This document shows, in pieces, positions 1 to 64,000 of a DNA stretch of 64,000 bases. The position numbers and the translations under genes are program-made. Under the pieces are notes generated by a model, which had not been told where the DNA came from, made no database searches, and saw only the letters and a list, made by a program, of their open reading frames with translations. Numbering within the stretch: the first letter of the stretch is position 1; the number at the start of each line of letters is the position of its first letter. This DNA is from Christensenellaceae bacterium. GTDB lineage: Bacteria > Bacillota > Clostridia > Christensenellales > CAG-138. Where the stretch lies: contig OY762962.1 of the NCBI GenBank assembly GCA_963667195.1, positions 2,138,591-2,202,590 of the forward strand, given 5' to 3'.

Positions 1-438
1 ACAGAGTTTGCCTGCCGGTTGCTCTTCCAGTCTCCTATGGGGATAACGGGTGATATCGCAACGCTGGATTTGCCAACGCGCGACTGCATCCGAACACATA
101 CTACATTTTATAAGCAGTGGCGCGGCTTTCTTGCAAACGCATCTCTTTTGACGGACGCGGAGCCCGCCCGGTTGGGAAACAGAAAGAGCTGGCACGTACA
201 TCAATTTGTCGAGGAAGCATGCGAAAGAAGCTTGATTTTCGTCTACCGGATGAACCATATCTGCGAAACGAAGTGGGTCAAGGTATCCGGCCTTGAACCT
301 TTGAATCGTTATCGTGTTTCGCTCTTTGGCGAAGAGAACGCGGAGGTTCGTACGGGGGCAAGCCTATTGGAAAGCGGAGTTGCGATACGCCTTGCACGGC
401 GCAACAGCAGCGCGATTGTGATCGTAGAACAAGTTTGA
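1..438 (+). CDS. Partial CDS (3' end): C-terminal domain of a glycoside hydrolase, possibly GH36-like
   Basis: The frame is open from nt 1, so the gene starts upstream of the window. The sequence looks like a C-terminal beta-sandwich domain and sits at the head of a glycosidase cluster. The family call is weak. Confidence 0.35.
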   Translation, partial: TEFACRLLFQSPMGITGDIATLDLPTRDCIRTHTTFYKQWRGFLANASLLTDAEPARLGNRKSWHVHQFVEEACERSLIFVYRMNHICETKWVKVSGLEPLNRYRVSLFGEENAEVRTGASLLESGVAIRLARRNSSAIVIVEQV

Positions 439-479
439 AATTCTGTGCGTCAGCACATGATACGATATGTGGAGGTAAC

Positions 480-2522
480 ATGCGATATCGGCAGGTTCAT
501 TTGGATTTTCATACTGCGGGTTCCATCGAAGGAATCGGTCTAGACTTTGACCCAAATGCGTTTCAACAGACGCTACTTCAGGCGCATGTCAATTCCGTCA
601 CACTCACGGCAAAGTGCGCGCATGGCTGGATGTACTATGACAGCAAGCTCTCCCCGCGGCATCCAAATCTCTCGTTCGATTTGCTTCGTCGGCAGATCGA
701 GGCTGCGCATGCGGTGGGAATTAAGACCCCGGTTCATCTTTCCATCGGGCTGGACGAACGCGAGGTACGCAACCACCCGGAGTGGTTGATACGCCGGAGC
801 GACGAAAAAACCACATGGGTGCCAACGCTGATGGAGCCGGGATGGCATCGGTTTTGCCTCAATAACGCGCATACGCAAGCCGTAATCGAACAAGTGCTTG
901 AGGTTGCCGAACACTACGATGCGGACGGTTTGTTTCTGGACGTTTCCAGCCCGATTCCATGTTGCTGCCAGAATTGCGTCAAAACACTGCTTGCGCGCGG
1001 CAAAGACCCGATGAATCACACCCACATCTGGGAGCTGGCGGAGGAGTTGTATGTTGGCTTTATCACGCAGGTGGAAGCGCGCGTACACGCGATCCGTCCG
1101 GGACTGCCGATCTTTCATAATGGGGGACATGTGCAGCGGGGACGGCTGGATTTTATCGCGGGCGATACCCATCTGGAGCTGGAGAGCCTGCCCACCGGCG
1201 GCTGGGGATACGACCATTTTCCGCTTTCCGCGCTATATGCTGCGGGGCTTGGGCTGAATTATCTGGGCATGACCGGCAGGTTTCATAAGGCATGGGGGGA
1301 GTTTGGAGGATACAAACACCCGAACGCACTCATCTATGAAACGAGTCTCAACCTTGTTTATGGCGCGCGGTGCTCGGTCGGAGATCAACTCCACCCGAGT
1401 GGAGCGCTGGATTCCGCGACCTACCATATGATTGGCAGCGCATATGAGCGCGTAGAACAAAAAGAGCGATATCTTGAGGGCGCATCGCTTGCAGCGGATA
1501 TCGGACTTCTCTCGCTGGAAGCGCTTGGCGCAAGATATGGAGAACACAATCTGCTTGCAATCGCAGAAGCGGATACGCTGGGCGAAGAATATGATGTGGA
1601 AAACCACGTTTCTCAGGCAAAACGTAGCGATGAGGGCGCGCTTCGCCTGCTCAGCGAGGGCGGCTACCTATTCCGCGTCATCGATGCCGAGATGGATTTT
1701 TCTCCCTTTGCCGTGCTGGTGCTGCCGGATGAAGCGGATCTCGACGAGCAACTCGCAGAGAAGCTTGCATTCTATCGCAAAAACGGCGGCAAGGTTTTCC
1801 TAACCGGAAGATCCGGCGTCGTGCAGGGAAAGCAACGGTTATTTGATGAGCTGGGCTACAGCTACCCAGAACCAGAGACAAACAATCCAGTCTATCTACG
1901 TACACGCGAGCCGCTGGATACCCTTGGCGACAACGCGTTTGTGGTCTACGAAAAGGCTTATTGTGTGCAGGCTGACGAAACACGCACAGAGATTCTCGCG
2001 GATTTTGAATATCCGTATTTCAACCGTTCAACGTTTGAGTTCTGCTCGCATGCGCACGCCCCGTCGCAAAATCGCAGCGAGGCACCCGCGATCATCGCGG
2101 GGGAAGGATTTGTGTTCGCGGCGTTTCATCTGTTTGAGGAATACCGGGTTCACGGCGCGTTTCTCACAAGAGAACTTTTCTGCGCATGCATGAATCGATT
2201 GCTGGGGGAACAGAAAACGCTTGTGACGTCTATGCCCCCATCTGCCGCCGTAACGCTGTTGCGCAACGAAGAAAAAGGGTATGATTTGGTGCAGCTGTTG
2301 TATGCGCCCATGATGCGAAAAGGGGAAGACTCCATTGTCGTTGAAGAGCTTTTGCCCGTCTATAATATTACGGTTCGCATCAAAGCACGTGGGAAGGTTA
2401 AGAGCGTACGGCTCGTGCCGCAGGAAAAAGAGATTTCGTTTGCCGTTGAGCAAGGACTGGTTTCGTTTTGTGTAGACAAAGTAGAGTGTCATGCGATGGT
2501 GCAGGTATTGTATGAAAGATAG
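480..2522 (+). CDS. Putative glycoside hydrolase (GHL6 / GH42-like family)
   Basis: RBS GGAGG at 471-475 precedes ATG 480. The N-terminus MRYRQVHLDFHT matches my memory of 'hypothetical glycosyl hydrolase 6'-type proteins. It is 680 aa and sits in a glycosidase cluster. Confidence 0.5.
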   Translation: MRYRQVHLDFHTAGSIEGIGLDFDPNAFQQTLLQAHVNSVTLTAKCAHGWMYYDSKLSPRHPNLSFDLLRRQIEAAHAVGIKTPVHLSIGLDEREVRNHPEWLIRRSDEKTTWVPTLMEPGWHRFCLNNAHTQAVIEQVLEVAEHYDADGLFLDVSSPIPCCCQNCVKTLLARGKDPMNHTHIWELAEELYVGFITQVEARVHAIRPGLPIFHNGGHVQRGRLDFIAGDTHLELESLPTGGWGYDHFPLSALYAAGLGLNYLGMTGRFHKAWGEFGGYKHPNALIYETSLNLVYGARCSVGDQLHPSGALDSATYHMIGSAYERVEQKERYLEGASLAADIGLLSLEALGARYGEHNLLAIAEADTLGEEYDVENHVSQAKRSDEGALRLLSEGGYLFRVIDAEMDFSPFAVLVLPDEADLDEQLAEKLAFYRKNGGKVFLTGRSGVVQGKQRLFDELGYSYPEPETNNPVYLRTREPLDTLGDNAFVVYEKAYCVQADETRTEILADFEYPYFNRSTFEFCSHAHAPSQNRSEAPAIIAGEGFVFAAFHLFEEYRVHGAFLTRELFCACMNRLLGEQKTLVTSMPPSAAVTLLRNEEKGYDLVQLLYAPMMRKGEDSIVVEELLPVYNITVRIKARGKVKSVRLVPQEKEISFAVEQGLVSFCVDKVECHAMVQVLYER

Positions 2523-4212
2523 CGAAACAAAAGAACACGGGATACAGCAAAAGGCGAAAGATTCCGCCGCGTGGTGGAAAGAATGCGCCGTCTACCAGAT
2601 CTATCCGCGCAGTTTTTACGACAGCGACGGGGACGGAATCGGCGATCTCAACGGAATTACGGAAAAACTCGACTATCTTCGCTTACTCGGCGTAGATGTG
2701 CTCTGGATTTGCCCCGTCTACCGCTCGCCTAACTTTGATAACGGCTATGATATATCGGACTACCGTGCCATCCACGAAGACTTCGGCACGGTGGAGGACT
2801 TCGACCGTCTGCTTGCGCAGGCGCATGCGCGCGGGCTGAGAATCGTGATGGATCTCGTCGCGAACCATACCTCATCGGAGCACCCATGGTTTATCGAGAG
2901 CAGGAGCGGTCGAAACGCAGAAAGGCGCGATTACTATGTCTGGCGGGACGGAAAAAACGGAGGCCCGCCGAACAACTGGAGCGGGAGTTTTGGTGGCTCT
3001 GCATGGACTCTTGACCCTGCAAGCGGACAGTATTATCTGCATATCTTTGCTGCGGAGCAGCCGGACTTGAATTGGGAAAACCCCGCTGTACGGCAAGAAG
3101 TATATGATTTGATGCGCTTTTGGTGTGACAAGGGTATCGACGGGTTTCGGATGGACGTCATCAATCTGATCTCAAAGGACCAACGATTTCCGGATGACTC
3201 AAGCGGCACAAGCCCATGCGCGTTTATCGAAAACGGACCTCGCGCGCACGAATTTCTGCGTGAAATGCGAAAGGCAGTGCTGGACGATTATGACATCATG
3301 ACCGTTGGCGAGACGGGCGGCGTCACGATTGAAGAAGCAAAGCGATATGCGGGATTTGATATGGGCGAACTCAATATGGTGTTCCAGTTTGAGCATGTCG
3401 GACTTGGACAGAGTGAGCTGGGGAAATGGAATGAAGAGAAGGTACCCATGCCTCTTCTGCGGGAGAATATGAGTAAATGGCAGACGGAGCTATCGGGGAA
3501 AGCCTGGAACTCGCTCTACTGGAGCAATCACGACCAACCGCGTGCCGTCTCTAGGTTCGGGGACGACCGAATCGAGTATCGCGTAATCAGTGCAAAAATG
3601 CTCGCCACTTGCCTGCATTTTCAACAGGGCACGCCGTACATCTATCAGGGTGAGGAGCTTGGAATGACCAACGCGGGCTTTGAGCGGCTAGATGATTACC
3701 GCGATATCGAGAGCCTCGGCATCTATCGCGAGCTGACACAGAGCGGCAAGGCAACGCATGCGCAAATGATGCGGTTTCTCGCGGCAAAGAGTCGGGACAA
3801 CGCGCGCACGCCAATGCAATGGAGCAGGGAAAAAAATGGCGGGTTTTCTAGATCAGCGCCGTGGATTGCGGTAAATCCAAACCATCGTTTTATCAATGCG
3901 GAGCAGCAGATAAATGATCCCGATTCGGTCTTTTGCTACTATCAAGCGCTACTGCGGTTACGAAAGACATATCCCGTGATAGTTTACGGTGCGTATTCTC
4001 TGCTCCACGAGAATTCGGAATTGGTATGGGCGTTCCGGCGTGAGGATGAGACACACGAACTGCGCATATTGCTGAACTTTGCGGATCAAGAGATACCGTA
4101 TACGCCTGCGGAATTGCAGGCGGGGGAGAAAAGATTGATCGGCAACTATAAAGCGCATCGCGCCGGGTGGTTGCAGCCATATGAAGCGATCGTATACAGT
4201 CGCACAAAATAG
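2512..4212 (+). CDS. GH13 alpha-glucosidase / oligo-1,6-glucosidase
   Basis: It carries GH13 conserved regions: YQIYPRSF, DGDGIGDL, DLVANHTS, GFRMDVINLI (nucleophile Asp), MTVGET (acid/base Glu) and WSNHDQPR. The start is ambiguous between 2491 and 2512. Confidence 0.9.
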   Translation: MKDSETKEHGIQQKAKDSAAWWKECAVYQIYPRSFYDSDGDGIGDLNGITEKLDYLRLLGVDVLWICPVYRSPNFDNGYDISDYRAIHEDFGTVEDFDRLLAQAHARGLRIVMDLVANHTSSEHPWFIESRSGRNAERRDYYVWRDGKNGGPPNNWSGSFGGSAWTLDPASGQYYLHIFAAEQPDLNWENPAVRQEVYDLMRFWCDKGIDGFRMDVINLISKDQRFPDDSSGTSPCAFIENGPRAHEFLREMRKAVLDDYDIMTVGETGGVTIEEAKRYAGFDMGELNMVFQFEHVGLGQSELGKWNEEKVPMPLLRENMSKWQTELSGKAWNSLYWSNHDQPRAVSRFGDDRIEYRVISAKMLATCLHFQQGTPYIYQGEELGMTNAGFERLDDYRDIESLGIYRELTQSGKATHAQMMRFLAAKSRDNARTPMQWSREKNGGFSRSAPWIAVNPNHRFINAEQQINDPDSVFCYYQALLRLRKTYPVIVYGAYSLLHENSELVWAFRREDETHELRILLNFADQEIPYTPAELQAGEKRLIGNYKAHRAGWLQPYEAIVYSRTK

Positions 4213-4246
4213 TGGCACACATTTATTGCATAGAGAGGGAAAAGAT

Positions 4247-5338
4247 ATGTTTCACGGAATCATCAACGGCATGAGCGATTTGATGCTGCTTTCCAACGCG
4301 CAGTCGCGCTCCATCAGCGCGGAAAACCCAACGGGAGAAGTCAGCGGCGGTGCGCGCTGTCCGTTGGAGAAGGGCATTTCGGGGAACGCCGCGCGCGAAC
4401 TCGGCGTTGGTTGGAAGGTGAACCCGAACATCGTGATTCCGACGCAGACGACGGCGGATTTGGCCGTCATTGAAGGACCGGGTGTGATTCAGCACATTTG
4501 GATGACTGTTTCCAAACCCTGGCGCAATTTGATCCTGCGCTTTTACTGGGATCATCAGGAACAACCTTCGGTCGAGGTTCCAATCGGGGATTTCTTTGCG
4601 AGTGGTTGGAACGAATATAGCCAGCTTTCCTCGCTTGCGGTATGCGTCAATCCAGGCAGCGCGTTTAACTGCTACTGGCAGATGCCGTTTCAAAAACACT
4701 GCCGCATCACGCTTGAAAACCGCTCGAAGGAATTTGAGGCGACTTGCTTTTACCAGATCGATTATTGCCTCACTGAGGTGCCGGAGCACAGCGCGTATTT
4801 TCATGCTCAGTTTCGCAGGGCAAACCCGCTTCCGTATAAAGAGGTGTTTACCATTGTGGACGGCATTCAGGGCAGAGGGCACTATGTTGGCACCTATATG
4901 GCTTGGGGTGTCAATAATCGCGGCTGGTGGGGCGAAGGAGAGATCAAATTTTATCTGGATGGGGAAGCCGAGCATCCAACGATATGTGGAACCGGAACCG
5001 AGGATTATTTCTGCGGCTCTTATGATTTCGAGGATCCGCGGCAAAAGCCCGGCCAGTACAGCGAGTTCACGACGCCATACGCCGGCCTGCATCAGGTGCT
5101 TACGCCGGACAAGCTTTATAACAGCCAGTTCCGCTTTGGCATGTACCGTTGGCACATCACAGACCCAATCCGTTTCCAGAGCGGGCTTCGAGTGACCATG
5201 CAAGCGCTGGGTTGGCGCGAGCATGGCAGGTACCTTCCGCTTCAGGATGATATTGCATCGGTGGCTTACTGGTACCAGGAGCTGCCACACGCAAGTTTTC
5301 CAAAGCTGCAAGATAAAGATAGTCTCGAAGTGATTTGA
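4247..5338 (+). CDS. DUF2961 family protein (glycoside hydrolase family GH172-like)
   Basis: A GAGAGGGA RBS precedes ATG 4247. The GTGTEDYF motif and ~360 aa size are typical of DUF2961. It lies in a glycosidase cluster. Confidence 0.7.
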   Translation: MFHGIINGMSDLMLLSNAQSRSISAENPTGEVSGGARCPLEKGISGNAARELGVGWKVNPNIVIPTQTTADLAVIEGPGVIQHIWMTVSKPWRNLILRFYWDHQEQPSVEVPIGDFFASGWNEYSQLSSLAVCVNPGSAFNCYWQMPFQKHCRITLENRSKEFEATCFYQIDYCLTEVPEHSAYFHAQFRRANPLPYKEVFTIVDGIQGRGHYVGTYMAWGVNNRGWWGEGEIKFYLDGEAEHPTICGTGTEDYFCGSYDFEDPRQKPGQYSEFTTPYAGLHQVLTPDKLYNSQFRFGMYRWHITDPIRFQSGLRVTMQALGWREHGRYLPLQDDIASVAYWYQELPHASFPKLQDKDSLEVI

Positions 5339-5452
5339 TCGTTGTACGTTGCCTTTGACACAGTACTTAAGAGAAACGCAGTTTGGCAGCGTCAACTCGG
5401 GCAACTCTGAATCACATTAAACGAACTTAATTTCGACAATGAAGGTGACTAA

Positions 5453-6115
5453 GTGAAACAGATTCTTTGCTACGGTGACTCAAATACGTATGGTTACAAT
5501 ATAAATGCAAACGCAGGTCAGCCAATCCGATTACAAAGTGATTTGCGTTGGACGGGACTTCTACGGCTATTGTTGGGGGACTCGTATAATATTGTGGTAG
5601 AAGGCTTGAGTGGAAGAACAATAGGTTTTCAAGATCCATTCGCATCGGGAAGACGCGCGCTGGATTGGTGGATCCCTTGCATCGAAAGCCATTTCCCGGT
5701 CGATGCCATTGTACTAATGCTTGGCACGAATGACGTGAAAGTGGAATATCATGCAACGCCATCCCAAATAGCGTCAGGACTGGGTCAAATGATTCGCGAG
5801 CTTTATCAACATTACAAGCTATTGCAACTCGACCCGCCGAAGTTGATTGTGGTTTGTCCTCCACCGCTCGAAGAAACTGCCGGTATCAACAGCGAAGGGA
5901 TGTTTGATTTACAGTCTGTTGCAGCATCACACGAGCTTGCGGAACTATATCGACAGACTGCTCAGACATATTCCTGCTGCTTTCTGGACGCAGGCAAGGT
6001 AACTAGATTTGATATGCAAGAGGGGATTCATCTGAATATCATTGGTCATTTATTGCTAGCAAAAGCTATCGCAGGAATCATCAGTGGAATGAATTGGTTG
6101 GAGAGGTTGGAGTGA
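5453..6115 (+). CDS. SGNH/GDSL-family hydrolase (esterase)
   Basis: It has the N-terminal block I motif CYGDSNTYG and the later LGTND block. The start codon is GTG, preceded by AAGGTGA. Confidence 0.8.
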   Translation: MKQILCYGDSNTYGYNINANAGQPIRLQSDLRWTGLLRLLLGDSYNIVVEGLSGRTIGFQDPFASGRRALDWWIPCIESHFPVDAIVLMLGTNDVKVEYHATPSQIASGLGQMIRELYQHYKLLQLDPPKLIVVCPPPLEETAGINSEGMFDLQSVAASHELAELYRQTAQTYSCCFLDAGKVTRFDMQEGIHLNIIGHLLLAKAIAGIISGMNWLERLE

Positions 6116-6329
6116 CGGACGGATTAATCCTAGAAGTTGCGCATGGGTACCACTTGTTCAAATGCTAGGTGGTTTTAGATCTAAAAGTTTTAGCATTTTT
6201 CTTAATAGGGTATCCACGACCAGATCGCAACATAATTTCTGCAAATACCATATTGTTTATAGGTTGCTTTTTTCACAACAAAGGAAACTGTTTTTATAGA
6301 GAAACGAAGAATCCACTTGGAGGTAATCA

Positions 6330-7610
6330 ATGGAACAATTAGCGATTTATGGTGGTCCAAAGGCAAAGACGACACAGAACTATCCAATGTACCCCGGCGG
6401 GCTTGAAATCGGAGAAGAAGAGAAAAAGCAGGTTTTGGAGGTTCTGGAGAACAAATACCTGTTTCGCTACTATGGACCCGAGGGCTGCGAGTCCAAGGTA
6501 AAGGCGTTTGAAACCGCATTTGCGGCAAAACTCGGCGCTGCATACGGCCTTGCGACCAGCTCTTGCACCGGCGCGCTGATTTCCGCGCTGGTCGCCTGCG
6601 GCGTTGGTCCGGGTGACGAAGTTATCGTGACCGGATATACGTTTTTTGCTTCTTGCGCGGCAATCGTCGCGGCAAAGGCAATTCCGGTCATTGCGGAAGT
6701 GGACGAAACCCTGACAATCGATCCGCGTGACATCGAAAAAAAGATCACGCCCGCGACAAAGGGCATTGTGGCGGTCCATATGCGCGGAGTGCCGTGCAAT
6801 ATGGACGCTATTATGGAGATCTCCGCAAGACACAACCTCATCGTTGTGGAGGATTGCGCGCAGGCGGTTGGAGGTATGTACCACGGCAAATACCTAGGCA
6901 CGATCGGTCATGCGGGCTGCTTCTCATTTCAATACCACAAGACGATCACAGCTGGCGAAGGTGGAATGATCTTAACAAATGATGCTCGAATCTATGACCG
7001 ATGCATGAGCTATCATGACACTGCCGCATGCTGGCGTCCGGATCGATATGCCGAGCAGAGGTTTGAAGGCGAGCTGTTCTGCGGCTCCAATTTCCGCATG
7101 AGCGAACTCACCGGAGCCGTTATGCTCGCACAGCTCGGACGCCTGGATGGATTGGTGAAGCGCATGCGCGCGAATCAGAAGCGCATCATCGAAGGCATCC
7201 AGGGTGTCAAGGGAATCAAGGTTCGTCCTGTAAACGATCCGGAAGGGGATTCTGCCATCTGCCTGATGTTTTATCTTGACGAGCGCGAGAAGGTTGAGCC
7301 ATTTGTCAATGCTCTGAAAGCGGAAGGCGTCGCGGCTGCCGGCGTATTCAATGCAGGCATACCGGATTGGCACATCTACGCGCACTGGAAGCACATCATC
7401 GAGAAAAAGACGCCGACGGCCGCCAGCTGTCCGTGGGATTGCCCGTATCATCAAGAAGCGGAGCCTGTGCGGTATGATCCCATGATGAATCCGAATACGC
7501 TATCGTATCTTGGCCGTGTGGTACACATGGATATTCCGCCGCAGATGAGCGACGAAGATTGCGACATGATCGCGCGCGCAATCCGCAAAGTTGCGGCAGT
7601 GCTAGCCTAG
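6330..7610 (+). CDS. DegT/DnrJ/EryC1/StrS-family PLP-dependent aminotransferase
   Basis: It is a fold-type I sugar aminotransferase of 426 aa. Supporting motifs are TSSCTGAL, VEDCAQAVGG and the SFQYHKTIT block with the Schiff-base Lys. Confidence 0.8.
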   Translation: MEQLAIYGGPKAKTTQNYPMYPGGLEIGEEEKKQVLEVLENKYLFRYYGPEGCESKVKAFETAFAAKLGAAYGLATSSCTGALISALVACGVGPGDEVIVTGYTFFASCAAIVAAKAIPVIAEVDETLTIDPRDIEKKITPATKGIVAVHMRGVPCNMDAIMEISARHNLIVVEDCAQAVGGMYHGKYLGTIGHAGCFSFQYHKTITAGEGGMILTNDARIYDRCMSYHDTAACWRPDRYAEQRFEGELFCGSNFRMSELTGAVMLAQLGRLDGLVKRMRANQKRIIEGIQGVKGIKVRPVNDPEGDSAICLMFYLDEREKVEPFVNALKAEGVAAAGVFNAGIPDWHIYAHWKHIIEKKTPTAASCPWDCPYHQEAEPVRYDPMMNPNTLSYLGRVVHMDIPPQMSDEDCDMIARAIRKVAAVLA

Positions 7611-7692
7611 ACAAGAAGGCCAATGGGGCGTGCGAGGACAATATCGCGCGCTCCATCGGCCAGATGCACAGCAAGGGAGGAAAGGCGCACAA

Positions 7693-8463
7693 ATGAAATA
7701 TTCGCTTTGTATCGAACCGGTTTTTGATGGTATTTCGTTTTACGATCGAATCGAGAAGGCAAAGGAACTTGGTTTACATGCAATAGAATTCTGGGATCCA
7801 TCCATATATGACACGAAAAAGATAGGTGATATTGCGGCGCGCGCTGGCATCCCGGTTGCCTGCTGCTGTCTCAATCAGCCGTGGGATTTTCGCTTGAATC
7901 TCCCGTTCGAAACCGTGCGTAAAAACTTCGAACGTTCGATCGAGTTTGGAAAAGACATTGGCTGCAATACGTTTATTGGCCTTGCGGGGGATGTGTCGGG
8001 CAGCGGAATTGCGCAGAAAGCGCTGTTGATTGAGAGCTTGAAACGATTAGCAGAGATCTGCGAACGTGAAGGAGTGATGATCGTGCTCGAGGCGCTCAAT
8101 TCTCTCATCGATCATAAGGGGTATTACCTCGATTCGTCGCGTATAGGATTCGAGATTGTCAAGGCGGTCAACAGCCCGAGGATTAAACTGCTCTTTGACT
8201 GCTATCATATGCAGCTGATGGAGGGGAATCTAGTCAACAATATCTCTGAAAATATCGAATGGATCGGACATTTCCATAGCGCGGGCGTACCTGGCAGGCA
8301 TGAACTGCAACAGGGCGAAACGAACTATCCGCGCATCATCCGCGCGGTGGAGGACGCGGGGTATTCTGGCTATTTTGGGCTGGAATACTGGCCGAGCTAC
8401 GATGCGGAATCATCGATCCGGGATACCATGCGGTATCTAGCGAATCAGGAACACAGTTTTTAG
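7693..8463 (+). CDS. Hydroxypyruvate isomerase-family protein (xylose-isomerase-like TIM barrel)
   Basis: The C-terminal block IGHFHSAGVPGRHELQQGETNYPRIIRAVEDAGYSGYFGLEYWP matches the Hyi family signature. ATG 7693 was chosen over the upstream alternative start. Confidence 0.75.
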   Translation: MKYSLCIEPVFDGISFYDRIEKAKELGLHAIEFWDPSIYDTKKIGDIAARAGIPVACCCLNQPWDFRLNLPFETVRKNFERSIEFGKDIGCNTFIGLAGDVSGSGIAQKALLIESLKRLAEICEREGVMIVLEALNSLIDHKGYYLDSSRIGFEIVKAVNSPRIKLLFDCYHMQLMEGNLVNNISENIEWIGHFHSAGVPGRHELQQGETNYPRIIRAVEDAGYSGYFGLEYWPSYDAESSIRDTMRYLANQEHSF

Positions 8464-8641
8464 CTTGAAGTATAAGGGAGCGTCTGTGAATTCTACTATC
8501 AAATTTATTGAAGTAAGACAGTTTTCGTCACGGATCAGACGTACAGAGAATGATGTCGGACAGCAGACGGATCGTTTTAAATTCTTCGCGCCTAGAACGA
8601 CGAGGGAAGAGACTGAAAGGTGTATTGGAGGGCAATTTCAT

Positions 8642-9277
8642 TCATGATAGCTTTACACAAAACTCCGCTTCTGTAGCCGCGCGAACTTGTTCCAGCTTAT
8701 ATCCGTCTGAAAGTTCCGTTAAAAACAATTGTCCATCCCTGCATTCCATTACACACATTTCGGTAATGATCTTCGTCACGCAACTGACTGCCGTCAGTGG
8801 CAGGGTGCAGCGTTTTCGAATCTTTGGAGTACCCTTGTTGGTGTGCTCCATCACAACAATAACCTTCTTTGCGCCGACTAAGAGATCCATCGCCCCGCCC
8901 ATGCCAGGAACAAGCTTACCCGGGATGATCCAGCTCGCGATGCTACCGCACTCGTCAACCTCCAGCGCGCCGAGGATCGTCGTATTCAGATGCCCGCCGC
9001 GGATCATACCAAAAGACACTGCGCTGTCAAAAAAAGAGCCGCCCGGCAAAATCGTCGCGGCTTGACCGCCTGCGTTGGTGATGGATCCGTCTTCGGTTTC
9101 AGGGACGGGTTTGGGCCCTAAACCTAAAAATCCGTTCTCGCTCTGCAACTGTATCCCTAGATCATCCGGCAGGTATTCCGCAACAAGCGTCGGGAGCCCG
9201 ATGCCGAGATTGACGATATCGCCGCGCTTGACCTCCTGCGCCGCTCGGCGCGCGATTTGATGTTTGATATCAGTCAT
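8642..9277 (-). CDS. 3-oxoacid (acetoacetate) CoA-transferase, subunit B
   Basis: It has the family I CoA-transferase beta subunit motif LQSENGFLGLGP, with the catalytic Glu in SENG. The start at MTDIKH overlaps the stop of subunit A. Confidence 0.9.
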   Translation of the reverse strand: MTDIKHQIARRAAQEVKRGDIVNLGIGLPTLVAEYLPDDLGIQLQSENGFLGLGPKPVPETEDGSITNAGGQAATILPGGSFFDSAVSFGMIRGGHLNTTILGALEVDECGSIASWIIPGKLVPGMGGAMDLLVGAKKVIVVMEHTNKGTPKIRKRCTLPLTAVSCVTKIITEMCVMECRDGQLFLTELSDGYKLEQVRAATEAEFCVKLS

Positions 9278-9926
9278 GGCTTGTATCTCCAGCAACAATA
9301 TAATCGACAAACAAACCCGGTGTATGTACAATTTCCGGGTCTAGTGTCTCACACATTCGCTCTACCTGTGCAATCACCAAATCAGCAGCAGGCGCCATGA
9401 TCGGGTTGAAGTTACGGGAGCTACCGCGGTAGACCACGTTCCCGAAACTGTCCGCCATATGTCCGGCGATCAATGCGACGTCTGCATGTAAGGGTTTCTC
9501 AAGGAGGTATAGTTTCTCGTCGATCGCGAGCTTGATCTTCCCATGCTCAACCTGTGTTCCAATTCCGACTGGTGTTAAAACGCCGCCGAGCCCAAACCCG
9601 CCCGCGCGGATTCGCTCCGCCAGCGTGCCCTGCGGAACCAGCTCGATCTCGACTTCTCCTGCGTTCATCTTCTGCCCGGCGACCGGATTGGTGCCGATGT
9701 GGGAGACGATCAGCCGCTTCACACGCCCGGCGGAAACAAGCGTCCCTACACCGCGGTCGGGCATGCCGGCATCGTTACAGATGATCGTGAGGTCTTGCGC
9801 ATCTCCCGCCAAGATGGCGTCGATGATCAGATTCGGGCTGCCGCTGCAAAGAAAACCGCCGATCATGACGCTCATGCCGCTCTTCACGCTGGAGGCGGCT
9901 TCGTTGACCGAAATTCGCTTGTTCAT
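9270..9926 (-). CDS. 3-oxoacid (acetoacetate) CoA-transferase, subunit A
   Basis: [10 protein letters not shown]...MIGGFLCSGSPNLIIDAI is typical of the alpha subunit. The upstream 90 codons of the ORF-track entry are Arg-rich and overlap the thiolase gene, so I trimmed them. Confidence 0.9.
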   Translation of the reverse strand: MNKRISVNEAASSVKSGMSVMIGGFLCSGSPNLIIDAILAGDAQDLTIICNDAGMPDRGVGTLVSAGRVKRLIVSHIGTNPVAGQKMNAGEVEIELVPQGTLAERIRAGGFGLGGVLTPVGIGTQVEHGKIKLAIDEKLYLLEKPLHADVALIAGHMADSFGNVVYRGSSRNFNPIMAPAADLVIAQVERMCETLDPEIVHTPGLFVDYIVAGDTSHD

Positions 9927-11089
9927 ACGCGTTCCACCAATGCGGCTAGACCCATACCTCCGCCGATGCAGAGCGTCGCAAGCCCTTTGTATGCGTTTTG
10001 TTCTCGCATGGAATAAAGCAGCGTCGTGAGAATGCGGGTGCCGGAGCAACCGACTGGGTGTCCGAGAGCGATCGCTCCACCCTTTACGTTTGTTTTTTCG
10101 GGCGGTAGGTTTAGCTCCCGCATGACCGCAATGGACTGAACGGCAAACGCTTCGTTGACTTCGATGAGATCCAGGTTGTCTATCGCCCATCCGCACTTTT
10201 CAAGCGCGCTTCTTGTGGCGGGTACCGGACCAAGACCCATGTAGTTTGGGTCGATGCCGGCTTTCGAAACGCAGACGAGACGAGCCAGCGGCGTTAAGGA
10301 TAGTTTATGAAGTGCTTCCGTAGAACACAGTATGATTGCGGCCGCACCGTCGTTGATTCCGGATGCGTTTCCCGCGGTTACGCTGCCCTCGGGTAAAAAG
10401 GCCGGCTTTAGTTTGCTTAATGCTTCCAACGTCGTATTCTGGCGCGGATACTCGTCTTTTTCGAACCAAAGTTCCTCTTTGCCTTGTTTGACGCGTATCG
10501 GAACAATCTCCGCGGAGAAATCCGCAAGTGATGCGCGCCGTTGGGATTCGACCGCGTAGGCATCCTGCTCTGCGCGGGAGATGTTGTACCGCTTTGCAAT
10601 GTTCTCTGCGGTAACGCCCATGTGTACGTCCGTGATGCCACATTGCAGTGCGTCCAACTGGATGGAATCCAACGCGGATGAATGCCCGAGTGGGTGACCC
10701 CAGCGTTGGTCGGGCAGAATGAACGGAGCTGCGGACATGAGCTCCATACCGCCCGTAACGACGATTTCGGCATCCCCGAGACGAATGCTCTGCGCGCCGT
10801 CTGCAATTGCCTTGAGGCCGGAACCACAGACCATATTCACTGTCCACGCGCAAGTTTCCACAGGAATTCCCGCGAATATCGAGGCGAGCCGGGCAGGATT
10901 TTGTCGGTGCCCCGCCGTAAGCACACACCCCATGATCACTTCATCGACCCGGGTGGGCGGAATTTTAGAGCGCTCCAACGTCTCGCGAATCACAGTGCCG
11001 CCGAGCTCATCCAAAGGTGCATTTCGCAGGCTTCCTCCAAATTTGCCGATTGCGGTTCTTGCTGCGCCTACAATCCATACGTCGCACAT
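9923..11089 (-). CDS. Acetyl-CoA C-acetyltransferase (thiolase II)
   Basis: Thiolase motifs are present: [11 protein letters not shown] (nucleophilic Cys), [13 protein letters not shown] and CIGGGMG. Confidence 0.95.
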
Positions 11090-11110
11090 TGTTTTTCCCC
11101 CTTGATTGGA

Positions 11111-11875
11111 TCAGTCGTTCAGTATAGCAACGGCGCGCACCGGCGCCGCGGAGGCGCCGCGCAGTTTCAACGGAAACAGGAATACCTGAAAGCCAAACGG
11201 CGGCAGAGCCGCAAGATTGGTCAACTGTTCGACGTGGAAGTATTCTTTCTTGGAACCGAGCAGATGCGCGTTCCAGAATAATTCGCGGTCGTTATTTTTC
11301 TTTGCAAGGCGAATTTGCTCTGCCAGCGGCATATCCCAACCCCACTGGTCGGTTCCCATCACACGAACACCCTGATCGATCAGCCATTCGGTCGCTTCCA
11401 GAGAAACGCCGGGTCCCGCGTTGGGATATGCCTTCGTCCCCATCAATCGGTCGCGATCGGTGCGGATGAGGACGATGGTGTTGGGTTTAATCTCGGCGCC
11501 CGTTTTACGCAATTGTCGCTGAATGTCGTCAATGGTAACAGGGTCATTGTCCGCTTTGGCGCTCATGTCGATGACGATGCCGTCTCCATGACAAAGTTCA
11601 AGCGGGATCTGTTCCGCGGTCTTCGCGGGTTTTCCCTCGCAGAGATCGGCGTAGTGATATGGCGCATCGATATGCGTTGTGGCGTGGGTACCGATCTTTA
11701 CAAAATCCGCAGTCCATCCGCGAAAGCCTGTAGGGAAAAGACGGAAAGGCAAGCCCATCATGCGGATTTGGAATCGTCCGAATGTGCGCGTCACAGGCGT
11801 AAGCTTCACTTTCATGACCATCGGATCATGTTTGTTATACTGAATCATCTTCGTGAGATCAACGATTTTTGTCAT
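11111..11875 (-). CDS. Cyclase-family metal-dependent hydrolase (kynurenine-formamidase-like fold)
   Basis: GTHATTHIDAPYH resembles the HxGTHxDxPxH metal-binding signature of the putative cyclase family. It is 254 aa. Confidence 0.7.
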   Translation of the reverse strand: MTKIVDLTKMIQYNKHDPMVMKVKLTPVTRTFGRFQIRMMGLPFRLFPTGFRGWTADFVKIGTHATTHIDAPYHYADLCEGKPAKTAEQIPLELCHGDGIVIDMSAKADNDPVTIDDIQRQLRKTGAEIKPNTIVLIRTDRDRLMGTKAYPNAGPGVSLEATEWLIDQGVRVMGTDQWGWDMPLAEQIRLAKKNNDRELFWNAHLLGSKKEYFHVEQLTNLAALPPFGFQVFLFPLKLRGASAAPVRAVAILND

Positions 11876-11888
11876 ACTATCCTCCCAA

Positions 11889-12890
11889 TTATCGTTTGGC
11901 GATTCTGGTCGTCAGCAAACCCAGATTGCCGAGCTCCATGCGGATTTCACTGCCGAACTGGACATGATGGTTGCTTTCGATCCCGCTACAACCTGGAATC
12001 GTGCCGGAGCCCATAAATTCGCCGGGAAAGATATGCTCACCCTCCGCCGCATATGCGACCGCCTCCTCAAGACTGTACCGCGCGCCGGTTAACTTACCTT
12101 TGCCAGACGGCGTTTCGTCGATCCAAACACCCGCTTCGAGGACATCGAAAACAGGCCATATCTCGTCCGGCGTCGCGACGACAGGGCCCATCACGCTGGC
12201 AAAGTTTTTCGATTTCGAAGGCCCGAATCCGCTGTCCATTTCCGGCAACTGCACATCGCGGGCGCTGCAATCGTTGAAGAGAACGAACCCGCCTATGGCG
12301 TCTTTTGCCTGTGCGGGAGTGCAGTTGTAGAGCGGTTTTGTGATCAGAACACCCAGTTCCAGCTCATAATCGATATAATTACTATAGGGCGGCCAGACGA
12401 TCTCGCTGCCGGACGGAACGAACGCAAGATGATTGCCGGTGTAGAAGATCGGCTTTTGATACCAGAGCTTTTTTGGAAGGAGCCGAGGGAACGGTTTGCG
12501 AAAGATGGTTTCATATGCCCTGATGATACCCTGGGACTTTGGCATAAATTCCCGCACGAAACCTTTCGCGGAGTGGATGACATGCTGTTCGTACAGCATG
12601 AAGTCGCGATAAGATTTAGGTTCAAACGGCATCAACCCTGTTTGGTAGTCTTCCATTCGGACGGAGACGTCGTTTGCAAACTGAAGAAGATACTCCGTTT
12701 CGTCAACGGCTGTCCGCCAATCGAACAGGAGTAAGACGATATCTGAGAGCTGTTGCTCAGACAGTTTGGATTTCCCTGCGTGTGTGCGGTCATATGCCAG
12801 CAGGGGCAGAAGCGGGGTTGCTTGATCGCCTCGTTTTGCCGCAATACAAGGTTGTCCGGTCTTCCTATTTCTCCAAAGTTCGTATAACAT
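11889..12890 (-). CDS. Fumarylacetoacetate hydrolase (FAH) family protein
   Basis: The C-terminal FAH-domain blocks read DYELELGVLI...FVLFNDCSARD...GPSKSKNF...GEFMGSGTIPG. Confidence 0.8.
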   Translation of the reverse strand: MLYELWRNRKTGQPCIAAKRGDQATPLLPLLAYDRTHAGKSKLSEQQLSDIVLLLFDWRTAVDETEYLLQFANDVSVRMEDYQTGLMPFEPKSYRDFMLYEQHVIHSAKGFVREFMPKSQGIIRAYETIFRKPFPRLLPKKLWYQKPIFYTGNHLAFVPSGSEIVWPPYSNYIDYELELGVLITKPLYNCTPAQAKDAIGGFVLFNDCSARDVQLPEMDSGFGPSKSKNFASVMGPVVATPDEIWPVFDVLEAGVWIDETPSGKGKLTGARYSLEEAVAYAAEGEHIFPGEFMGSGTIPGCSGIESNHHVQFGSEIRMELGNLGLLTTRIAKR

Positions 12891-12991
12891 CTGATAACCT
12901 CCGTCACGTCAGATATTGGGTAAATTGTTGTGTTTCGTATCGATAGTGGATCAGCCGCATTGATATATTTGGAATGAAAAGTCGGTTAAGC

Positions 12992-14287
12992 CTATTCGAT
13001 TGAGAGAGCTGCCGCCGCCGCGCCGACCAAGGTTGCATTTGCTGTGTGTACAAACCTGCAATGCCTATGAAACTCTTTGGGGATATCATGATACATCCGG
13101 TCCAGCAGCCGATCCCGTAACGGCTTGCATCTCTCGAAAACACTGCCCTCGATGCAGATAAGAGCGGGCGACTGCGGATCGACGCCAAGATCTGCTCTCT
13201 GCATAATTGCCGTAAGGCAAGCTGACAAGTAATAAGCTACCCGATCCAAGTAAGCGCTAAACAAGCGCTTCATAGCATTGCGATCCTCACTGGCATCGCC
13301 GCACAAGAGTCCAAAGGAATTGTCATCTTCAAAGGAATCCATGACGGAGACGATGTCCGGAACGGAGCTTTCATTCCAGTTGAGTATGCGTAAAGCAAGT
13401 GTTTCCGAAAAGCAATGTTGGGTAGCTGCGTCGCGAATATACGCTAAAAGCAGTTTTCCTAAATATGCGCCGGAAACCAGTTTTTCGAATAATTGCGTCC
13501 CGGGCGCCTCTGTTTTCGAGTCAAACTCGCGATCGATACGAGTCCTCTTAAAACCCGAGTAACCGCCTGCTTCGATATTCACAACGCTTTGGCCGGGATT
13601 ATGAACGAGCGCGGTTTCCTTCCGAATAGAAGCGTTCTCCTCGAAATAACAGCAATTCATCCCCGTTCCAAGTATCATCCCGATAAACCCGTCGGAAGAG
13701 TGACTTCCGTATTTCGCGATTCCACCGAGCATTGCCGCGGCGGTATCGTTCAGCACACAGACCTTTTGAGCAATCTTGTAGTTACGGCGTTCAAACGCCT
13801 CGCGGAGCGCTTCTCCTAGGATCACACCCTCCGCGCCGCGCACGCGCACTTCCTTATCGAAGAGAAGGATTTTGCCGTCTAGATTTGGCAGGATTTCACA
13901 GGGGAAAGAAAAGCAGATACCAATATTGCAATTGATGGCAACGAAAGGGAAGAGCAGCTCCGCTACTTTATCAAATAACTCATGCGCCGAAAGCTCTTCT
14001 TTCGTACCTGGCATTGCGTGGACAAAATATTCCACGCACGCTTCCCCGGATGAATCGAAATCCACTCGCGCGATTCTCAGATTTGTTCCGCCCATATCGA
14101 TTGCAAAGGCTTGCCTATCACGCAACACCGGTGCGGAAGCGGTGAGAAAGTTTGGTATCATCAAGAGCGAACTTTTTTCTCCAATGAGACCTTTCTTCAT
14201 CTCAAGTTCAAATGCATCCACGATTGTGCGAAACGTGACATGTTGCGTAACCAGCCCGATCTCTTCCAGATATGTTTTCATTTCCAT
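12992..14287 (-). CDS. Hexokinase-family sugar kinase (eukaryote-type hexokinase fold)
   Basis: FAIDMGGTNLRIA corresponds to LALDLGGTNFRV, ICFSFPCE to TFSFP, and GMILGTGMNCCY to G.GTGTNACY. The size of ~430 aa fits. Confidence 0.75.
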   Translation of the reverse strand: MEMKTYLEEIGLVTQHVTFRTIVDAFELEMKKGLIGEKSSLLMIPNFLTASAPVLRDRQAFAIDMGGTNLRIARVDFDSSGEACVEYFVHAMPGTKEELSAHELFDKVAELLFPFVAINCNIGICFSFPCEILPNLDGKILLFDKEVRVRGAEGVILGEALREAFERRNYKIAQKVCVLNDTAAAMLGGIAKYGSHSSDGFIGMILGTGMNCCYFEENASIRKETALVHNPGQSVVNIEAGGYSGFKRTRIDREFDSKTEAPGTQLFEKLVSGAYLGKLLLAYIRDAATQHCFSETLALRILNWNESSVPDIVSVMDSFEDDNSFGLLCGDASEDRNAMKRLFSAYLDRVAYYLSACLTAIMQRADLGVDPQSPALICIEGSVFERCKPLRDRLLDRMYHDIPKEFHRHCRFVHTANATLVGAAAAALSIE

Positions 14288-14368
14288 ATTGAATCCTCCC
14301 CAAAGTGTAATCGTATCAGGCACGCTACACTCGTCATAACAAGCTTTACGATTTCCATATCGCTTATC

Positions 14369-15295
14369 TTAAACAACGTACTGTTCTAAATATCGTTTCG
14401 ATAGCCGCAGGGAATCGATAATGCGTTCCGCGCTGTATTCAAACGCCCGATCCTCCACTTCGATGCAGACTGGACCGTGATATCCGATATCGGTCAGCGC
14501 GGAGATAAACCGCCCCCAATCAACGTCGCCTAGCCCCGGCAACTTTGGCGCCATATAGGCAAGCGGATACGCCATCGTTCCGACCTGAGCCAGTTTTTCC
14601 CGATCGATCTTTACATCTTTACAGTGCACATGCCAAATGCGTTCGCGGAACTCATACAGCGGTTGGATATAATCCATCATCTGCCAAATAAAATGGCTTG
14701 GATCGTAATTGATACCCAGATTGGTGTCGGGCAGGAGGTGAAAAATCTTTCGCCAGTTGTCCGGTGACGTCATGATGTTTTGGCCGCCCGGCCACTGCCC
14801 CGCGTCGAATAGCATCGGGCAGTTTTCTATCGCGATTCTTACCCCGTGTTCACGTGCGAACTGCAGAATTGGAGACCAGATGGCCGGCAATTGGTAAAGG
14901 TTCTCTTCAATTGTCTTTTCCTGCATGCGTCCAAGAAATGTTGTTACGAGCCCAACGCCCAATCGCCCGCTTGCGAGAATGACTTGCTTGAGATGAGCGA
15001 TATTCTCGTTTCGTTGTGTCAGATCGGAATCCATCATATTTGGATAGTATGCTAGAGACGAGATGCTTACTTTGTTCGTTGCTGCGCAGTCGACGACATC
15101 GTGACAATAACTTTCATCGTTTACTACACGGTTGACGTCAAGATGGCAAACGCCCGCATATCGCCGATTTGCTTCTTTTGCGGGCCAGCACGCTAACTCA
15201 ACAGTTCGCAACCCGAGCTGCGAGGCGGATTTCATCATTTCCTCGTATCCCATATCTCCTAAAATGACGCTGCAAAATCCCAACTTCATACACAC
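14369..15295 (-). CDS. Sugar phosphate isomerase/epimerase (xylose-isomerase-like TIM barrel)
   Basis: It has the typical AP-endonuclease-2/xylose-isomerase-like pattern (GLRTVEL..., IAIENCP, WHVHCKD, CIEVED). It sits in an operon with a Gfo/Idh/MocA oxidoreductase. Confidence 0.8.
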   Translation of the reverse strand: MCMKLGFCSVILGDMGYEEMMKSASQLGLRTVELACWPAKEANRRYAGVCHLDVNRVVNDESYCHDVVDCAATNKVSISSLAYYPNMMDSDLTQRNENIAHLKQVILASGRLGVGLVTTFLGRMQEKTIEENLYQLPAIWSPILQFAREHGVRIAIENCPMLFDAGQWPGGQNIMTSPDNWRKIFHLLPDTNLGINYDPSHFIWQMMDYIQPLYEFRERIWHVHCKDVKIDREKLAQVGTMAYPLAYMAPKLPGLGDVDWGRFISALTDIGYHGPVCIEVEDRAFEYSAERIIDSLRLSKRYLEQYVV

Positions 15296-15343
15296 ACCTC
15301 GTAAAATCTTTTTTGATAGCGATTCAATACGCTTTGAGAACGG

Positions 15344-16393
15344 TTATTCAAACGAGACTACCTGATTCATTTCCGCCGAAATTCGAGCGACATCCATCAA
15401 ACGCATCACACGCAGAGATTGCTCAGGCCGGACAATCAGGTTTTCTTCGCCGGCTATCGCTTTTGTAACATTACGGTAGAAGTCGCGAACGCTGACCTTG
15501 AACCGTGGTAGTTGCAGAGTTTCCAGCGTTTCCGGATCTCTGGGCGCCATCGTACGGGTGATGCCCTTTCCGGCTTCGATGGGTTTGGTGTTGTTCTTAA
15601 CATCTTCTTTCAGCCGGGTGATGGAACCGAGCCGAATCCAGAAATCGCGCACGGTCATCGTCCCGTCCATTCCGTTGACATACCACCGGGGCAGAAGCTC
15701 CATATTCCAGGTTCTTACCTCTATCAACGCTTGCAAGCCGTCTTCAAAATTGAGATGCAGTTCAACCGAATCATCGCACTCGCCGCCTAAAATGTGCCCA
15801 AGGGTGCAATAAATCGTGCTGATTTTCTGTGGCATGAGCCAAAGCAACTGATCAGCAAGATGGATCCCCCAATCGAGAAGCATGCCGCCGCCGAACTCGC
15901 GTTTTGTGCGCCAGTCACCCGGGATGCCCTGACTGCCCATGACGCGGGATTCTATACGGTAGAGCTTCCCTATGGTCTGATCTTCGTGTACTTTCTTTAC
16001 CATTAAAAAATCCTCATCCCATCTGCGATTCTGATGAACGGTAAAGATTCGATTGCATTCCTTTGCGACCGCTATGATGTCCTCAAGGTCTTTTGCGCAT
16101 AGTGTGACCGGCTTTTCGCAGATGACGTGCTTTCCCGCGCGCATCGCGCGAATCGCAATATCCTTATGCAGGTGATTTGGCGTTGCGATCAAAACGATAT
16201 CTACCTTCGGATCATCGAGAAGATCGTTCAAAGAAGAGTAAACGAAAAGCCCCATGTCTCTTGCGATCATCTGCCGCTCATTCGATATATCGTAACTTCC
16301 AAGCAGATTCACTTCTTCCACCTGCTCCATCATTTTCGCATGCTGATGCCCCATAGCGCCAAAACCGACGATCGCTACGTTCTGAATCTTCAT
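15344..16393 (-). CDS. Gfo/Idh/MocA-family NAD(P)-dependent sugar oxidoreductase
   Basis: It has the N-terminal Rossmann motif VAIVGFGAMGHQH and the EKP motif (CEKPVT). ATG 16393 is preceded by GGAGGG. Confidence 0.9.
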   Translation of the reverse strand: MKIQNVAIVGFGAMGHQHAKMMEQVEEVNLLGSYDISNERQMIARDMGLFVYSSLNDLLDDPKVDIVLIATPNHLHKDIAIRAMRAGKHVICEKPVTLCAKDLEDIIAVAKECNRIFTVHQNRRWDEDFLMVKKVHEDQTIGKLYRIESRVMGSQGIPGDWRTKREFGGGMLLDWGIHLADQLLWLMPQKISTIYCTLGHILGGECDDSVELHLNFEDGLQALIEVRTWNMELLPRWYVNGMDGTMTVRDFWIRLGSITRLKEDVKNNTKPIEAGKGITRTMAPRDPETLETLQLPRFKVSVRDFYRNVTKAIAGEENLIVRPEQSLRVMRLMDVARISAEMNQVVSFE

Positions 16394-16647
16394 AAGTAAG
16401 CCCTCCAAATTATTTTCTCGAGTTGATAAGATTGATTTGACAGCATAAAAATATCAGCTTGGTGAATCTGTGTATATACATATAGTTTCTTCAAGAGAAT
16501 CGATGAAACAATTGACATTTACATGAAATGTGTTGAAAGCTATGATGAAACCATCAAATCGGACATGTCATTTTGATGCGCGACAAACATAAAAAGTTCT
16601 AACAAAATCACTGCCACGATACACGCATATATAAAGGAGAACCCACC

Positions 16648-17745
16648 ATGCAAGACGGAAAACTGCAGATTGGTATCATCGGTTGCGGCGGAATTGCGAA
16701 TAAAAAGCATATGCCGGCGCTGCGAAAACTATCCGACAAAGCGACGATGGTTGCGTTTTGCGACATTGTTTTGGAAAAGGCGCAGGAGGCTGCGAGACGC
16801 TACGGCGGCAAGGGTGCCGCAGTCTATACCGATTATCGCGAACTGCTCAGCGACTCCAATATCGACGTCGTTCATGTGCTGACGCCGAATACGACACACT
16901 GCAACATCGTTGTAGACAGCTTTCGGGCTAATAAGCATGTTATGTGTGAGAAACCGATGGCGGCATCGACCGCCGACGCTCAAAAAATGCTGGACGCATG
17001 GAGAAATACGGATCGGAAATTTACCATCGGTTATCAGAACCGGTTTCGCGACGACGTCGCCGCTGTAAATGAGGCTTGCCGTTGCGGCGACATGGGGGAA
17101 GTTTATTTCGCAAAAGCGCATGCGGTTCGCAGACGCGCCGTCCCGACTTGGGGCGTTTTCATGGATAAAGAAAAACAAGGCGGCGGGCCTTTGATCGATA
17201 TTGGCACGCACAGCCTTGATATGGCGCTCTGGTGCATGGACAACTTCAAGCCGAAGAGCGTGACAGGCGTTACCTTCCATAAGATGGCGGATGCTGTCGA
17301 GGGGAATCTGTTTGGCGCGTGGGATGTCGAAAAATTCGACGTTGAAGATTCGGCATTCGGGTTCATTCAGATGGAAAACGGAGCGACGATCTATCTGGAG
17401 GCATCCTGGATTCTGAACATAAAGGAATCCAATGAAGCGAGCATGACACTCTGCGGAACGAAGATGGGCGCGGAGATCAGCCATCCGATGACCGACGTTC
17501 CGGAAGTTACGTTCAACTTCGCAAAATACGGCAAACTCATGATTGAGCGGCCGGCTGCCGTGGCGGCGGTGCCTTACTTTGGCGGGGCCATGCTGTCGCC
17601 GGAGGATCGGGAAGCTGTGCAGTGGCTCGATTGCATCTTGAACGACACGCAGCCGCTCGTGAAACCTGAGCAGGCGTTCGCGGTCACGCAGATACTGGAG
17701 GCAATCTACACGTCTGCAAAAACGGGCAAACAGGTCGTTTTTTAA
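16648..17745 (+). CDS. Gfo/Idh/MocA oxidoreductase, candidate glycoside 3-oxidase (DgpA-like)
   Basis: It has the motifs IGIIGCGGIANKKH and CEKPMA. It lies immediately upstream of a TIM-barrel plus DUF6379-like gene pair, the arrangement known for C-glycoside deglycosidase loci. Confidence 0.75.
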   Translation: MQDGKLQIGIIGCGGIANKKHMPALRKLSDKATMVAFCDIVLEKAQEAARRYGGKGAAVYTDYRELLSDSNIDVVHVLTPNTTHCNIVVDSFRANKHVMCEKPMAASTADAQKMLDAWRNTDRKFTIGYQNRFRDDVAAVNEACRCGDMGEVYFAKAHAVRRRAVPTWGVFMDKEKQGGGPLIDIGTHSLDMALWCMDNFKPKSVTGVTFHKMADAVEGNLFGAWDVEKFDVEDSAFGFIQMENGATIYLEASWILNIKESNEASMTLCGTKMGAEISHPMTDVPEVTFNFAKYGKLMIERPAAVAAVPYFGGAMLSPEDREAVQWLDCILNDTQPLVKPEQAFAVTQILEAIYTSAKTGKQVVF

Positions 17746-17772
17746 TATAGGATAGCAAAAGGAGAAACGGTA

Positions 17773-17991
17773 ATGGCATATGACAGAAAGACAACGGTCG
17801 GCGAGATCCTTGCGGATCCCATCGCGGTAGAAGTCCTCGAAGACTTCATCCCCGGTGTTGCGACGCATCCGATGATTCATCACGCATTGACGATGACGCT
17901 TGAGGATGTCGCGTCTTTCCCGCCTTCGGGCGCGGATTCGGAGATGATCGACGATTTCTTAGACGCAATCAACGAGCGTCTACAGGGCTGA
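17773..17991 (+). CDS. Small conserved hypothetical protein (72 aa)
   Basis: A paralogue at 23661-23876 occupies the same position after the second oxidoreductase. The two share an N-terminal TT(V/I)GEILxDP block. Confidence 0.55.
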   Translation: MAYDRKTTVGEILADPIAVEVLEDFIPGVATHPMIHHALTMTLEDVASFPPSGADSEMIDDFLDAINERLQG

Positions 17992-18004
17992 AATGGAGCG
18001 TAAC

Positions 18005-19003
18005 ATGAATGGGATTAAACCCTGCGTCAGCTTTTATAGCTACCAGGACGCATATGCGACAAAAAGCATGTCGCTGGAAGCGCTCTTTGCAGAGCAAATT
18101 GCGCTGGGGTTGGATGGGTTTGAGTTCATTTCGGATCAGATGATGCATGGCACGCCTCGCCCGGAGGAGGAAACGCTCGCAAAATGGGATTCGCTGCTCT
18201 GGCGCTATCCGCTTCGGCCAATCTGCAACGATATTTTCATCAATACCAAACTATACAAAAACCGCCTGCTCACGCAGAAGGAAGGCGTAGCGTTCCTAAA
18301 GGATGAGATTCGTCTAGCAAAACGGCTGGGATTTCAAATCGTTCGAATGGTAACCCATACACCTTGGAATATTGTCATGCCCGCGATGGAATTGGCGGAG
18401 CAAAATGGTATCCGTCTGAGCTTTGAGATCCATGGCGGCATGGGGTTTCATACCGAGGCGACGCAGGCCCAGCTTGCGGAGGTGAGGAGAATCAATTCTC
18501 CATATCTCGGATTGGTGATCGATTCGAGCTTGTTCTGCAAAAGTCTGCCGAAAAAAATCCGTGCGGTTTCCAAGAGCTACGGTGTGAGCGACAGTGCACT
18601 GGACTATATCGACAGTATCTACGCAAGAGGAGAAAGCCCGAACGACGTGTTTCAAAACGGTATTCCGGCGGACATGGAACCGTTTGTGCGTTCGCCTATG
18701 GATCGGATGATTGCGCCGCTGGTTTCAGGCTATGAGAACAACCCGATGTCTGTGTTGGACGATCTGATGCCATTCGTATTTCACGTACACGGCAAGCTGC
18801 TGGAAATGAACACGGATGGGACTGCGGATGCGACTGACTGGCAGGAGATCATCAACTATCTCAAGTTGAAGAACTATGTTGGGTACATCGCGACCGAGTA
18901 CGAAGGGCAGCGCTATAAAGCGCTGGACGCCCGTTCGGACGAAGTCGAGACGGTGCGCGCGCATCAACGACTGCTGAGAAGTTGTATCGGGGAGGAGGCG
19001 TAG
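18005..19003 (+). CDS. Xylose-isomerase-like TIM-barrel protein, candidate C-glycoside deglycosidase alpha subunit (DgpC/CarB-like)
   Basis: The TIM-barrel sequence is ~333 aa, and its stop abuts the start of the small beta-subunit-like gene. The alternative start is 17993. Confidence 0.65.
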   Translation: MNGIKPCVSFYSYQDAYATKSMSLEALFAEQIALGLDGFEFISDQMMHGTPRPEEETLAKWDSLLWRYPLRPICNDIFINTKLYKNRLLTQKEGVAFLKDEIRLAKRLGFQIVRMVTHTPWNIVMPAMELAEQNGIRLSFEIHGGMGFHTEATQAQLAEVRRINSPYLGLVIDSSLFCKSLPKKIRAVSKSYGVSDSALDYIDSIYARGESPNDVFQNGIPADMEPFVRSPMDRMIAPLVSGYENNPMSVLDDLMPFVFHVHGKLLEMNTDGTADATDWQEIINYLKLKNYVGYIATEYEGQRYKALDARSDEVETVRAHQRLLRSCIGEEA

Positions 19004-19005
19004 GG

Positions 19006-19401
19006 ATGTTTTTCGATTATTACGCGTTCAGCGAAGGAAGCTGTAAAAACGTAGAAAAAGATGGCGTAGTCGTTGGGTTCGAACTCAAAACACGGATTAC
19101 GTATTATCGCGGCATCCCACTCTCCATGATTGACAATGTCGAAATTCGCGTCGACAATCGCCTGATTGATAAAACGAAAATGCACTTCACGCCGAACGGC
19201 GAAGATTGGTTTACGTTAGCTGAAATGGAAACCGTATCGGCGATCAAGTGGGAATTTGGCGAGGAAGCCACCATCTTTGTCGAGCAGGAAGGCGGCCTAT
19301 CGCAAGGGAAACACAAAGTGGCATTACGCACATCAATCACCGTTGCATATGCGCCGCTGAACTTTATGGGTGAGAGGAGCCGCATCGTAGAAATCCAATA
19401 A
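19006..19401 (+). CDS. Candidate C-glycoside deglycosidase beta subunit (DgpB/CarC-like, DUF6379-like)
   Basis: It is 131 aa. MFFDYYAF...NVEKDGVVVGFELKTRITYYRGIPLSMIDNVEIRVD matches my memory of the DUF6379 N-terminal pattern (..GF.....YYRG..LS). A strong GGAGGAGG RBS lies upstream. Confidence 0.65.
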   Translation: MFFDYYAFSEGSCKNVEKDGVVVGFELKTRITYYRGIPLSMIDNVEIRVDNRLIDKTKMHFTPNGEDWFTLAEMETVSAIKWEFGEEATIFVEQEGGLSQGKHKVALRTSITVAYAPLNFMGERSRIVEIQ

Positions 19402-19474
19402 GAAAGTGAACTAGATCAGATAGAGGAATCACATCGCAAATCCAGTAAAAAAGAAATAGATGGGAGAGTAAGTT

Positions 19475-20875
19475 ATGAGCGACACCACACAAAGCGCCGC
19501 CGCGATTGGCAAACCCGAGGGCAGAATGGTCGGCAAACGAGAGCGAATCTCATACGGAATGGCTGACTTTGGCTTTCAACTGGTCTGGGGAACGATAGGG
19601 GCATACATCACGTTCTTCTACACAGATATCTTCGGAATTGCAGCCAGTTCCCTGACAATCCTCTTCATCGTAGCCCGCATCTGGGATTCTTCCAACGACC
19701 TCATCATGGGGTTCATCGCAGATAAAGCGAAGATGACCAGAAGAGGAAAGTATCTGCCGTTTATGCGGTGGGGCGTCATTCCTATGGCAATCATGACAGT
19801 TCTGATGTTTACGACCCCGAATTTCAATCAAATGGGGAAACTAATTTGGGCGTACCTTACTTATACGCTGACTTCCGCGGCGTTCACGGTGACGAACGTG
19901 CCGTATAACGCGCTGCTGCCAAGCTTGACTGATAACTATCAGGAGCGGACAACGCTGACCGCAATTCGCATGACCTGTATGATGCTTGGGGCAATTCTGC
20001 TCAATGTGTTGACTAGACCCCTGTTTCTTGCGCTTGGCAAGGGGAATAACGCTCTCGGAATACAGCTGACAGTGGCTATCTATATGGTCATCGCCATTCC
20101 GCTGGTCTTGAATTGCGCAAATGTTTGCAAAGAACGGGTCGTTCACAATGATGACGACGCGAAAGTGCGGTTCCGTGACGCGTGGAAAGCGGTATCCTTA
20201 CCTTGGGTTCTAGTCGTCATCATGAATGTTAGCATGTGGGTCGGTCAAACGCTTAAAATCTCTACCGCGATCTATTGGCTGACATATGTGTTAGAAAAAC
20301 CTCAACTCGTATCCGTTTTCGTTCCGGTCACGATGGTCTGCATCGTACCGTCCATCATACTCACACCGTGGCTCACGAAGAAATTCAATGGCAAGAGATG
20401 GCCGGTGTTTATCGGAAATCTAGTCGCCTTCTGCGGTTCCCTCGTATTTATGTTTTCTAACAACATCGCCATCCTACTTGTAGGCGCAGCGCTTGGCGGG
20501 TTCGGATTCGGGCCGCAAATAGCCCTCTCTTACTCAATGATGGCGGACTGCATCGATTATGGCGAATGGAAATCTGGCATTCGGGCGCAAGCCATGCTCG
20601 GGTCGGTCGGTACGTTCGGCAACCAGCTTGGTTCCGCGATCGGTGGGATTGTCTTAACGTCGCTTCTCACAATCGGTGGCTATGTCGCCAATCAGGCGCA
20701 AACTGTGGCATCGAAGGCTGCAATTTCCTCGGCGTTTGTCTTTATTCCGGTTGTCACGATGGGAATTACGATTGTTGCGATGTTGTTCTACAAGCTGGAT
20801 GGGAACTTCTATCAGAAAATCAAGCAAGATCTGGATCAGCGCAGAAATGCTACTGCGCAAACAAGTCAAGGCTGA
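19475..20875 (+). CDS. Glycoside-pentoside-hexuronide (GPH):cation symporter family MFS transporter
   Basis: It has about 12 hydrophobic segments. GPH-like blocks are ISYGMADFGFQLVW and DLIMGFIADKAKMTRRGKYLPFM. Confidence 0.85.
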   Translation: MSDTTQSAAAIGKPEGRMVGKRERISYGMADFGFQLVWGTIGAYITFFYTDIFGIAASSLTILFIVARIWDSSNDLIMGFIADKAKMTRRGKYLPFMRWGVIPMAIMTVLMFTTPNFNQMGKLIWAYLTYTLTSAAFTVTNVPYNALLPSLTDNYQERTTLTAIRMTCMMLGAILLNVLTRPLFLALGKGNNALGIQLTVAIYMVIAIPLVLNCANVCKERVVHNDDDAKVRFRDAWKAVSLPWVLVVIMNVSMWVGQTLKISTAIYWLTYVLEKPQLVSVFVPVTMVCIVPSIILTPWLTKKFNGKRWPVFIGNLVAFCGSLVFMFSNNIAILLVGAALGGFGFGPQIALSYSMMADCIDYGEWKSGIRAQAMLGSVGTFGNQLGSAIGGIVLTSLLTIGGYVANQAQTVASKAAISSAFVFIPVVTMGITIVAMLFYKLDGNFYQKIKQDLDQRRNATAQTSQG

Positions 20876-20986
20876 CAGGAAAGCCCTTCGCATAGATGAA
20901 TTGCTTCATCATGGATTTTACTTGACAGAAACGTCGATTCTATCGCATACCTGTAAGGGTAGAGTATTCTGCCCAAGGAGGCGCAT

Positions 20987-21667
20987 ATGGCTGAAAATAC
21001 GAGTCGAAATTCTGATGGGTACAGCAAGTTTGAGCCCCGTTTGATTCAGTGCATTCAAAACGGGAGCATGGAGGACGCGCGGATACTGGCCAATGAGATT
21101 TCGGAGGAATACCGAGGTCAAAACGGTTGGTCCGGCGTATATGAAATCAACCTGCTGAAGCGTATGGTGGAACGGTTCGTCGATCCCCGTGTGAGCAGCA
21201 CAATTCGGATCACACTGACGGCTGAGACGACACAGTTTTTCGAATATCTGGATCATCCGGTGAAGATATTCAACATCCTACTGTTCAAATACTTGGTGGC
21301 GATTCAGCAGTGCGTTCGCAAACAAAGCAATAGCCAGAACTACGAACTCGTGATCAAAGCGATCGACGCAGTGGAAGAAGGATACATGGACAGCGATTTC
21401 TCGTTGGAAAAGGTAGCGATTGGGTTGTACGTAAGCTACGGGCATTTGTGCTCGATCTTTCGGAAGTTCACTGGGGTACGGTTCAAAGATTATTTAATCG
21501 AGTTCCGTATGAAAAAAGCTTGTGAGCTACTAAAGAACGGACGGTATGAAGTGCAGCGCGTCGCGGAACTGACCGGCTACTCATCCTCGCGATATTTCAA
21601 CACGGCTTTCCATAAGTCTTTGGGCATGTCGCCGAGCGCTTACTCGCAGATGAATGGTTCCGTGTAG
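20987..21667 (+). CDS. AraC-family transcriptional regulator
   Basis: The C-terminal double HTH reads LEKVAIGLYVSYGHLCSIFRK...VAELTGYSSSRYFNTAFHKSLGMSPSAY. Confidence 0.85.
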   Translation: MAENTSRNSDGYSKFEPRLIQCIQNGSMEDARILANEISEEYRGQNGWSGVYEINLLKRMVERFVDPRVSSTIRITLTAETTQFFEYLDHPVKIFNILLFKYLVAIQQCVRKQSNSQNYELVIKAIDAVEEGYMDSDFSLEKVAIGLYVSYGHLCSIFRKFTGVRFKDYLIEFRMKKACELLKNGRYEVQRVAELTGYSSSRYFNTAFHKSLGMSPSAYSQMNGSV

Positions 21668-21753
21668 TCAAGGTCAAACGATCTATGGCGATCCTGCTGA
21701 CGAAAACAATGGAAGTTGTATAGCAGAATAGATTCTGCAAATTGGAGGATAAA

Positions 21754-22521
21754 GTGAAATTTGATGTTTGCATCGACAAGGTATTTTTTATGAAAAACTT
21801 TGTCGAATCGATGGAGAGAACAAAGAAGGCAGGAGTAGATGCCTACGAATATTGGAAATGGTGGGAGAAAGACGCCGAGGCCTTGCTGCAGAAGCAGTCG
21901 GAGCTTGATCTTACGTGCGTCACATTCTGCACCAAATTCATTTCACTACTGGACCCCGCTCAGCGCGAAGAGTATAAGCAGGGTCTGATCGACAGCATCG
22001 CTATGGCGAAACGCTTCGGTGTCGATCTGTTGATCAGCCAGACGGGTTATACGATCAAGGATGTCCCCGAAGAAGAACAGTGGGAGAGCTTGATTCAGGG
22101 CCTTCGCGAGTGCGTCCCGATTCTTGAAGAAGCAGGAGTTACGTTGATTGTTGAGCCGCTCAACCTTCAGGATCATCCGGGGTATTTTCTCACGCGCTCG
22201 AAAGATGCATTCCGTATGATCGACGAAGTGGGGAGCGAACGAGTAAAAATTCTGTACGATATCTACCATTTTCAGATTACCGAAGGCAACCTGATCAAGA
22301 CAATCTCGGACAACATCGGCAAAATCGGACATTTCCACTGCGCGGGAAACCCCGGGCGAGGCAATATTACAAAAGGCGAAATCGCCTATGAAGAGGTATT
22401 TCGCGCGATACGCGATCTCGGGTACAAAGGATATGTCGGCCTTGAATGCGGAATGTTCCTGAAAACTGACGAGGGAATTGCCGCGGCAAAGCTGCTTTTC
22501 GATACCAGCCTAGAGAGCTAA
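21754..22521 (+). CDS. Hydroxypyruvate isomerase-family TIM-barrel protein (paralogue of 7693-8463)
   Basis: The block IGHFHCAGNPGRGNITKGEIAYEEVFRAIRDLGYKGYVGLE matches the Hyi family. GTG 21754 follows a GGAGG RBS. Confidence 0.7.
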   Translation: MKFDVCIDKVFFMKNFVESMERTKKAGVDAYEYWKWWEKDAEALLQKQSELDLTCVTFCTKFISLLDPAQREEYKQGLIDSIAMAKRFGVDLLISQTGYTIKDVPEEEQWESLIQGLRECVPILEEAGVTLIVEPLNLQDHPGYFLTRSKDAFRMIDEVGSERVKILYDIYHFQITEGNLIKTISDNIGKIGHFHCAGNPGRGNITKGEIAYEEVFRAIRDLGYKGYVGLECGMFLKTDEGIAAAKLLFDTSLES

Positions 22522-22554
22522 CGAAACACCGATCAGACAAAAGGAGACCAAAGT

Positions 22555-23637
22555 ATGGAGAAACAACTCAATTTCGCAATCGTTGGATGCGGCACGATTG
22601 CAAATCAGAAACACATGCCGAGTCTGGCGAAACAGCCGGAGGCACGTATGGTTGCATTCTGCGATATCGATCAGAAAAAAGCGGAAGCAGCTGCTCAAAA
22701 GTTCGGATCGGAAGGTGCAAAAACTTTCTGTGACTATCGTGAAATGCTCCAAGAATGCCCTGAAATCGACGTGGTGCACGTGTGCGTGCCGAACGGGCTA
22801 CACGCGGATGTGACGATCGCAGCGTTCGAAGCGGGTAAGCATGTGCTATGCGAAAAACCGATGGCAGCAAACGCAAAGCAGGCGCAGCGGATGATCGACG
22901 CATGGAAGAAGACCGATCGCAAATTCACGATCGGATTCCAGTGGCGTTTTCGTCCGGAAATGCTCAAGTTGAAAGAGATGTGCCTATCCGGCGAACTCGG
23001 AGATATCTACTACGCAAAGGCCACAAGCATACGGAGGTGTGCTGCACCCGCATATGGCGCTTACCTGAGTCTAGAGAAGCAAGGAGGCGGCGCCTTGATT
23101 GACAGCGGTTCGCACAGCATCGATCTGACGATGTGGCTCATGGGAAATTATGAGATCGAGAGTGTGACGGGGACCGCGTTTCGTAAGCTATACGCCCATT
23201 CCGAAGGGAACATGAACGGCTCTTGGGTTCCGGAGGATTTCACGGTAGATGAATCCGCAGTCGGTCAGGTCAAGTTTAAGAACGGAGCAGTTATGTCGGT
23301 GGAAGCCGCGTGGATGCTCAACACGCTTGCGGACACGACGCATATTCCGCAATTATTTGGGACGAAGGCAGGCGTTGATTTTCTGGATAAATACGCACTC
23401 TCGATTCATGGCATGCGCGACGGAGCACCATATGATGAGAAAGTGCAGATTCCGGGAGCGAGCCCGTTCCTTTGGGGACCCGGCAGGCAAGGCGCATATG
23501 AAGCCGAGCACTGGATTAAAGCGATCTTGGAAGATACCGATCCCGAAGTTTCTCCGTATGAGGCTCTGGCGGTCTGCAAGGTTGTCGATGCCATTTATGA
23601 ATCAAGCAAGACAGGCAAAGCTGTTTACTTGGAATAA
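22555..23637 (+). CDS. Gfo/Idh/MocA oxidoreductase (paralogue of 16648-17745)
   Basis: It aligns by eye over its whole length with the 16648 product, at roughly half identical residues. Shared blocks include GCG.IAN.KHMP, CEKPMAA, DRKFTIG and EKQGGG.LID.G.HS.D. Confidence 0.85.
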   Translation: MEKQLNFAIVGCGTIANQKHMPSLAKQPEARMVAFCDIDQKKAEAAAQKFGSEGAKTFCDYREMLQECPEIDVVHVCVPNGLHADVTIAAFEAGKHVLCEKPMAANAKQAQRMIDAWKKTDRKFTIGFQWRFRPEMLKLKEMCLSGELGDIYYAKATSIRRCAAPAYGAYLSLEKQGGGALIDSGSHSIDLTMWLMGNYEIESVTGTAFRKLYAHSEGNMNGSWVPEDFTVDESAVGQVKFKNGAVMSVEAAWMLNTLADTTHIPQLFGTKAGVDFLDKYALSIHGMRDGAPYDEKVQIPGASPFLWGPGRQGAYEAEHWIKAILEDTDPEVSPYEALAVCKVVDAIYESSKTGKAVYLE

Positions 23638-23660
23638 ACAAAAAAACGGAGGTATAGAAA

Positions 23661-23876
23661 ATGAAATTCGATCCCAATACGACAACAATCGGCGATATCC
23701 TTGATGACCCGGACCTCAACGCGGCTCTGATGGAGGTCGCACCGCCCGAAATGAAGGAGATGCCGATCGACGACTTCATCCGGGGGCTGACATGGGCGGC
23801 TTCGTCGATGCAGATCAAGCAAATGGTGGGCGTTGATCTCTACAACAAAATGGTAGAGAAACTGAGCGCTCTCTAA
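23661..23876 (+). CDS. Small conserved hypothetical protein (71 aa), paralogue of 17773-17991
   Basis: It has the same size and the same position after the oxidoreductase, and shares the N-terminal NTTTIGDILDDP block. Confidence 0.55.
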   Translation: MKFDPNTTTIGDILDDPDLNAALMEVAPPEMKEMPIDDFIRGLTWAASSMQIKQMVGVDLYNKMVEKLSAL

Positions 23877-24140
23877 ATTCACAATTAAATACTCCAAACT
23901 CCAAGTTTATCGGCAGCTTTCTTCAACGGAGAGGTGCCGATTCACTTCCGAGACGAAGGAACCCATAGTGTCTCTTCTAGCTGTTCACCCTCGAACACTT
24001 GGCTTTACAGGTTTGTGATTTATTCTTTTTATAAACGATCTGCGCAGCACTGATGGCATTGATTAATAGGTTAAATCGCTTGGGCAGGTTAGTTAACGAG
24101 AAAGCCTAAACACAGATTCTAAAACACACTATGCGTAGTC

Positions 24141-24170
24141 AAAAATCCCGCAGTTGTGCGGGATTTTTTG
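24141..24170. terminator. Rho-independent terminator-like hairpin (bidirectional)
   Basis: The sequence is AAAAATCCCGCA-GTTG-TGCGGGATTTTTT: a perfect 8 bp stem flanked by A and T runs. Confidence 0.6.
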
Positions 24171-24357
24171 GTTTTTGGGGTAAAACATTAGCATGCACTA
24201 CAAAATCGTCGGACGCATTGGCAGGCACCTGCCTGCAAGAATATATTATTTTTTCTCCGCGATTTATTTCCGGTTTTGGAAATTCAGATTGTCTTAGTTA
24301 TATAGAGAGGTTTTAAGGAGAACCTCAAACGAAACTGAATTATCTGGGGGATTTGAA

Positions 24358-24774
24358 TTGGAACACTTCGTTGAGGACATAGAGTGGGAGTTATTCGATA
24401 GCTTCTGCAAGCAAGTTATTAAAAACGCGGGTCGGAATATTCGACGTCGATACTTAAGACAGTTACTGAATGAAAGCCTTATGGGATTCCCTGAACAAGA
24501 GAACACAAATATAGGCGTTCATTATGATGCTTATCCTTCGGATGGAGATTATATCGAATTTAATGGGAATCTGTATCCAGTTAAGAAAAGCTGGCTACAA
24601 ATCATTCTACAACAACTTCCGAAGAAACAACTTGGAGTACTTATTTTAGGGTATTGGTGTGGATACACTGACGAGCAAATTGCAGTTAATTATAAAATTT
24701 CTACGCGAACAGTACAAAATCTGAGAGCTCGTGCGTTTGAAAAGATACGGAGGTATCGTCTAAGTATAAAATGA
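24358..24774 (+). CDS. Small sigma-70-like protein (region 4 HTH), mobile-element type
   Basis: The C-terminal LPKKQLGVLILGYWCGYTDEQIAVNYKISTRTVQNLRARAFEKIRRY is a sigma-70 region-4-like HTH. It lies in AT-rich island DNA and starts with TTG. Confidence 0.6.
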   Translation: MEHFVEDIEWELFDSFCKQVIKNAGRNIRRRYLRQLLNESLMGFPEQENTNIGVHYDAYPSDGDYIEFNGNLYPVKKSWLQIILQQLPKKQLGVLILGYWCGYTDEQIAVNYKISTRTVQNLRARAFEKIRRYRLSIK

Positions 24775-24828
24775 CCCCTCCGTTATCAAGATAGACACCG
24801 ATTGCCTAACGGTGAAAACGGAGGGAAT

Positions 24829-25053
24829 ATGGGGAAGGTCCCAAAGGACACGATTTTCCGAGCCATCAAAGGCGATGACACGGCAATCGAGGAGGTAATT
24901 CTGGTTTATGACAATTACATCAACAAAGTAGCTACATTTAACTTCAAGAACAAGGAGGGGCATACATATAGGATTGTCTCCGAAGACGCAAAGCAGGAAC
25001 TAATAGAAAAACTAATCAAAGCGTTGCCTAAATGGAAAGGACTTAAGAAATGA
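24829..25053 (+). CDS. Small HTH protein of the conjugative-transposon type (Tn916 Orf7/8-like)
   Basis: AIKGDDTAIEEVILVYDNYINKV resembles the sigma region-2-like helix of the small HTH proteins that accompany sigma-like genes in Firmicute ICEs. A GGAGGG RBS lies upstream. Confidence 0.45.
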   Translation: MGKVPKDTIFRAIKGDDTAIEEVILVYDNYINKVATFNFKNKEGHTYRIVSEDAKQELIEKLIKALPKWKGLKK

Positions 25054-25871
25054 TAGTACTACCAGATCTTTTTGAATTTGCTTATGTGCCCAACTGGTGT
25101 GACCATCTCAGCGCATTGGCTGAGATGGCCATGCCAGAGACATGGCATTTTTCGCATCCTTTAGTGCCGCCAAAGAACTCGGATACGCCGATACTAGAGA
25201 AACTCGTCAATTACGTTTTTAAGAAACAAGTTATCGATTTTAATAATCTTCCAGTCGGATCCGATCCGGAATTTGCGGACAGAATCTTTTTTATCAGAAA
25301 TGAAAAAGCATGTTTCAACACTGGACTCTATACAAAGAATTTTAAGAGCATCTATGGGTGTTTCACTCGTAATAAACGCAAAGATGCTATGCAAGACTGG
25401 TTCTTCCGTGGATTCTATGACGATGTTGCCCCCGATCTGAAGTATGTGCAGCCATTGCCGGATAAACCGGGTTTCTTGCTGCCGATCACGGGGATGACAT
25501 ATTTCCCTGCTTGGGACATACGCGTCAATGTGAACCACATTCTTTGTGATCCTGAAAACTTCGCACGCCTGCCGGTTGAAGTGCAGCGCGCGAAGAACTT
25601 ATCGCTTCTACTAGAAACCGCCGTCGAATTGGCTCGACGCAAAGCGTCATTTGAACCCGGCATCGTAGTGCCGCAGGGATATCAAGGCAAGGTGCAGTTT
25701 TTGCTCCCGCTTTGCTTGCGGGATATGGAGCGCACTGACCTCGCTATGACGCTCACGCCCATGGACGGCTACTATCTTGGCCATACCTGTCTGACGCTGG
25801 AGATGGCTTATTTGAACGCGCGTTTGATCGGTAGACCGATCGCTCCCTGGCTTCTGGAACTCGTGACCTGA
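25050..25871 (+). CDS. DUF3825-like hypothetical protein
   Basis: The start overlaps the previous stop (ATGA). The blocks LAEMAMPETW, PILEKLVNYVF, ACFNTGLY and WFFRGF match my memory of DUF3825 proteins. This was not verified. Confidence 0.45.
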   Translation: MIVLPDLFEFAYVPNWCDHLSALAEMAMPETWHFSHPLVPPKNSDTPILEKLVNYVFKKQVIDFNNLPVGSDPEFADRIFFIRNEKACFNTGLYTKNFKSIYGCFTRNKRKDAMQDWFFRGFYDDVAPDLKYVQPLPDKPGFLLPITGMTYFPAWDIRVNVNHILCDPENFARLPVEVQRAKNLSLLLETAVELARRKASFEPGIVVPQGYQGKVQFLLPLCLRDMERTDLAMTLTPMDGYYLGHTCLTLEMAYLNARLIGRPIAPWLLELVT

Positions 25872-25959
25872 TCTTCCGGCTGCCGCCCTCAGGGGTTAAG
25901 GATAAAGCTGATCTGCCCCCGTTTTCTGGATCAGGAGCAATGTTAGGAAATGAATCGTT

Positions 25960-26804
25960 CTAGGCAGCAATCGGAACCACGGTTTGAGGGGCGGGCGGCC
26001 GCCCGCCGAGGCTCGAATGCGGCCTGACCTGATTGTAGTAACGAACCCATCGCTGCGTCAACACTTGCGCCTCATACATGGTGTCAAACAACTCGCCATT
26101 CAAGAATTCAGCCCGCATACGAGCATTGAAACTCTCGATATAACCGTTCTCCCATGGACTGCCCGGCTCGATATAGGCTGTAATGGAACCTGCATCTCTC
26201 AGCCATTTACGAATCTGTTTAGCGGTGAATTCACTTCCGTTATCGCTTCTCATATACTCCGGAACCCCGCGGGTCAGCATGAGGTCTGATAGTAATTCAA
26301 TTACATCATTGTTCCGCCAACTTCTGCGTGGCACGCTGGCGAGGCATTCGTGTGTATGTTCATCCAGGACGTTCAGGAATCGGATCTTTCGACCATTACT
26401 GGTTCTGTCTTCTACAAAATCATAACCCCATACATGATTCTTATGCTCTGCTCTCAGACGGATGCAGCTGCCATCCGTTAGCCAGAGCCTGCGCTTTTTT
26501 GCTTGCTTTTTCGGCAGTTTCAAGCCTTCTTCCCGCCAGATTCGTTCAACGCGCTTATGGTTGATTAGAATTCCTTCGTTCCGAAGCATATAAGTAACCA
26601 TCCGATACCCGACTCGTCCGCAATTAGTAACCAATCGGATGATCGCGGCTCGGATCTCGTCTTCGTCACTGCGTTTCACAGGTTCATAACGACAACTGTT
26701 GCGGTTGATTTGCAATACCCTGCAAGCCCGTCTTTCTGCCACATGATGTTTGACCACGGCATACTTGACAGCCGCTAAGCGCTTGGCAGGGCTTAGAAGT
26801 TTTT
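25960..26804 (-). CDS. IS3-family transposase OrfB (DDE/RNase-H integrase core), expressed as an OrfAB fusion by -1 frameshift
   Basis: It carries the rve-type core (HVWGYDF..., LNVLDEHTHE, SDNGSEFTA, YIESFNARMRAEFL, RPHSSLGGRPPA). The -1 frame is open from the slippery site at 26798-26804. Confidence 0.9.
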
Positions 26805-27071
26805 TGAGTTCACATCCCTAAGAATTGAGATATCCAACGCTTGCTCGGCTACCAGCTTCTTTAAACGTGCGTTTTCTTTTTCCAGCTCCTTCATTCGTCG
26901 CGCATCACTTGTGTTCATTCCACCGTATTCTTTTCGCCAGCGATAGTATGTCTGCTCGGTGATTCCGAGCCCCCTGCAGGCTTCTGTAATCGTTTTGCCT
27001 TGATTACAATGCAGTTCTACCTCCCGCAGCTTGACAATGATCTGTTCGACCGTGAAGTTCTTTCTTGCCAT
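26793..27071 (-). CDS. IS3-family transposase OrfA (HTH)
   Basis: MARKNFTVEQIIVKLREVE...TYYRWRKEYGGM...RLKKLVAEQALD has the typical IS3/IS407 OrfA HTH followed by a leucine zipper. Confidence 0.9.
   Translation of the reverse strand: MARKNFTVEQIIVKLREVELHCNQGKTITEACRGLGITEQTYYRWRKEYGGMNTSDARRMKELEKENARLKKLVAEQALDISILRDVNSKNF
26798..26804 (-). other. Programmed -1 ribosomal frameshift heptamer (A AAA AAC)
   Basis: The minus strand reads TCA AAA AAC TTC TAA. Shifting -1 gives KKLLSPAKRLAAVKYAVVKHH..., which is continuous with OrfB. Confidence 0.7.
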
Positions 27072-27527
27072 CTTCTTTCAGCTCCTTTGTTAGTCTTTTT
27101 TCTCTTTTTCCTAACATTGTAGCTGGCCCGGTTCCGTGGGGCTAGATCATTATTTCTTTTTGTTGACCAAGTTTGGTTTCATAGCAAGAATTATTTCACT
27201 ATATCATACAATTTTTGGAATCATGCAAATGACCAATTAAGGAGCCTATTATAAATTACTCTGAGTCTTGGGCGTGAGAGCTATCATTCTGTTAAACTTT
27301 CATTTGAAAAATAATGGTTTGATTATTACACGATAATTTAATTTCGATTCGTTTTATCTGCGAGTGTTTGCTGAGAAGGAAGCGCTTACCCACGATAGAT
27401 TCTTTGATAGCAATCCAATACGAAGGGCGCATTGCTACACTTTGGGTTTTTTAAATATCGTGTTTAGTAGATAGTATTCATTTTGTAATTGCGACTTCCC
27501 ACACAAGAAGGAAATTTATTGCAGCGT

Positions 27528-28187
27528 TTAGCTGAGATTAGTGCCTTTTGTTTGTTTTAATTTGACTATTTTTTCAAGCACAATTGTGCCATTTGTTCCA
27601 TCTTCTCTATTCGTAAAATATCTTCCTTTCATATTATTGCCATTAACAATAAACGTATTGTATCCATCGTGCTTTTTTGTCTTCCAATCAACACAATATG
27701 AATCATTGCAATATGGGAACCCGAACTCAACCCCGCTTTCGCCATTTGAAAATATAAAAGCTGCGATGCTATGCGAAGTTGATCTCGGAAAGGCGCAAAT
27801 AACACTAATATGGTCCCAATCCTGTCTAATTTCCATTGAAAACTCAATTCTTGTTGGAACACCATCTGTTAAGTAAGAAGAAATTAACTCACCTTTCCAT
27901 GTTCCATTCAGGTTTGGGATACTATGAAATTTAGAAATTATGGGTATCGTCCACAACACTTTGCGAAACAGCAAGTAAAGTACTCCAAATACGCCCAACA
28001 AGGTTACTGAAGATACTGATAATCCAAAGAAATCCAATGTTGAGATAATTGATTTAAGACAAGATGGAATATTGATCAAGATAGTACTAAGTAAATAATT
28101 AATCAGCTTTGCTGCAAAAAACGAAATGAAAAGCATTATAAGCAAAGCAGTTTTTCGAACATTTGAATCGATTGAATAAAATTTCAT
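27528..28187 (-). CDS. cap15: CBASS effector, Cap15-like (two N-terminal TM helices plus a beta-strand-rich C-terminal domain; S-2TMbeta type)
   Basis: The two hydrophobic helices are TALLIMLFISFFAAKLINYLL and VSSVTLLGVFGVLYLLF. They are followed by LNGTWKGEL and a ~120 aa beta-rich domain. It is the last gene of the CD-NTase/Cap2/Cap3 operon, 5 nt after the cap3 stop. Confidence 0.75.
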   Translation of the reverse strand: MKFYSIDSNVRKTALLIMLFISFFAAKLINYLLSTILINIPSCLKSIISTLDFFGLSVSSVTLLGVFGVLYLLFRKVLWTIPIISKFHSIPNLNGTWKGELISSYLTDGVPTRIEFSMEIRQDWDHISVICAFPRSTSHSIAAFIFSNGESGVEFGFPYCNDSYCVDWKTKKHDGYNTFIVNGNNMKGRYFTNREDGTNGTIVLEKIVKLKQTKGTNLS

Positions 28188-28192
28188 TGCGA

Positions 28193-28675
28193 TTAAACCT
28201 CGATAATCTGATAGTCAATAATAATTCCTCTGCTGCTGGAGGAGGAAACCCCAATAAACAATTTTCCAGTGCTACCAAGAATGAACATGAAATAGTGTGT
28301 GAAGACGCAGCTTTTTTCTTTTGCGATGGTGTTCAATAGTATTTGATCCGTCATTGAAGGCATTGGGTTGGCGAATGGATGAGTGTGCCATTCCCCAAGA
28401 TAATTCACAATGCCTTTTGAATTTCTCCATCTTTGATTAATTACTTGTTGAGCAGCTTTCTTGCTCCTTAGAAATCCGAATCGCGTTCTTTTATCAAACT
28501 GATTTGGACGTGTTAGTTCAGAAATGGTATAGTCTTCGGAACCAACTAACTTTTTACCCAACAGTATTCCGCCTGCCTCAAAATCAAAGGCACCTTGGGA
28601 ATAACACTTAATTACTTCAATTATCGAAGGTTGGATATGAACCGCAATGTTATATTTGAAATGAATGTCAATCAT
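28193..28675 (-). CDS. cap3: CBASS Cap3, JAB/JAMM-family metallo-isopeptidase
   Basis: It has EAGGILLG (upstream Glu) and an exact JAMM motif HTHPFANPMPSMTD (HxHx7SxxD). It overlaps cap2 by 8 nt (ATGATTGA). Confidence 0.9.
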   Translation of the reverse strand: MIDIHFKYNIAVHIQPSIIEVIKCYSQGAFDFEAGGILLGKKLVGSEDYTISELTRPNQFDKRTRFGFLRSKKAAQQVINQRWRNSKGIVNYLGEWHTHPFANPMPSMTDQILLNTIAKEKSCVFTHYFMFILGSTGKLFIGVSSSSSRGIIIDYQIIEV

Positions 28676-30326
28676 CGCTAATTATCTCACAATACAGCTT
28701 ACTCCATTGCAGGTCTTTATATTGATCATTTATTTCAAGATTAAATTTTTCAGCAATCCCATAATTTCCCAACCAGAAGAATCGATAATTCGAATTAGTC
28801 ATGAATAAATTATTTGTGAAAAGATAATCAAGAAAAGCAACTACAAACATTTCTACATGCAGAGAAGAATACTGAATATATGTAGCTTGACATCCAGAGT
28901 CTCTCTTTTGATAATTGCCTGCATGCTGGACTACCGTATGCTTATAATTGAAGTGACCATCATATAACTCGGAGAATATATCTTGTGGTTTTTGCAGAAC
29001 AAGAACATGTGCTGCGATCGCGTAAGGTTCAAGCCACATGATGATCACAGGCTTAGTTATCGTGCGCTCACAAAGACAAGTTATTATATGTGCGTCAATA
29101 GAGATGTCAGCAGTGGTTATAAAAATCGCATCGCAGTTATTAAGTAAATCCACAGATGATCGTAATACTGTGTGTATGTTTGTATTGGTGCAATCACAAG
29201 AAATATTCGGGTTTTTTAAACTGAGATAAAAATCTGTCGCTAGTGTTTTCAAACGATCTACGTGGAAGTACCCGCATAAATGTCTTGCTATATTATCTAC
29301 AGACAAAGAATCATAATCAAAAAGTGAAAACTGATTCATTCCACAATCTGCTAGTAAATTAGCTAAATGACTACCTAAAGAACCACATCCGACGATTGCT
29401 ACTTTACTTAATGGGAATAGTTTGCCGATTCCTCCGCGCGTGAATAGACGATTTTGCGAGCAATCGCGAACCTTTACTCGTTCGACTAATTTATCACCCT
29501 CCGAACCCATGAGAACTAGCGAAACTGGAGTGTTTCCGCTTTCAAATGAAGGGTGATCACCCAAAGCAGAATGTGTAAACCCGCAAGGGATCCATTTGTG
29601 CTCCACTTCGAGAGTGAAGATTACCAGAAAAGATTGCTTTGAATTTTTCCGTAAGAAAAAACAATACTGATCATATGCAGATGAGTGGGTTTTTATAATT
29701 TCTAGCCAATTTCTTTGCGTCAATGCAGATATGGTGTCATTAAACGAAACAATTGGAACAAGAATTGCGGTAAAAATGTCTTTATGATCCTCGTCATATT
29801 TTAGGGCATTTTTTGCAATCTTAATTACTTTATCAGATGAATTTGCTGCTATAATTGATTTCTCGTTTGTAATGCAAAAAAGAACTTGAAAAAAAGACAA
29901 ATCATCAACAAACAAATCGACTTCAATTTTGTCTTCAATATTTCCTTCCCAATACGCTTTAAATTCGTCATTAAAAGCTTCCTTGTCTTTTTCTTGGTTT
30001 GTATCACAAATCATAGAAATTGCTTTCTCAATTGTGTCGATAATAATCATTTCTGGCCTATAAAAATTAGGAAATACTATATCAGAACCGTAAGTGCAAA
30101 GAAAGCCGCCAATAAAAACATGTGGGCGGCCCGACAAAATTCTTTTCGCAGCGTCTCCTAATTGTATTTTTGGCAAAACATATGGGAAATCATCATCAAT
30201 GGAGCAAACAAAAGCATACTCCTGTTCGCCAGCAAATGCCGATATTTCAAAACAGGAGTTTTGAAAAGTAATCTTTATTCCTTTTCCGGTAAAATATTCA
30301 ATTACTGATTCAACCAGATCTTCCAT
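28668..30326 (-). CDS. cap2: CBASS Cap2, E2-like/E1-like (ThiF) fusion protein
   Basis: The N-terminal ~150 aa is E2-like, with HVFIGGFLC. The C-terminal part is a ThiF/E1 Rossmann domain, VAIVGCGSLGSHLANLLADCGMNQFSLFDYDSLSVDNIARH. It is 552 aa and overlaps the cdn stop by 17 nt. Confidence 0.9.
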   Translation of the reverse strand: MEDLVESVIEYFTGKGIKITFQNSCFEISAFAGEQEYAFVCSIDDDFPYVLPKIQLGDAAKRILSGRPHVFIGGFLCTYGSDIVFPNFYRPEMIIIDTIEKAISMICDTNQEKDKEAFNDEFKAYWEGNIEDKIEVDLFVDDLSFFQVLFCITNEKSIIAANSSDKVIKIAKNALKYDEDHKDIFTAILVPIVSFNDTISALTQRNWLEIIKTHSSAYDQYCFFLRKNSKQSFLVIFTLEVEHKWIPCGFTHSALGDHPSFESGNTPVSLVLMGSEGDKLVERVKVRDCSQNRLFTRGGIGKLFPLSKVAIVGCGSLGSHLANLLADCGMNQFSLFDYDSLSVDNIARHLCGYFHVDRLKTLATDFYLSLKNPNISCDCTNTNIHTVLRSSVDLLNNCDAIFITTADISIDAHIITCLCERTITKPVIIMWLEPYAIAAHVLVLQKPQDIFSELYDGHFNYKHTVVQHAGNYQKRDSGCQATYIQYSSLHVEMFVVAFLDYLFTNNLFMTNSNYRFFWLGNYGIAEKFNLEINDQYKDLQWSKLYCEIISDD

Positions 30327-31272
30327 CGCTTCCTAATACACCGGGTGCAGAGGTTCTTTGATAAACACTTGCACTATTCGTCTCTTCGGTTTTACTGCTT
30401 TTAGTAATTGGAAATCTACTCCCAAAACATGAGTTCAATTTCTCTGTTGCAACAGCTATATCGCTCGCATCGATAGCAGAGCTTAAGGCGTCACGTAGAG
30501 AAGCAAGTTTACTTATTATAGATTCTTTTTTTGTTTTACTATGGCCTTCAAATAAATCTTCATATGGAAAAACTGGTTTATAGCATGAGTAGTTTAACTG
30601 AAGTTTGTCAAGCATCAAGGACAAAGTGTCCCGCATAGCTTTATCATCTCGATTAGAATACGGTGAAAAGTTTTGTGCTACGAGGATTGTTATTTCTACG
30701 CCTTTTAAGTCGACGTCTTTGAAATCTTTCCACGCTTTTAGATATCGAACAACGCGGCGTAGTTGCTCTCCCTTTATTGCAAGAAGATTTATGAACCAAT
30801 CTTTAAAAGCTTTCGGATCACTCTGAAGCCAACCCTTGGATTTGTGGGCTAAATATGCAATATTATTGCTAACAATATATATTGGAAGATCAACATGATA
30901 ACCGGCCGAATAGTAAACTCGAATACATGTGCTTTTATCCTTTGAGTCTTCTTTTGTTTGATCATCCACCGCATTGAGCACCCATCTATGGACGGTATCT
31001 ACGGAATCCCATTCATCAGTAGCAGTATTTTCATAGCCCTGCAAGTAAATACCATCATCAATATCATAATCATCATCTAGGGGATTAACAATTGTTTTCA
31101 TTGCGAAAGAGCCTTGCCAGCAGAACTTTGGACAATACATGTCATTTTCGTTAAAATAGTCGCGTATTATTTTGCGAAGGGCATCGCGACTTGTTTGTAA
31201 AGAATTGGTTTTTGCGGACGTCAAAGTAATTGAAGAATTATAACTTTGAAAAGCATCATGGGAATTTGCCAT
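30310..31272 (-). CDS. cdn: cGAS/DncV-like nucleotidyltransferase (CD-NTase, SMODS family)
   Basis: It has the pol-beta NTase signature QGSFAMKT...DYDIDDG (GS...DxD) and a third acidic residue in GYHVDLPIY. Downstream blocks are WLQSDPKAFKDWF and RYLKAWK. The C-terminal tail ends ...GSDGRSG. A GGAGGG RBS lies 9 nt upstream. Confidence 0.9.
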   Translation of the reverse strand: MANSHDAFQSYNSSITLTSAKTNSLQTSRDALRKIIRDYFNENDMYCPKFCWQGSFAMKTIVNPLDDDYDIDDGIYLQGYENTATDEWDSVDTVHRWVLNAVDDQTKEDSKDKSTCIRVYYSAGYHVDLPIYIVSNNIAYLAHKSKGWLQSDPKAFKDWFINLLAIKGEQLRRVVRYLKAWKDFKDVDLKGVEITILVAQNFSPYSNRDDKAMRDTLSLMLDKLQLNYSCYKPVFPYEDLFEGHSKTKKESIISKLASLRDALSSAIDASDIAVATEKLNSCFGSRFPITKSSKTEETNSASVYQRTSAPGVLGSDGRSG

Positions 31273-31311
31273 TCGTCAGATCCCTCCAAGTATTTCTTAC
31301 CATTATAGCAT

Positions 31312-31320
31312 GTACGTCTT
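31312..31320 (-). promoter_or_regulatory. Candidate extended -10 promoter element (TGcTATAAT) for the CBASS operon
   Basis: The minus strand reads ...ACATGCTATAATGG.... The element is ~40 nt upstream of the cdn ATG. The -35 is poor, so this is only a candidate. Confidence 0.35.
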
Positions 31321-31375
31321 ATTTTTCATATACAACAAATGATTTCATTAGTAGTTTGCGATATAGATATTTATA

Positions 31376-31548
31376 TGATCGGCCCCCCGATTCTTAGGCA
31401 AGGAGCATTATTAGTCGGCTAGGTGCTGAGGTAGCAACAAGGATAATGGTTTGAGGGCGGGCGGCTACCCATCAAGGCCCGAATGTGGCTTGATCTGATT
31501 GTAGTAGCGAGCCCATCGCTGCGCTAATACTTGCGCTTCAAACACAAG
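31376..31548 (-). mobile_element. Truncated copy of a related IS3-family element (terminal IR plus the last ~35 codons of orfB)
   Basis: It starts TGATCGGCCCCCCGATTCT..., compared with TGATCTGCCCCCGTTTTCT... at 25919. It then aligns by eye with 25976-26080 (GGTTTGAGGG.GGGCGGC...CTGATTGTAGTA.CGA.CCCATCGCTGCG). Similarity stops near 31548. Confidence 0.7.
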
Positions 31549-31795
31549 ACGGTTATTACTCTCAAATATTCAAAAATCGAAAGATTTGCTACTAATTACA
31601 AATGATAGTTTTGTGGATTCGAAGATAACTCTGGCAATTTAAAAGCTACCTGCAATAAAGTTTGATCTATAATGATAGAACTTTTGACGATCTCGAATGA
31701 TCATTTACTATCGATCATCCCAACAAACATCAAATAAACATCAGGTAGTAGGTTTTGACCCCATTCTGTGCCTAAGAATGATTCTCAAGATATGC

Positions 31796-31822
31796 AAAAA
31801 CCGCCCGAATTGGGCGGTTTTT
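31796..31822 (-). terminator. Rho-independent terminator downstream of tRNA-fMet
   Basis: The sequence is AAAAACCGCCC-GAATT-GGGCGGTTTTT: a GC-rich stem followed by a T run on the minus strand. Confidence 0.7.
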
Positions 31823-31825
31823 AAT

Positions 31826-31901
<76 letters not shown>

Positions 31902-32299
31902 ACATTCGTCTTTCGACGTGCAAAAAGTAATATATCACACGTGATACGGAAAGTCAACCCCGCAAATGCATATTTCGACTTATACTGCATTCGACGTGTC
32001 ATGATCACAACCCATGTGAAGAACGCTGGGGACAAATTTGTATCTTAACCGCATCACCATATTTAAGTATTGCGAAAAGAAACGATCTGCGCAATAATAT
32101 AAGAAGCGTTTCTCTGTATTCCTGCGCACGGGGCATACTCCACTTCTTATTTCCCGTGACGCTAAATAAAGGAGGGATACCCATCCGCAAGGCTTGCGGT
32201 GCGGCAGTGTGGAGACCTGCTGTAATGCGACCGTCACATCATCGGGCGGTTGCGAGTTGGGCGATGAGCGAACGCTGCGCCTGATGAAGCCGAAACACT

Positions 32300-33418
<1,119 letters not shown>

Positions 33419-33437
33419 TTCAAACAATCGAGTCTCG

Positions 33438-33468
33438 AGCGCTCCCGTTCATGCGGGGGCGCTTTTTT
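33438..33468 (+). terminator. Rho-independent terminator
   Basis: AGCGCTCCCG-TTCAT-GCGGGGGCGCT is followed by TTTTTT. Confidence 0.6.
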
Positions 33469-33583
33469 GCTTGAAAATCACAATTGTTCCCATCGGCGCT
33501 CTGTTCAAAGGCGTAATCTTTTGCTAGAATAATGAAAGAGTGAACCACCGCGAATCGGCGCGTTCCGGAAAGGTAATGTAGCG

Positions 33584-34171
33584 ATGCAGATGGACGCAAG
33601 AGGCAAGGCCTGCCCGCAGCCTGTGATCCTCGCAAAAAAGGAGATCGACGGCGGTTGCCGCGACCTGACCGTGCTGGTCGATAACAAGACCGCGGTGGAA
33701 AACCTCACCCGGCTCGGCAACTCCGCCGGGATGACGGTCACGACCGGAGAAACAGCGCAAGGGTTTTTCGTCCGGCTGACGGGCGAAGGCAAGATTGTGG
33801 AGGAGCCGGTGATCGCCTGCCCGACCACGGGGAACGGGTACGCGGTGTTTATCGGCAAGGACGTCGTCGGCGCGGGAGACCGCGAGCTGGGCTATAACCT
33901 CATGAAGATGGCGCTCTATACCCTCGCGCAGGGCGACAGCGTGCCCGCGCATGTGCTCTTCATGAACGACGGCGTGAAGCTGCCCGCGGGAGAAGAGCAG
34001 CAGGTGATCGACAGCCTGATGACCCTCATCGAGAAGGGCAGCATCGTTCTGGTCTGCGGCACGTGCCTGAACTATTACGGGATTGCGGATCGGCTGAAGG
34101 TCGGCACCGTGAGCAATATGTACGACATCATGAGCGCCATGCAGCGCGCGGACAAGGTGATCACGCTCTGA
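33584..34171 (+). CDS. yedF: YedF-type selenium-metabolism / sulfurtransferase-like protein (TusA-like N-domain plus DsrE-like domain)
   Basis: It has the N-terminal DARGKACPQPV (TusA/SirA CPxP motif) and the C-terminal VCGTCLNYYG block. It is followed by a DUF3343 gene, as is usual for this family. Confidence 0.8.
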   Translation: MQMDARGKACPQPVILAKKEIDGGCRDLTVLVDNKTAVENLTRLGNSAGMTVTTGETAQGFFVRLTGEGKIVEEPVIACPTTGNGYAVFIGKDVVGAGDRELGYNLMKMALYTLAQGDSVPAHVLFMNDGVKLPAGEEQQVIDSLMTLIEKGSIVLVCGTCLNYYGIADRLKVGTVSNMYDIMSAMQRADKVITL

Positions 34172-34172
34172 T

Positions 34173-34439
34173 ATGGAACGCTACTGGCTGTTCGCGTTCG
34201 ATTCTCCGCATGCGGCAATCTCCGCGCAGCGGCTGCTCGCGTCCTACGGCGCGGTGGTGATGCCGACGCTGAGGAGCATCACCGCAAGCTGCGGCATGTC
34301 CCTGCGCCTCAAGGATGAGGCGATAGGCGAGGCCAAGCGGATCATGAAGGCATCTTCGATCGATCCCGCGCTCTACCGCCTGTATCGCGTGGAGCAGGAG
34401 GGGAAAGAGACACGGTGCACGCAGACTGAAATGGAATAG
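34173..34439 (+). CDS. DUF3343-like small protein
   Basis: It is 88 aa, begins FAFDSPHAAISAQRLL and is adjacent to yedF. Confidence 0.6.
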   Translation: MERYWLFAFDSPHAAISAQRLLASYGAVVMPTLRSITASCGMSLRLKDEAIGEAKRIMKASSIDPALYRLYRVEQEGKETRCTQTEME

Positions 34440-34488
34440 AAGCAACAAGGAACTGCTTAGAAATGAGCAGCTCCTTTTACGTAAGAGA

Positions 34489-34515
34489 TGCGGGCGGATG
34501 ATATCCGCCCCTACA
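34489..34515. repeat. Palindromic GC-rich repeat unit (copy 1)
   Basis: TGCGGGCGGATGATATCCGCCCCTACA contains the internal hairpin GGGCGGAT/ATCCGCCC. Confidence 0.8.
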
Positions 34516-34587
34516 CATGCACCAGAAAATCTAAGTTAAGATCGCATCAAAGGGCTTCAAATTGCAGGCTACCCCGCTAGAGTGGAT

Positions 34588-34613
34588 GTAGGGGCGGATA
34601 TCATCCGCCCGCG
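34588..34613. repeat. Palindromic GC-rich repeat unit (copy 2, inverted)
   Basis: TGTAGGGGCGGATATCATCCGCCCGC is the exact reverse complement of 26 nt of copy 1 (34490-34515). The two copies are ~72 nt apart. Confidence 0.8.
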
Positions 34614-34805
34614 TTGATACGCCCAAATTTAAAGACTGTTTGTCCGGAAATTACCCTTTTGAACAGGCTATTTCTCATGCTAAAGCACCACTCTTTCATC
34701 AACCGTAGTTACCTCCGAAAAAAGTAGTAAATATTTTCAGGAGATACCTTGACAGGCGAGGTATCATGCGATAAGATATACCTGCAAACGGAAAGGAGGT
34801 GCGCC

Positions 34806-35153
34806 ATGTCCGTTGCATCGGAACTCATCCGTGGGAATACGGAAACGATCATCCTGGCGCAGTTGATGAAAGGTGATGGCTATGGTTACATGGTCAACAA
34901 AGCGATTTTAAACTTGACGGGGGGGAAGTTCGAGCTTAAGGAAGCAACGCTGTATACAGCGTTCCGCAGGCTCGAGGACGCGGGCTGTATCGTCTCGTAC
35001 TGGGGGGACGAGACGACAGGCGCGCGGCGCAGATACTACTCCATCACCGATCTGGGGAGAGCATCGTATCGACTGCGTAAAAAGGAATGGGAGACTGCGG
35101 AAGCAGTGATTGACAAGCTATTGGCTGAAGGAGAAGAAGGGGTATCCAAATGA
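34806..35153 (+). CDS. PadR-family transcriptional regulator
   Basis: The winged-helix pattern is ETIILAQLMKGDGYGYMV...LYTAFRRLEDAGCIVSYWGDE...RRYYSITDLGR. Confidence 0.9.
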   Translation: MSVASELIRGNTETIILAQLMKGDGYGYMVNKAILNLTGGKFELKEATLYTAFRRLEDAGCIVSYWGDETTGARRRYYSITDLGRASYRLRKKEWETAEAVIDKLLAEGEEGVSK

Positions 35154-35779
35154 ACGAGAAACTAAGACGCTATATTGACGACCTTTTTGCGAACGCGCCC
35201 TCTACGGTGCGCGCGGTGGAACTCAAAGAGGAACTTTACCAGAATCTGACCGATAAATACAACGACCTCATCGCCGAAGGCAAGAGCGAAGAGTCCGCGT
35301 TCAACATCGCAATTGCGAGCATCGGCGACGTGGACAGCCTGATCACCGGACTTTCCGGCGAGAAGCATGTGGTCAACGACAAGGCGAAGAAACGCTCCGC
35401 TCTGCTCGTTGCAATCGCGATTTCGCTCTATATCCTCTGCCCGGTTCCTGTCATTCTTCTGCAGGACGAGATGGGCGTGATGGTGCTGTTCCTCTTCATT
35501 GCGGTCGCAACCGCGATGCTGATCTACAACGGCGTCACCCGCGAGCGCTACGTGAAGTCGGACGACACCATGGTGGAAGACTTCAAAGAGTGGAAGCAGA
35601 ACAACAAGCAGAAGAACAAAGCTGCGGAAGCGATCATCGGCTCGTTCTGGCTCATCGCGGTCTGCGTTTACATCGTGGTCAGCTTCATGACGGGAGCCTG
35701 GCACATCACATGGATCATCTTCTTAATTGCGGCGGCAGTTGCCTCCATGATCAGGGGATTGTTCATGCTCAAGCAATAA
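35150..35779 (+). CDS. Membrane protein with an N-terminal 'permease prefix'/DUF1700-like domain
   Basis: LRRYIDDLFANAP...ELKEELYQNLTDKYNDLIAEGKSEESAFNIAIASIGDVDSLI is followed by TM helices. It overlaps the padR stop by 4 nt. Confidence 0.7.
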   Translation: MNEKLRRYIDDLFANAPSTVRAVELKEELYQNLTDKYNDLIAEGKSEESAFNIAIASIGDVDSLITGLSGEKHVVNDKAKKRSALLVAIAISLYILCPVPVILLQDEMGVMVLFLFIAVATAMLIYNGVTRERYVKSDDTMVEDFKEWKQNNKQKNKAAEAIIGSFWLIAVCVYIVVSFMTGAWHITWIIFLIAAAVASMIRGLFMLKQ

Positions 35780-35798
35780 ATGGGGGAATCAAAACAGT

Positions 35799-36782
35799 AT
35801 GAAAGCAGCAGGTATTATTCGAATCATTGTCGGCCTCGTGATCGCGGTGCTGCTCACCGCAATCCTGGTCGTGTTACTCACCGGCAATAACATCTTTTCC
35901 CGCCTCGGCTGGAACAATGGCTGGATCGATCGCTTTACGGATCGCACGTCCTACTCGTCCGGCGGTGTCAATGCCGACACCGGTGAAATCGTGGTTTCGG
36001 ACAAAGCGAGCGTGGATGCAACCAACATCAAGCGGATCAAGATCGACTGGGTTGCGGGCAGCGTGAATCTGCGGGTCGGCACCGGCAGCGAGATCGTCTT
36101 CTCCGAGTCGTCCTATCGCAACCTGACCGACCGCCAGAAGATGCGCTACACGATCTCCGACAGCGGTGTGCTCGATATCCACTTCTGCGAAGACCTCGAG
36201 AACATCTTCAACTGGTTCAGCGTGGATGCCAACATGCCGGCAAAGACGCTGACGATGGAAGTGCCGGCCTCTCTGATGGCACAGCTCGATAAGCTCGAAA
36301 TCGAGAGCGTCTCCGCCAACATCGATCTCTCCGGCGTCTATGGGACAAAGGTCGATCTCTCCACCGTCTCCGGCGAAATCCGCTGCGCGGATATCGCGAC
36401 GCAGGATGTGGAGCTCTCCACCACGAGCGGCGGCATCGTCTGCGAGAACACCACCGCGGATGCGCTTGAGGTCGATAACGTCAGCGGCAGCATTCGCGTC
36501 GAAGGCGAGTACAAGCAAGTGAAAGCGGACACCGTCTCCGGCGAAATCCAGCTTGCGTTTGCGAGCGCGCCGGACGGCATCAAGGCAAACTCCGTCAGCG
36601 GCAACATCAAGCTCGCCCTGCCGGAAGGAGCAAGCTTCTCCGCGAAGCTCGACACCGTCAGCGGCTCGCTGAGCTGCGCGTTCCCGGGCACACTCGGCAG
36701 TGATCTGGTCGTCGTTGGTGACGGAAAAGCGGAATACCGCTTCAGCACCGTCAGCGGCAACCTTGCCATCGAGAAAAACTAA
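35799..36782 (+). CDS. DUF4097-family beta-strand repeat protein (putative adhesin fold) with an N-terminal TM helix
   Basis: It contains repeated VSG(E/S/N)I / TSGGI strands, as is typical downstream of PadR/DUF1700 genes. Confidence 0.7.
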   Translation: MKAAGIIRIIVGLVIAVLLTAILVVLLTGNNIFSRLGWNNGWIDRFTDRTSYSSGGVNADTGEIVVSDKASVDATNIKRIKIDWVAGSVNLRVGTGSEIVFSESSYRNLTDRQKMRYTISDSGVLDIHFCEDLENIFNWFSVDANMPAKTLTMEVPASLMAQLDKLEIESVSANIDLSGVYGTKVDLSTVSGEIRCADIATQDVELSTTSGGIVCENTTADALEVDNVSGSIRVEGEYKQVKADTVSGEIQLAFASAPDGIKANSVSGNIKLALPEGASFSAKLDTVSGSLSCAFPGTLGSDLVVVGDGKAEYRFSTVSGNLAIEKN

Positions 36783-36997
36783 CATAGAGTTGATCAAGCG
36801 TTTGCGCGCCGGCGGGAGACTGCCGGCGCAATTCTTTCCATCGACAAAGTCCTTCGGACCTTGCCGATGGTTTTTTTACTTGTTGGCTTTTGCGCGAATA
36901 TGCGTTTACCGCAAACGCCGCCGCATGGTATAATCATCGCGTCAAATCAAGCTGTTTTGCGGCGAATCCGCCGAAGAATATGAGGAGGAGAACCCAT

Positions 36998-38263
36998 ATG
37001 CTCCCAATTGGACAAAAACTCAATAGCTGCGAACTGGACGATGCCCTGCGGTATCTTTACGGCGACGCGCTGAACACGCAGAAGCAGAAATATGCGGCGC
37101 TGATCAACGCATTTGAGAGCGCGTTTGGCGACAGCGACGACGCGGTCTTGTTCTCCGCACCGGGACGCAGCGAGATCGGCGGCAATCACACCGACCACCA
37201 GCTCGGGCGCGTGCTCGCCGCGACGGTCACGATGGACACCCGAGCCGTCGTCGCTCCCAGAATCGACAACATCGTGCGCATTCACTCGCAGGGGTACACG
37301 CCGCTGTGCGTGTCGCTCGACCACCTGTCTCCCGATTCTACGGAGGAGAACGCAAGCGAGGCGCTCGTGCGCGGCATTGCGGAGCGTTTCACGCAGACGG
37401 GGCGCAACATAGGCGGCTTCGACGCGGTCACCGCTTCGGATGTGCCGAAGGGCTCCGGGCTTTCCTCCAGCGCGGCGTTCAGCATCCTCGTGAGCACCAT
37501 CTTCTCCGAGCTCTACAACGACGGCAAGATCACGCCCGTGGAGCAGGCTCTCGCGAGCAAATACGCGGAAAACAAGCACTTCGGCAAGCCCAGCGGACTC
37601 ATGGATCAGCTGGCGTGCGCCGTCGGCGGCTTTGTGATGATGGATTTTGAGCAGCCGGAGCAGCCGAAGATCGAAAAGATCGACTGTGATCTTGCGGCGC
37701 TTGGCTACGAAATCTGCATCGTCAACTGCGGCGGCAACCACGCGGACCTCACGCCCGAATACGCGGCGGTGACGAAGGAGATGGGGGATGTTGCCCGCTA
37801 TTTCGGCAAGAGTGTTCTGCGCGAGGTGGACGAAAAAGAATTCTATGCCTCGCTGGGACAGCTGCGAAAGACGGTTTCCGACCGCGCGCTGCTGCGCGCC
37901 ATGCATTTCTTTGGCGACAACGCCCGTGTGCCCAAGCAGGCGGAGGCGCTCCGGCAAAAAAACATGGAGACCTTCCGCAACCTCATGAACGAGAGCGGCA
38001 GATCGAGCTTCATGCTGCTGCAAAACGTTTGCCCGACGGACGCTTCCGAGCGCGGGCTTGCGCTCGCGCTGGCGCTCTCGGAGCGCATGCTCGCGGGAAA
38101 AGGCGCCTGGCGCGTCCACGGCGGCGGCTTTGCAGGTACGATTCTCGCGCTGGTGCCGCTGGAGCTGCTGCCCGCGTACCAATCGCAGATGGAGCGTGTG
38201 TTCGGGCAGGGCTGCTGCTATCGCTTCGCCGTGCGTCCTGTCGGCGGAATTAAGATCGGATAA
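36998..38263 (+). CDS. galK: Galactokinase (GHMP kinase)
   Basis: It has the galactokinase signature GRSEIGGNHTDHQLGRVLA and the GHMP motif PKGSGLSSSAAF. A GAGGAGGAG RBS lies upstream. Confidence 0.9.
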   Translation: MLPIGQKLNSCELDDALRYLYGDALNTQKQKYAALINAFESAFGDSDDAVLFSAPGRSEIGGNHTDHQLGRVLAATVTMDTRAVVAPRIDNIVRIHSQGYTPLCVSLDHLSPDSTEENASEALVRGIAERFTQTGRNIGGFDAVTASDVPKGSGLSSSAAFSILVSTIFSELYNDGKITPVEQALASKYAENKHFGKPSGLMDQLACAVGGFVMMDFEQPEQPKIEKIDCDLAALGYEICIVNCGGNHADLTPEYAAVTKEMGDVARYFGKSVLREVDEKEFYASLGQLRKTVSDRALLRAMHFFGDNARVPKQAEALRQKNMETFRNLMNESGRSSFMLLQNVCPTDASERGLALALALSERMLAGKGAWRVHGGGFAGTILALVPLELLPAYQSQMERVFGQGCCYRFAVRPVGGIKIG

Positions 38264-38284
38264 TCGCACAAACACAAATCAACA

Positions 38285-38324
38285 AACGCCGCTTTCGAAC
38301 CGAAATCCGAGAGCGGCGTTTTTA
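38285..38324. terminator. Bidirectional terminator between convergent genes
   Basis: AACGCCGCT...AGCGGCGTTTTT forms a hairpin with A and T flanks. Confidence 0.55.
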
Positions 38325-38345
38325 TTTGCGCGGGATTTGAGAGAT

Positions 38346-39275
38346 TTATCGCTTGATGATCGTGATGACGATGAACTCCAGCACCGTGACCATCGTTTGC
38401 AGCGAGAGCGACATGGAGACATCCGCGCGCTCCTGCTCGTTTCGCGTGTACATGGTCATGATGTACGGCGCGGGCGTGATGAAGAGGATGATGATCGCCC
38501 AGCGCATCGCATCCGAAAGCGGAATGAACGCGCCGATGATCAGGAGAGCCGCCGCGCAGAGCGCGGCGCAGACCAGCGTGCGGATGGCGACCGAGATGGC
38601 GGCTGTCGCGAAGTTTTTGCCGGAGAACTCGATGCCGTAACCGACGACGATCAAGATCACGCAGGACAGCGGCGCGGAGACGAAGTTGCAGAGCGTCTTG
38701 ATCAGGTCGGTAACGCCGGAGGGCGTGAGCGCGCGCGAAACGCCGAGGATCGCAAGCGTGGCTCCGATCACCATCGCCCACGGAATCGGGTTTCTCACGA
38801 GCGCCTTGACCGACTCCTTGGAGGAGCAGCCGAGGTGCGCGCTGAGCGCCGCGGTGAAACCGGAGAAGACGAACAGCACGTGACCAAAGTCCATCAGCGC
38901 GAGATAGCGGAGGTTTTCCGCGCCGTAAAGCAGCGCGTAGAGCGCGTAGCCCAGCATGCCGACCTCCCAGCCCGCGGTCATGAACTTGAGCATGGGGCTG
39001 CGCTTTTCGAGCGGTTTTCCGATGAGGAAACCGAGTCCGAGGCCGAGGAAGCCGAGCGCGAACATCGTGACCGCAAACAACAGGACGCTGGGCGCATATT
39101 CCGCGGTGAAGAACAGGCCAAAGAGCATCGCGGGCAGCGCAAACTTCATCACGAAGGTCTTCATGCCGTCGATGGCTTCCGGCGAGAGGATATCGCGTTT
39201 CCGCGCGAAGAACCCGATGCCGAGGGAAACGATCAACGGGAGCACGATCTTGAGGATAGATACGGTGTTTTGCAT
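38346..39275 (-). CDS. AEC (auxin efflux carrier) family transporter
   Basis: It is a polytopic membrane protein of 309 aa. The N-terminus ILKIVLPLIVSLGIGFFARKRDILS is typical of the family. Confidence 0.8.
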   Translation of the reverse strand: MQNTVSILKIVLPLIVSLGIGFFARKRDILSPEAIDGMKTFVMKFALPAMLFGLFFTAEYAPSVLLFAVTMFALGFLGLGLGFLIGKPLEKRSPMLKFMTAGWEVGMLGYALYALLYGAENLRYLALMDFGHVLFVFSGFTAALSAHLGCSSKESVKALVRNPIPWAMVIGATLAILGVSRALTPSGVTDLIKTLCNFVSAPLSCVILIVVGYGIEFSGKNFATAAISVAIRTLVCAALCAAALLIIGAFIPLSDAMRWAIIILFITPAPYIMTMYTRNEQERADVSMSLSLQTMVTVLEFIVITIIKR

Positions 39276-39356
39276 GGCGATCTCCTTTTGGTATGGACGT
39301 GCGTGATCGGCAAGACAACGCCCGCGGTCAAGCGGGCGATGATATGGATGGTTTGA

Positions 39357-40223
39357 TTATTTCGCGATTCCCGCCACGCGCGAGATATGCTCCGGCGTGG
39401 TGCCGCAGCAGCCGCCGAGACCCCAGACACCGCCTTGCGCGAGCTTTTGCATCTCGATAGCAAAGGCTTCCGGGCCGACGAGATAGACCGTTTGCCCGTC
39501 CTGATACTCCGGCAGGCCCGCGTTGGGCTGCATGACGAGCGGCTTGGTCGCGCACGCGGCAAAGCGCGGCAGAAGAGCGACCAGCTGCTCCGGGCCAACG
39601 CCGCAGTTGCAGCCGAGGGCGTCCACGCCCGCCTCCTCCAGCGCGGCAACGACCGTTTCGATCGTTTCTCCGGTCATGAGCCTGCCCGCGGGACTATAGG
39701 TTAGCGTGCAGAGCACGGGAAGCCCCGCGCCGAATTCCTTCGCGGCCTTGACGCAGAGGAGCGCCTCGTCCAGCGCGCTCATGGTTTCAATCAGGATGCA
39801 ATCCGCGCCCGCGGCAACGCCCGCCTCGATCTCCTCGCGGAAATACGCAGTCGCTTCCTCCTCCGTGAGGTCGCCCAACGGTTCCAGGAACTCGCCCAGT
39901 GGGCCGACATCAAGCACGGCGTACGCCTGCTTACCGGAGGCCGCGATGGCCTCTTTTACGATGCGGACACCGGCGGACGCAAGCTCTGCGGGTTTGTATG
40001 CCCCGCGCTTTTGCCTTGGAGTCGTGCTGCCAAACGTGTTGGAGGTGATGACGTTTGCGCCAGCGGCCAGATACGCCGCGTGAACCGCGCGAACGGCGTC
40101 CGGGTTCGTGATATTCCAAACATCCGGAGACGCGCCGGCCGGCAGGCCTGCGGCCTGCAGCATGGTGCCCATGCCTCCGTCAAACACGAGATGTTTTTGA
40201 GAAAACGATTCAAAAAACGACAT
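39357..40223 (-). CDS. Homocysteine S-methyltransferase family protein
   Basis: Hcy-binding domain blocks are LVFDGGMGTML, VITSNTF, GCNCGVGP and GGCCGTTPEHI (zinc-binding Cys residues). Confidence 0.85.
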   Translation of the reverse strand: MSFFESFSQKHLVFDGGMGTMLQAAGLPAGASPDVWNITNPDAVRAVHAAYLAAGANVITSNTFGSTTPRQKRGAYKPAELASAGVRIVKEAIAASGKQAYAVLDVGPLGEFLEPLGDLTEEEATAYFREEIEAGVAAGADCILIETMSALDEALLCVKAAKEFGAGLPVLCTLTYSPAGRLMTGETIETVVAALEEAGVDALGCNCGVGPEQLVALLPRFAACATKPLVMQPNAGLPEYQDGQTVYLVGPEAFAIEMQKLAQGGVWGLGGCCGTTPEHISRVAGIAK

Positions 40224-40352
40224 ATGTTTTAAACTCCTTGTTTGGTCGATTCTATCACGGATCAGCGCGTTTTTGCAACGCGCAGAGCGATGTTGCGGGC
40301 AAAAAAAGCGGCGGGGCAACGTGTGCTCCGCCGCAGAAATGACGCGGTACGC

Positions 40353-41189
40353 TTAATCCAGCGAGGTATTGACGATCTTCGGCGGGCCTTCGAGAAGCTC
40401 CGGATTGGTCAAATACTGCTTAAAGCGGCGGAACACGGCGGCAAAATAGCTGCCGGAGCAGATGCGCTCGTCCATGACAACGCCCATGGGCAGCGAGCGC
40501 TCGAAGACGATCTCTTCGCCTTTGCGTACGGGGACTTCGCGCATGTTGCCGAGCGTGATGAGTATGCTCGTGGTGCCAAACTCATACACGTGATGATAGA
40601 TGTGGTTCGTGCGGATGCTCGCGAGGTTACTGATGGTGAGGCTCGTGTGAAACGGGCTCGCCTGAATGAGGCTCTTGGGCAAGAGGCCGTAGCGATCCAG
40701 CAACTTGAACAGGCCGACGCCGAAGTTGACGAGACCGGGGATTTTTAGCAGCGTGCGCACGATGTCGTCGGTGGCGTTTGTGTCGCCTTCCGCGCGGTTA
40801 TCGTTGATATAGCGCTCCATGGTCTCGTGCACGGCGAAGATGTCGTCCTCCATCTTGAAGTACATCTTGCTCATCGTGCCGTCCAGATCGCCGGGCTTGA
40901 GCACGACCATCGCGATGGAAAACTCGTTGCGCTGATAGATGCGCTTGTTGGCGATAAAGCGGTTGAGCAGCGGATACTCGGCTGCGGTGCGCACATACGC
41001 CGCGAGAACGAGGCCAAGGTGCGAGAAACGATAGCCCTGCTTGCGCTTTTCGTTGAGATACGCCTGCATCGGAGAAATCGGGATATCGACCTCGATCATG
41101 TTCATGGCGTCATAGCGGTACTTGAGAATGTACGGCATGACCGTATAGATGGGATTCGCGTCTTTTACGCGTTTGCCGTCCTTGCGCAT
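40353..41189 (-). CDS. 2-oxoacid dehydrogenase acyltransferase catalytic-domain (CAT-like) protein
   Basis: It is a stand-alone ~278 aa protein. It has the HHVYEFG-type block (H.. in IYHHVYEFGTT) and DERICSGSY, as found in E2-catalytic/CAT-like folds. Confidence 0.6.
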   Translation of the reverse strand: MRKDGKRVKDANPIYTVMPYILKYRYDAMNMIEVDIPISPMQAYLNEKRKQGYRFSHLGLVLAAYVRTAAEYPLLNRFIANKRIYQRNEFSIAMVVLKPGDLDGTMSKMYFKMEDDIFAVHETMERYINDNRAEGDTNATDDIVRTLLKIPGLVNFGVGLFKLLDRYGLLPKSLIQASPFHTSLTISNLASIRTNHIYHHVYEFGTTSILITLGNMREVPVRKGEEIVFERSLPMGVVMDERICSGSYFAAVFRRFKQYLTNPELLEGPPKIVNTSLD

Positions 41190-41439
41190 GTCAGTTCCTG
41201 CCTGTTTCTTCCAATTTATTAACAAGAATATCATAGGTGTCTAATTACCGCAAGTGGAAACGCGGGCTTGGCGCGGCCGCTCGCGCGGGAACATGCGTGC
41301 CTTTGCGGAAAAAATCGCGCTTGGTTTGCATGCAAAGTGTATCTATATCGTGAACTCGGGGCGAATTTTACGGATGAAGCAAATCAAACGTGTGCGATTA
41401 TGTTATACTGTTTATGATCAAACTAGGAGGATAAAACAC

Positions 41440-41862
41440 ATGAATAAGATGATAAAGACAGCTCTGAGTGTTGTTATGGTTCTTGCGCTGAGCATTGGCA
41501 TGATTGCGTGCGCCGGCGGTAAACTGCCGGATGGCTTTGACAAGGACGAAGTCGGTTCCGCGGCGGAAGAGATCGTAGGACTCGCGACCACGGGCGACTA
41601 TGATTCCATTATCAACGCGCTTCGCGAAGACCTTAAGAGCAGCATCACCGCAGACCAGCTTAAGGAAGGCTGGGCGCCGATCTTTGAGAAGGCGGGCGCA
41701 TTTGACAGCATCACCAAGACCGTGTTCTCCAGCACAAAGGACAAAACCACCGGTGAAGATTACGTTGTGGTGCAGCTGATGGCCAAGCACGAGAACGCAA
41801 ACCTCATCTACACACTGTCGTTTGACAAAGACCTCGCGCTGGTCGGCCTCTACCTGAAATAG
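41440..41862 (+). CDS. DUF3887-like lipoprotein
   Basis: It has a signal peptide with lipobox SIGMIAC, and its size and sequence resemble DUF3887. The long upstream extension in the ORF track was trimmed. Confidence 0.6.
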   Translation: MNKMIKTALSVVMVLALSIGMIACAGGKLPDGFDKDEVGSAAEEIVGLATTGDYDSIINALREDLKSSITADQLKEGWAPIFEKAGAFDSITKTVFSSTKDKTTGEDYVVVQLMAKHENANLIYTLSFDKDLALVGLYLK

Positions 41863-41865
41863 CGC

Positions 41866-42435
41866 ATGCGCGAGCCTGCCGATCCTGCCCGAGAGGCGCT
41901 GAAACAGTATTTCTCGCAAAACGGGCTGTTGCTCTGCAATGAGAACACGGAACTGCCGTATCTCGACCTCGTCGGCGGCAACTGGAACGCGATCGTTTCG
42001 CTTATGGAGAGCGGAGACGTGTTTTACAGCCGCTTCTACAAAAACCGCGTGACGTATCTTTCCCGCGAGCTTTATCTTGCGCTGAAGCCCTTCCGTCGTA
42101 GAGCGGAGCGGTTGACGCCGCAAAGCGAGCGCCTGCTTGCGTTCTTAAAAGCTGCGGGCGAGGCGAACGCGGAACAGATGCAGAACGCGTGTATGATCGA
42201 AAAGCGGGCGCAGACCGAAGCGCTGAACCTGCTCGTTTCCGAGCTGTTTGTGACCGTACTGCAGCGGGACGTGACGATTCACGAAAGCTGGTGCACGTTT
42301 TGCTATGGCACGGCTCAGCGCTGGGAAGAAAAGCAGACCACACAAATAACCACACAGGATGAACGCGAGGCGGAGCAGATTTTGCTCCGCCAGCTTTCGC
42401 AAAAACAGGTCAATTCGCTTCTGAAATCACGCTAA
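41866..42435 (+). CDS. Hypothetical protein (possibly AlkZ/winged-helix related)
   Basis: The 189 aa ORF has good coding character. I recognised no diagnostic motif. Confidence 0.4.
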   Translation: MREPADPAREALKQYFSQNGLLLCNENTELPYLDLVGGNWNAIVSLMESGDVFYSRFYKNRVTYLSRELYLALKPFRRRAERLTPQSERLLAFLKAAGEANAEQMQNACMIEKRAQTEALNLLVSELFVTVLQRDVTIHESWCTFCYGTAQRWEEKQTTQITTQDEREAEQILLRQLSQKQVNSLLKSR

Positions 42436-42492
42436 ATCCGTTCAATCCCATCTTGATCTTTGATCCAACAACGACAAGGAGAACACCCAACC

Positions 42493-43773
42493 ATGCTGAC
42501 ACAAGAAACCCGTGACGCCTACTGTGCGCTGCTGCACCGGGAGCTGATTCCGGCGACGGGCTGCACGGAACCCATCGCGATTGCATACGCCGCGGCGGTG
42601 ATGCGGGAGACTCTCGGCGAGATGCCGGATCGCCTGCGCGTTGCGGTGAGCGGCAACATTATCAAGAACGCCAAGAGCGTTGTGGTGCCGGGTACGGGCG
42701 GGAAAAAGGGGATTGCCGCGGCGGCTGCCGCGGGCGTGGTCGCGGGAAAAAGCGCGAAACGCCTTGAAGTGGTCGATGAGATCACGGACGAAGCGCGCGA
42801 GCAGATCAGCACGTTTCTGGCGAACACACCGATTACGGTGGAATGCGTCGAGGACGGTCTGACGCTGGACATTCGCATCACGGGTGAATGCGGCGAGCAT
42901 ACCGCGTTTGTCCGCATCGCGGGCGTGCACACCAACGTGGTGCGCGTGGAGAAAAACGGCATGGTGCTTCTGGATGTGCCGACAGCGCAAGCTGGACAGG
43001 AGAGCGAATCGTCAGCCGCGCTCAACACGGCGGATATCGTCGCCTTTGCGGACACAGTGGATCTCAATCTCGTCCGCGCGCCGCTGGAGCGGCAGCTTGC
43101 GAATAACCTTGCAATCGCGGAATATGGGCTCAGCCAAGGCTGCGGCGCGAACATCGGACGCGTGCTGCTTTCCGACGCGGAAGGCGATCTTGTCGCGCGG
43201 GCGCGTGCCTTTGCGGCGGCAGGATCGGACGCGCGCATGAGCGGCGCGGAGCTTCCGGTCGTGATCGTCTCCGGCAGCGGCAACCAGGGCATCACCGCGA
43301 GCGTACCCGTCGCCGTTTGGGCGAAGGCACGCGGTTTTTCCGAGGAGGCGCTGCTCCGCGCGCTGATCGTTTCCGATCTGGTGACGATTCATCAGAAGAC
43401 CGGCATCGGCAGGCTCTCCGCCTTCTGCGGCGCGGTTTGCGCGGGCTGCGGCGCGGGCGCGGGAATTGCATATCTCGAAGGCATGGGTTACGACGGTGTG
43501 GCGCATACGGTGGTCAACGCGCTCGCCATCATCAGCGGCATGGTTTGCGACGGCGCGAAGGCGAGTTGCGCCGCGAAGATTGCCGTCGCGGTGGACGCGG
43601 GCATCCTCGGCTACCGGATGTATACGCAGAAGCAGGAGTTTCTCAGCGGAGACGGCATCGTGGTCAAGGGTGTGGACAACACGATTCGCAACATCGGCCG
43701 CCTCGCCAAGGACGGCATGCGCGAAACCGAGACCGAGATTCTCTCGATGATGCTGGAGACGGAATCGAAATAA
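42493..43773 (+). CDS. UPF0597 / L-cysteine desulfidase family protein (YhaM/CdsB-like)
   Basis: The N-terminal LIPATGCTEPIAIAYAAA motif and ~426 aa size are typical of the serine-dehydratase-alpha-like UPF0597 family. Confidence 0.75.
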   Translation: MLTQETRDAYCALLHRELIPATGCTEPIAIAYAAAVMRETLGEMPDRLRVAVSGNIIKNAKSVVVPGTGGKKGIAAAAAAGVVAGKSAKRLEVVDEITDEAREQISTFLANTPITVECVEDGLTLDIRITGECGEHTAFVRIAGVHTNVVRVEKNGMVLLDVPTAQAGQESESSAALNTADIVAFADTVDLNLVRAPLERQLANNLAIAEYGLSQGCGANIGRVLLSDAEGDLVARARAFAAAGSDARMSGAELPVVIVSGSGNQGITASVPVAVWAKARGFSEEALLRALIVSDLVTIHQKTGIGRLSAFCGAVCAGCGAGAGIAYLEGMGYDGVAHTVVNALAIISGMVCDGAKASCAAKIAVAVDAGILGYRMYTQKQEFLSGDGIVVKGVDNTIRNIGRLAKDGMRETETEILSMMLETESK

Positions 43774-43787
43774 CATGGCATAAAAAT

Positions 43788-43813
43788 AAACGCCCGCAAG
43801 GGCGTTATTTTTT
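43788..43813. terminator. Rho-independent terminator (between convergent genes)
   Basis: The sequence is AAACGCCC-GCAA-GGGCGTTATTTTTT. Confidence 0.65.
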
Positions 43814-43825
43814 GTGCGCGGATTC

Positions 43826-44500
43826 TTACGGCCAGTAGACCTGCTCAACGAGGGTGACGTTGCCGTCCGTGTCCACGTGGATGTAGTAGAAGTAGGACTC
43901 CAGCAGGAGAGAGGTGTTGAGCGCGTAGATCGCGCGGAACTCCTTTGCCGTCACGGAGACGGGCTCCGCTCCATCGACCGGATCGCCGTTTGGCTTGACC
44001 ATGAGTTTGAGCGGTACATCGTCGATATCGATGGCGCGCAGTTGGGGATTGATGTTCTTCTTCACGAACTCGGAGTCGGCAAAATCATCCACCATCTTTT
44101 GTGCGGCGGTCTGCGTATAGCCTTCGTGATCGACGAGGAATTTCACCGCGTCGGCTCCGCGCAGCATGTCAAAGTAGTCAAACTTCGCGATGCCGGTCTC
44201 GGGATCAAACGAGATCAGATCGGCATAGCTGGAATACATGGCGGGTCCCTTCGGCGTCGGCGACGGCGCGGCGGTTGGCGCCGCTGTGGCGGCCACTGTC
44301 GCGGCCGGCGTGGCAGTTTCGGCTACCGGCGTTGCGGTAGGTGTTGCAGTTGGCGCGGCGGTCGGTGCCGGGGTATCCGTTACGGTTGGCGACGGGGTGG
44401 AGGTTGGCGTTGGCGTGGCGGGCGCGGCGCAGGAGCAGAGCAGGAGCGCCGACGCGAGCAGAGCAATCGAGACTGCGATTTTTGAATGGACCCGAATCAT
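43826..44500 (-). CDS. Lipoprotein with a Thr/Pro/Ala-rich linker
   Basis: It has a signal peptide with lipobox LLLCSC, then a ~60 aa (T/A/P) linker and a globular C-terminal domain of unknown function. Confidence 0.65.
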   Translation of the reverse strand: MIRVHSKIAVSIALLASALLLCSCAAPATPTPTSTPSPTVTDTPAPTAAPTATPTATPVAETATPAATVAATAAPTAAPSPTPKGPAMYSSYADLISFDPETGIAKFDYFDMLRGADAVKFLVDHEGYTQTAAQKMVDDFADSEFVKKNINPQLRAIDIDDVPLKLMVKPNGDPVDGAEPVSVTAKEFRAIYALNTSLLLESYFYYIHVDTDGNVTLVEQVYWP

Positions 44501-44583
44501 ATCAATACCCTGCCTTTCTGATGACAAATTGGGATTGCGTTTTTTTTAAACAAGAAAGGAGCCGCAGCTCCTTTCTTTGCTTT

Positions 44584-45705
44584 TTACTTTACCGTGACAA
44601 GCTCGTATTTCCTGGTGCCGAGGCCAAGCTCTTCCGCGTGGATGAGCGTGGATGTCCAGTCGGTCGAAGGCGCGGAATCCGTGAAGTGGTCGTGGTGGCT
44701 TGCGCACTTCTCCAGATTGTCGCTGAGCTGACTGCCGGACATGACCGGCATGCGGTTGCAGGCGTCCGCGCAGGCTTGATCGAGTGCGACAGGATCAAAC
44801 GAGGCGAACATGCCCACGTCGGGAATGATCGGAACATCGTTCTCGCTGTGGCAGTCGCAGTTCGGGGAAACCTGCATAACGATATTGATGTGGAAATTCG
44901 GGCGGTTTTGGAGTACCGCAAGCGAATACTCCGCGATCTTTTCGCTTAGCGCAAGCTCGCTGCTGCCGCCGTTGTTTTCGATTGCGTCGAAGTTACAGGC
45001 GGCGATGCAGCGCCCGCAGCCGACGCAGCGCTCGTGATCAATACTCGCGATCTTCTTTTCGTCGTAGCTGATCGCACCGTGCGCGCACTGCTTGCTGCAC
45101 TGGCGGCAGGCACGGCACATCTCGCGGTCTACCGTGGGCTTTCCGTCGCAATGCTGCTCCATTTTGCCCGCGCGGGAACCGCTGCCCATGCCGATATTCT
45201 TCAGCGCGCCGCCAAAGCCGGTCGCCTCATGCCCTTTGAAGTGGTTGAGAGAAACAAAGATATCCGCGTCCATGATCGCCTGACCGATCTTCGCCTCTTT
45301 GACGTGCTTGGTGCCCGTGAGCGGGACGATCTTCTCGTCGAGGCCCTTGAGCCCGTCCGCAATGATGATCTGGCAGCCGGTGGACGCGACGGAAAAGCCG
45401 TTTTCCGCGGCGGCGTCGAGGTGTTCCAGCGCGTTCTTTCTCCGGCCGGGATAGAGGGTGTTGCAGTCGGTCAAGAACGGTTTGCCGCCCTTAGCGCGGA
45501 TCACGTCCGCAACCGCGCGCGCAAAGTTCGGGCGCAGGAAGGAGAGGTTGCCCGGCTCGCCAAAGTGAATCTTGATGGCTACAAAGCGATCCGCAAAATC
45601 GATATTCTCAATGCCTGCGCGCTTGATGAGCCGCTTGAGCTTAACGGGCAGCGGGTTATCGTAATCCGTTCTAAGGTTTGTAAAATAAACTTTTGATGGC
45701 TCCAT
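44584..45705 (-). CDS. DUF362 domain protein with a 2x[4Fe-4S] ferredoxin insert
   Basis: The DUF362-like N-terminus is VAIKIHFGEPGN...FLTDCNTLY. Two ferredoxin motifs are CRACRQCSKQC and CVGCGRCIAAC. Confidence 0.8.
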   Translation of the reverse strand: MEPSKVYFTNLRTDYDNPLPVKLKRLIKRAGIENIDFADRFVAIKIHFGEPGNLSFLRPNFARAVADVIRAKGGKPFLTDCNTLYPGRRKNALEHLDAAAENGFSVASTGCQIIIADGLKGLDEKIVPLTGTKHVKEAKIGQAIMDADIFVSLNHFKGHEATGFGGALKNIGMGSGSRAGKMEQHCDGKPTVDREMCRACRQCSKQCAHGAISYDEKKIASIDHERCVGCGRCIAACNFDAIENNGGSSELALSEKIAEYSLAVLQNRPNFHINIVMQVSPNCDCHSENDVPIIPDVGMFASFDPVALDQACADACNRMPVMSGSQLSDNLEKCASHHDHFTDSAPSTDWTSTLIHAEELGLGTRKYELVTVK

Positions 45706-45944
45706 TGCTATCGGGTTCTCCTCTTATTGTTTTTGGTTGGGAACAGTATCATCTTAGCACAAATGTTCGGGTTACACAACGAAGGGCGAATTTGTGTTTG
45801 TTTTGCTGCCATTTGATCGACGGCGATTGCGCTGTGAACTTGCTTTTTCCCGCGCAAAACGCTATCATGTTTCGTTGAGTAGAGATGAAAGACGCGTTGT
45901 AGATTGGGCGGAATCCCGCTTGTCTGCAAGGAAAACGCGCAAAA

Positions 45945-46916
45945 ATGGAAACGGTGCAAAAAACAATGTCACACAGCGAACACAAGGGACACGGAATCGG
46001 AGCCGCAATGCTTCTCTCCGCCTCGTTGATTTGGGGCGTCGCATTTGTCGCCCAGAGCGCGGGGATGCAGTATGTTGGGCCGTATACCTTCACGGCGGTG
46101 CGCAGCGCGCTTGCCGCCATCGGTCTTGCAATTCTGGTTCTGTTCCTCGACAAAACCAGCCTTAAATCGAAGAACACCGACAAGAAGACGCTCTGGCGCG
46201 CGGGAATCATCCTCGGCGTCGTGATGACCATCGCGAGCAACCTGCAGCAGATCGGGCTCGTGACCACCTCCGCCGGAAAAGCGGGTTTCATCACGTCCCT
46301 GTATATCGTTCTGGTACCGGTGTTCGGGCTCTTTATTCGCAAAAAACCGCATCCGATGCTCTGGATCAGCGTGCTTATTGCGCTCGTGGGATTGTATTTC
46401 CTCTCGATCCGCGGCGATTTTTCGATGAGCACGGGCGATTTGCTTGTGCTCGCGTCCGCCGTTGCGTTTACGTTTCAAATTTTGCTGGTCGATCATTTTT
46501 CGCCGAAGGTGGATATCATTCGCCTCAACCTCATCCAGTTCAGCGTGATGGCGATCCTTTCATTCGTGCCGATGATGCTGTTCGAGCAGCCGAAGGTCTC
46601 CGCGATCTCGGACGCGTGGCTCACCATCGTCTACGCGGGGCTTTTCTCCGGCTGCGGCGCGTATACGCTGCAGATGCTGGGTCAGCGCCGCGTGGAGCCG
46701 ACCACGGCCTCGCTGCTGCTGAGCCCGGAAAACGTATTTTCCGCGCTAGCAGGCTGGGTGATACTCGGGCAACGGCTTACCGCGCGGGAGCTTGCGGGCT
46801 GCGCGCTGGTGTTTATCGCGATCATCTCGTCCCAGCTGCCGTGGAGAACGTGGTTCGGCAAGAAGGCAGTTTCGGCAGAAGCGGTTCCCGCTCCGATCAT
46901 ACATCCCGAAGACTGA
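45945..46916 (+). CDS. DMT-superfamily (EamA-like) transporter
   Basis: It has ten hydrophobic segments arranged as two EamA-like halves. Confidence 0.8.
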   Translation: METVQKTMSHSEHKGHGIGAAMLLSASLIWGVAFVAQSAGMQYVGPYTFTAVRSALAAIGLAILVLFLDKTSLKSKNTDKKTLWRAGIILGVVMTIASNLQQIGLVTTSAGKAGFITSLYIVLVPVFGLFIRKKPHPMLWISVLIALVGLYFLSIRGDFSMSTGDLLVLASAVAFTFQILLVDHFSPKVDIIRLNLIQFSVMAILSFVPMMLFEQPKVSAISDAWLTIVYAGLFSGCGAYTLQMLGQRRVEPTTASLLLSPENVFSALAGWVILGQRLTARELAGCALVFIAIISSQLPWRTWFGKKAVSAEAVPAPIIHPED

Positions 46917-46939
46917 GCACAACGAGAAAAACAACAACA

Positions 46940-46966
46940 AAGCAAGGTTTCGCGCCTTGCTTTTTT
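46940..46966 (+). terminator. Rho-independent terminator
   Basis: The sequence is AAGCAAGG-TTTCGCG-CCTTGCTTTTTT. Confidence 0.65.
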
Positions 46967-46990
46967 CGTGATTTCTCGTATCATAGAACC

Positions 46991-47890
46991 ATGCAAAACG
47001 AACAGGAAAATTCAGAATTGAGCAAGAAAGATATCGGGAAGCTTGTCGTCGTCTCGATTGGGCGGCACACGCGACTCGGGGACATCTTGGAGTATGCGCT
47101 CGCGGGATACTCGTTTGAAACCGTAGATGCAGAACGCCTTTTCAACGAAAGCTGGACGAATCGCAAACTGCTTTTCGCGATAAGTGCCGATGAATCGGAT
47201 GGGAACGCGCATCTGCACACGCTGACTTCGCATTTGCGCGAAAAGGGAGATTTCCTCGAAGGCTGTGTCGTCGCGGCAATCGTGGACGGCGCGCAGGGCG
47301 CGCTTGCGCATCTGGACGCGCTCGCGCTGCTGATGGCAGCAAACCGCGCGGGAACGTCCATCCTGTCGCGCCCGCTGATCGAAGCGGACAGGGAACTGCG
47401 CTTCTGGTCGGGCGGGAGAGAATCGTCCTTCGAGCGATATCGCGCCTCTGCACGTCAGCTCGTGGAGCGCCTCCTTGCGGCGGAAACGACCCCGCCGGAG
47501 CGCCCGCGCGTACGCTTTGCCACCGCGCTGGAGGGCGGCGTCGCGCATGACTGGTCGGGCGTGCTGGAAGAGATCGTCACGGCATCCGGCGGCACGTTTG
47601 AAGATATCATCGCGCCGGACGAGACCGTCTTGCTTTGCGAAAACATGGATGGATTGCCGGAGGAACGGACGCAAGCGCTGCTGAACGCATCTGGCACGCT
47701 TCGCCTGCTGCTCGCCTCGCCAACGCCGGGCGGCGATCTATACGCGAGCGCGATCATCGAGCGCGCATGCATGCGCGGCAACTATTGCCTTGCCCCGCGC
47801 GGTGTGCTCGCGTTCGAAGGCTTGAGCGCGGTCGAGGTGCTGGCGAGTAAACGTGAGCTGGAGCGCGTGAAGGGGATATTCCGGAAATAA
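46991..47890 (+). CDS. Hypothetical protein
   Basis: The 299 aa ORF starts at ATG 46991. The ORF-track extension to 46616 overlaps the DMT gene and was trimmed. I recognised no motif. Confidence 0.45.
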   Translation: MQNEQENSELSKKDIGKLVVVSIGRHTRLGDILEYALAGYSFETVDAERLFNESWTNRKLLFAISADESDGNAHLHTLTSHLREKGDFLEGCVVAAIVDGAQGALAHLDALALLMAANRAGTSILSRPLIEADRELRFWSGGRESSFERYRASARQLVERLLAAETTPPERPRVRFATALEGGVAHDWSGVLEEIVTASGGTFEDIIAPDETVLLCENMDGLPEERTQALLNASGTLRLLLASPTPGGDLYASAIIERACMRGNYCLAPRGVLAFEGLSAVEVLASKRELERVKGIFRK

Positions 47891-47914
47891 CCCTTTGCGT
47901 ATGCCAATATATGG

Positions 47915-48733
47915 TTAGCTAAGATTCTGGATGATCATCTGATATTTCTTTGTCGCCAACTCGCTGGGTTCGCCTTTTTTGCAGAAGTCGAGCTTGGCGA
48001 GTTTTGCATGTGGGCGCTCGACGACGATTTGGCCGTCTCTCAGCTTACTTTGCAAGACCGAGAGCGCGTCCAGAAAGCGCGGGTCGCGCTTTGCCGCGTC
48101 GTAAAACGAGAGCACATACACATAGTAGAAGAGATTGTACTGCAGAAACGGAAACGTGACCTGATGAAACAGCGTGCCGATTCCGTAATGGCACGGTCCA
48201 AGCGGCGCGCGCGTGACCCAATGCCCCAGCAGGAACTCCACCGCGCGATCCAACCGCGCATCCGCGTTGCAATACGACGTGTGGCGAAAGGCATCCAGCG
48301 CGGCGAGCGTCGGCCCGGGGTTGGACGCCTCCGTCTCCGGCCCGTGCCCGAAGAAAAACTTGTTGCAGCGCCAGCCGCCGTCCGCATACTGCGTTTCGAG
48401 CAGGTGCGTCAGCGTCGTCTGCATGCGCGGATCGTTCGCGAAACCTGCCGCGCAGAGCGTGTTTGCCGCGTGAATCGTTTGGCAGGGGAATATGCTGCTC
48501 TTGGGTACCAGCGAGAAGCGCCCGTCCGCGCGCTGCGCCTGCCAGATCAGCGAGCATGCGCCGCTCAGCGCCGGATCGCTTTGATCCAACCCCAGCTCCG
48601 TGAGGATGTAAGCCGCCTCCAGCGTGGAAAACGGCCCGCCCTTGATCAGGTTTCGATCGGGCGTAGACCAGAACTCTGCGCCTTGATCCAGGCTGTGCGA
48701 AAGAATGATGGAAAGATCGGATGAGACGTCCAT
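47915..48733 (-). CDS. Prenyltransferase/squalene-oxidase repeat (terpenoid cyclase-like alpha/alpha toroid) protein
   Basis: It contains repeated QxxDGxW/F-like units (QAQRADGRFS, TQYADGGWRCN). Confidence 0.6.
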   Translation of the reverse strand: MDVSSDLSIILSHSLDQGAEFWSTPDRNLIKGGPFSTLEAAYILTELGLDQSDPALSGACSLIWQAQRADGRFSLVPKSSIFPCQTIHAANTLCAAGFANDPRMQTTLTHLLETQYADGGWRCNKFFFGHGPETEASNPGPTLAALDAFRHTSYCNADARLDRAVEFLLGHWVTRAPLGPCHYGIGTLFHQVTFPFLQYNLFYYVYVLSFYDAAKRDPRFLDALSVLQSKLRDGQIVVERPHAKLAKLDFCKKGEPSELATKKYQMIIQNLS

Positions 48734-48804
48734 AATATCCTCCTGTCATTGGCAGTCGTTGATGACTTGTGCCGGAGTCGAGTACTTCATAAATATGAAA
48801 CAAG

Positions 48805-49299
48805 CTACAGCTTTTTTTCGTACAGGTAGAATAAGCCCTTCCGATACGAAATCTCGCCCGCTTTTTGATACCCGCGCGATTCATACAGATGCAGCGCGGT
48901 CGGGTTTTGCGAAAACGCGTCGAGCCGGATCGTTTGAATTCCGCGCGCGCGGACTTCGTTTTCCAGATAATCCATCGCCTGACGCGCAACGCCCTGCCCT
49001 TGAAAATCCGGGTGGACGCAGAGGCGGTGGAGCACCACGATGTCCTGCTCGCAATATCGCCAGGCTGCGGTTTCGTAGTCCGAATCCTCACAAAAATCCA
49101 ACATAAACGCAACCGCGATGTGCCCGTCAATTTTTCCGATGGTCATATTCCCGCGCGCGATATCCTCGCTGAGAATTCCCTCATCCGGGTAGATTTCGTC
49201 CCACTGATAAACGCCGTTCGCATCCATCCGCGTCGTAGCGGCGCGAAAGAGACGCAGGATCTCCGCAAGGTCTTCCGCCTGCGCAGTTGAAAAATTCAT
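48805..49299 (-). CDS. GNAT-family N-acetyltransferase
   Basis: The acetyl-CoA binding block reads LHRLCVHPDFQGQGVARQAMDYLE. A GGAGG RBS precedes ATG 49299. Confidence 0.85.
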   Translation of the reverse strand: MNFSTAQAEDLAEILRLFRAATTRMDANGVYQWDEIYPDEGILSEDIARGNMTIGKIDGHIAVAFMLDFCEDSDYETAAWRYCEQDIVVLHRLCVHPDFQGQGVARQAMDYLENEVRARGIQTIRLDAFSQNPTALHLYESRGYQKAGEISYRKGLFYLYEKKL

Positions 49300-49904
49300 C
49301 TCCGCCTCCAACGATTCTGTGATACAATATTATACCGTGAGGAATGACCCAAGAGTGAGAAAAATCGGTAAACTAATCGCATAAAATTCAGCGATAATGC
49401 ATGACTATACAACTTTTTATCACGCCTTCACCCGAGCGCGACGTTTGGTTGACTTTTCCTCATTTTTGACAAAAAACCGCTTAAAATAAGGAGTTTTGCC
49501 ACTAAATTTTACGCTGATGTGAATTTTTTGTTGACTTTGAGCGTGCATATATGTTTATATATAATATAATCGTCTAGCAATCGATCAGACGACAATACGA
49601 GTTGGAATCGGGCGTATATACATACGCCCGAACGAATTGTTTCAGGCTCAGGTGCATCGTTGCCGGCGCGTTTGGCGCACGGGCAAAGACGAAAAACGTC
49701 CACTGTTGCGAGTTTCGTCGGTGCACGACAGAGCGGAAACAGCGTTTTATTCCGGCAAGGTGTCAGGGTGGGGCGGAGCGAAAACACAGATTGCCGGCCT
49801 TGACAAGCGAAAATTGGAACGATAATCAGCTCCAATTCATCAGGATCCCATATTACGAACCCGGGGGTACTTTGGATGAAACAGAAACACGGTGGTAACA
49901 AAAC

Positions 49905-50819
49905 ATGCTGAAATACGTATTGAAGCGAATCTTCTCTGCATTCCTGGCGGTGATTATTCTAATCACGGCAACCTTTTTCCTCATGCATATGGTTCCCGGC
50001 AGCCCGTTCCTTTCCGAGAGAATGACGGACACGGTCAAAGCCAACCTGGAAAAGAAATACGGCCTTGATAAACCGCTGACTACGCAGTATGCGATCTATT
50101 TAAAGAACCTTGTTGAAGGCGACATGGGCACCTCTCTTCAGAAGAAGGGCCGTACAGTCACCGGTATCATTGAGGAAAAATTCCCATACTCCGCGAAGCT
50201 TGGCTTGTTTGCCATCGTGCTTGCGGTGTGCATCGGCATTCCGCTTGGAGCGATTGCCGCGATTAAGCATGATAAACTGATCGACCGGCTGGTGATGCTG
50301 TTCACGACGGTCTTCATATCCGTGCCTGGATTTGTATTCGGTACGTTGCTCCTGGTCATATTCTGCGCGGTCCTAAAGATTGCGCCTGCGACCTGGAGCA
50401 ATACACCCGCAAACTATGTGCTGCCCGTGATTTCGCTTTCGTTCTACCCGATTTGCTATATTACGAAACTTACGCGTTCCTCCATGCTGGAAACGCTCGG
50501 ACAGGACTACATCAAAACCGCTCATGCGAAGGGCCTTTCCGCGTTTGTGGTCAACTTCAAGCATGCGCTCAAGAACTCTATCATTCCGGTTATCTCTTAT
50601 GTTGGACCTCTCACCGCGTTCCTCATCACCGGCACATTTGCGGTTGAGAAGCTCTTCAGCGTGCCCGGACTCGGACGGTTCTTTGTGGACAGTGTGTCCA
50701 ACCGCGACTATCCCGTGATTATGGGAACAACGATCTTTCTAGGATGCGTGATGGTACTGATGAATCTGATTGTAGATTTCATCTATGGCATGGTCGATCC
50801 CAGAATCAAGCTGCGATAA
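49905..50819 (+). CDS. oppB: Oligopeptide/dipeptide ABC transporter permease (OppB/DppB type)
   Basis: The N-terminal MLKYVLKRI...LPGSPF-like motif reads HMVPGSPF. It also has the EAA-like loop YIKTAHAKGLS. Confidence 0.9.
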   Translation: MLKYVLKRIFSAFLAVIILITATFFLMHMVPGSPFLSERMTDTVKANLEKKYGLDKPLTTQYAIYLKNLVEGDMGTSLQKKGRTVTGIIEEKFPYSAKLGLFAIVLAVCIGIPLGAIAAIKHDKLIDRLVMLFTTVFISVPGFVFGTLLLVIFCAVLKIAPATWSNTPANYVLPVISLSFYPICYITKLTRSSMLETLGQDYIKTAHAKGLSAFVVNFKHALKNSIIPVISYVGPLTAFLITGTFAVEKLFSVPGLGRFFVDSVSNRDYPVIMGTTIFLGCVMVLMNLIVDFIYGMVDPRIKLR

Positions 50820-50830
50820 GCGAGGGGACC

Positions 50831-51862
50831 ATGAAGAAGATAGAAGAAAAGAAAACCAAAGTCAGCCTGCGTCTCAATCCGTTGAGCATGCATGTCAACC
50901 CTGACCTCTTTGTTCCGGCTTCGGACGAAGAGAAACAGGATCTTGTCGTCATCCGTCAGGGAACGTCTCTCTGGAAAGACGCGATGCGCCGCTTCCGCAA
51001 GAACAAGTTTGCGATGGTTGCTCTTGTGCTGATCATCATACTGTTCCTGTTTGCGTTTGTCGGTCCATTGCTCTCCCATTATGATTATGATCAGTTCAAT
51101 CAGGGACAGGAAGACCTGAACCCGAACTGGGCGCACCCCTTCGGAACGGATCGATTCGGACGCGACCTATTGGTTCGCACCATGTACGGCGCGCGAATTT
51201 CGCTCTCGATCGGCGTAATAGCAGCGATGCTAACGTTGGTGATCGGTTCGCTCTATGGTTCGATCAGCGGCTTTGCAGGCGGTAAGACGGATAACATCAT
51301 GATGCGTATCATCGATGTCATCTACTCCTTGCCAGACCTGTTGGTGGTCATTCTACTCTCGGCAACATTGAAGGGCCCGCTGGAGGAAATGCTGGCAAAG
51401 AGCAAAGTATTCTCCGGCATCAGCGAGCTGGGACCTGCGTTCTTCTCGATGCTGATCGTGTTCGCGCTCATGTATTGGGGCACGATGGCGCGTATTGTGC
51501 GCGGCGAAGTGCTTCGCATCAAGGAGCAGGAGTATGTGCTGGCGGCTCGCGCGATGGGCGCGACCGGCGGGCGTATTATTCGCCGCCATATTCTGCCGAA
51601 CTGTATCGGTCCGATCATCGTCACAACCACGTTGCAGATTCCCTCGGCGATCTTTACCGAGTCGTTCTTAAGCTTCATCGGCCTTGGCATTTCCGCACCG
51701 CTTGCGTCCTTAGGTTCGATGGTGACGGATGCGCTGCAAGGTGTTTACTCCTTCCCGTCCCGCGTGGTGTTTCCTTCCGTAATTATCGCCCTGATCATTC
51801 TTGCGTTTAACACCGTGGGCGATGCGCTTCGGGATGTACTTGATCCGAGAATGAAGAAGTAG
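50831..51862 (+). CDS. oppC: Oligopeptide/dipeptide ABC transporter permease (OppC/DppC type)
   Basis: OppC-type blocks are HPFGTDRFGRDL and EYVLAARAMGA. Confidence 0.9.
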   Translation: MKKIEEKKTKVSLRLNPLSMHVNPDLFVPASDEEKQDLVVIRQGTSLWKDAMRRFRKNKFAMVALVLIIILFLFAFVGPLLSHYDYDQFNQGQEDLNPNWAHPFGTDRFGRDLLVRTMYGARISLSIGVIAAMLTLVIGSLYGSISGFAGGKTDNIMMRIIDVIYSLPDLLVVILLSATLKGPLEEMLAKSKVFSGISELGPAFFSMLIVFALMYWGTMARIVRGEVLRIKEQEYVLAARAMGATGGRIIRRHILPNCIGPIIVTTTLQIPSAIFTESFLSFIGLGISAPLASLGSMVTDALQGVYSFPSRVVFPSVIIALIILAFNTVGDALRDVLDPRMKK

Positions 51863-51872
51863 AGGTGCGGCT

Positions 51873-52859
51873 TTGGAAAACAAGCATTTGATCGATATAG
51901 AGGATTTACGCGTTTCGTTCTTTACACCGGGCGGAGAAGTTCAGGCTGTCCGCGGTGTATCCTGGTTCTTGAACGAAGGCGAAGCACTGGGCATCGTTGG
52001 TGAATCCGGCAGCGGCAAGTCCGTTTCCGCATATGCCATCATGCGCCTGCTACAGTCTCCCGGCCGCGTGATCGGCGGCACCATCCGTTTCAACGGCATC
52101 GATATGCTGAGCCTGTCGGAATCCGATATGCGCCATATTCGCGGCAACGATATCGCGATGATCTTTCAGGACCCGATGACCTCGCTCAACCCGGTCTATA
52201 CGGTTGGCGATCAGCTCCGCGAGCCGCTGAAGCTGCACCTGAACATGAAGGGCAAGGAAGCGACCAAGCGCGCGGAGGAACTCCTGTCAATGGTTGGCAT
52301 TCCGGACCCGAAGCGTCGCCTGAAACAGTACCCGTTTGAGTTTTCCGGCGGCATGCGTCAGCGCGCGATGATCTCGATGGCGCTGGCCTGCGAACCCAAG
52401 CTCTTGATTGCCGACGAGCCCACAACCGCGCTCGACGTCACGATTCAGGCACAGATTCTGGAGATCATGAAGGATCTCAAGAAGCGCTGCTGCATGAGCA
52501 TCGTGCTGATCACGCATGATCTTGGCATCGTTTCGGATATCTGCGATAAAATCATCATCATGTACAGCGGCGAGATCATGGAATACGGCCCGATCGAGAC
52601 CCTGTTTGCCAATCCCAAACACCCGTATACCATCGGCTTGATCCGCTCTCTCCCGAAGATCGATCAAAAGGAAGGCGAACCTCTCACGCCGATCGAGGGT
52701 TCTCCTGTCGATTTGATGCATCCGCCGGCCGGCTGCCCGTTTGCGCCGCGCTGCGAGCATTGCATGAAGGTCTGTTTGACCGAGAAACCGCCGTATTTTG
52801 AGTTGGAGCCGGGACATTATTCGGCCTGCTGGCTACAATACGACCGGAAGGAACGCTGA
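51873..52859 (+). CDS. oppD: Oligopeptide ABC transporter ATP-binding protein (OppD type)
   Basis: It has Walker A GESGSGKS, the signature FSGGMRQR, Walker B LIADEPTTALD and the C-terminal oligopeptide domain CPFAPRC. The start codon is TTG. Confidence 0.9.
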   Translation: MENKHLIDIEDLRVSFFTPGGEVQAVRGVSWFLNEGEALGIVGESGSGKSVSAYAIMRLLQSPGRVIGGTIRFNGIDMLSLSESDMRHIRGNDIAMIFQDPMTSLNPVYTVGDQLREPLKLHLNMKGKEATKRAEELLSMVGIPDPKRRLKQYPFEFSGGMRQRAMISMALACEPKLLIADEPTTALDVTIQAQILEIMKDLKKRCCMSIVLITHDLGIVSDICDKIIIMYSGEIMEYGPIETLFANPKHPYTIGLIRSLPKIDQKEGEPLTPIEGSPVDLMHPPAGCPFAPRCEHCMKVCLTEKPPYFELEPGHYSACWLQYDRKER

Positions 52860-52862
52860 GCC

Positions 52863-53828
52863 ATGGAAAAATTGCTGGAAGTCAAAAATCTCAAGAAATA
52901 CTTTCTGATTAAAGGCGAAAAAGCAGGCCATAATCAGTTGCGCGCCGTTGACGATATTTCGATTGATATTTTCAAGGGCGAAACGCTAGGCTTGGTCGGC
53001 GAATCCGGCAGCGGAAAAACGACCGCTGGACGCACACTGCTTCGGCTTTATGAGCCGACGGGCGGACAGATCCTTTACAACGGCAAGGACATCACGAAAG
53101 TGAAGATGCAGCCGTACCGCCGCAAGATGCAGTACATTTTCCAGGATCCGTACGCCTCTTTGAACCCGCGTATGACGGTTGGAGACATCGTTGCGGAACC
53201 GATCGATATCCACCACCTCGCGCACAGCAGCGCCGAGCGCAAGGAACTCATCGATCACTTGATGGATCAGGTCGGACTCAACAGCGAGCAGGCAACGCGT
53301 TATCCGCATGAATTCTCCGGCGGACAACGGCAGCGCATCGGCATTGCGCGGGCGCTTGCGGTAGAGCCGGAATTCATCGTTTGCGACGAGCCGGTCTCCG
53401 CCCTGGATGTTTCGATTCAGGCGCAGATCATCAATATGCTTGAAAAGCTCCAGCGGGATATGGGGCTGACGTATCTGTTTATCGCGCATGATCTTGCGGT
53501 CGTCAAGCACATTTCCCAGCGAATCGCGGTCATGTACCTTGGAAAAATCGTAGAAGTAACGGACACGCGCGAACTGCATGCGCATCCGCTTCACCCATAT
53601 ACGCGCGCGTTGCTGTCTGCGATTCCGGCATTTGATCCGAAGATCAACCGTGAACGCAAGCGTATCATTCTGCAAGGCGAAATCCCGAACCCGTTAAATC
53701 CGCCGAAAGGCTGTGTATTTTCCACACGCTGTCCTTACGCAAAGGACATTTGTCGGGAGCAGGGCCCGGTTCTCAAAGAAGTGGGCTCCGGACACCACGT
53801 TGCCTGCCACTTTGCAGGCGAAATCTAA
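52863..53828 (+). CDS. oppF: Oligopeptide ABC transporter ATP-binding protein (OppF type)
   Basis: It has the motifs GESGSGKTT, FSGGQRQR, IVCDEPVSALD and CVFSTRCP. Confidence 0.9.
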   Translation: MEKLLEVKNLKKYFLIKGEKAGHNQLRAVDDISIDIFKGETLGLVGESGSGKTTAGRTLLRLYEPTGGQILYNGKDITKVKMQPYRRKMQYIFQDPYASLNPRMTVGDIVAEPIDIHHLAHSSAERKELIDHLMDQVGLNSEQATRYPHEFSGGQRQRIGIARALAVEPEFIVCDEPVSALDVSIQAQIINMLEKLQRDMGLTYLFIAHDLAVVKHISQRIAVMYLGKIVEVTDTRELHAHPLHPYTRALLSAIPAFDPKINRERKRIILQGEIPNPLNPPKGCVFSTRCPYAKDICREQGPVLKEVGSGHHVACHFAGEI

Positions 53829-53877
53829 AACAGTCCCCAGCAGGCCAGTGCCTGTAATAAATAAGGAGGAAGTTGGA

Positions 53878-55599
53878 ATGAAAAAAACTCTAGCCTTGGT
53901 ACTTACCCTGGTCATGATCGTTTCCCTCGCATTCAGCATGGTCGGATGCAAAGTAGCGGACACCGCTGCAACCGCAACCACCGCGCCTGAGGCAGCAACG
54001 GAAGCGCCGGCCGCAACCGCAGCACCGATTACGGTTCCCGAAACCAGCGCGACCGTTTGCGTTGGACCGGAACCCGCAACCCTCGACCCGAACATGAACG
54101 AGTCGGTTGATGGTATGATCTACATCACGCATCTGTATGAAGGTCTCTATCGCCCCAACACCGACGGTTCGTTCTCGCTCGGCCAGGCCAAAGATGTTAC
54201 GATCACCGATAACGCTGATGGCACCGCGCACGTGGTTGCCACGCTCCGTGACGACATCTTCTGGAGTGACGGCAAGCCCGTTACCGCCAACGATTTCGTG
54301 TACTCCTGGAAGCGTCTGTGCGATCCGGCCACCGGTTCTTCGTACGGCTACATCGGTCAGGACTTCTTCGCCAACGGTGGCGACGTCCGTGACGGCGTTG
54401 TGACCCCGGATCAGCTCAGCGTCAAAGCAGTCGATGACAAGACGCTCGAGTTTGACATCACCGCGAATGTTCCTTACACGAAGGACCTGCTGGCGTTCCC
54501 GAGCCTGATGCCGCTGCGTCAGGATATCGTGGAAGCGAATCCCGAGGGCTGGTCTGTTGAAGCCGCCTCTCAGGTTTCCAACGGCCGTTATGTTCTCACT
54601 GAGTTTGCTCATGAGAGCCAGATCGTTCTGACGATGAGCACCACCTATTGGGATGCAGCTTCCACGAAGCTCGGCACCCTGAAGTGCATGCTGTCCGATG
54701 ACGACAACGCCATTCTCGCCGCGTTCAAGGCCGGAGACCTGGATCTTGCTGATTCGTTCCCGACCGACGAACTCGCAGCTCTGCGTTCGACGCCGGAATA
54801 CAAGCAGTATGGCCAGATTGGTCTGTACTACCTTGAGATCCAGCAGATCGATGGCGGTGCGGAAGTCCTGAAGGACCTCAACGTTCGTGAAGCGCTCTCT
54901 CTGGCAATCGACCGCGATTACGTCAACCAGACCGTTTGGGCTGGCTCCCGCATTCCGGCTTACGCGCTGATTCCGTACGGCATCCCTGATGCCACCGCGG
55001 GCAGCGACTTCCGTAAGACCGCTGGCGATGTCGTCGGTGGAAACCTGACGACCGATTACACGGCGAATGTTGCAAAGGCGAAGGAACTGCTTGCTGCCGC
55101 TGGCTATGCGGATGGTAAGGGCTTCCCGAAGCTTGAGATCAGCATCAACGAGAACACCGGCCACCAGGCAGTTGCGGAAGCAATCATGCAGATGTGGCAG
55201 GAGAACCTGGGCATCACCGTTGAGCTCGCCACCATGGATTGGGCAACCTTCCAAGGCTACCGCAAGACCTCTGATTGCGAAATCGCACGTCAGGGTTGGG
55301 TCGGCGACTACACGGATCCCGCAACGTTCTTTGACCTCTTCACGTCTACCGCAGGCACGAACGATGGTCACTACAACAACCCGGAATACGATAAGCTCGT
55401 CATCGGCGCGCGCACGGAGCAGGATACTGCGAAGCGTATGGAGATGTATCATCAGGCAGAAGCGATCATCATGAACGATATGCCGATCATCCCGATCGTG
55501 TTCTATGCTGACGACGTGTTGGCGCAGACCACCTTCACCGGCTTTGGTGTAACCGGTACGGGCCTCAAGATGTTCTGGGACGCGGTCAACGCGAAATAA
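53878..55599 (+). CDS. oppA: Peptide ABC transporter substrate-binding lipoprotein (SBP family 5, OppA type)
   Basis: It has a signal peptide with lipobox SMVGC and an Ala/Thr-rich linker. The family-5 SBP body includes WSDGKPVTANDFVYSW. Confidence 0.9.
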   Translation: MKKTLALVLTLVMIVSLAFSMVGCKVADTAATATTAPEAATEAPAATAAPITVPETSATVCVGPEPATLDPNMNESVDGMIYITHLYEGLYRPNTDGSFSLGQAKDVTITDNADGTAHVVATLRDDIFWSDGKPVTANDFVYSWKRLCDPATGSSYGYIGQDFFANGGDVRDGVVTPDQLSVKAVDDKTLEFDITANVPYTKDLLAFPSLMPLRQDIVEANPEGWSVEAASQVSNGRYVLTEFAHESQIVLTMSTTYWDAASTKLGTLKCMLSDDDNAILAAFKAGDLDLADSFPTDELAALRSTPEYKQYGQIGLYYLEIQQIDGGAEVLKDLNVREALSLAIDRDYVNQTVWAGSRIPAYALIPYGIPDATAGSDFRKTAGDVVGGNLTTDYTANVAKAKELLAAAGYADGKGFPKLEISINENTGHQAVAEAIMQMWQENLGITVELATMDWATFQGYRKTSDCEIARQGWVGDYTDPATFFDLFTSTAGTNDGHYNNPEYDKLVIGARTEQDTAKRMEMYHQAEAIIMNDMPIIPIVFYADDVLAQTTFTGFGVTGTGLKMFWDAVNAK

Positions 55600-55632
55600 G
55601 AACAACTACTAAGCCCTAACGAAACCAACGCA

Positions 55633-55666
55633 AACAGCCCCGCAGTTGAACTGCGGGGCTGTTTTT
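55633..55666 (+). terminator. Rho-independent terminator of the opp operon
   Basis: The sequence is CAGCCCCGCAG-TTGAA-CTGCGGGGCTG followed by TTTTT. Confidence 0.8.
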
Positions 55667-55762
55667 ATGACGAAGCAAGAGAACGCTGGAATTGGAGGGC
55701 ACGAATGTGGTACTATCGTTGCAGATATTGATTGGAATGATAGAGAAGAGGATTTTGAAACG

Positions 55763-56233
55763 ATGAAATTCGCGGGAACACTGTTAGCCGTGCGCGATAT
55801 CAACCGCGCAAGGAAGCTCTATGAAGGCCTGCTGGGCTGTAAGGTGTCGATGGACCTGGGCGTCTATGTCGCCTACACGAACGGAATCTCGCTGCAGGCG
55901 GAGGAAACGTGGCTTTCGTTTATTGAACGGGAAACGGACGATATCGTATACGGCGCAAACGACGCGGAGCTCTATTTTGACGAGCACGAGATTGAGTCGT
56001 TCTTTATCCGTTTGCGCGTGTTTGACGTGGAGTTGATTCATGGGCTGAAGGAGCACAGCTGGGGTCAACGCGTCGTTCGCTTCTACGATATGGACGGGCA
56101 CATCATCGAGGTTGGAGAGCACATGAGCGATGTCGCACGCAGATTCCTTTGCGAGGGCATGACGCACGAACAGGCCGCAAAACGGATGGAGATTCCGTTG
56201 GAGATGCTGGATGCATTCCTGAGAGACGAGTAA
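55763..56233 (+). CDS. VOC (glyoxalase/bleomycin-resistance) family protein
   Basis: It is ~156 aa. MKFAGTLLAVRDINRARKLYEGLLG is a typical VOC beta-alpha-beta-beta-beta start. Confidence 0.7.
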   Translation: MKFAGTLLAVRDINRARKLYEGLLGCKVSMDLGVYVAYTNGISLQAEETWLSFIERETDDIVYGANDAELYFDEHEIESFFIRLRVFDVELIHGLKEHSWGQRVVRFYDMDGHIIEVGEHMSDVARRFLCEGMTHEQAAKRMEIPLEMLDAFLRDE

Positions 56234-56293
56234 TGCTGGATTGTATTTGATTGAAACTACTTTATAATGCAAGACCGATCGTAAATCAAGCAA

Positions 56294-56325
56294 CAAAAAA
56301 AGGCGCCGTCAGGCGCCCTTTTTGT
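56294..56325. terminator. Bidirectional terminator
   Basis: AAAAAAAGGCGCC-GTCA-GGCGCCCTTTTT lies between convergent genes. Confidence 0.65.
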
Positions 56326-56333
56326 ATGATCGA

Positions 56334-58013
56334 TTACGGGTTGGTAGTTGGCGACGTGGACGGGGATGTGGATGCGCCGGGATTCGGTGTGGTCGTCAGA
56401 GAGGCGCTAGGCGAGACAGTCATCTTGGTCTTGTTATTTGCCTTGCCGACCGCCGCAGTCATCGCGTCCGCGCTGTAGATCAGCTTCAGCGTCTCTTGGC
56501 CTGCAATGCCGTCCATCGGCAGTCCGTGATATTCCTGGAAGGTCTGCACTGCGAGCACGGTGGTGTTTCCATATAGACCCGTGGCGCTTCCCGTGGTCAG
56601 ATAGCCGAGCTCGATGAGTCGGTTTTGCAGTTTTGTAACATCCTGAACCAGCTTCGTGATGACCTTTGTACGGTCGTCTCCATCGCCGCGGGAGAGGAAG
56701 TACGGCTTTGCCGAATCGCTCATGAGCAGCGTGTACGTGGTGTTACCGATGATGCCGTCCCAGCTTTTGTTGGTATCAAAATTCTTGAGCTGGAAGAGGC
56801 GAATTGCCGTCTTGGTGATGGGTCCGTATTTATTGGTATAGCCACCTTCCGGCTGTTCCATATAGCCGAGATCGACGAGACGTTTCTGAATATCCGGAAG
56901 CAGATCACTGACCGTACCTGCCTTCGCGATATTCTCCGTCAGCGTCGGCAGTGCCGGCGTGGGGGAGACTGCCTCGGTCGGGACAGGGGTATTCGTCGGT
57001 GCGAGGGAAGGCGTGATGGTGACGTCCGTAATGGCGAGCTGATCAACGTCCTGCTTCTGCGTGCGATCGCTGTTTTGCGTCAGTACCGCAATCAAGATGA
57101 CAGCCGCGACCAGAACGGCGAAACCACCGCCGATGAGGATCAGCGTTTTCGAGGGCAGCTGTGCCAGATAGAGCCCCAGCGCATGCATGAACTTTCCAAA
57201 CTTGGTGCGTTTTTTCTTGCCGCTGGAGCGGGGACGTTCATATGCTTCCTCGTCGTCGTCCGAATCACGTGAATAGCGGTCTTCGCTCTGCGGATAACGC
57301 GAACGCGCGGTGCGCGACGTATATTCGTCTTCACCCTGCGGCATGCGCGTGCGGGAGGTTTGTCCGCGCGGGGTAAACTCTTCCACATCGTCAGGCATGC
57401 GCATGCGTCCGGTTGTACTGCGATCGGTATAACCATCGCGCGGCATGCTGGTGCGCCCTGTTGCGCTGCGTGCGGCGTAGGGGTAGTTTTCATCCTCGGG
57501 GGGCATGACGGTGCGCCCGGTTGCGCCGCGCTTGGAATAATCCGTCATCTGCAGGCGCGTGGCATACACGCTGTCAGGATTCTCCGGATAACGTCCGGTG
57601 TTCTGACGCTGCGCATAGGGATCAACAGGCTGTCCATACGGATCGACGGGCGGTTGCTGCCCGTAAGGCGCGGAAGGCTGCTGCTGCGCGTAATAATCCT
57701 GCGGGTTGCCATAAGCGTTTCCCTGCGGATAGGAGTAGCCGTAATTCGGATCGATCGGATGCGGCGCATACGGATTCTCTGCGTCCGCATATCCGCCCTG
57801 CGGCGGCTGCACGGCATAACCCCGTTCGTCATAGCCGTTCTGACCCGTGTAGGCGGGGTTGTAAGGCGCGTTGGGATCGTACTGCTGCGAAGGGTCTACT
57901 CCGTAAGCCGCAGGATCTTCGCGGTAGCCGCGCGACGAACCAGAGCCCTGCCCGGCTGTGTTGGGGTTTTCTTCATATGGCGGATATCCGAAACCGCCGT
58001 CGTGTTGATCCAT
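56334..58013 (-). CDS. Membrane-anchored peptidoglycan-binding (PG_binding_1 repeat) protein with a low-complexity cytoplasmic N-terminus
   Basis: The N-terminal ~290 aa is Pro/Tyr/Gln/Gly-rich with TGRTxMP repeats. One TM helix (LILIGGGFAVLVAAVILIAVL) follows. The C-terminal PG-binding repeats read LGY...G.YG..T..A...FQ. Confidence 0.75.
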   Translation of the reverse strand: MDQHDGGFGYPPYEENPNTAGQGSGSSRGYREDPAAYGVDPSQQYDPNAPYNPAYTGQNGYDERGYAVQPPQGGYADAENPYAPHPIDPNYGYSYPQGNAYGNPQDYYAQQQPSAPYGQQPPVDPYGQPVDPYAQRQNTGRYPENPDSVYATRLQMTDYSKRGATGRTVMPPEDENYPYAARSATGRTSMPRDGYTDRSTTGRMRMPDDVEEFTPRGQTSRTRMPQGEDEYTSRTARSRYPQSEDRYSRDSDDDEEAYERPRSSGKKKRTKFGKFMHALGLYLAQLPSKTLILIGGGFAVLVAAVILIAVLTQNSDRTQKQDVDQLAITDVTITPSLAPTNTPVPTEAVSPTPALPTLTENIAKAGTVSDLLPDIQKRLVDLGYMEQPEGGYTNKYGPITKTAIRLFQLKNFDTNKSWDGIIGNTTYTLLMSDSAKPYFLSRGDGDDRTKVITKLVQDVTKLQNRLIELGYLTTGSATGLYGNTTVLAVQTFQEYHGLPMDGIAGQETLKLIYSADAMTAAVGKANNKTKMTVSPSASLTTTPNPGASTSPSTSPTTNP

Positions 58014-58291
58014 ATGTTTCACGCTCCTCAATTGAGAATCGGCTCAGCGCTCTTTGCCGGGGATTGCGCAAAGTTGGAGGGTTTGATCGTTGGCAGAGCC
58101 TGCGGCTCTTACGCCGCGGTTCACCGAAGATACCTGCGGATGAACCCGATCTCAGGCTAGAAATCTCCATTTCAATGCAACTATAGTGTACCATAGGATG
58201 TGGGGGTGAATGATCGGGATTATTGTGAAGAATCTATGGATAAATTGTTAATCCTTTTACTGGTAAAACACGCAAAGTGGGGGATAAAAGA

Positions 58292-58331
58292 TAAAAAAGA
58301 AGCCGAAATGCCATTTTTAGGCATCCGGCTC
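58292..58331 (-). terminator. Rho-independent terminator downstream of deoC
   Basis: The minus strand reads GAGCCGGATGCC-TAAAAAT-GGCATTTCGGCTTCTTTTTT. Confidence 0.6.
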
Positions 58332-58425
58332 CCATAATACGCACAATACTGAATTGTAAATTATGAACAACCGCGCGATACGCCTGCCGCGGTCTTTCCT
58401 AATTGATTCATACGCGTGGGGGAAA

Positions 58426-59067
58426 TCACTCCATGATCTTCTTGGTGGAGCTGCAACCGATTCTGGTTGCGCCCGCCGCGATCATGGCAAGCGCCTGTTC
58501 GCGCGTGCGAACGCCGCCGCTGGCTTTCACACCCATCTCGGGACCAACGGTCTTTCGCATGAGCGCGATGTCTTCCGGCGTTGCGCCGCCGGTGGAAAAG
58601 CCGGTGGAGGTTTTCACAAACGCGGCTCCTGCGGCCTTCGCGGCGAGGCAGGCTTTCACCTTCTCGTCGTCGGTTAAGAGGCAGGTCTCGATGATCACCT
58701 TCACGATGGCGGGCTTTGCCGCGTTGACGACCGCCGCGATGTCCGCTTGAACCGCCGACCAGTCGCCGGCCTTTGCCGCGCCGATGTTCATGACCATGTC
58801 GATTTCTTCCGCGCCGTCGCGAACGGCAAGCGCCGCCTCGATGGCCTTCGCTCCGCTCGACATCGCGCCCAGCGGGAAACCGACGACGACACAGGTTTTG
58901 ACGCCGCTGCCGGCAAGCTCGCGTGCAACCAGCGAGGTAAAGCAGGAGTTGACGCAGACGCTCGCAGTCTTATATTCCTTCGCTTCCGCTGTGACGGCGA
59001 GGATATCCGCGCTCTTGGCGTCCGCCTTGAGCAGCGTGTGATCCAGATATGTATTCAGCGGATTCAT
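58426..59067 (-). CDS. deoC: Deoxyribose-phosphate aldolase
   Basis: DeoC blocks are [25 protein letters not shown] (Schiff-base Lys) and KASGGVRT. Confidence 0.92.
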
Positions 59068-59612
59068 GCGAAATACCTCTTGAGCAGGCCCTCAAAGCCC
59101 TTGCCGTGGCGGGCTTCGTCGCGCGCCATCTCGTGGACGGTGTCGTGGATTGCGTCGAGATTGAGCTCTTTTGCGCGCTTGGCAAGCTTCGTCTTGCCTT
59201 CGCAAGCGCCAAACTCCGCCTCGGCACGCAGCTCAAGGTTCTTCTTGGTTGAGGTGGTGATCACTTCGCCGAGGAGCTCCGCAAAGCGGGAAGCGTGATC
59301 CGCCTCTTCAAACGCATAGCGTTTGAACGCCTCGGCAACCTCGGGGTAACCTTCGCGCTCGGCAACGCGCGCCATGGCGAGATACATGCCGACTTCGGTG
59401 CACTCACCGGAGAAGTTCATACGAAGGCCTTCGAGCACCTCCGCGTCCACACCGGCTGCGATGCCGACGACGTGCTCGGCCGCGTACTGCTTGACATCCT
59501 GAGAAATCTCAACGAAGGAATCGCCGGGCGCTTTGCAAACCGGGCAGAAATCCGGCGCGGAATCCCCCGTGTGAACATACCCGCAAACGGGGCAACGGAA
59601 CTGTTTTGTCAT
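59064..59612 (-). CDS. Rubrerythrin-family protein with an N-terminal rubredoxin-like domain ('reverse' rubrerythrin)
   Basis: The N-terminal CPVCGY...CPVCKAP is followed by a ferritin-like di-iron domain ([24 protein letters not shown] ... EMARDEARH). Confidence 0.85.
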
Positions 59613-59807
59613 AAATTAATCGCTCCTTTCGGAAAATAAAACTAAGATCATGGCTGTGATCCTGCGGCGATCAAAATCGTCTAACCGCATATTCAGTATA
59701 GCCGCGGGAATGTAAACAATCAATCACAAAAGCGAAAAACCACTACCAAAACAGGGGTACGTTTGCTATACTGCAAGACGATGACACTCTGATTATGGGA
59801 GACTGGA

Positions 59808-61259
59808 ATGAAACGAATCCTCGGCGCATTGCTGACAATAGCGATTCTACTCACGCCCGCGATGGCGCTAGCGGACTTTGACTATGACTCGATACCGACA
59901 CCGAACATGATCGTTGTGGACGGCGATGATCCGAGCGTTGTGTTTTTTGAGCGCAACGCGGATCAGAAGGTGTTTCCCGCGAGCACGACCAAGATTATGA
60001 CCACGCTCGTCACACTCGAAAACGGCAACCTCGACGACTCGTTTACGGTTGGCGACGAAGTGCTTGGTACGACGATAAAATTCACGGAACTGTCCTCACT
60101 CATGGGGATTAAGCCCGGCGAGACGCTGACGTTACGCGACCTCGTTTACGGCCTCATGCTTGTCTCCGGCAATGACGCGGGCGAAGCGATCGCCAAGCAC
60201 GTTGCGGGCAGCGTGGACGGCTTTGTTGCGCTGATGAACAAGAAGGCGCAGGAAATCGGCATGACCAACACGCACTTTAACAATCCGCACGGTGTGCACG
60301 ATGATAACCACTACACCACCGCGCGCGACATGGCAAAGCTCATGGCCTACGCGCTGAAGAACCCGGACTTCGTCAAGATCGCGGCCACCAAGACCTACAC
60401 GGTGCCCGCAAACAGCGTCCGCACCACCGACCTCGTGCTCGTGAACACCGACCGCCTGCTCAACGCGGTCGCCGGCGATCCGGTGCAGACCGTCTATCCC
60501 TACGCCATTGGCGGCAAGACGGGAGACACACCGATGGCGGGCAAGTGCCTCGTTGCCGCCGCTGAAAAAGACGGCGCGCGCGTGATCATCACGATGTTTG
60601 GCGACAAGGCGGAAATGTATAACGGCGACACGGTGACCACCAACCTCGCGCGGTTTGTCAACGCCGCCGCCATCTTTGACTACGTGTTTGCAAACGGCTA
60701 CCAGAGCGTTTCCGCTTCGGAGTTGGGATTTCAAAAGAGCTTTAGCACCGGCGTGGTCAACGCAAACGCCGCAGACCTCAAGGACGGACAGCTGACCATG
60801 ACCGCGCAGCTTGGCGACACGCTGAAGTTCCCGAGCACGTTGGTCGAAAATATCAAGTCAAACGCAGGCTCCATCACCACGAATATGGTACTGACGACAG
60901 ACGCGCAGGCACCGATTACCGCGGGCCAGGAGATGGGTCTGGTTGAGTATAAGCTAGGCGAACAGGTGATCTACTCGGCAAAGCTCGTTGCGGATTTCGC
61001 AGTGAGCCAGGGCACGGAAGAGACCTCCGCAGATCCTCAGGCGACCGCCGTTGTGAGCACGGGCCCGGACACGACGCCGCTCATCGACAAAGGACGCAAG
61101 GATTGGTCCACGGGAGACACACTGACGCTGACGTTTGTGCTGTTGGCGGTTCTGCTCGTGGCGCTGGTCGTAATCTTCATCCTCTCGGAGCGCAAGCGCC
61201 GCTATGAGCGCAAGCGCAGAGCCAGAGCGAAGAAACGCAGGCAGCAATACTACGAATAA
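59808..61259 (+). CDS. D-alanyl-D-alanine carboxypeptidase (class A low-MW PBP, peptidase S11) with a C-terminal TM anchor
   Basis: It has the SxxK motif PASTTKIMT, the SxN motif VSGNDA and the KTG motif GGKTGDT. The C-terminus has a hydrophobic helix and a basic tail. Confidence 0.9.
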   Translation: MKRILGALLTIAILLTPAMALADFDYDSIPTPNMIVVDGDDPSVVFFERNADQKVFPASTTKIMTTLVTLENGNLDDSFTVGDEVLGTTIKFTELSSLMGIKPGETLTLRDLVYGLMLVSGNDAGEAIAKHVAGSVDGFVALMNKKAQEIGMTNTHFNNPHGVHDDNHYTTARDMAKLMAYALKNPDFVKIAATKTYTVPANSVRTTDLVLVNTDRLLNAVAGDPVQTVYPYAIGGKTGDTPMAGKCLVAAAEKDGARVIITMFGDKAEMYNGDTVTTNLARFVNAAAIFDYVFANGYQSVSASELGFQKSFSTGVVNANAADLKDGQLTMTAQLGDTLKFPSTLVENIKSNAGSITTNMVLTTDAQAPITAGQEMGLVEYKLGEQVIYSAKLVADFAVSQGTEETSADPQATAVVSTGPDTTPLIDKGRKDWSTGDTLTLTFVLLAVLLVALVVIFILSERKRRYERKRRARAKKRRQQYYE

Positions 61260-61266
61260 AAACACA

Positions 61267-61296
61267 AAGCCGTTGCAAGATTGCAACGGCTTTTTA
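61267..61296. terminator. Bidirectional terminator
   Basis: The sequence is AAAGCCGTTGCA-AGAT-TGCAACGGCTTTTT. Confidence 0.75.
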
Positions 61297-61314
61297 ATTT
61301 GCGTGATGAACGCG

Positions 61315-62136
61315 TTATCCCTTTGGTTCGATTCCCAGCGCACGGTTCAAGAATTCCGCGACGCAGCTTTCGTTGTTGCTGGTCGTGAGCACGATGTCCG
61401 CGACCGCTTTGACCTCGTCAATCGCGTTTGCGGGCGCGCCGCCGATATCCGCCAGCGCCACCATCTCAAGGTCGTTGTTGTAGTCTCCGATGGCGAGTAT
61501 TTTCTTTACGTCGCCGCAACGCGCGCGGACATCCTCCAGCGCGGTGCCCTTGTTCACGCCCGCCGTGACGAACTCCAGATACCAGTCCGCGGTGCGAAAC
61601 ACCGAGAACGAATCGATATACGCCTCGCGCTTAATCTCTGCATGGATCACGTCCAGATGCTCGGAGGTGTGCGCAATCAGGAGTTTCAGCGCGGTCTCGT
61701 GAATCTGCTCCATCGGTATGCTGACGACCGGAAGGTGCTCAATCACCGTCTGCGGGTCGTCCCGCTGGTCGGGGTTGATTTCGTAGATCGACTGCTCCGT
61801 GAACACCTGCACGCAGGCATTCGGGCGAACCGCGAGCACGCGGGAAGCAACCTGCTCCATGCGCGCGCGATCGATCGGGTGCGTGGCCAGGAAGCGCTTT
61901 TGCTTGAGATCGTAAAGCCCCGCGCCGTTGAGCAATATGCAGGGCGCGTTGACCGGCAGCGAACGCTCGATTTCGCCGATGATGGATGGCACGCGCCCGG
62001 TCGCGACGCCGAAGCGTCCACCCTCGCGCACGAAGGTTTCGATTGCCGCGCGGTTTTGGTCGGAGACGCGTTTATCGTCGTCAAAGAGCGTTCCATCCAG
62101 ATCACAATAGAGATAATAGCCGTCAAAGGCGCCCAT
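61315..62136 (-). CDS. Cof-type HAD-IIB family hydrolase (sugar phosphatase)
   Basis: It has HAD motif I, YCDLDGTL, and the C-terminal GDYNNDLEM (motif IV). Confidence 0.85.
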   Translation of the reverse strand: MGAFDGYYLYCDLDGTLFDDDKRVSDQNRAAIETFVREGGRFGVATGRVPSIIGEIERSLPVNAPCILLNGAGLYDLKQKRFLATHPIDRARMEQVASRVLAVRPNACVQVFTEQSIYEINPDQRDDPQTVIEHLPVVSIPMEQIHETALKLLIAHTSEHLDVIHAEIKREAYIDSFSVFRTADWYLEFVTAGVNKGTALEDVRARCGDVKKILAIGDYNNDLEMVALADIGGAPANAIDEVKAVADIVLTTSNNESCVAEFLNRALGIEPKG

Positions 62137-62416
62137 GATTTCCTCCTAAAAAGATTGACACAGCCGGTGAAACGGCGGCGCAACGCGTTCATTCTAAACG
62201 ACGAGGCGGCAAAAGGCAACCGATTTGGGGAAATCCGGCAGGTATTTTACACGATTTGACACTTTGATTTCGCTTTGCCGTCACGCCGGCAGGGTATGCG
62301 CGCGCTTGAAAAGATAAGTATACGCGAGTATACTATATGCGTGCCAAGTGCATCCGCCTGAATCCGGCGGTGCGCTCGCAAGCGCTAAGAATGAGTCGTA
62401 AACGGGGGAAGAGCGC

Positions 62417-63364
62417 ATGAACGAACAAAAGCGGGCCAGAGTCGTCGGCGTTGGCGCAGCCAATGTGGACGTACACGGGCGCAGCAGAAAGTCCATCGTG
62501 ATGCGTGACAGCAACCCCGGCTACATGGCGACCTCCGTCGGCGGGGTCACGCGCAACATCCTCGAAAACCTCGCGCGGCAGGGCGTCCCTGTGGCGCTGC
62601 TCTCCGCCGTGGGAGACGATCTCTACGGCGAGAGGATTGTGCGCGACAGCAAGCTCGCCGGCATCGACATGTCGCACATCTTACAAAAGCACGGTGCGGT
62701 GTCGTCCAGCTATATCGCGATTCTCGATGAAAAAGGCGATATGCTGCTTGGTATGTCGGACATGCGCATCATCGAGGACCTGCCGACCGCGTATCTGGAC
62801 GAGAACGCGGGGCTATTAAAGAGCGCGGATGCGATCGTTTGCGACGCGTGCCTGCCCATCGATCTACTCGACCACCTCGTTTCGGAGGCGGCAAGCGGCA
62901 CGCCCGTGCTGATCGATCCCGTTTCGACCGCATACGCGCGGCAGATGGAACCCATCGCGGGCAAGTTTTACGCGATGAAGCCAAACGTCATGGAGCTCAG
63001 CATCCTCTCCAACCTCCCGACCGAGACGGAGACGCAGATTGAGCGCGCCTGCGAAGCGCTGCTCACGCGCGGGGTTCGGCGCATCGCGGTCAGCCGCGGT
63101 GAAAAGGGCTGCTACTATGCGGATGCGGAAGGCAATCGGCTGTTTCGTTCGCTCCGACCCGTTTCGCAGATGGTAAACGCGACCGGCGCGGGAGACGCGT
63201 TCCTGGCGGGATTTACCCACGCGCTTGTGGACGGACTCCCGGTGGAGGAGATGCTGGACTATGCGCTGGCCTCCGGCATTACCGCGATTCAAAGCATGAC
63301 GACGATCAACCCGGACATGAGCGACGCACGCGTCAAACAGAATATCACGCGATACCGATTGTAA
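62417..63364 (+). CDS. psuK: PfkB-family kinase, probable pseudouridine kinase
   Basis: Ribokinase-fold motifs are VVGVGAANVDV and NATGAGDAF. It lies directly upstream of psuG. Confidence 0.75.
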   Translation: MNEQKRARVVGVGAANVDVHGRSRKSIVMRDSNPGYMATSVGGVTRNILENLARQGVPVALLSAVGDDLYGERIVRDSKLAGIDMSHILQKHGAVSSSYIAILDEKGDMLLGMSDMRIIEDLPTAYLDENAGLLKSADAIVCDACLPIDLLDHLVSEAASGTPVLIDPVSTAYARQMEPIAGKFYAMKPNVMELSILSNLPTETETQIERACEALLTRGVRRIAVSRGEKGCYYADAEGNRLFRSLRPVSQMVNATGAGDAFLAGFTHALVDGLPVEEMLDYALASGITAIQSMTTINPDMSDARVKQNITRYRL

Positions 63365-63399
63365 CGATAAGATAGCCCGAAAGGAGCGAAACAAAGGAA

Positions 63400-64000
<601 letters not shown>

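Follow-up and report, generated by a model that had tools for sequence, protein, structure and literature searches.

The described systems closest to the locus reported here include the type II CBASS operons capV-dncV-cap2-cap3 of Vibrio cholerae and Escherichia coli, in which a CD-NTase of the A/B super-group is likewise accompanied by an E1-E2 fusion (Cap2), a JAB peptidase (Cap3) and an effector directed at the membrane, and in which the CD-NTase also carries a C-terminal Gly tail for conjugation by Cap2. A cGAMP-type messenger has been shown for DncV and is predicted for the present enzyme, which with its 320 aa is devoid of the insertions of DncV (approximately 430 aa) and is about 20% identical to it. 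The effectors also differ, as CapV is a patatin phospholipase encoded first in its operon, whereas the protein assigned here to Cap15, a two-TM beta-barrel effector, is encoded last. In the CdnD02-Cap2-Cap3-Cap4 system of Enterobacter cloacae, the domain order of Cap2, its spacing between the Rossmann motif and the E1 Cys, the JAMM-type Cap3 and, presumably, the logic of conjugation and deconjugation resemble those of the present locus, but the cyclase belongs to clade D and makes a trinucleotide, the effector is the nuclease Cap4, and Cap2 is detectably similar in its adenylation domain only. The closest solved CD-NTase is Bacteroides fragilis CdnB (BfCdnB; CdnB04, PDB 7LJO), for which 3'3'-cGAMP has been reported as the main product (PMC10442399) and which shares the compact architecture and an acidic lid-3, with Asp in place of the Glu found here; Bacteroides relatives (loci L075 and L076) possess cap2 and cap3 without a Cap15-like effector. 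For the effector, the best structural counterpart is Cap15 of Yersinia aleksiciae (YaCap15; PDB 7N34/7N35), which was crystallised and reported as a sensor of uracil-containing dinucleotides. Its barrel superposes on that of the present protein (7N34, TMt 0.84, rmsd 2.4 A) at a sequence identity of approximately 20-23%. Both YaCap15 and the CdnE03-Cap15 pair of Staphylococcus schleiferi (Ssc-CBASS), in which Cap15 is switched on by cGAMP (PMC10686824), rely on clade-E cyclases, in contrast to the clade-B-like enzyme found here, and Ssc-CBASS belongs to type I and comprises two genes, as against the four-gene type II operon here.

Within the window, that is, the whole 64,000-nt stretch of DNA analysed, the ORF list contains four minus-strand genes at 27528-31272, exactly where a preliminary description of this DNA had placed them, and its account of their tight packing was reproduced in both coordinates and junctions. 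These are cdn (30310..31272; a CD-NTase, clade-B-like and a predicted cGAMP synthase), cap2 (28668..30326; an E2-E1 fusion of 552 aa), cap3 (28193..28675; a JAB/JAMM isopeptidase of 160 aa) and cap15 (27528..28187; the putative effector, 219 aa). The first two share 17 nt (ATGGAAGATCTGGTTGA), cap2 and cap3 share 8 nt (ATGATTGA) and 5 nt separate cap3 from the effector gene, such that all genes, the effector gene included, overlap or abut on one strand. All four ORFs are full-length with every catalytic residue in place, and all four proteins are matched end to end by the CBASS-specific models of PADLOC, with values far above chance (Cyclase 1.4e-108, E1-E2 1e-128, JAB 2.1e-39 and 2TM effector 4.2e-52). 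Under the scheme of Millman et al. 2020, the locus displays the hallmarks of type II CBASS, namely a CD-NTase with the GS...DxD...D signature, a Cap2 E1-E2 protein, a JAB/JAMM Cap3 and, encoded in the same orientation within the operon, an effector that carries a nucleotide-sensing domain. The gene content and order proposed earlier were thus recovered for all four components by Pfam, PADLOC, NCBIfam, PDB search and structure prediction, and the PADLOC, Pfam and AlphaFold/Foldseek checks that had been suggested alongside upheld every component assignment. The locus is therefore very probably an intact type II CBASS operon directed against phages, gained by horizontal transfer and ordered cdn-cap2-cap3-cap15, its mechanism and defence role being assigned by homology. 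It represents a real but unsurprising further member of a common and already well-described kind of CBASS.

The cyclase had been described as a pol-beta NTase, and the motifs quoted for it are indeed present (G54-S55, DYDIDD at 68 and HVDLP at 126), with the catalytic residues G54-S55, D70, D72 and D128 invariant in 30 homologues. It matches the Pfam families DncV-like_NTFase (3.5e-24), SMODS (6.4e-13) and DncV_C (1.9e-10), and a PDB sequence search retrieved BfCdnB at 1.4e-41, to which it is 33-40% identical. Its AF2 model (pLDDT 87.7) has the CD-NTase fold, with 7LJO as the leading Foldseek match (TM 0.83/0.91, rmsd 2.2 A), followed by DwCdnB and then DncV. Both sequence and fold place BfCdnB and DwCdnB ahead of DncV, CdnC, CdnD and CdnG, a ranking that derives from PDB matches. 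Moreover, the enzyme reaches 235 bits, in two stretches, against the NCBIfam equivalog NF041078 for CBASS cGAMP synthases, which has a cut-off of 150 bits, and the position equivalent to lid-3 Asp238 of BfCdnB is occupied by an acidic residue, E238 (PYEDLF). The preliminary view that neither clade nor messenger could be read from the sequence hence proved too cautious, since both can be narrowed; judging from enzymes 33-40% identical to it, the CD-NTase would produce a cGAMP-type dinucleotide, most likely 3'3'-cGAMP. The protein ends in ...APGVLGSDGRSG, and residues 295-320 are predicted to be disordered (pLDDT <50 in the AF2 model), yielding a tail with the conserved consensus APGVLxxDGRS[G/A], invariant across 30 homologues. 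It has been demonstrated that Cap2 conjugation needs a conserved Gly/Ala C-terminus on the CD-NTase (PMC10419184), and a disordered tail with such an ending is as expected for a putative Cap2 substrate.

The E2-like and ThiF/E1 fusion claimed for Cap2 was likewise recovered, with Pfam matches to Prok-E2_B (1.9e-8) and ThiF (2.8e-15), a PADLOC E1-E2 match that spans residues 1-545, and the Rossmann motif GCGSLGS at 313 (G313-x-G-x-x-G318). A Cap2 family profile matches E. cloacae Cap2 (7TO3) at 1.4e-20, covering the adenylation domain alone. C77, retained in 61 of the 62 homologues, and C479, retained in all 62, are candidates for the E2 Cys and the E1 crossover-loop Cys, respectively, an assignment by conservation and spacing rather than by residue-level alignment: the distance from GxGxxG to the candidate E1 Cys is 166 aa here and 163 aa in E. 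cloacae Cap2 (G385 to C548), whose E1 Cys is C548 (bioRxiv 10.1101/2022.03.31.486616). Cap3 carries EAGG at 33 and HTHPFANPMPSMTD at 97, the latter conforming exactly to the HxHx7SxxD motif noted before, so that the JAMM residues are E33, H97, H99, S107 and D110; like the GxGxxG of Cap2, they are conserved. Besides the PADLOC JAB model it matches Pfam Prok-JAB above the cut-off (1.8e-9) and the peptidase of PDB 9ILD (7.6e-13), and it reaches 70 bits (2.2e-19) with the NCBIfam Cap3 model NF050170, under the equivalog cut-off of 200.

The product of cap15, previously noted as a two-TM protein with a beta-rich domain, bears out that outline in hydropathy, with hydrophobic segments at approximately 11-38 and 51-84, and in its AF2 model (pLDDT 85.6), in which helices are predicted at 8-39 and 58-76 and an all-beta domain follows the TM part. 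The Pfam model Cap15_CD_rec (PF18153) is covered over its full length at 4.6e-18 and 66 bits (cut-off 31), Cap15_TM stays under its cut-off (19.8 versus 28.2 bits), and a sequence search matched PDB 7N34 at 8.9e-6. The protein thus combines the features of the Cap15 family, a C-terminal minimal beta-barrel CDN receptor and two predicted N-terminal TM helices, and its final 11 or so residues form a strain-specific tail. It had been held that the killing mode could not be read from the sequence; family assignment to Cap15 nevertheless points to a published one, membrane disruption via oligomerisation.

By homology to the systems outlined above, we infer the following account of the nucleotide made, the signal that triggers its synthesis, the conjugation to a target and the resulting phage defence. 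The operon would be transcribed from its own promoter, and the ThiF-type site of Cap2 would adenylate the C-terminal Gly320 of the CD-NTase, which would then be handed on via thioesters on C479 (E1) and C77 (E2) and conjugated to a target, priming the cyclase, with the JAMM peptidase Cap3 removing the conjugate and thereby limiting priming. Upon phage infection the clade-B-like CD-NTase would produce a cyclic dinucleotide, most likely 3'3'-cGAMP, to be bound by the cytoplasmic beta-barrel of the two-TM Cap15, which would oligomerise in the membrane and disrupt it, leaving the cell dead or arrested before the phage cycle ends (abortive infection).

The same architecture could operate with a messenger other than 3'3'-cGAMP, such as 2'3'-cGAMP (as in CdnB02), c-di-AMP or a uracil-containing CDN, which we regard as possible though clearly the weaker prospect. 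It has been shown that CdnB02 enzymes of Bacillus and Clostridium, a subclade of clade B, produce 2'3'-cGAMP (bioRxiv 10.1101/2023.07.24.550367), YaCap15 reportedly senses CDNs that contain uracil, the identity to BfCdnB is modest, and the crystallisation of DwCdnB with ATP, GTP, UTP and dATP, according to the PDB entries among the Foldseek matches, hints at relaxed specificity in the clade. On the other hand, the enzyme passes the cGAMP-synthase equivalog cut-off, its nearest structure belongs to an enzyme that makes mainly 3'3'-cGAMP, and its lid-3 position is still acidic; furthermore, CdnB02 systems belong to type I and use Cap14 (bioRxiv 10.1101/2023.07.24.550367), unlike the type II arrangement with Cap15 seen here, and the sampled type I relatives are partnered by Cap15-like or patatin proteins, with no Cap14/SAVED-2TM partner among them. 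Since clade-B enzymes include 2'3'-cGAMP producers, the product of a gut-commensal clade-B enzyme is of interest in its own right. It is a long shot that the cyclase of this Christensenella-like gut commensal might make 2'3'-cGAMP, a mammalian STING agonist, as CdnB02 enzymes do; in that case the present Cap15 would represent a new type of receptor for 2'3'-cGAMP, and bacteria lysed through CBASS could release into the gut an immune signal that acts on the host.

The preliminary description also regarded the operon as compositionally foreign to a GC-rich host, which agrees with a GC content of 0.362 for 27149-31700 against 0.545 in the rest of the window and a GC3 of 0.30-0.37 in the four genes against 0.80 in the neighbouring malK-like gene. 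This composition, the flanking IS3 sequences and the different cargo at the corresponding tRNA-Met site of sister strains together support the cassette as foreign AT-rich DNA. Upstream, a 3'-end remnant of an IS3-family transposase gene (31429..31544, minus strand) forms the edge of the cassette; it is similar to 25962-26078 (82% identical over 90 nt and 72% over a further 29 nt), its translation (MFEAQVLAQRWARYYNQIKPHSGLDG) was compared with the OrfB C-terminus, and it is oriented like the intact IS and occurs in loci L088-L090 but not in L087. That intact IS3-family element (25909..27148, minus strand; Pfam HTH_Tnp_1, rve and rve_3), with orfA at 26793-27071 and orfB at 25960-26757, follows cap15 at a distance of 380 nt, carries inverted repeats at its termini (TGATCT...), shows no target-site duplication and is 89% identical to 6556-7794 of L087; synteny with locus L085 ends at 25908, and the 3' breakpoint of the cassette falls within the last 11 codons of cap15. 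On the other side, a tRNA-Met (CAT) at 31826..31901 (minus strand; ARAGORN and Rfam) also occurs in loci L081, L082 and L084, and the variable island starts approximately 115-150 nt past its 3' end, at roughly 31675-31710, from where synteny with sister strains resumes at 96% nucleotide identity. At this site the sister strains carry QatABCD or a prophage instead of CBASS, which characterises the tRNA-Met-adjacent region of Christensenella-like bacteria as a hotspot that swaps whole defence systems (CBASS, QatABCD) or prophage and is useful for defence-island mining.

Such surroundings raise the alternative of a silent or decaying passenger operon, intact-looking but unexpressed or non-functional in its host and stranded between IS3 sequences after a rearrangement. 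The IS3 element without target-site duplication, the remnant 160 nt upstream, the absence at this locus of the att-like repeat of L088 and L089, the extremely foreign codon usage (GC3 0.30 versus 0.80) and the fact that no intrinsic terminator is predicted 3' of cap15 would fit this notion. It is nonetheless quite improbable, given four full-length ORFs with every catalytic residue kept and dN/dS values of 0.09-0.23 for all four genes, in comparison with two cassettes of >90% identity, which indicate purifying selection on each of them. In addition, the 160-nt leader (31273..31432, minus strand) is conserved along with the cassette, with homology to L087 and L088, on other contigs, continuing through it; it contains no regulator ORF, and its promoter-like elements, identified by pattern match to consensus, comprise an extended -10 (TGCTATAAT; hexamer 31302-31307) and a weak -35 (ATGAAA), with a strong RBS (GGAGGG) 8 nt upstream of the cdn ATG. 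That the genes instead form a non-defence ubiquitin-like conjugation operon (E1/E2/JAB, Iyer-Aravind 6A/6B type), with the NTase and membrane protein in housekeeping or signalling, is hardly credible: Cap2 and Cap3 do match the 6A-MBL model cap2_3 and ThiF/MoeB weakly, but at 50-56 bits these are far under the cut-off of 320, whereas CBASS-specific models match end to end, the NTase is a genuine CD-NTase, the membrane protein is matched as a Cap15 receptor, and defence genes surround the cassette in other contigs, namely AbiE or a type IIG R-M system with an HKD-Snf2 helicase.

As one more instance of a large and well-understood defence family, the type II CBASS locus is of value mostly for annotation. 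However, no biochemical characterisation of a clade-B cGAMP-type cyclase with Cap15 under Cap2/Cap3 control was found in the literature surveyed, a combination that is abundant in gut Clostridia. To establish what the cyclase makes and what Cap15 binds, the present cassette or one of its relatives would be a sensible choice. The order cdn-cap2-cap3-cap15, common in Bacillota, is shared by 27 of the 80 species-representative loci, and its carriers are all Bacillota except for one Eggerthellaceae MAG.

The evidence supports reading the minus-strand operon at 27528-31272 as a type II CBASS with the gene order cdn-cap2-cap3-cap15, and the identification made in the preliminary description is upheld. 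ORF calling places cdn (320 aa) at 30310-31272, cap2 (552 aa) at 28668-30326, cap3 (160 aa) at 28193-28675 and cap15 (219 aa) at 27528-28187, all on the minus strand, and reading the junctions in the sequence confirms the tight packing described before, with cdn and cap2 overlapping by 17 nt (ATGGAAGATCTGGTTGA), cap2 and cap3 by 8 nt (ATGATTGA), and a spacing of 5 nt between cap3 and the effector gene. The four assignments (CD-NTase, Cap2, Cap3 and a two-transmembrane effector) are borne out by Pfam, PADLOC, NCBIfam and PDB sequence searches, and for the cyclase and the effector also by AF2 models and Foldseek. All the motifs previously named for the first three proteins are present, and the PADLOC CBASS models match each of the four proteins end to end (Cyclase, 1.4e-108; E1-E2, 1e-128; JAB, 2.1e-39; 2TM effector, 4.2e-52).

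The CD-NTase carries G54-S55, DYDIDD at position 68 and HVDLP at position 126, and the GS, DxD and D residues do not vary across an alignment of 30 homologues sharing 50-88% identity. It matches the Pfam families DncV-like_NTFase, SMODS and DncV_C and scores 235 bits against the NCBIfam equivalog "CBASS cGAMP synthase", for which the curated cut-off is 150. A PDB sequence search returns CdnB of Bacteroides fragilis (BfCdnB, 7LJO) first at 1.4e-41, followed by the 8YS* entries (CdnB of Deinococcus wulumuqiensis, DwCdnB) and then DncV. The AF2 model (pLDDT 87.7, pTM 0.82) confidently folds a pol-beta NTase core and a helical domain, with a tail that is disordered from residue 295. Foldseek again places BfCdnB on top (TM 0.83/0.91, rmsd 2.2 A), then ten DwCdnB entries and DncV, and only afterwards CdnC, CdnD and CdnG. 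The model thus matches CD-NTase structures, so that the 320-aa protein, in addition to its SMODS match, is predicted to adopt the NTase fold on which the earlier identification depended. In the same 30 homologues the protein closes with a conserved APGVLxxDGRS and has G or A as its last residue, and such a Gly/Ala-ended tail has been described as a hallmark of CD-NTases that are adenylated and conjugated by Cap2 (bioRxiv 10.1101/2022.03.31.486616; PMC10419184).

Cap2 matches Prok-E2_B and ThiF in Pfam and contains GCGSLGS at position 313. Its family profile finds Cap2 of Enterobacter cloacae (7TO3) in the PDB at 1.4e-20, and because this alignment spans the adenylation domain only, the roles of the cysteines were set from their invariance and from spacing to the GxGxxG motif. 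Among 62 sequences from related loci, C77 is kept in 61 and C479 in all, and a GxGSxGS and an RH motif are conserved too. C479 lies 166 residues past the first Rossmann glycine, compared with 163 residues between G385 and the E1 cysteine C548 in E. cloacae Cap2 (bioRxiv 10.1101/2022.03.31.486616); C479 is therefore taken as the candidate E1 cysteine and C77 as the candidate E2 cysteine. Cap3, a Prok-JAB protein with EAGG at position 33 and HTHPFANPMPSMTD at position 97, matches the JAB peptidase 9ILD in the PDB at 7.6e-13.

The effector matches Cap15_CD_rec in Pfam, the Cap15_TM match falling below threshold, and the PDB sequence search returns Cap15 of Yersinia aleksiciae (YaCap15, 7N34); it has been reported that Cap15 is the commonest transmembrane effector (PMC10419184). 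A word-indexed protein search returned 5 Cap15 hits, and 16 with a profile, so the alignment underlying the AF2 model is shallow, but the model is nonetheless confident (pLDDT 85.6), with helices at 8-39 and 58-76 that coincide with the two hydrophobic segments and a C-terminal beta-barrel that can be overlaid on that of YaCap15 (TMt 0.84, rmsd 2.4 A). Homology with the related cassettes on two other contigs, L087 and L088, breaks off within the final ~11 cap15 codons (window 27528-27560), and the three loci therefore encode unlike tails beyond the conserved barrel end GTNGTIxLxK, giving proteins of 219 aa in the window, 206 aa in L087 and 216 aa in L088.

With regard to the second messenger, 3'3'-cGAMP is our best guess and, by analogy, a somewhat probable one, because this is the main product of BfCdnB (CdnB04), in which lid-3 Asp238 favours GTP as donor (PMC10442399), because the aligned lid-3 position is here a Glu, in PYEDLF, and because Cap15 of Ssc-CBASS, the two-gene type I CdnE03-Cap15 system of Staphylococcus schleiferi, is activated by cGAMP (PMC10686824). 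The operon may accordingly be pictured, from homology, as cGAMP-type signalling under the regulation of Cap2 and Cap3 that would act on Cap15 as a membrane disruptor. Production of 2'3'-cGAMP by the enzyme of a gut commensal is possible but unlikely; if true, it would be the sole reading with wider significance. It is known from CdnB02 enzymes, but in type I systems with Cap14 (bioRxiv 10.1101/2023.07.24.550367). Homologues from Bacillus mycoides and a Deinococcus plasmid were considered as CdnB02 references and rejected, being type II systems with SAVED effectors and not CdnB02-Cap14. YaCap15, for its part, reportedly senses uracil-containing CDNs (PMC10419184), and our literature search found no description of the product of DwCdnB (8YS*).

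The gene arrangement is a frequent and previously catalogued form of type II CBASS, of which the window holds one more instance. More than 600 CD-NTase homologues were found in the protein collection at E<=1e-10, the nearest at 97% identity, and relatives are encoded in 417 stretches of one-genome-per-species contigs. Frequency is judged from the best 80 of these 417, where 27 share the order cdn-cap2-cap3-cap15, all from Bacillota (Clostridia, Lachnospiraceae, Oscillospiraceae, Dialister) apart from one Eggerthellaceae MAG (L017), while 35 combine cdn-cap2-cap3 with a different effector and 18 have no detectable cap2/cap3. A Cap15-like gene is still found in 5 of those 18, some of which lie on incomplete contigs; when the neighbours were scanned in five of the 18, one locus proved to have a Cap15-like protein and a second one a patatin. 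The phage collection gave a single weak CD-NTase match (29% identity) and nothing pointing to a phage-borne cassette.

A foreign origin of the operon, as proposed earlier for this AT-rich DNA, is well supported by its composition, by the different cargo of sister strains at the same site and by its IS3 flanks. The operon region has 36.2% GC against 54.5% in the remaining window, and GC3 is 0.30-0.37 in the operon versus 0.80 in the neighbouring malK-like gene. To its right, within a 3.25-Mb chromosome, lies a tRNA-Met (31826-31901, minus strand) and then a gene for a MalK/UgpC-like ABC ATPase (32300-33418), for which a cluster member at least 90% identical is annotated Christensenella sp. Directly 5' of this gene, and slightly overlapping its start, is a full-length malK-I RNA motif (32120-32305, plus strand; Rfam RF03069, 126 bits against a gathering score of 60). 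From ~31675-31710 rightwards, on the malK side, the contigs of sister strains share 96% identity with the window, and their leftward cargo differs: in place of CBASS, L082 carries a complete QatABCD system with a HEPN_Apea protein, and L081 and L083 an integrase with prophage genes. The 3' side of the tRNA-Met (window 31675-31901; L081-L084) is a strain-variable hotspot.

In the window, this tRNA-linked hotspot is occupied by the operon as a defence cassette and was later reshaped by IS3 activity. The minimal cassette common to other contigs spans 27560-31432, and its neighbours, read from contigs of 90% cluster members, are typical of defence islands: at >90% nucleotide identity, the cassette recurs in two metagenomic contigs, adjoining AbiEi/AbiEii in L087 (373-1819), whereas in L088 (4868-13055) its neighbours are a resolvase, a type IIG restriction-methyltransferase and an HKD-Snf2 helicase. 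Just past cap15, L088 (4527-4660) and L089 (4474-4607), another contig with a related cassette, hold a second, degenerate copy of the tRNA-Met region (76% identity to window 31710-31845), comprising the last 19 nt of the tRNA and about 115-135 nt downstream, terminator included; with the first copy it forms an att-like direct repeat bracketing the cassette, inside which no integrase is present. A search of the window for an att-type repeat of the tRNA-Met 3' end, allowing up to 3 mismatches, found none. All four ORFs are intact, and against the independent cassettes of L087 and L088 (>90% identical) each gene has a dN/dS of 0.09-0.23. The 160 nt 5' of cdn are conserved along with the cassette and contain, as consensus matches, a putative extended -10 (TGCTATAAT) and a GGAGGG RBS; neither intergenic flank holds CapW, CapH/CapP-type regulators or other small ORFs.

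A remnant (116 nt) of the 3' end of a related IS3 transposase gene lies 160 nt upstream of cdn, and beyond cap15 sits an intact IS3-family element of 1240 bp (orfA and orfB, 25909-27148) with terminal repeats beginning TGATCT, flanked by the unlike triplets AGC and TTA and therefore lacking a target-site duplication; L087 has an 89%-identical copy that faces the other way with respect to the cassette. Synteny with the comparison contig L085 (83-85% nt), which covers sugar-metabolism genes and a sigma70_r4, HTH_16 and DUF3825 trio (24358-25871), ends at 25908, exactly at the edge of this element, suggesting that the IS mediated a deletion or rearrangement. The trio belongs to a phage-like element, of which it makes up the left-hand end, its DUF3825 protein matching phrog_11623 at 2e-81, and since it continues in L085 (11804-21083) into an SNF2 helicase, a D5-type primase, DUF1492 and HNH, the window version, cut after DUF3825, is truncated. 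Further left, window 1-23637 holds core carbohydrate and central metabolism genes, encoding GHL6, alpha-amylase, DUF2961, DegT aminotransferase, thiolase, CoA transferase, hexokinase, GFO/IDH/MocA oxidoreductases, xylose-isomerase-like TIM barrels, an MFS sugar transporter and an AraC regulator, at 48-56% GC, somewhat lower than the 55-62% right of the island.

Follow-up and report, generated by a model that had tools for sequence, protein, structure and literature searches.

A Cap15 (S-2TMbeta) family protein as the predicted membrane effector of a type II CBASS operon in a Christensenellaceae bacterium

The last gene of a four-gene operon for a CD-NTase, Cap2, Cap3 and Cap15 is located at 27528-28187 (minus strand) of the window, by which we mean the whole stretch of 64,000 nucleotides analyzed here. 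Judged by every sequence and structure-model criterion that was applied, its predicted product is an intact and ordinary member of the Cap15 (S-2TMbeta) family. We consider it likely, with a probability of about 0.88 for the explanation as a whole, that Cap15 is the membrane effector that closes a type II CBASS operon and that it acts by the same mechanism as its relatives. The weakest step of this explanation is the identity of the ligand.

The cap15 reading frame begins with an ATG at 28187 and ends with a TAA at 27528-27530, which gives a protein of 219 aa. A GAGG Shine-Dalgarno sequence is found 9 nt 5' of the ATG. A metagenome protein with 92% identity (E = 6e-129) was retrieved, and when 1.8 billion cluster representatives were searched exhaustively with HMMER, 1008 of them matched Cap15 at E <= 1e-3. 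Hence, the ORF is not a chance product. With clustering at 50%, the nearest neighbors of the Cap15 clade share only 36-44% identity. Among defense-system profiles, the PADLOC CBASS “2TM effector” model PDLC00705 aligns over positions 1-200 of its 203 with residues 1-207 of Cap15 (E = 4.2e-52), and 14 further PADLOC 2TM effector models match as well. No NCBIfam model matches the effector, which reflects a gap in that library and is not counter-evidence to family membership. The original prediction, made by eye, had described a terminal gene with a S-2TMbeta/Cap15 architecture and with no recognizable nuclease, phospholipase, TIR or SAVED domain. None of these four families was detected on Cap15 with Pfam (E <= 1) or PADLOC (E <= 0.01), the gene is indeed the last of the order CD-NTase-cap2-cap3-cap15, and the architecture is borne out by the PADLOC match together with the receptor-domain matches given below.

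Following the hydrophobic segments, Cap15 continues with PNLNGTWKGEL and an all-beta domain of about 118 aa, close to the beta-rich domain of about 120 aa that had been proposed; the string LNGTWKGEL pointed out earlier occupies residues 93-101. The domain is predicted to be the cytoplasmic cyclic-dinucleotide receptor beta-barrel of Cap15 (residues 89-206, 27570-27923 on the minus strand). Residues 89-206 cover positions 2-122 of the 122 positions of Pfam PF18153 (Cap15_CD_rec) with 66.2 bits against a cut-off of 31.2, and a phmmer search of the PDB sequences matched the Cap15 chain 7N34 (E = 8.9e-6). Burroughs and colleagues are said to have named the architecture of two TM helices and a beta-rich domain S-2TMbeta in 2015.

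An AlphaFold2 (AF2) model of Cap15, built on an alignment of 81 family sequences, reached a mean pLDDT of 95.8 and a pTM of 0.86. It contains nine beta strands between residues 95 and 206 with pLDDT values above 90. An overlay of such a model on the Cap15 barrel had been suggested as a check. With Foldseek against the PDB, the first three ranks are all Cap15 of Yersinia aleksiciae (YaCap15), namely 7N34 (TMt 0.85, rmsd 2.2 Å), 7N35_A (TMt 0.87, rmsd 2.0 Å) and 7N35_B (TMt 0.82, rmsd 2.8 Å), at a sequence identity of 21-22%. The matches that follow YaCap15 are unrelated small barrels, mostly with rmsd >= 4.7 Å and E >= 1e-3. Eight positions are conserved across the 81-sequence alignment (W97, Q122, S136, S138, N161, G175, Y190 and G200), and all of them are identical in the alignment to 7N34. 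The likeness to YaCap15 (Duncan-Lowey et al. 2021) comprises a pair of N-terminal TM helices with a small beta-barrel C-terminal to them, a PF18153 score above threshold, a TMt of 0.82-0.87 and the conserved barrel positions in common, and the place as terminal gene of a CD-NTase operon is likewise that of the Cap15 family. The large divergence from characterized Cap15 proteins that had been considered possible is also seen, as the barrel is only about 22% identical to that of Yersinia.

The membrane-anchor region is predicted at residues 11-84 (27936-28157, minus strand). In a scan of the whole protein with 19-residue windows, Kyte-Doolittle values of 1.6 or more occur only at residues 11-38 and 51-84, which agrees with the two helices placed earlier at about residues 13-37 and 55-75. 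In the AF2 model, residues 10-88 are helical, with helices at 10-38, 42-53, 63-76 and 82-88. The second hydrophobic segment is thus split into two helices (63-76 and 82-88) and its exact span is uncertain. With the Pfam model Cap15_TM (PF23471), residues 16-80 reached 19.8 bits and so fell short of the cut-off of 28.2, a further difference from YaCap15. Hence, the TM region diverges from the Pfam seed, while the full-length PADLOC model still covers it. Two N-terminal TM helices fused directly to the barrel characterize the family, and the PADLOC “2TM” match of Cap15 accordingly starts at residue 1. The charges of Cap15 are +3/-1 before TM1, +1/-1 in the loop and +3/0 after TM2. This pattern fits the positive-inside rule for an N-in/C-in topology, and such a topology would put the barrel in the cytoplasm, as the sensing of a cytoplasmic nucleotide requires. 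The assignment of the TM helices combines hydropathy, predicted helices, charge distribution and family membership.

Upstream of cap15 and on the same strand lie the genes for a CD-NTase (30310-31272, 320 aa), Cap2 (28668-30326, 552 aa) and Cap3 (28193-28675, 160 aa), in this order of transcription. The CD-NTase and cap2 genes overlap by 17 nt, cap2 and cap3 overlap by 8 nt, and the stop codon of cap3 is separated from the start of cap15 by 5 nt. Because the upstream genes, which lie on the same strand and overlap or are 5 nt apart, encode a CD-NTase, an E1/E2 fusion (Cap2) and a JAB protein (Cap3), the locus is, as annotated from its sequence, a type II CBASS of standard layout, composed of CD-NTase, Cap2, Cap3 and effector.

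The CD-NTase is clade-B-like and cGAMP-synthase-like. It is recognized by the PADLOC cyclase model PDLC00774 (E = 1.4e-108) and by the Pfam families DncV-like_NTFase, SMODS and DncV_C. The motifs GS at 54-55, DYDIDD at 68-73 and HVDLP at 126-130 are present, and the enzyme is apparently catalytically intact. Past residue 294 or so, the last one aligned to its nearest structural relative, a tail of about 25 residues extends to residue 320 and ends with ...LGSDGRSG. The cyclase of a type II CBASS needs an extended C-terminal tail with Gly or Ala at its end (bioRxiv 10.1101/2022.03.31.486616), and the tail with its C-terminal Gly has the end required for adenylation by Cap2.

Cap2 is an E2-E1 fusion (Prok-E2_B and ThiF). 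The PADLOC E1-E2 model PDLC00850 matches it over the full length (E = 1e-128), and the Pfam families ThiF and Prok-E2_B both score above their cut-offs. Its nucleotide-binding loop GCGSLGS is located at 313-319. Cap3 is a JAB/JAMM isopeptidase by its matches to the PADLOC JAB model PDLC00896 (E = 2e-39) and to Pfam Prok-JAB; the NCBIfam Cap3 model also matched, with a score below its cut-off. The JAMM motif HTHPFANPMPSMTD is intact at residues 97-110 (HTH-x7-S-xx-D).

The partner cyclase bears on the ligand of Cap15. Its best PDB match is 7LJO (E = 1.4e-41, residues 1-294), which is CdnB of Bacteroides fragilis (BfCdnB, CdnB04), an enzyme reported to make mainly 3'3'-cGAMP and to prefer GTP by way of Asp238 in lid 3 (PMC10442399). 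Of the proteins with solved structures, BfCdnB is nearest to the cyclase, a kinship that does not concern the effector; the GS, DxD and D catalytic residues and the acidic lid-3 region are conserved. The segment PYEDLF (236-241) of the CD-NTase aligns to PYDDLF of BfCdnB, so that a Glu takes the position of the lid-3 Asp238 and is followed by Asp. In addition, the NCBIfam equivalog NF041078 (“CBASS cGAMP synthase”) is passed with 235 bits against a cut-off of 150, the match falling into two stretches. With BfCdnB (clade B04) as the nearest relative of the cyclase and with the NCBIfam cut-off for cGAMP synthases exceeded, we somewhat favor 3'3'-cGAMP, or else a purine cyclic dinucleotide close to it, as the ligand of Cap15. 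The prediction of a product from the CD-NTase clade is known to be unreliable. The original prediction had left the ligand open, and this holds as far as YaCap15 is concerned: at only about 22% identity, neither its ligand nor its contacts can be transferred to the window Cap15. In the other respect it can be narrowed, as a CdnB-like and cGAMP-synthase-like cyclase suggests 3'3'-cGAMP or a similar purine dinucleotide.

Cap15 could also be a CBASS effector for a different ligand, such as a 3'2'/2'3' isomer, c-di-AMP, c-di-GMP or a pyrimidine-containing dinucleotide as in Yersinia; we put this at clearly less than even odds. YaCap15, the only structurally solved Cap15 in those parts of the literature that we drew on, senses uracil-containing dinucleotides, and the window barrel has the family-wide conserved positions in common with it. 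An expected purine dinucleotide would thus be a difference between the two. The cyclase evidence can be read in both directions. The identity to BfCdnB is moderate, the NCBIfam match is not continuous and a Glu in place of Asp aligns with lid 3, all of which leave room for another product. On the other hand, the best structural relative makes mainly 3'3'-cGAMP with an acidic lid 3 that selects GTP, the acidic pair (ED) is kept in the window cyclase, the equivalog score is above its cut-off, and the activation of a Cap15 by cGAMP has a precedent.

This precedent is the Ssc-CBASS of Staphylococcus schleiferi (CdnE03 and Cap15; Banh et al. 2023, PMC10686824). Its Cap15 is activated when the cyclase makes cGAMP; it then causes uptake of propidium iodide and permeabilizes the membrane without lysis (PMC10686824). 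It is a Gram-positive Cap15 that acts downstream of cGAMP synthesis, as the window Cap15 probably does. The two systems differ in that Ssc-CBASS is a two-gene operon of type I-B with a clade-E, RNA-sensing cyclase, whereas the window cyclase is CdnB-like and would be under the control of Cap2 and Cap3. The same holds more generally, as the Cap15 proteins of the literature surveyed (PMC10442399, PMC10686824) accompany clade-E cyclases in type I operons, whereas the window combines a CdnB-like cyclase with Cap2 and Cap3 in type II.

The N-terminus of Cap15 is conserved as M-x-x-Y-S-I-D...R (residues 1-11), with a beta strand predicted at 2-6. This strand may attach to the barrel and link the binding of the ligand to a movement of TM1, and the clostridial clade of Cap15, which in this reading always goes with a CdnB-like cyclase, Cap2 and Cap3, may have a purine (3'3'-cGAMP) pocket unlike the uracil-selective barrel of Yersinia; we offer this as a tentative and rather doubtful proposal. 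If it is true, strand docking together with a purine pocket would be the first structural account of how a S-2TMbeta barrel gates membrane helices.

From the summaries of Duncan-Lowey et al. (2021) in PMC10419184, PMC12480259 and PMC12657230, Cap15 binds a cyclic dinucleotide through its barrel, oligomerizes and disrupts the inner membrane. Cap2 conjugates the C-terminus of the cyclase and Cap3 undoes this conjugation (bioRxiv 10.1101/2022.03.31.486616). For the window Cap15, we infer ligand binding, oligomerization and membrane disruption from these relatives. The two N-terminal hydrophobic helices are predicted to anchor Cap15 in the cytoplasmic membrane. The N- and the C-terminus, and with the latter the beta-barrel of eight to nine strands, would face the cytoplasm. 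The CD-NTase would be primed when Cap2 conjugates its C-terminal glycine, and Cap3 would reverse this step. Upon phage infection, the CD-NTase would produce a cyclic dinucleotide, which would bind to the Cap15 barrel. Cap15 would then assemble into higher-order oligomers in the inner membrane, the integrity of the membrane would be lost, and the infected cell would probably die before phage release (abortive infection).

Related cassettes are present elsewhere. A genome scan with a 9-sequence Cap15 alignment returned two loci (L001 and L002), both in Eubacterium MAGs, in which all four genes recur, each with the best PADLOC model that it has in the window; these genome matches are 38-40% identical. 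Metagenome contigs also carry the cassette. There, the cyclase (320 aa), Cap2 (552 aa) and Cap3 (160 aa) equal their window counterparts in length, while Cap15 has 216 aa as compared to 219 aa. The neighbors of the cassette differ in the metagenome contigs and include, e.g., serine recombinases. Cap15 is linked to a CD-NTase in L001, L002 and HwF6Gm1j; for L003-L005 the linkage is partial. The Cap3 (JAB) gene directly precedes cap15 in each of these six loci (6/6), and the rest of the CBASS cassette is present wherever the contig reaches. A protein of 166 aa encoded convergently next to the cassette in L004 and L005 was compared with the IS3 site of the window to see if the insertion had truncated it there, and gave a match of 10 residues only (E = 0.02).

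The cassette has a GC content of 35-37%, as compared to 50-60% for the flanking sugar-utilization genes, and a GC step is found at about 31.8 kb. A tRNA-Met gene (CAT) predicted by ARAGORN at 31826-31901 (minus strand) flanks the island. On the other side, about 400 bp downstream of cap15, lies an IS3-family insertion sequence (25926-27131, minus strand) with orfA at 26793-27071 and orfB at 25960-26757. It was identified with the NCBIfam model transpos_IS3 (223.6 bits), and candidate terminal inverted repeats are located near 25926 and 27131. Of a related IS3 transposase gene, a relic of the 3' part (31429-31544, minus strand) is found between the tRNA-Met gene and the promoter candidate of the CBASS operon; it consists of the direct repeats D1 and D2, which are 72-82% identical to 25962-26078. 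Judged by its sequence context, the CBASS cassette is horizontally acquired because it has a low GC content, adjoins tRNA-Met and has an IS3 copy on one side and an IS3 relic on the other.

Loss of regulation or function is possible in such an IS-bearing island. In the extreme case, the cassette would be a decaying, non-functional passenger of a degraded mobile element, with genes that are silent, mis-regulated or subtly inactivated, which we regard as improbable. Its location between the IS3 copy and the relic in a low-GC island would suit this reading, as would the last seven residues of Cap15, which are unlike those of its closest relatives, and the promoter call. The latter concerns a promoter-like site 5' of the CD-NTase gene (31302-31329, minus strand; ATGAAA, 16 nt, TG-TATAAT), which matches the consensus at 10 of 12 positions and has an extended -10 TG. 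This is a consensus match only, and it is a candidate only, as the scan for promoter and terminator consensus sequences gave counts in this region no higher than in shuffled sequences. The same scan found no terminator downstream of cap15. Decay is contradicted by the genes themselves. None of the four ORFs is truncated, and three of the products (cyclase, Cap2 and Cap3) equal those of independent contigs in length. The catalytic motifs that were checked are all intact, and the genes still overlap in the way typical of translational coupling. Furthermore, cap15 is 94% identical to its counterpart in L003 at the nucleotide level; among 212 codons, 14 carry synonymous and 18 carry non-synonymous changes. 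By rough count, this corresponds to a dN/dS of roughly 0.4, which is not the pattern of a pseudogene.

That Cap15 follows the inverted logic of the Panoptes effector OptE/2TMbeta, which would be toxic by default, held off by a constitutive cyclic dinucleotide and released when a phage sponge depletes the nucleotide, is very improbable: OptE belongs to the same S-2TMbeta family, has the same architecture, conserves the nucleotide-binding residues of Cap15 and disrupts the membrane, and sequence alone is silent on whether a ligand stabilizes the monomer or the oligomer, but Panoptes effectors, which the nucleotide inhibits, are paired in two-gene operons with an mCpol (minimal Cas10-palm) synthase, whereas the partners here are the CD-NTase, Cap2 and Cap3, i.e., the activation machinery of type II CBASS, no mCpol-like gene or other synthase-like ORF adjoins the cap15 cassette, and Cap3 directly precedes cap15 throughout the related loci. 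We rejected a Panoptes assignment of Cap15, since pairing with mCpol is not found and the neighbors are Cap3, Cap2 and CD-NTase.

Taken as a Cap15 effector of a type II CBASS, the protein belongs to an established family, and existing defense-system HMMs recognize all four genes of the operon end to end. The locus would amount to a type II CBASS with all its parts, borne by a mobile island against a Firmicute background of the gut or rumen type, which in itself has little import beyond annotation. Its value is modest and lies in a candidate for a Cap15 that may sense a purine dinucleotide under the control of Cap2 and Cap3, a combination of Cap15 with Cap2/Cap3 control that is less characterized than the type I CdnE-Cap15 pairs in the literature surveyed.

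The N-terminus of Cap15 (residues 1-11, window 28157-28187) is conserved in the family. M1, Y4, and R11 are each kept in at least 90% of the 81 sequences in alignment A1, and the pattern M-x-x-Y-S-[IVLM]-[DNSE] is found at the N-terminus in 31 of them. AlphaFold2 predicts residues 2-6 to form a short beta strand before TM1; this N-terminal strand may dock on the cytoplasmic barrel.

At the opposite end, the C-terminal tail (residues 213-219, window 27528-27551) reads …KQTKGTNLS and is three residues longer than the tails of the closest relatives, which are basic (…KHRRMR and …KQNRNR). This divergent tail falls outside the barrel domain, and the difference is probably unimportant.

In three related contigs, an ORF of 166-172 amino acids lies ~70 bp downstream of cap15 and is convergent to it (L004:3218-3718, L005:1490-1990, and HwF6Gm1j 4974-5492). 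This ORF has no Pfam match. Homology of the window to the three contigs ends at 27346, and the trace of the ORF in the window amounts to 10 residues at most (E 0.02). In the Eubacterium MAG locus L001, a 223-aa ORF (L001:5625-6296) with no PADLOC or Pfam match lies 19 nt downstream of cap15 and is encoded on the same strand; it could be an additional operon member in that Eubacterium lineage.

IS3-family sequence is present on both sides of the CBASS cassette. Downstream of cap15, a complete IS3 occupies 25926-27131, with orfA at 26793-27071, orfB at 25960-26757, and inverted-repeat candidates near 25926 and 27131. Just upstream of the candidate CBASS promoter is a 116-bp relic of a transposase-gene 3' end (31429-31544). 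It shares 72-82% identity with the 3' end of the downstream IS3's transposase gene and has the same orientation.

The low-GC stretch extends from about 23.9 to 31.8 kb of the window, and an exact 14-nt direct repeat, AAACGATCTGCGCA, is located near both of its edges (24033-24046 and 32080-32093). Chance alone should give about 0.16 such pairs in 9.2 kb, so the repeat could be accidental or could show where the island begins and ends. The end of the island away from the cassette contains three genes on the forward strand within 24358-25871, which encode a small Sigma70_r4 protein (138 aa), an HTH_16 protein (83 aa), and a DUF3825 protein (273 aa; 220 bits). The first two appear similar to the regulator pair of the orf7/orf8 type in Tn916-like conjugative transposons. 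Neither an integrase nor a recombinase was seen within the island.

L003 is a metagenome copy of the cassette that is 93% identical to the window's. About 190 bp downstream of its cap15, L003:2472-2607 matches window 31703-31843 with 74% identity. The matched window stretch comprises the last 18 nt of tRNA-Met, its terminator hairpin, and ~100 nt further; an intact tRNA is absent at the L003 site. The L003 site appears to be an att-type remnant of the tRNA-Met 3' end. The comparison suggests that the CBASS cassette is carried by an element that targets tRNA-Met and is arranged differently in the window's genome and in that of L003.
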